Below are positions 1 through 17,627 of a stretch of 17,627 bases of DNA, piece after piece. The notes under the pieces are model-generated. The model was not told the DNA's origin. It saw nothing but the letters and a program-made list of their open reading frames with translations, and ran no database searches. The stretch's first letter is position 1. Each line of letters opens with the position of its first letter. This stretch comes from Chthoniobacteraceae bacterium. Lineage in GTDB: Bacteria > Verrucomicrobiota > Verrucomicrobiia > Chthoniobacterales > Chthoniobacteraceae. The DNA is taken from NCBI GenBank assembly GCA_031409335.1, contig JANNWY010000049.1:1-17627 (forward strand), given 5' to 3'. The translations under genes were made by a program, and so were the position numbers.

Positions 1-314
1 CGCGCCGGCTTCTCCTGCGTCGGCAACTCAAACCAGTCGCACAACGCGAGCGCCGCTTCGCGGAGGGAACACCCCTCCTTGCGCGCGACGAAATCCAGAA
101 CGTTTCCGCCACCCTTGCAGGTGCCGAAACAATTCCAGCAGTTCTTTTCCAGCGAGACGCGAAACTGCGTCCGGTTCTCTCCCCCATGAAGCGGGCATGG
201 CCCGCTGAGGCTGTTCCCCGTGCGCTTGAAGCTTTCGGCAAGGCCGTAGCGTTCGAGCACCTGGAGCATGGTGACGGCAGCCTTCACCGCCTTGAAGTCC
301 ACGAATCGGGACAT
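1..314 (-). CDS. CHC2 zinc-finger protein (DnaG-type primase N-terminal zinc-binding domain); 5' part only, runs off the left edge
   Basis: Hand translation from ATG at 314 (not in the ORF track): MSRFVDFKAVKAAVTMLQVLERYGLAESFKRTGNSLSGPCPLHGGENRTQFRVSLEKNCWNCFGTCKGGGNVLDFVARKEGCSLREAALALCDWFELP..., open to the edge. CPLH...WNCFGTC..GGNVLDFV..EG....EA is the zf-CHC2 pattern. Strong RBS upstream. Confidence 0.9.
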   Translation of the reverse strand, partial: MSRFVDFKAVKAAVTMLQVLERYGLAESFKRTGNSLSGPCPLHGGENRTQFRVSLEKNCWNCFGTCKGGGNVLDFVARKEGCSLREAALALCDWFELPTQEKPA

Positions 315-322
315 GGCGTTTT

Positions 323-328
323 CCTCCT
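323..328 (-). promoter_or_regulatory. Shine-Dalgarno AGGAGG for the CHC2 zinc-finger gene
   Basis: cctcct at 323-328 on + reads AGGAGG on -, 8 nt before the ATG at 314. Confidence 0.8.
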
Positions 329-607
329 GTGAAGGTTCGATGGGTGGCCGGACGAAATGCCCGGCTGATTCCCATGGGGAATTGTAACGCGGATTACGGT
401 CTTTGTTAAGAGTGCGGCTTGCTCTGCACCGATGTTCGATAAGGGGGCTGTCGTTGGACCGTAGAGCGAATTGAGAGGAAGATTTCGCTTTGCCAAACTG
501 AGCGTTGCAGCCACGGTGTTCAAGTTGCTGGAACTCGGCAAAGCACACGTGCGCTTCCTCCTCCCATTGGAGCCCGTCACGAGCCCAACACCGCTTTTTA
601 GAACCCC

Positions 608-2458
608 ATGTATCTGTCTGAAATAAAATTGTGGAACTTCAGGAAGTATGGCTCCGCGACTCCTTTTGATCGCAAGACACCAAATTTAGTCGTTCCGTTC
701 AAGGATGGAGTCAACGTCCTCATCGGAGAGAACGATGCTGGGAAATCAGCGATTGTTGATGCAATCAGATTGGTGCTGGGAGCTCACAGCCTCGATTGGA
801 TCAAAGTCACACCGGAGGACTTTTTCACAGGTGCGGATCGTCTCCGCATTGAATTACGCTTTGATGCGCTATCGACTTCGGAGGGAAAAAACTTTACCGA
901 GTGGCTGGACTGGGACGGCGTTGGCGCAGCATCAACGTCTTGGCTTCGCGTATTCTATGAAGTAGTGCAGAAAGATGGACGGCCTTTGCCTTCCGATGTA
1001 AAGGCCGGTGCGGACGCGGAAGGACATCAGCTCAACGCAGAAGCCAAGGATTATCTCAGGATCACCTATTTGAAGCCACTGCGGGATGCGAAAGCGGAGC
1101 TAGTTCCTCGTCGCAATTCTCGGTTATCGCAGATCTTTCAAGGGCATGAAGCATTCAAGGGAAAGGCGGATACTCACTACCTCGTCGGCTTATTCAGCGA
1201 CTTCAACAAGGCTGTGACAGCCTATTTCAAGGGCACCGACGCCGCTGGCGAGGTGTTGACAGTAGATCAAAAAGGCAAAGAGTTGAAGGACGCGATCGAA
1301 ACCTATTTGCGGACCTTCACCGAAGCAACTACATCTATCGACATCGGAGTTGTAGATAACAACGATTTGCGCACGATTCTCGAAACGCTCGGATTGAGCA
1401 TTCTTGGTTCGGCCAATCCAGGGTTAGGCACATTAAATCGCATGTTTATGGCATCGGAACTGGTGCATGTGAACAAAGTGAACTGGTCCGGTCTGCGGCT
1501 GGCGCTGATCGAAGAGTTGGAGGCTCATCTCCATCCTCAAGCCCAAATGAAAGTCGTTGAAGGTCTTCAGAAAACGCACCGCCAACAGATTATCTTAACT
1601 TCTCATAGCCCCAATTTGGCTTCAAAGGTTCCGCTGAACAGTCTAATCATGCTAAACGGCAGGCAAGCGTTCCCAATGGGCAAAGCCCCGGACGGTTCAT
1701 CATATACCAAACTTGAAGATCCAGATCACGAGTTCCTTGAGCGGTTTCTCGACGTTACAAAATCCAACCTATTTTTTGCGAAGGGTGTCTTGATGGTCGA
1801 AGGATGGGCGGAAGAGATCCTTCTGCCTGCTCTGGCGTCGAAATTAAAGAGGGAGGGTCTGATTCCATGCGACTTGACCGAAGCAGGAGTCGCCGTGATA
1901 AACGTGGGCGGAACATCACAACTGCGCTACGCAAAGATTTTCTGTCGCGCTTATGGAGCGGAAATTGATGTCCCTGTAGCCGTCGTAACGGATGTGGACG
2001 TGCCCGTTGGGGAGCTACTCCCACCACCGGTCGGCTCTACAGAAAGCGCTTCATCAAAGCCGACGAGAATCTACTCGCCGCTGGCCCCTGAGGCGGTCGC
2101 CTCGGACACAACAACAAAGCTCTGCCACATTCGCCACAAATTTGACTGCCAAAAGGTAAAGGCGTTCGTGGCACCGCAATGGACGCTCGAATATTGTCTT
2201 TTCAAGTCATCCAGTCTCTCGATCTATTTCCAAGCCGCAGTGACGGCAGCTCATCCAGATTTTGACACCACAGCGTTTGAAGAACAACTCGGAGCGAAGC
2301 TAATTCGCCGGAGCCTTCACAAGGTCGAAATCGCTCAACATCTCGCTCATGCCATATCCGAAGATGCGGCTTTGCCGAACCCGATCATCAAAATCAATCC
2401 AGCGGATTCGTCAATCGCGTATCTTGTGGACGCGATAAAGTATGCATGTCGTGCCTGA
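608..2458 (+). CDS. gajA: OLD-family ATP-dependent nuclease (ABC ATPase + TOPRIM), Gabija GajA-like
   Basis: N-terminal MYLSEIKLWNFRK; Walker A GENDAGKS; Walker B/D-loop LIEELEAHLHP; H-loop LTSHSP; TOPRIM LFFAKGVLMVEGWAEEILLP and DxD motif VVTDVD. Overlaps a downstream UvrD-like gene. Confidence 0.88.
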   Translation: MYLSEIKLWNFRKYGSATPFDRKTPNLVVPFKDGVNVLIGENDAGKSAIVDAIRLVLGAHSLDWIKVTPEDFFTGADRLRIELRFDALSTSEGKNFTEWLDWDGVGAASTSWLRVFYEVVQKDGRPLPSDVKAGADAEGHQLNAEAKDYLRITYLKPLRDAKAELVPRRNSRLSQIFQGHEAFKGKADTHYLVGLFSDFNKAVTAYFKGTDAAGEVLTVDQKGKELKDAIETYLRTFTEATTSIDIGVVDNNDLRTILETLGLSILGSANPGLGTLNRMFMASELVHVNKVNWSGLRLALIEELEAHLHPQAQMKVVEGLQKTHRQQIILTSHSPNLASKVPLNSLIMLNGRQAFPMGKAPDGSSYTKLEDPDHEFLERFLDVTKSNLFFAKGVLMVEGWAEEILLPALASKLKREGLIPCDLTEAGVAVINVGGTSQLRYAKIFCRAYGAEIDVPVAVVTDVDVPVGELLPPPVGSTESASSKPTRIYSPLAPEAVASDTTTKLCHIRHKFDCQKVKAFVAPQWTLEYCLFKSSSLSIYFQAAVTAAHPDFDTTAFEEQLGAKLIRRSLHKVEIAQHLAHAISEDAALPNPIIKINPADSSIAYLVDAIKYACRA

Positions 2459-4499
2459 AATCACTGATACGGACATTGCGCTAGCGGAGAAGATTCTGCT
2501 TCCGCCGGGATTCGTATTCGATGATGAGCGCCGCGCTTTCATTCGTCGGCTGGATACTCTGGATTTGCACGCCGTGCCTGGCAGCGGCAAGACAACGGCA
2601 CTTCTTGCTAAGCTCCTAATACTTGAACGCTCCCTTCCGCTGGACGATGGGGCAGGCATTCTCGTTCTGTCCCACACAAACGCCGCAATCGACGAGGTTC
2701 GCCGAAAGCTCGGCCCCTACTGTAGCCAACTCTTCAACTACCCGAACTTCATAGGGACAATCCAAGGCTTTGTTGACCGCTTTCTCGCACTGCCCTTCTA
2801 CGCGGGGGCTTACAAACGCCAACCGTTGAGGATCGACAATGATCTTTATGGCGAAGTCACGCGTGCGTTTCCACAGGTATTTCTGAAAGATTTTGACTCT
2901 GCCGATCAGAACCGCGCGAAGTATTTCCTTCGGGGTAACGTAGAGTGCTGTGCGACATTTCGTTTTCGACTTGAGGAGGGGAAGACAAGGCTGACAAAAG
3001 GCATCAATGGACCCGAGCTAAAGATCAAGAAACCAACGCCGAAGACAGATTGGACGGAGTCAGAGAAGCAGAGAGTAGAGAAATGGCTGTTTGAATTCAA
3101 AAAGAGCATTTTAAGGCGAGGTATTCTCTGCTTTGACGATGCCTACTACTTGGCCTCTCTTTATCTCGCAAAGCGGCCTAGTGTTTCTGTGATTCTGCGC
3201 GAGCGCTTTCGGTATGTGTTCGTCGATGAGATGCAGGATATGGCCCCTCACCAACACGACCTTCTTGAACAGTTGTTCTCTCCGCACTCGTCAGAGAATT
3301 GTGGGTATCAGCGGATTGGAGACAGAAACCAAGCGATCCATGATACTTCGAGTAACGACCTCGACTGCTGTTGGATTACACGAAACACGGCTCTAGCGTT
3401 CTCCAATAGCTGCCGACTGCCTGCGCAAATTGCCAAAGCTGTCGAACCGTTTGCGCTTCACAGGACATCGGCTTTCCAAATTAACGGTCTTGGAAAATCC
3501 AGCATTTCCCCGAAACTTTTGGTGTTTGATGACCATTCTGTATCTCGGGTTATTCCAGAATTCTCAGCCTGTATTCAAAGGGAGATCAATAGCAATCAAT
3601 TGCCGCCTCTAAGTGAGTGCGTGTTCAAGGTCGTTGGTTGGAATACTGATTGGAATGCCGCCTTTGGAGAGACAGGAGTCGGGAAAAGGCGGGTGATTGA
3701 CTATTGGCCACAGTTCCAAAAGCGTGATTCTGCAACTCGAAGCGAATACTCAAGTTTATTGAGTTGCCTTCAAGCCGTCAGCGACGGTGCGACATCGCTA
3801 CGCCCTGCAATGGACGGAGTAATGAACGCTATCCTGAAGTCGCTACGGTTGGAGGGTGTGGTCAATCCAAACACGGACGCTACCTTTACTCGGCCAACAT
3901 TGTGGCACTATCTCAGGGAGAGCGAAGCGGAGGAGTATGACCGTTGGCGGAGTTCTGTGTATATGTGGACTGTTGCATTAAGGAAGGGACTTCGCGACCA
4001 AGTCCACGCTGGGATAAGAGCCGCCGTTCCTGGAATGCTCGCCATCTTTGAGAAGACGCTCAATCTTTCGACTGCTTTCGTAAACGGTGCGGATGTCACT
4101 CCCATTGCGGAGCCGCCGCAGGGCGCCGCGGCGAGTAATATGGTCAATCACCATGGATTCGACATTGAAGTAGCAAGCGTTCACAAGGTTAAAGGCCAAA
4201 CGCACACCGCGACCCTTTACCTCGAAACTGCGTTTTACACGGACGGAAAGGGTGCATCGGCAAAGTCCTATGAATCGCAGCGATTGGCCGCCCAGTTTCT
4301 CGGGACTCCGATGAACGGGAATGAGAGACGAGTGAGGGTTAAACAGTCCGCTAAGATGGTTTATGTCGGACTATCAAGACCGACCCATCTTTTGTGCGTA
4401 GCCGTCCATGAATCTCACTTTAATCAGTATTTAAGCACGATTGAGGAATCTGGTTGGGAACTTATTCGTATTCAAAGCGAAGGCAATACCGCCGGCTAA
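2442..4499 (+). CDS. gajB: UvrD/Rep-like SF1 helicase, Gabija GajB-like
   Basis: Motif I AVPGSGKTT, Ia LSHTNAA, Ib GTIQGF, II VFVDEMQD, III GDRNQAI, V SVHKVKG, VI YVGLSRP. Start overlaps the OLD gene stop; GTG at 2451 is an alternative start. Confidence 0.85.
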   Translation: MHVVPEITDTDIALAEKILLPPGFVFDDERRAFIRRLDTLDLHAVPGSGKTTALLAKLLILERSLPLDDGAGILVLSHTNAAIDEVRRKLGPYCSQLFNYPNFIGTIQGFVDRFLALPFYAGAYKRQPLRIDNDLYGEVTRAFPQVFLKDFDSADQNRAKYFLRGNVECCATFRFRLEEGKTRLTKGINGPELKIKKPTPKTDWTESEKQRVEKWLFEFKKSILRRGILCFDDAYYLASLYLAKRPSVSVILRERFRYVFVDEMQDMAPHQHDLLEQLFSPHSSENCGYQRIGDRNQAIHDTSSNDLDCCWITRNTALAFSNSCRLPAQIAKAVEPFALHRTSAFQINGLGKSSISPKLLVFDDHSVSRVIPEFSACIQREINSNQLPPLSECVFKVVGWNTDWNAAFGETGVGKRRVIDYWPQFQKRDSATRSEYSSLLSCLQAVSDGATSLRPAMDGVMNAILKSLRLEGVVNPNTDATFTRPTLWHYLRESEAEEYDRWRSSVYMWTVALRKGLRDQVHAGIRAAVPGMLAIFEKTLNLSTAFVNGADVTPIAEPPQGAAASNMVNHHGFDIEVASVHKVKGQTHTATLYLETAFYTDGKGASAKSYESQRLAAQFLGTPMNGNERRVRVKQSAKMVYVGLSRPTHLLCVAVHESHFNQYLSTIEESGWELIRIQSEGNTAG

Positions 4500-4556
4500 T
4501 ATCCAAAGCCAGCAGACCGAGAACGGTGCAAACCACATTCGATCCGACACGGACGG

Positions 4557-5474
4557 TTAGGCCAAGAGACTCACGAGGTGACTGGTGGTGCTGCGCCAAA
4601 GCGGGGCAAGACAGGTCGCAGGTGAGAAGCCCGACGTGATGTGAGTTTGCAAAAAGATGCCGTGACCGCCGGAGACGGCGGAGGCTGCGGTGCGGATGCT
4701 TTCGCATCTGCTTTCAATCGACGTGACGGTGAGGACGCGGACGCGCGATATGCCGAATCGGGAACGGTGGATGCCGACTTTCCAAGTCAGGGAGTAGGCG
4801 TAGAGTTTTCGCGCGATGGAAGTCGCGTCGTGCTTCGCTCGCTCCACCGGCATCGTCCCGCGGTCGGCTTCCAGGAAGCAGAGGATGCGCTCGCCTTTGT
4901 CGCCAGACTCCAGCGCGAAGACGCGATCAGGAATGACGCCGAGCTTTTCATTTCCCGAACCCGTCACCGTCCATTGAAAGGGCGCACGCTCATTGCGCGT
5001 CGTGGTGGGGAGTGGGATTTCGTGTTCGATGAGCAGGCGCACGTCTTCGCGCTGCCGACACGCGATTTCCAGCGCCACCATGATGTCGGAAACCATCAGC
5101 GCGTGCTCAAGGAAGAGGCGTTTGACGGAGCGGTTGCGTGAAGTCCAGTCCATGCGAGAAAATGGAATGTCGTCCATTCGGCGAAGGTGCGCGGCTCCAC
5201 GGCTGGCGAGACCGTAGGCGATGCTCCGTGAGCCGCCTTGCTGGTAGTAGTCGATCTGACAGGCCGGGCGCTCCAGGTAGCTGTGTTGGTAGAGCCGTTG
5301 CAGACGGCGGAGCACCTGCTGACGGCTGCCGCCCACGAGGTCGGCGATTTGGTGAGAGCGCAAGAAGCGGTGCCGATTCACCATGCGAAGAATTTCCGTG
5401 TCGCGCGCGGTCATTTCCATCGAAACAAATTTGTCCACGCGCCGAAAGCGCGGATGGCGGGGGAACGTCATCAC
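4557..5474 (-). CDS. Replication-relaxation (Replic_Relax) family protein
   Basis: N-terminal wHTH-like TARDTEILRMVNRHRFLRSHQIADL...RRLQRLY; LEHALMVSD; PD-(D/E)XK-like IPDRVFAL...FLEADRGTMP; RKLYAY; RVLTVT. Start is GTG 5474 or ATG 5471. Confidence 0.85.
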   Translation of the reverse strand: MMTFPRHPRFRRVDKFVSMEMTARDTEILRMVNRHRFLRSHQIADLVGGSRQQVLRRLQRLYQHSYLERPACQIDYYQQGGSRSIAYGLASRGAAHLRRMDDIPFSRMDWTSRNRSVKRLFLEHALMVSDIMVALEIACRQREDVRLLIEHEIPLPTTTRNERAPFQWTVTGSGNEKLGVIPDRVFALESGDKGERILCFLEADRGTMPVERAKHDATSIARKLYAYSLTWKVGIHRSRFGISRVRVLTVTSIESRCESIRTAASAVSGGHGIFLQTHITSGFSPATCLAPLWRSTTSHLVSLLA

Positions 5475-5488
5475 CGCATTTTACCATG
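5335..5488. repeat. 154-bp direct repeat, copy 1 (5' end of the intact relaxase gene plus ~17 bp upstream of the ATG)
   Basis: Ungapped hand alignment to 15270-15423 gives 16 mismatches in 154 bp (~90% identity). Confidence 0.95.
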
Positions 5489-5702
5489 GAAAACGGGCGG
5501 CGGAGTTGTTGCCGAGTCGATTGGGAGCGTGTGGGCATTCGAGCGCGATGCCGCCGGCACCGCGCTTCAACGGGAGTGACGAGCCCGTCGCGCTCGAAGT
5601 CGGAGAGCGCACCGTTCGTGAACGCCACGTCGAAGGATTTCGGAGCAGCGTCGCCAGTGAGCGTGCTCAGTGGAAAGCGGGCGCAGGCAAATACTGGGCA
5701 GC

Positions 5703-8700
5703 TTAGCCCTTCGGCTTCAGCTTTTGATACTCCGCTGCGAGTTGGTCGTGTTTCTGTTTCAAAGGCGCGACGTCGGCGGTGGCTTTGTCGGCGAGGGTCC
5801 GGGCTTCGGTGGCGGTGGCGGTGGCTTTGGCGATGGCGGCTTCCAGGGCCGGGATCGTTTTTGGGAGGTCGTCCTTGGATGTGACTGCCTTTGTCAGGGT
5901 GTCGATGGTCGCGGCGAGGGCGGTCTCGGAGTCTTTGATGATGGCGGGCTGTTTGTCGAGTGTCTGCTGGGCGGTTGCGACGGCGGCGTTTGCGGCGTCG
6001 GTGGCGGCTTTGGCTACGGCTTCGGCGTCGGTGTTTCGTTTGACGAGCGATTCGAGTGAAGCGACGGCTTTGCGCGATGATTCGAGCGCGGCCGCGGAAT
6101 CGGTGGCGGCTTGCTGGGCGTTGGTGGACGCCTCTACGAGCGGCGGGATGGTGGCGTTGGCGTCGGCGAGGGCTTTGGCTTTCGCGGCGTTGTCGGCGGT
6201 GGCTTTGCTGGAGGCGTCGGCGCTGACGGTGTTCTCCTGGGCTGCTTTCAGGATGCCTTGGGATTTGACGATTTCAGCGGTAGCGGCGGTGTGGGCTGCG
6301 AGCTTTGCAGCGGCATCGGCCTGCTTCGCGGCGAAATCGGCTTTGAGGGTTGGGATGGCGGCATTGGCGGCGTCGAGGGCGAGTTTGGCTTTGGCTGTTG
6401 CCTCGGCGCTTGCGGCGATGGTGGCGGGAGAATCGGCGATGGCTTTTTGCGTGGCGGCGAGGTCGGCGATGGCTATGTCGGCGACGGCTTTCAGTCCGTC
6501 GGCGTTGGCGAGCGCGGCTTGGGCGGCGGTATCCTTTTTCTCCAGTTCGTCGGCGGCGGCGAAGACTTGAAGGTTGAACTGCGCGGCTTTCCAGCGAGCC
6601 ACGTTTTTTTCGATTGCGGCGCTTTGGGCGATGGAACCATCCAGGGTTGCTTTCGCTTGCGCGAGCGCGTCGGTGGTGGCTTTCGCCTTGGCCTCGGCGG
6701 TTGAAACGGTTTTGATTGCCGCGTCGGCAGTTGCGGCGGCGGCGGTGTAGGCGTCGGTGGTTGCTTTGATTCCGGCTTGGGCGGCGGTCAGCGCGACGGT
6801 GGTGTCGGCGAGGGCTTTTTGTGCGGCGGCGTGGGTCGTCTGCGCCGTTGTCGATCCCGTTTGCGCGGCCGCGGTGGCGGCTTCGTCGGCCTTCATTTTC
6901 GCTTCGGCGTCGGTCGCGGTTTTCTGGCTGGCGACCGCGGCGGCGGCGGATTGGTCGGCGATGGTTTTGGCTTGGGCGGCGGCTTCGGCGAGGGCGGGGT
7001 TGCCGGGTTCGGCATCGGCGGCGGCTTTGGCTTTGGCGAAGGAATCGGCGGAGGCGACCTGCGTGGCTTGGGCGGCGGCAAGGGCTGTTTGCGCTGCTTT
7101 TGCGGCGGCTTGGGATTGGGTGAGCGTTTGCTGTGCGGCGGTGAGGGCGGTGGTGGCTGTGTCGAACGCGGCTTTCTTCGGGGGCTCGTCTTTTTGCGCG
7201 GCGTCGCGGGCGGCTTGGGCGTTGGCCTGCACTTGTTTCGCGGTGGTGAGCGAGGTCTCGGCAACCTTTGCGGCAGCGGTGGTGTCGGCGGCGGTTTTTT
7301 TGGCGGCTTCGAGTGCGGCGGTGGCCTTGGTCATCGCGTCCTGCGCCGCGGTGTGCGCGGCGACCAGGGCGGCATGGGCGGTGGTGAGGGCGGCGAGTTG
7401 TTTGGTGTCGGCGTCGAGGCGGGCGGTGAGGGTGGGGGGGTTGGCGTCGAGTTTGCCGATGAGCTTTCCGTCGGCGGCGTTCCACACGCGGACTTCGCCG
7501 GTGAAATCGCCGGAAATGACTTTCGTCATGTCGTGCGAAATGGCGGCGGTCATCGCGATGTCGGCATGCGCGTCGAAGGCACGCTGCACGGCACCGGCGG
7601 CGTCCCACAGCTTCGTCGTCTTGTCGCGTCCGGTGGAAACGAGCCGTCCGTCGTGGGCGAAACGCACTGACGCGGAGCCGCCGCCGTGAGCGGCCCAGTT
7701 CTTCACGCGGCTGCTGTTTTCCAATTCCCACAGCATGATTTGCCCGTCTTCGCCCGTCGTCGCGACGAGCCCGGAGTCATCGCGCCACGCGATGTCGGTG
7801 ATGCACGCGGTGTGGGCCTTCAACTCGCTGTATTGCTTCGCCGTCGCCGCCTCCCACACATGCACGCCGCCCGCGCGGTCGCCGGTGCAGAGCAGCACGC
7901 CGTCAGCACTGAACGCCAGGGCCGTCACCCAGTCGGTGTGTTTCTTGATGGTCTGCAAAAGCTCGCCCGTGGATGTGGAGTAAATGCGGACGAGCTTCGA
8001 TGGACCGCCGAGCGCGATCTGCGATTGGTCGGGCGAGATGTCCGCGGCGAGCACGCTCTCGAATTCATTGCCGACTTCCGCGATGCGCTTGCCGGTGGTG
8101 ACGCTGAAGACCACGACCTTGCCGAGCTTCGCGCCGATGCCGCCGCCGGCCATGAGCAACTGCCCGTTCTGGCTGAATTTCAGCACGTAGGGGTAACCCT
8201 CGGGAAATGGCAGCACGCCTTCGATGGCGAGCGTGTCGGCGTGGTAAAGAATCACCTGCCTCTGCCCGGCGACCGCAACCAGCGGCGCCCACGGACTCGA
8301 GGCGATTGCGGGAATCGCGCCAGCACGCGGAGCAACCACGGGCGGTTCGAGCAAGAGGTCGCCGTTCGGCATCGGCGGCGGGCCGTCGGGCTTTCCACTG
8401 GCGACGGTCTTGAGCGACAAATCCATCTTCGGCTTCTTGCTCGCGATGGCCTTGGCGCCGCTGTTTTCCAAAAGACCGCCATCAATCCATTTCTTAATCG
8501 TCGCCAGCTCGACGTCGGGGAGCTTCGGTGCCTTCGGCGGCATCTTCAGATCCTCGAGATGATTGATGGCTTTCCACAGCAGGCTGCCATCCGGGTCAGC
8601 CGACAGCACAACCTTTCCGCTTCCGCCACCAGCCATGAGGGTATTGAACGACGACGCGTCGAGGTCGCCCTTCTTTTTGTCCGGGTTGTGACAGTTGAGG

Positions 8701-8840
8701 CAACTGTTCTTGAGGATGGGGAGAACGTGGTCGTCGAATGTGACCTTCGCGTCATCCGCGGCGAACGCGGACACTGCAGTGCCGCAAATGAGCGCGGCCA
8801 GGGTGGAGCGAGTGGTTTTGAAGCCAGACGTTTTCTTCAT
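5703..8840 (-). CDS. Exported planctomycete-type cytochrome c domain + WD40 repeat protein with a long Ala/Thr/Lys-rich helical tail
   Basis: Likely start ATG 8840 (MKKTSGFK...AVSAFA, Sec-like signal), 10 bp after the upstream stop, rather than 8996. VTFDDHVLPILKNSCLNCH haem motif and MPPK...IKKWIDGG; WD repeats such as KHTDWVTALAFSADG...VHVWE and AHTACITDIAW...IMLWE; ~570-aa low-complexity tail. Confidence 0.88.
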   Translation of the reverse strand: MKKTSGFKTTRSTLAALICGTAVSAFAADDAKVTFDDHVLPILKNSCLNCHNPDKKKGDLDASSFNTLMAGGGSGKVVLSADPDGSLLWKAINHLEDLKMPPKAPKLPDVELATIKKWIDGGLLENSGAKAIASKKPKMDLSLKTVASGKPDGPPPMPNGDLLLEPPVVAPRAGAIPAIASSPWAPLVAVAGQRQVILYHADTLAIEGVLPFPEGYPYVLKFSQNGQLLMAGGGIGAKLGKVVVFSVTTGKRIAEVGNEFESVLAADISPDQSQIALGGPSKLVRIYSTSTGELLQTIKKHTDWVTALAFSADGVLLCTGDRAGGVHVWEAATAKQYSELKAHTACITDIAWRDDSGLVATTGEDGQIMLWELENSSRVKNWAAHGGGSASVRFAHDGRLVSTGRDKTTKLWDAAGAVQRAFDAHADIAMTAAISHDMTKVISGDFTGEVRVWNAADGKLIGKLDANPPTLTARLDADTKQLAALTTAHAALVAAHTAAQDAMTKATAALEAAKKTAADTTAAAKVAETSLTTAKQVQANAQAARDAAQKDEPPKKAAFDTATTALTAAQQTLTQSQAAAKAAQTALAAAQATQVASADSFAKAKAAADAEPGNPALAEAAAQAKTIADQSAAAAVASQKTATDAEAKMKADEAATAAAQTGSTTAQTTHAAAQKALADTTVALTAAQAGIKATTDAYTAAAATADAAIKTVSTAEAKAKATTDALAQAKATLDGSIAQSAAIEKNVARWKAAQFNLQVFAAADELEKKDTAAQAALANADGLKAVADIAIADLAATQKAIADSPATIAASAEATAKAKLALDAANAAIPTLKADFAAKQADAAAKLAAHTAATAEIVKSQGILKAAQENTVSADASSKATADNAAKAKALADANATIPPLVEASTNAQQAATDSAAALESSRKAVASLESLVKRNTDAEAVAKAATDAANAAVATAQQTLDKQPAIIKDSETALAATIDTLTKAVTSKDDLPKTIPALEAAIAKATATATEARTLADKATADVAPLKQKHDQLAAEYQKLKPKG

Positions 8841-8850
8841 GCGAAACTGC

Positions 8851-11286
8851 TCAGTGATTGAAGACAAATTCCTTCGCGTTGAGCAGCGCCCAGAACAGAT
8901 TGTCGAGCGCCTCCTGTTTGTTCGGCTCCGCGTCGATTTGCTTGAGCAGGTCGGCCTTTTCCTCAGCCGTCGGCTTGCGGCTGAAGCAGCGGACATAAAG
9001 ATCCTCCACGACCTGCTCGGGCGTTTTTCCTTCCTTCAATTGCTTCGCCACCACGCCGCCTTGTGACACGCGGGCGTTCACGGTTTCGCCGAGGAGGAGA
9101 TGCAGCGCCTGCGAGAGATTCGGCTCCATGATGACTTCGCACGAGCAGACGGTGTCACGCTTGGCGCGGCCGAACGTGGTGAGGAAATACGTGTTCACAT
9201 TGCCGTCAGCGATTTGCACCGCACGCGCGCCGAGCGGCAGTCCCTGGAATTTATTCTTCGTCTCAGTGACCTGCGAAATCGTGTCGAGCAGCACCTCCGC
9301 GCGGATGCGGCGGATGCCGGCGTGTGTGTAGTTTTTCGTGTCGAGTTTGTTCGTCTCGTTGGGCTGCGAGGAGAGCTGGTAAGTGCGCGACTTGCAGATG
9401 TCGGCGACGAGCTTTTTGAAGTCGTAGTTGTATTCCGTGAACCGCTTCGCGAGTTCGTCGAGCAGCTCCGGGTTCGCGGCAGGATTGCTGATGCGCACGT
9501 CGTCCACCGGCTCGATGATACCGCGACCGAGGAAGTGCGCCCAGACGATGTTCACGAGGTTGCGCGCGAAGTAGGGATTCTTCGGCGATGCCAGCCACTC
9601 GGCGAGCACCGCGCGACGGTCCTTGCCCGCGACATCGGGGACTTCCGCCCCGAGAAATTTCGGTGGCATCGCGCGTCCGCCGACCAGGTGCGCGACCTCG
9701 CCTCCGCCGGAGTTGAAGATGATGCGCTCACCCGGATCCTCGGCGGCCTTGCGGCCGATCTGGCTGAAGAAAGCCGCGAAGCTGTAGTAGTCGTCCATTG
9801 TCCAACGGTCGAACGGATGGTTGTGGCACTGCGCGCATTGCATCCGCATGCCCATGAAAACCTGCGCGGTGTTCTCGGCGATTTTCAGCGTCTCCTGCTC
9901 GACCTGATAGTAGTTGGTCGAGGGATTGTTGAAGCTGCCGCCGCTCGCGGAGAGGAGGTCGCGCACGATCTCGTTCATCGGCACATTCTTCGACAGCTTC
10001 TCGTTCAGCCAATTGAAATACAGCAGCGTCGCCTTGTAGCTCATCTTCACATTTCCATCGCTGCGGATTTTCAGCAGCTCGGAGAATTTCATCACCCACA
10101 TCTCGATGAACTCCTTCCGCCCGAGCAGTTCGTCCACGAGCTTGTCGCGCTTCTTCGCATCGGCATCGGCGATGAAACGGTCGCTCTCCTCGCGCGTTGG
10201 CAGCACCCCGGCGATGTCGAGCGTCGCGCGGCGGATGAACACTTCATCGCTGCACAGCTCCGACGGCGTGAGGCGCAGCTTCTTGTGTTTGTTGAAGACG
10301 AGCGCGTCCACGTAGTTGTTTTCGGGAACGTTCGGCCACGCGTAAGGCACGTCCTTCGGGATGACGATGACCTGCGAGCCGACGGTGAACGTCGCGAAGC
10401 GCGCCATGACGAAGGCCTCGCCGCGCTGGCCGGCGGTCACGCGGCCATCGCGGTCAATCTTCGCGGAGGTGTCGTTGTTCGAGAGGAAGAGGCAGAGGTT
10501 CGTCACATCGCGCATCGAGCCATCGGAATACGTGGCGCGCACGGTCATGCGTTGCGTGACGCCTTCGCCTTCGAGCACGGCCTGCTTCGGCAGGATTTCC
10601 ATCGAGACGGGTTTGATGACGTCGGGCGGATCGTTCGGCACGCCTGCCGCCAGCCAGCGGACGAGCGTCTCGTATTCCGGATCGCCCTTTTTGAAAAGCT
10701 CGCCGCCGGTGTGGTTCACCGCGTTGATGCTCTTGAGCACCATCAGCGACTCTTCCGGCAGCGCGAGGTTCGTGCGGCGCGCGGCCATCTCGCGGGTGAT
10801 GCGATAGTGGTCGCCATCGGGGTCAAAGCCGAAGAGCGAAAGGCGGAAGCCATCCTTGCCACGCGCCGCGCCGTGGCACGAGCCGGTATTGCAGCCGACG
10901 CGCATGAAGACGGGTGTCACGTCGTTCTTGAAGCTGACGGGCCGCTCCTTCGCGGCGTCCTTCACGCTGACGGGGACGCTGAGCGACTTGTCCTCGAAAT
11001 CGATTTTCAACTCCGTGGCACCGTCGGCGGCGGGCGTGATGAGGCCGTCGTTCATTTTCACCAGCGCGGGATTGGCGAAGGTGAATTTTGCCTCGGCGGT
11101 GATGTCGCGGGTGACGCCGTCGCTGTAGGTCGCCTGCACGACCATGCTCTGGCGGTCGCGCGCGTGGAGAAGCGCCACGGAGTCCGGGAAGACCTCGACC
11201 TTCGCGAGCGTGCGCTCGGCAAACGCGGGTGCGGCGACGGCGAGCATCGCGAAAAGAAACGAAAGAATGCGCGGATACATATTCAT
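8851..11286 (-). CDS. DUF1549/DUF1553 (PSCyt2/PSD1) protein with bacterial Ig-like domains
   Basis: Likely start ATG 11286 or 11280 (MYPRILSFLFAMLAVAAPAFA signal peptide), not 11478. Two Ig-like ATYSDG..RDVT/RDIT repeats; GCNTGSCHG; FIRRATLDIAGVLPT; MQCAQCHNHPFDRWTMDDYY; NPYFARNLVN..W....GRGII; C-terminal FWALLNAKEFVFNH. Confidence 0.9.
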   Translation of the reverse strand: MNMYPRILSFLFAMLAVAAPAFAERTLAKVEVFPDSVALLHARDRQSMVVQATYSDGVTRDITAEAKFTFANPALVKMNDGLITPAADGATELKIDFEDKSLSVPVSVKDAAKERPVSFKNDVTPVFMRVGCNTGSCHGAARGKDGFRLSLFGFDPDGDHYRITREMAARRTNLALPEESLMVLKSINAVNHTGGELFKKGDPEYETLVRWLAAGVPNDPPDVIKPVSMEILPKQAVLEGEGVTQRMTVRATYSDGSMRDVTNLCLFLSNNDTSAKIDRDGRVTAGQRGEAFVMARFATFTVGSQVIVIPKDVPYAWPNVPENNYVDALVFNKHKKLRLTPSELCSDEVFIRRATLDIAGVLPTREESDRFIADADAKKRDKLVDELLGRKEFIEMWVMKFSELLKIRSDGNVKMSYKATLLYFNWLNEKLSKNVPMNEIVRDLLSASGGSFNNPSTNYYQVEQETLKIAENTAQVFMGMRMQCAQCHNHPFDRWTMDDYYSFAAFFSQIGRKAAEDPGERIIFNSGGGEVAHLVGGRAMPPKFLGAEVPDVAGKDRRAVLAEWLASPKNPYFARNLVNIVWAHFLGRGIIEPVDDVRISNPAANPELLDELAKRFTEYNYDFKKLVADICKSRTYQLSSQPNETNKLDTKNYTHAGIRRIRAEVLLDTISQVTETKNKFQGLPLGARAVQIADGNVNTYFLTTFGRAKRDTVCSCEVIMEPNLSQALHLLLGETVNARVSQGGVVAKQLKEGKTPEQVVEDLYVRCFSRKPTAEEKADLLKQIDAEPNKQEALDNLFWALLNAKEFVFNH

Positions 11287-11308
11287 GATTCGACAGACAC
11301 GGGCGCTG

Positions 11309-13783
11309 CTACTTCCTCGCAGCGCGGGCTTCGCTGGCTTCGAGGCGCAGCTTTTCGAGACGGGTGAGCGGGTTCGCTGGTGCGGCGGGTGCGGCTGGCG
11401 GAGCAGCGGGCGCGGCAGCCGCGACGACGGCCGGCGGCGGTGCGGGCGCGTTCGGCTTTGGCGCGGGCGGCTCGTCAATGCGCAGCACGCCGCCCCCGCC
11501 GACGTTGTGAACGATGGGCTCGCCGTCCTTCATCACGATGACCTGGCAGAAGAGCGACTTGTGCTGCCCGACCGGCGCGTCGGTTGCGAGCGCAGCGTTG
11601 AACGTCACGTCCGCGCTCGCCTTCGTGATGGGCAGTGGATTTTTTTCAATCGTCACCTTTGGCGGCAGTCCGGTGAGCTGCACCTGCGCTTCGCCGTCGA
11701 ATGGCTGCAATTGCTGAATCTTGCAAAGCACGCCCGCAGGTTTGCCCTGCTCGCCTGCTGACATCGGAATCTGCATCGTCAGGAATGGCGCGGAGACGTT
11801 GAGCGTGGCGAGCTGCGAGGAACTCCACACGGCGCCCTTGCCCGCATCGCTCAGGGCGAGAATGGCGATTTTCCAAGCGCGGATCGCGGCATCGCCGTTC
11901 GCGTTCACCGGATACAGCGCCTCGGTCTGGCCTTCGGGAATGACGACTTCATTCGCCGAGCCGACGCCCGGCGGATTCCACAACATGCGCAGGGTGATGG
12001 GCGCCTTGAAGCCCTCTTTGCGCTCGGCGACGACCTTGAGGTTCATCGAGCCGCTTTGCACGAGCGGCACCTTCGGCTCGACGATGCTGATTTTGAACGG
12101 AAGCTCCTCGGTCACGGCGACGGCCATGCGGTCCACCGACTGACGGTAATAGACGGTGGCGTTCGGCGGACCGTAGATGAGCTCGAGCGTCTGGTTGAAG
12201 CCGCCGGTGATGTCCTGGTTCTGCACGTTCTGCCCGGCGAGTGGGATGAGCTTTGCGGCAACCGGGGCGTCGGCAGCGGCTTCAAACACGGCGACCACGT
12301 CGTTGACATTCCCCGCGATGGTATCGCAGGCCAGCGTCACGCCCGCGGCCAGTTCCGGTGCAGCGACCGTCACGTCGCCAGCGAAATCCGCGCGCCCTAC
12401 TCGGATGAGCGTCGCGAAGCGATTGCCGCGCGAGACGGAGACTGTGTTGCGTTCCTGGCTGTTGCGCGCGAACTCCGGAATGCCCAGCGACAGACTCGCG
12501 GTCACCGGCTTGAACTCGACGCGATAGACATATTCCGGACCGCCTTTGCCGAGGTGGTCGCGCACGGCCACGAGATACTCGCCATCCGCCGGCGCGGCCC
12601 AGCGCACCTGGCTGTCCGGTCCGCCCGCGTCGTCGTTGTCGGCGATCTGCGCGCCGTCGCCTTTGTGAATCGTGAGCACGGAATCCAGCGGCGAACGCAC
12701 GCCGCGTGCGACGCAGCGCACATCGAACGTCTGCCCCGCCTTTGCCGTGAAGCGGAAGAAATCAATGTCGCCCGCCTTTTCGATGATGCCGTTGAACGCG
12801 AGCGGAAGTGCCGCGTCAGTCTTCGTCGCTTCGGCGGCGGCGTTGTTCGGCTCGACTTCGAGCACGTTGCCAAACGGCATCACGCGCAACTTGTTCGGCG
12901 ACGGCACAGACTGCCCATCCTGCGCGAAGTAGTAGTCAAAATCGCCCGTCTTTTCCGGCAGTTTGATTTTCTGCGTCACCGGCCCGCGCACATCGCCGAG
13001 CAGCTTCACCTCGATTTCCTCGCCCACTTTTCCGCCCGCCGGATATGGCATCAACGGCCGCGGTGCCTCGCCGACGTGCAGGCAATAGCGGCTGCCGCCG
13101 TTGCCCGCATAGCTGCTCTCGCGCACGGCGATGACATACGTGCCGTCCTCGGGCGCGATGATCGATGCCACCGGATCCTGCAGCGCAAGGGCGGAGTCGT
13201 CGCAGACTGCGAGCTCGAAACGCTTCATGTCGAGAATCGCCACGTAGCAATCCACGAGCGCCGACCCGAGCCGCATCGCTTCGACCTCCGCGGTGATGCG
13301 CTGGCCCTTCTTCGCCTCGACCAGATAGTAATCAATGTCCTCATTGTCTGCGATGCCATGGACGCTCGTGTTCAGCGCCACTTTCTGCGGCGCGGCGAAA
13401 TCGTTGTTCGGCTCCTTTTCATCCACCACCGGATATTGCCCGACGGAAAGCGTCGCCGCCTCGCTGATGCCGCCCGCCGTCCGCACGCGCACGATGTGCG
13501 TGCCGAGCCGCGCGGTCGGGTCGAGCTTGAGCTTCACCTTGAGCTGCGCGGGATTCGCGCCGTCCATCGAGACGACCGAGATGCCCGGTTCGTAGAAAAG
13601 GATTTCCTGCGCGTCGTTTAGCCGCGCGCCGTTAAACAGCGCCTCCGCCTCCGTCCCGCGCTGGATGCTCCGTGGCGTGACGATGGAGAGGTTTGGCGAT
13701 GCGGCGTGCAGCAGCGCCGTGCAAAACAAGAGCGCCAGCGCCGCGAGCCAGCAGGGGTTGCGGTGAGTCATTGGCCGTTTCAT
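11309..13783 (-). CDS. Exported PPC (pre-peptidase C-terminal)-domain repeat protein
   Basis: Signal peptide WLAALALLFCTALLHAA; two E.EPNN motifs (EKEPNND, EVEPNNA) each followed by PPC-like segments (DIDYY..EAKKGQ, DIDFFRFTAKAGQ, DNDDAGGPDS); Pro/Ala linker and terminal LTRLEKLR. No catalytic protease motif seen. Confidence 0.82.
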   Translation of the reverse strand: MKRPMTHRNPCWLAALALLFCTALLHAASPNLSIVTPRSIQRGTEAEALFNGARLNDAQEILFYEPGISVVSMDGANPAQLKVKLKLDPTARLGTHIVRVRTAGGISEAATLSVGQYPVVDEKEPNNDFAAPQKVALNTSVHGIADNEDIDYYLVEAKKGQRITAEVEAMRLGSALVDCYVAILDMKRFELAVCDDSALALQDPVASIIAPEDGTYVIAVRESSYAGNGGSRYCLHVGEAPRPLMPYPAGGKVGEEIEVKLLGDVRGPVTQKIKLPEKTGDFDYYFAQDGQSVPSPNKLRVMPFGNVLEVEPNNAAAEATKTDAALPLAFNGIIEKAGDIDFFRFTAKAGQTFDVRCVARGVRSPLDSVLTIHKGDGAQIADNDDAGGPDSQVRWAAPADGEYLVAVRDHLGKGGPEYVYRVEFKPVTASLSLGIPEFARNSQERNTVSVSRGNRFATLIRVGRADFAGDVTVAAPELAAGVTLACDTIAGNVNDVVAVFEAAADAPVAAKLIPLAGQNVQNQDITGGFNQTLELIYGPPNATVYYRQSVDRMAVAVTEELPFKISIVEPKVPLVQSGSMNLKVVAERKEGFKAPITLRMLWNPPGVGSANEVVIPEGQTEALYPVNANGDAAIRAWKIAILALSDAGKGAVWSSSQLATLNVSAPFLTMQIPMSAGEQGKPAGVLCKIQQLQPFDGEAQVQLTGLPPKVTIEKNPLPITKASADVTFNAALATDAPVGQHKSLFCQVIVMKDGEPIVHNVGGGGVLRIDEPPAPKPNAPAPPPAVVAAAAPAAPPAAPAAPANPLTRLEKLRLEASEARAARK

Positions 13784-13792
13784 TTTGAAAGG

Positions 13793-15142
13793 CTAGGCGA
13801 TGAGTTCCGTCAGCACCTTGCCGCCATCCACGATTTCGATGGGACGGTCGCCGGGTGCCATGAGTTCCTTGTCCGCAACGATGCCGAGCTGGTGGTAAAT
13901 CGTCGTCGCGAAATCCTCGACGGTGAGCGGTTTCTCGTCCGGCTCCGACGCGGTCGCGTCCGACGAACCATAGACCGAGCCCTTTTTGATCCCACCGCCG
14001 GCGAGCACCACGCTGAAAACCTTCGGCCAGTGGTCGCGCCCTGCAGTGGCGTTGATTTTCGGCGTCCGCCCAAACTCGCTGCTCACGACGACGAGCGTCG
14101 AGTCGAGCAACCCGCGCTGCGCGAGGTCTGTGATGAGCATCGCAAACGCCTGGTCGAACGGCGGCATCTGGCCATTGATGGCTCCCGCAATGTTGTCGTG
14201 ATGATCCCAGCCGCCAAACGTCAGCGACACCATCCGCACGCCCGACTCGACAAGCCGGCGGGCCAGCAGCATCCGCATGCCCGCCGCGTTCCGACCGTAG
14301 GCGTCCTTCAGCGCATCCGGCTCGGCCTTCATGTTGAAGGCCTCGCGCGCCTCCGCCGAACTCAACAGCCCGTAAGCGCGCTGGTAGAAAGTGTCCATCG
14401 CATCCAGCGCGTCGGATTTTTCCAGAGTCCGGAAATGCGAGTCCACCGACTGTAACATCGTCTTCGCCTTCGCAAACCGCTCCGGGGTCACGCCGCCCGG
14501 AAGCACGAGGTCTTTCACCTGGAAATTCGCATCCGCCGGGTCCGACCCCAGCGAAAACGGCCCATACGCCGAACTGAGATAGCCGCTCCCCGCGTATTCA
14601 TTCGGCATGCTCGGAACGCACACATACGGCGGCAGATTCTTGCGCGGCCCGAACTCGTGCGAAATCACCGCTCCAAACGACGGATACGAAAGCGCCGGAC
14701 TCGGCCGGTAGCCGGTGAACATATTGTGCGTCCCGCGCTCATGAGCCGCCTCGCCATGCGTCATCGAGCGACACACCGTGATCTTGTCCGCGATCTGCGC
14801 CGTTTTCGCGAGGTTCTGACTGAACAGCACGCCATCGAGTTTCGTCGGCACCGTCCCTAGGGACCCGCGATACTCTACCGGCGCATACGGCTTCGGATCC
14901 CACGATTCCTGATGCGCCATCCCCCCAGGCAGGAAGATATGAATGATGCTCTTCGCCGGCCCTTCTTTCGACTCGTAAAACTTGGTCTCCCCCCGCGCCG
15001 TCATGCGGAAATAATCGCCTAGCGTAATTCCCAGACCGGCCACAAAACCGACCTGCAAAAAGCTGCGTCGTGCCATCCCCTTCGGTCGAAGGAAGTGCGC
15101 GGGGTCATCGTTCCAAGTGCCTGTTATTTTGCGATCATTCAT
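13793..15142 (-). CDS. DUF1501 family protein with twin-arginine-type signal
   Basis: ARRSFLQVG Tat-like motif; IHIFLPGGMAHQESWDPKP; LLARRLVESGVR; GWDHH; DLAQRGLLDSTLVVVSSEFGRTPKIN; GRDHWP; LAGGGIKKG; TIYHQLGI. Confidence 0.93.
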   Translation of the reverse strand: MNDRKITGTWNDDPAHFLRPKGMARRSFLQVGFVAGLGITLGDYFRMTARGETKFYESKEGPAKSIIHIFLPGGMAHQESWDPKPYAPVEYRGSLGTVPTKLDGVLFSQNLAKTAQIADKITVCRSMTHGEAAHERGTHNMFTGYRPSPALSYPSFGAVISHEFGPRKNLPPYVCVPSMPNEYAGSGYLSSAYGPFSLGSDPADANFQVKDLVLPGGVTPERFAKAKTMLQSVDSHFRTLEKSDALDAMDTFYQRAYGLLSSAEAREAFNMKAEPDALKDAYGRNAAGMRMLLARRLVESGVRMVSLTFGGWDHHDNIAGAINGQMPPFDQAFAMLITDLAQRGLLDSTLVVVSSEFGRTPKINATAGRDHWPKVFSVVLAGGGIKKGSVYGSSDATASEPDEKPLTVEDFATTIYHQLGIVADKELMAPGDRPIEIVDGGKVLTELIA

Positions 15143-15250
15143 GCGGAGATGGAGTGCTGAGTTGCCTGTGAGGTTGCAAGTTGCGTGTTAAATTGACTGA
15201 CCCTGCTCGAAAGGGCTTCTTAGAAGCTCAGGCTGTTCGTCGGAAAACAC

Positions 15251-15406
15251 TTATTTTGAGATGTTTAGGACGAGATCAGCGATTTGATGCGAGTGCAAAA
15301 AGCGGTGGCGATTCACCATGCGAAGAATCTCCGTGTCACGCGCCGTCATTTCCATCGGAGCAAAGTTGTCCACGCGCCGAAAGCGCGGATGCCGGGGGAA
15401 CGTCAT
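15251..15406 (-). pseudogene. Truncated second replication-relaxation gene (first 46 codons only)
   Basis: MTFPRHPRFRRVDNFAPMEMTARDTEILRMVNRHRFLHSHQIADLV then LNISK-stop; 42 of 46 residues identical to the N-terminus of 4557..5474. Confidence 0.92.
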
Positions 15407-15423
15407 CGCCGCATTCTACCATG
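15270..15423. repeat. 154-bp direct repeat, copy 2
   Basis: Matches 5335-5488 at an offset of 9935 bp, ~90% identity, no gaps. Confidence 0.95.
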
Positions 15424-15941
15424 AGGACACGCAAGAAAGGCCGACGGTTGTTCACAGCTCCAATGGAAGACAATGGAATGCGGCCCTTGCGCACGCGCGG
15501 GCGAGGATCCTCGCCCTGAGTCAGCCAGCGATTGATCTTCTCCTCCACCTCCGCACGGGGTGCGGCGTATTTTTCGCGCGAGCGGGCGATGAGCTTTTCG
15601 CGCCTACCGAAGCTGTGCTCGATGGGAGGGAGGGTTTTCGCACGGAAGGGTTCGCGCGTTCTGCCGTTCTCGGCGAGACGCGCGATGACTTCGTAGCGAT
15701 CAAGGCCGGTGAAGGTTTCCAGCGGGTAGGTGTTCCCGAACTCTTTGTGCAAAACCTCGGCGTCGGAGTGGCCGATGCGGAAGGACACAAGGGAGCCGAC
15801 ATTGCCAAAGACCGCGCCGCGCACGGTCGGCGGCACCTGCTCGATGTATTGGTGCGAGAGCGCGAGGCAGAGCCGATATTTCCTGGCTTCGGTGTGGATC
15901 GCGGCGAAGGCGTCGGTGGTCAAATTGTGGAATTCGTCGAT
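15336..15941 (-). pseudogene. 3' fragment of a VirD4/TraG-like type IV coupling protein ATPase gene
   Basis: In frame from 15941: IDEFHNLTTDAFAAIHTEARKYRLCLALSHQYIEQVPPTVRGAVFGNVGSLVSFRIGHSDAEVL...SREKYA...EVEEKINRWL. An in-frame TAA (15942-15944) lies immediately upstream, and no Walker A half is present. Confidence 0.87.
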
Positions 15942-15976
15942 TTATGTGGACCACCACATAAATCGACGAGTTCCAC
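15927..15976. repeat. Inverted repeat: 23-bp arms (1 mismatch), 4-nt loop
   Basis: GTGGAATTCGTCGATTTATGTGG (15927-15949), ACCA, CCACATAAATCGACGAGTTCCAC (15954-15976). Confidence 0.97.
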
Positions 15977-16099
15977 TGCTTCATCACGCCTTCGATGGCG
16001 GAGATTTTGACCGGTGCGCGAAAGTATCGTGTCGGCCTCACGCTCGCCCATCAAGAGTTGAGGCAACTCAATTCAAGCGATGAAGTGGCGGGTGCGGTT
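15962..16099 (+). pseudogene. Internal fragment of a second, different VirD4/TraG-like ATPase gene, cut at its 3' side by the IS3 element
   Basis: Hand translation (not in the ORF track): IDEFHCFITPSMAEILTGARKYRVGLTLAHQELRQLNSSDEVAGAV. Same DEFH / ARKYR / L.HQ / AV pattern as the minus-strand fragment. Preceded by TAA and followed directly by the IS left end. Confidence 0.85.
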
Positions 16100-16187
16100 T
16101 GAGGTGGACCCCGAAAATCGGGCCAGAGGTTAAGCTATAAAATGGCGGTGGGAGCGCGTGTAAAAACGCAGCATAAAACCACCGAAA

Positions 16188-16484
16188 ATGAAGAGCAAAC
16201 GCAAGCGGCATGAAGCCGCATTCAAAGCCCGGGTCGCCCTTGAGGCGCTCAAGGGAGTCAAAACCATCCAGCAAATCGCCAGCGAATACGGGGTGCATCC
16301 GGTCCAGGTTTCGGACTGGAAGAAGACCCTGCAGGAACGCATGGCGGGCGTGTTCGACAAGAACGCGCAGACGGGTGCGCCGGAGAGCTTCGAGAAGGAG
16401 CGCGCCGAACTGCACGAGACGATCGGGAAACTGACGGTCCAAGTGGATTTCCTGACAAAAAAATCCAAACAACTCGGCCTATGA
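16188..16484 (+). CDS. IS3-family transposase OrfA (HTH)
   Basis: KRKRHEAAFKARVALEALKG.KTIQQIASEYGVHPVQVSDWKK HTH; ELHETIGKLTVQVDFLTKK zipper-like end. Confidence 0.93.
   Translation: MKSKRKRHEAAFKARVALEALKGVKTIQQIASEYGVHPVQVSDWKKTLQERMAGVFDKNAQTGAPESFEKERAELHETIGKLTVQVDFLTKKSKQLGL
16457..16463 (+). promoter_or_regulatory. Putative -1 programmed frameshift site (A AAA AAA) fusing OrfA to OrfB
   Basis: OrfA reads ACA AAA AAA TCC. The -1 frame reads AAA AAA ATC CAA ACA ACT CGG CCT ATG AGC with no stop into OrfB. Confidence 0.75.
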
Positions 16485-17353
16485 GCGGGCGTGCCGAGTT
16501 GGTCGAAAAAGGACATCCGCAACTGAGTGTGAGGGAGCAATGCCAGATGCTGGACATCGCGCGTTCGACGCTCGATTACCAGCCGGTGCCTGAGAGCGCG
16601 GAGGATCGAAAGATCAAGCGGCTCATGGACGAGACCTACCTGCGCGACGCCTGCCTGGGGACACGCCGACTGGTGACGGTGCTGGAACGCGACCACGGGC
16701 TGGTGGTAAATCGAAAGCGGTTGCAGCGGCTGCGGCGCGAGATGGGACTGGAGACGATCTACTGCCGGCCGCGGACGAGCGTGCCGGACCGGGAACATGT
16801 CAAGTATCCCTACCTGCTGCGGGAGTTGGCCATCACCCGGCCCAACCAGGTCTGGTGTGCGGACATCACCTACGTGCCGATGCCGCACGGCCATGCGTTT
16901 CTGTGCGCGGTGATGGACTGGCACTCGCGCAAAGTCCTCGGCTGGGCGTTGAGCAACACGATGGACGTGGCGCTGGTGGTGGCGGCGTTCACGCAGGCCG
17001 TGGGCGATGGCAGCGTGCTGCCCGAAATCATGAACACCGACCAGGGCAGCCAGTTCACGGCGGTGGAATGGATCGAGGAACTCAAGAGCCGCGCGATCGC
17101 CATCAGTATGGACGGCAAGGGGCGGTGGATGGACAACGTGTTCATCGAGCGGCTGTGGCGGAGCGTCAAATACGAGGACATCTACCTGCACGAATACGCG
17201 ACCATCGCCGCGCTGGAGGCGGGGCTGCGGCGGTGGTTCGAGCAATACAACCACTGGCGGCCCCACGAGTCGCTTGGCGGAGAAACCCCGGCGCAAGTGC
17301 ATGGGAAAAAGCCGGCGGCCGAGAGCGCGGCGCCATTGAAAACCGCGGCATGA
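16481..17353 (+). CDS. IS3-family transposase OrfB (DDE integrase core)
   Basis: PNQVWCADITY, AVMDWHSRKVLGW, NTDQGSQF, MDGKGRWMDNVFIERLWRSVKYE, YNHWRPHESLGGETP; ATGA overlap with the orfA stop. Confidence 0.95.
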   Translation: MSGRAELVEKGHPQLSVREQCQMLDIARSTLDYQPVPESAEDRKIKRLMDETYLRDACLGTRRLVTVLERDHGLVVNRKRLQRLRREMGLETIYCRPRTSVPDREHVKYPYLLRELAITRPNQVWCADITYVPMPHGHAFLCAVMDWHSRKVLGWALSNTMDVALVVAAFTQAVGDGSVLPEIMNTDQGSQFTAVEWIEELKSRAIAISMDGKGRWMDNVFIERLWRSVKYEDIYLHEYATIAALEAGLRRWFEQYNHWRPHESLGGETPAQVHGKKPAAESAAPLKTAA

Positions 17354-17400
17354 ACCCGACCCCAAGCGCAAACCCGAACAAGGCAGGGAGGGATTTTGCA

Positions 17401-17494
17401 TCCGCTTTTTTGCTCCTCCACTCCGGGCGGCTGCGAGCCTCACCGCTACGCTCCGAGGCTCTTGCCGCCCTCCGTTCCGGAGCAAAAAAGCGGA
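17401..17494. repeat. Long nested stem-loop in the IS 3' non-coding region
   Basis: TCCGCTTTTTTGCTCC (17401-17416) / GGAGCAAAAAAGCGGA (17479-17494), perfect 16 bp; inner GGGCGGC/GCCGCCC and GAGCCTC/GAGGCTC; loop ACCGCTACGCTCC. Confidence 0.9.
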
Positions 17495-17627
17495 GCCCCC
17501 TCGGCAGAACCACCCACAAAGCAGCTCCCGTATTGACCTCAATCCCCGAATCATCCACCACTCTCACACGCCACCCCGCCATAGCTTAATTGCTAGCCAC
17601 TCTGGCCGGATTCCGGGGTCCACCTCA

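Follow-up and report, generated by a model that had tools for sequence, protein, structure and literature searches.

The locus described here raises the question of how the 3′ halves of two different conjugation genes came to stand back-to-back across a short palindrome, and of what left that palindrome between them. The window, by which we mean the whole analysed stretch of 17,627 nucleotides, is contig C49 of a Chthoniobacteraceae genome of 7.9 Mb in 326 contigs. The DUF1501 and PSCyt genes of the window are in keeping with a PVC-group bacterium. The core of the palindrome, hereafter P, is 20 bp long with an 8-4-8 layout, in agreement with a sequence-only reading of the window. That reading was also correct in what it saw outward from P: both strands give CCACATAA and then ATC GAC GAR TTC CAC, with the translations IDEFHNLTTDAFAAIHTEARKYRLCLALSH on the minus and IDEFHCFITPSMAEILTGARKYRVGLTLAH on the plus strand. 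Perfect arms around P extend over 16 nt (15934-15949 and 15954-15969). P was the sole hairpin with arms of at least 12 nt within the window, and one of two with arms of at least 16 nt in the 2.25 Mb held by the genome's contigs under 25 kb, the other being a copy adjacent to a recombinase-in-trio (RIT) element on contig C9; the loop of the window P is asymmetric and differs from the loop of the C9 copy. The window holds P alone, with no recombinase genes between ends, and thus holds a footprint, not an element: the 20-bp P between two coupling-gene 3′ halves is the footprint of a RIT. The features are collected in Table 1.

Table 1. Features around the palindromic module P, in window coordinates.
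Feature	Position	Strand	Remarks
Palindromic module P	15942..15961	.	Two putative outward-facing recombinase boxes, 4-nt loop; solo; same arms at C9:21344-21363
6-bp crossover spacer, virD4-B side	15936..15941	-	ATCGAC read outwards; codes for Walker B Ile-Asp
6-bp crossover spacer, virD4-A side	15962..15967	+	ATCGAC
VirD4/TrwB-like gene B, 3′ half	15336..15941	-	Open for 201 codons, about 147 of them homologous
VirD4/TrwB-like gene A, 3′ half, first 46 codons	15962..16099	+	5′ half on C284 at RIT right end; remainder on C48
IS3-family element	16100..17627	+	Pfam HTH_Tnp_1 and rve; terminal inverted repeats; 3-bp target duplication
Replic_Relax relaxase gene, truncated start	15270..15423	-	Downstream from gene B; matches 5335-5488 at 90% identity
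Window part of putatively inverted segment	1..15941	.	About 26 kb together with C284 and the RIT

The two halves belong to distinct paralogues, as had been proposed: the minus-strand half (gene B) is 62-76% identical to four B-type relatives and 44% identical to a fifth, and the plus-strand half (gene A) is 76-78% identical to A-type relatives. The proposed position of the cut, at Walker B codons, was correct. With a TrwB-type ATPase domain, Walker A and B motifs and a relaxase gene (Replic_Relax) nearby, the cut genes are VirD4/TrwB-like and are predicted to encode coupling proteins; matches to TrwB_AAD_bind and DUF87 were found in the A 5′ half and in a B-type 5′ half on contig C275 (weak, E about 3e-7), and the 3′ halves alone matched no Pfam family. 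A search for the missing 5′ halves succeeded for gene A and failed for gene B. The gene A 5′ half, with 676 codons of which the last encode FWCYVD, lies on contig C284, and since a contig from run X4 carries it joined directly to window positions 15963-16078, uninterrupted and with 1 difference, the C284 half and the window half are one gene. No 5′ half belonging to gene B was found in the genome; the one on C275 was considered and rejected as that of another paralogue (3/36 nt differ). The sequence-only reading had held that CCACATAA ahead of Walker B in intact homologues would speak against a scar; it occurred at 0 of the 16 intact sites located among 26 homologue loci (8 without the motif, 1 with the wrong motif and 1 being the split gene itself). 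The hexamer ATCGAC is native in 6 of 8 intact B-type genes. On the A side its first position is G in the uninterrupted allele versus A in the window copy, so this spacer copy probably arrived with the element; the last base of the hexamer in the intact gene A is uncertain, and the one difference in the X4 contig has no located position.

Downstream of gene B, the relatives run on into a relaxase gene. In the window the relaxase start is duplicated (5335-5488 and 15270-15423; 154 bp, 90%) around a 10-kb host-type cassette containing WD40/PSCyt1, DUF1549/1553, PPC and DUF1501, and no RIT site was found at the joins of the duplicated start. A Gabija defence pair, GajA-GajB, lies at 608-4499 (PADLOC E 7e-199 and 1e-222) inside the conjugative-type element, in a region of 51% GC versus about 62% around it. 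On the other side of P, the A 3′ half stops at 16099 because an IS3-family element inserted there with a 3-bp duplication, and gene A resumes on C48. No RIT sites were found at the ends of this IS3 element, which is multicopy, at least 13 other contig ends matching its termini over about 140 nt.

A complete RIT accompanied by P is present in the same genome. On C9, a copy of P with arms identical to the window's (21344-21363) is followed by ATCGAC and then by the left end of a 3,535-bp element (C9:21370-24904), the 91-bp inverted ends of which are 97.8% identical. The element encodes two Phage_integrase domains in a fused 776-aa frame and one in a 345-aa frame, all in the same direction, with a GTGA overlap between the fused frame and ritC, and all three recombinase domains carry the R, H-x-LRH and Y motifs. 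Its three adjacent co-directional recombinases, gene overlap, length, inverted repeats and flanking palindrome identify it as a RIT. The fusion of RitA and RitB is also seen at loci L198, L206 and L218, and the proteins share 28-41% identity with a trio on C14 and up to 61% with trios from scan loci. The earlier idea of a tyrosine-recombinase footprint, with RITs as a possible source, is confirmed by the adjacency of the same P to this element. The accompanying suggestion that the recombinase had been lost does not hold: a RIT with all three catalytic motif sets lies two 141-nt contig overlaps away, about 22 kb from the window along the contig-overlap path.

On its other side, the C9 copy of P adjoins a HEPN 3′ half, this gene too being cut at ATCGAC, and on C284 the RIT right end and ATCGAC adjoin the gene A 5′ half. 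C9, C284 and C49 are linked by the two overlaps, and the spacers at all five junctions along this path are one hexamer or its reverse complement. The path is likely rather than proven, since contig C213, which holds a 93% similar second copy of the element's primase region with an internal 156-bp duplication, also overlaps the window start. A second, unrelated RIT (C14:32058-35511) has a different 8-4-8 palindrome at its ritC end and is inserted in repeated, non-coding-looking sequence; an empty paralogous site on C228 (about 25830) shows the 6-bp target without this palindrome. Comparison of filled with empty sites suggests that RITs are mobile.

To place P in a wider context, we scanned other genomes, obtaining at least 121 genome loci and 34 viral loci, which gave 139 distinct sites among the matches listed. 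Recurrence of the motif at element ends, anticipated by the sequence-only reading, was found at 73 of these 139 sites, which lie beside a RIT end; 65 were solo and 1 was at an edge. The solo count is an upper bound, since it includes chance matches and RIT ends missed by the filter; several solo sites were chance matches inside ordinary genes (DnaJ, S11, NeuB, GH95, HNH). Many complete elements read, in order, gene 5′ half, 6 bp, RIT, inverted 6 bp, P, 6 bp and gene 3′ half, so that the core, earlier taken for two fused element ends, is instead an intact module at one end of complete elements. Among the matches listed, which comprise 46 rows with two entries for any element that has P at both ends, 25 have identical outer spacers and 26 have an inner spacer reverse-complementary to the spacer beside P; about 20 of the 46 rows depart from these ideal relations. 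Translation showed istB to be colinear across the element in 7 loci among the matches listed. P lay at the ritA end in 30 cases and at the ritC end in 56, again among the matches listed, as is predicted if there are two equivalent donor sites. P was present at both RIT ends at L052, L056, L096, L175, L179, L190, L218, L219 and L222; several of these elements have the same 3′ half on either side and may be inversion isomers merged in assembly.

Solo P between two 3′ halves was also found outside this genome. Back-to-back IS66 halves occur in a Pseudoduganella isolate and in the closed chromosome of Sorangium So ce1000, and back-to-back integrase halves in an actinomycete bin. Nine solo sites with a flank on each side were obtained from metagenomes, and istB lay on both sides in 4 of them (L196, L207, L214, L216); a tblastx comparison of high-GC solo sites gave homologous 3′ halves on both sides in 3 of 42 among the matches listed. 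At L093, Walker B-like starts lie on either side, with a Pfam match on one only. L131 was dropped as a back-to-back IS66 case, its left side being an integrase end. A betaproteobacteria-rich group of solo sites (L046, L054, L059, L070, L087, L119, L143, L152) has TCGGCC/GGCCGA spacers and unrelated flanks, which suggests that the RIT lineage concerned is hardly selective about its target apart from the spacer. Also counted among the solo sites, loci of many streptococci (L043, L045, L069, L075, L081 and others) carry the same 8-4-8 palindrome in AT-rich sequence, where runs of A and T flank it and the vicinity has no RIT match; this is probably a separate regulatory or structural site.

No second junction of P with virD4 was found in 150 genomes of the family or in the scan loci among the matches listed. 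In 400 genomes of the phylum, exact P occurred in 1 other genome, at two sites with no virD4 in the flanks; the junction pattern gave 4 matches in the 150 family genomes, none with P, and a viral scan for arm plus spacer gave 8 loci, none with P upstream. The reciprocal product, a RIT between two 5′ halves, was not found in 5 genomes with solo sites; at E 1e-40, RitC was unmatched in four of the five, and in the fifth one end could be recognised.

The sequence into which this RIT lineage inserts was examined by a metagenome scan for P with ATCGAC, which returned 65 loci. These correspond to 63 distinct sites, of which 44 are of the RIT/flank type, 9 are flank/flank and the other 10 lie at contig edges. 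The outer flanks started with GA in 63 of 68 cases, versus a background of 15% (1,513 of 10,002 such hexamers in this genome), and did so in 24 of the 26 cases where the outer spacer differed from the one searched. IS21 IstB accounted for 43 of the 53 translatable same-spacer flanks, all from model position 159 and cut at one Walker B position; the others included ExeA-like and unrelated genes, and none was virD4. The ATCGAC lineage favours GA-n-n-T-n-GG, the Walker B coding sequence of IS21 istB, and the two virD4-like sites are secondary targets, since they match only GA-n-n-T of this consensus. The nearest relatives of the RIT (RitC 61%, fused RitAB 51%) sit in istB; one query found no istB in this genome. 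In the habitat runs, P also adjoins a third virD4 paralogue and istB, its contexts there including a B paralogue, an A-like gene and an istB.

The earlier proposal that the two halves were joined by inversion or deletion fits the gene order of the relatives. Of 7 relatives that have both genes on one contig, 6 carry them co-oriented with B upstream of A. In this genome the A 3′ half is oriented against both the B 3′ half and the A 5′ half, which implies an inversion. The C9 palindrome and the window palindrome are 25,938 bp apart, and the window part of the segment between them holds the primase, Gabija, the relaxase, the 10-kb cassette and the gene B 3′ half. Most likely, P is a piece carried by the RIT, and reuse of an inner site left it between the two 3′ halves, apparently by inversion.

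Starting from the observed anatomy of the junctions, the linkage of the gene halves and the recurrence of the layout, we propose a chemistry, a circular intermediate and an order of events. The mobile unit would consist of the RIT, a 6-bp spacer and P, and its donor site would run from one P arm across the 6-bp spacer into a RIT end. On recombination with a target, the RIT end would be joined to the gene 5′ half and P to the 3′ half. Since P is symmetric, an excised circle should hold two equivalent donor sites. Integration would consume one of them, and the inner RIT/P joint would survive, which, judging by the layout of complete elements, could serve as the second. If this inner site then recombined in cis with another target or junction, a 3′ half-P-3′ half arrangement would result, by inversion or deletion. 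In the simplest local history, RIT plus P would first have inserted in genes B and A, the order of events not being fixed; a deletion from one inner site to the HEPN gene would have removed the B 5′ half with that RIT, and an inversion of ~26 kb would then have produced the window junction. Extra events or a collapsed second RIT copy have to be assumed because the RIT left end has a second P and the HEPN half, not the B 5′ half that a simple one-step model would predict. This four-event history would account for every junction and for both loop variants; a second RIT copy that had been collapsed would be compatible as well.

The sequence-only reading had favoured a dedicated parasite of conjugative elements that targets virD4, and had likened P to Xer/dif sites; we consider either source very improbable. 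Two virD4 paralogues are hit here and a third carries P in the habitat, and the inverted segment has just one other hexamer-GA-n-n-T site, all of which speaks for a virD4 parasite. The flank identities nevertheless largely refute virD4-specific targeting: istB predominates among the same-spacer flanks, the closest RIT relatives sit in istB, and a HEPN gene was cut in this very genome. As regards Xer/dif, the likeness lies in the arm-6 bp-arm layout, a 6-bp overlap between inverted boxes that is shared with Tn916-type systems, and Tn916 tolerates mismatched spacers. However, dif sites are 28 bp long, occur singly and outside genes, have different arms for XerC and XerD and do not depend on an element, whereas P has two identical arms, is found inside coding sequence in two copies in the genome, travels with the element and tracks RIT trios across taxa, not Xer. 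RITs differ from Tn916 in lacking conjugation genes and an excisionase. A route without an inner donor site, by homologous recombination between RIT copies or hairpin repair by the host followed by loss of the RIT, seems quite unlikely. Elements with P at both ends (L052, L056, L096, L190) are what recombination of flipped copies would give, and at L105, L120 and L160 a solo P stands between direct rather than inverted 6-bp repeats, as if a RIT had excised leaving P, so that P can be left in other ways; in G570, a flank related to these occurs elsewhere next to a RIT end. Yet both joins fall exactly at the 6-bp spacer and share one polarity, in which P faces the 3′ half, here as well as in istB and IS66, and recombination within RIT bodies cannot set two 3′ halves directly on one P.

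The junction could also be an assembly chimera, in which the assembler merged two real RIT junctions of separate molecules, one P with the B 3′ half and the other P with the A 3′ half, across the 32-bp spacer-P-spacer that they share. We regard this as quite improbable, although the genome is a draft of 326 contigs and its habitat has P in several contexts (the B paralogue, the A-like gene and istB). Contigs of 4 runs from one study were also compared with positions 15100-16300 (habitat runs with small word shares were left out), and none among the matches listed bridges the exact junction, a result which, with contig data and a shared palindrome, is evidence neither way. Against a chimera, the 141-nt contig overlaps suggest a word length far above 32, the asymmetric loop is unlike the loop on C9, the path agrees with a single inversion of the gene order seen in relatives, and the same architecture is present in an isolate and in a closed genome. 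P and the Walker B cuts would remain RIT products in any case.

Earlier publications cover the RIT family, its palindrome and its insertion into mobile genes. A literature search, with most subscription papers and theses outside its scope, found no solo scar, second donor site or Walker B targeting. Ricker 2013 or the author's thesis reportedly treats target genes and the palindrome, so parts of this story may be in print. In the accessible sections of the published accounts, RIT trios are characterised by size, by an inverted repeat of 28-29 bp beside which a palindrome lies, and by their insertion into radC and transposase genes (PMC3414803 section 11; PMC2864759), palindromic ends and protected intermediates are described (PMC5737581) and subgroups are defined (PMC8138268); in a 2023 paper the target specificity and movement of RITs stand among the untested points, and SE elements and Tn554 are described as leaving 6-bp footprints (PMC10214605). 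As far as these sections go, the C9 element resembles the ritABC RIT of Cupriavidus metallidurans CH34 and its relatives in its size of about 3.5 kb, serial recombinase domains, 4-bp gene overlap and terminal inverted repeats, and published RITs in general in its palindrome at one flank and its insertion into mobile-element genes (radC, IS66 tnpA and a transposase in those cases). It differs from those described there in the fusion of RitA and RitB in one frame, in an inverted repeat match of 91 bp versus the 28-34 reported, in its Walker B coding target and in the solo P between two 3′ halves. Van Houdt 2012 gave no convincing binding-site layout; the present sequences read as box-6 bp-box. 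According to the parts consulted, SE elements, GInts and Tn554 (PMC10214605) are likewise multi-recombinase systems with a target preference and a 6-bp donor spacer carried to the new site, but have a different gene set and neither a palindromic terminal module nor a second donor site.

New in this case are virD4-like targets and the cognate element, along with every piece of one cut gene and an intact allele of it. Because the locus names the donor site, the polarity, the spacer, natural targets and a product of rearrangement, and the habitat also contains the intact allele, a plasmid assay can be designed directly. The 20-bp signature lets annotators spot breakpoints made by RITs, and the locus shows transfer genes of one mobile element that were broken by a second. 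More tentatively, and with a likelihood that we put somewhat short of even, an integrated RIT may stay an active centre which, through a portable palindromic adapter with two equivalent donor sites, inverts, deletes and fuses nearby mobile elements at conserved motif codons. If so, such RITs would disarm conjugative elements as well as IS21, and excision could create in-frame hybrids of paralogous ATPases, every cut falling at the same codon.
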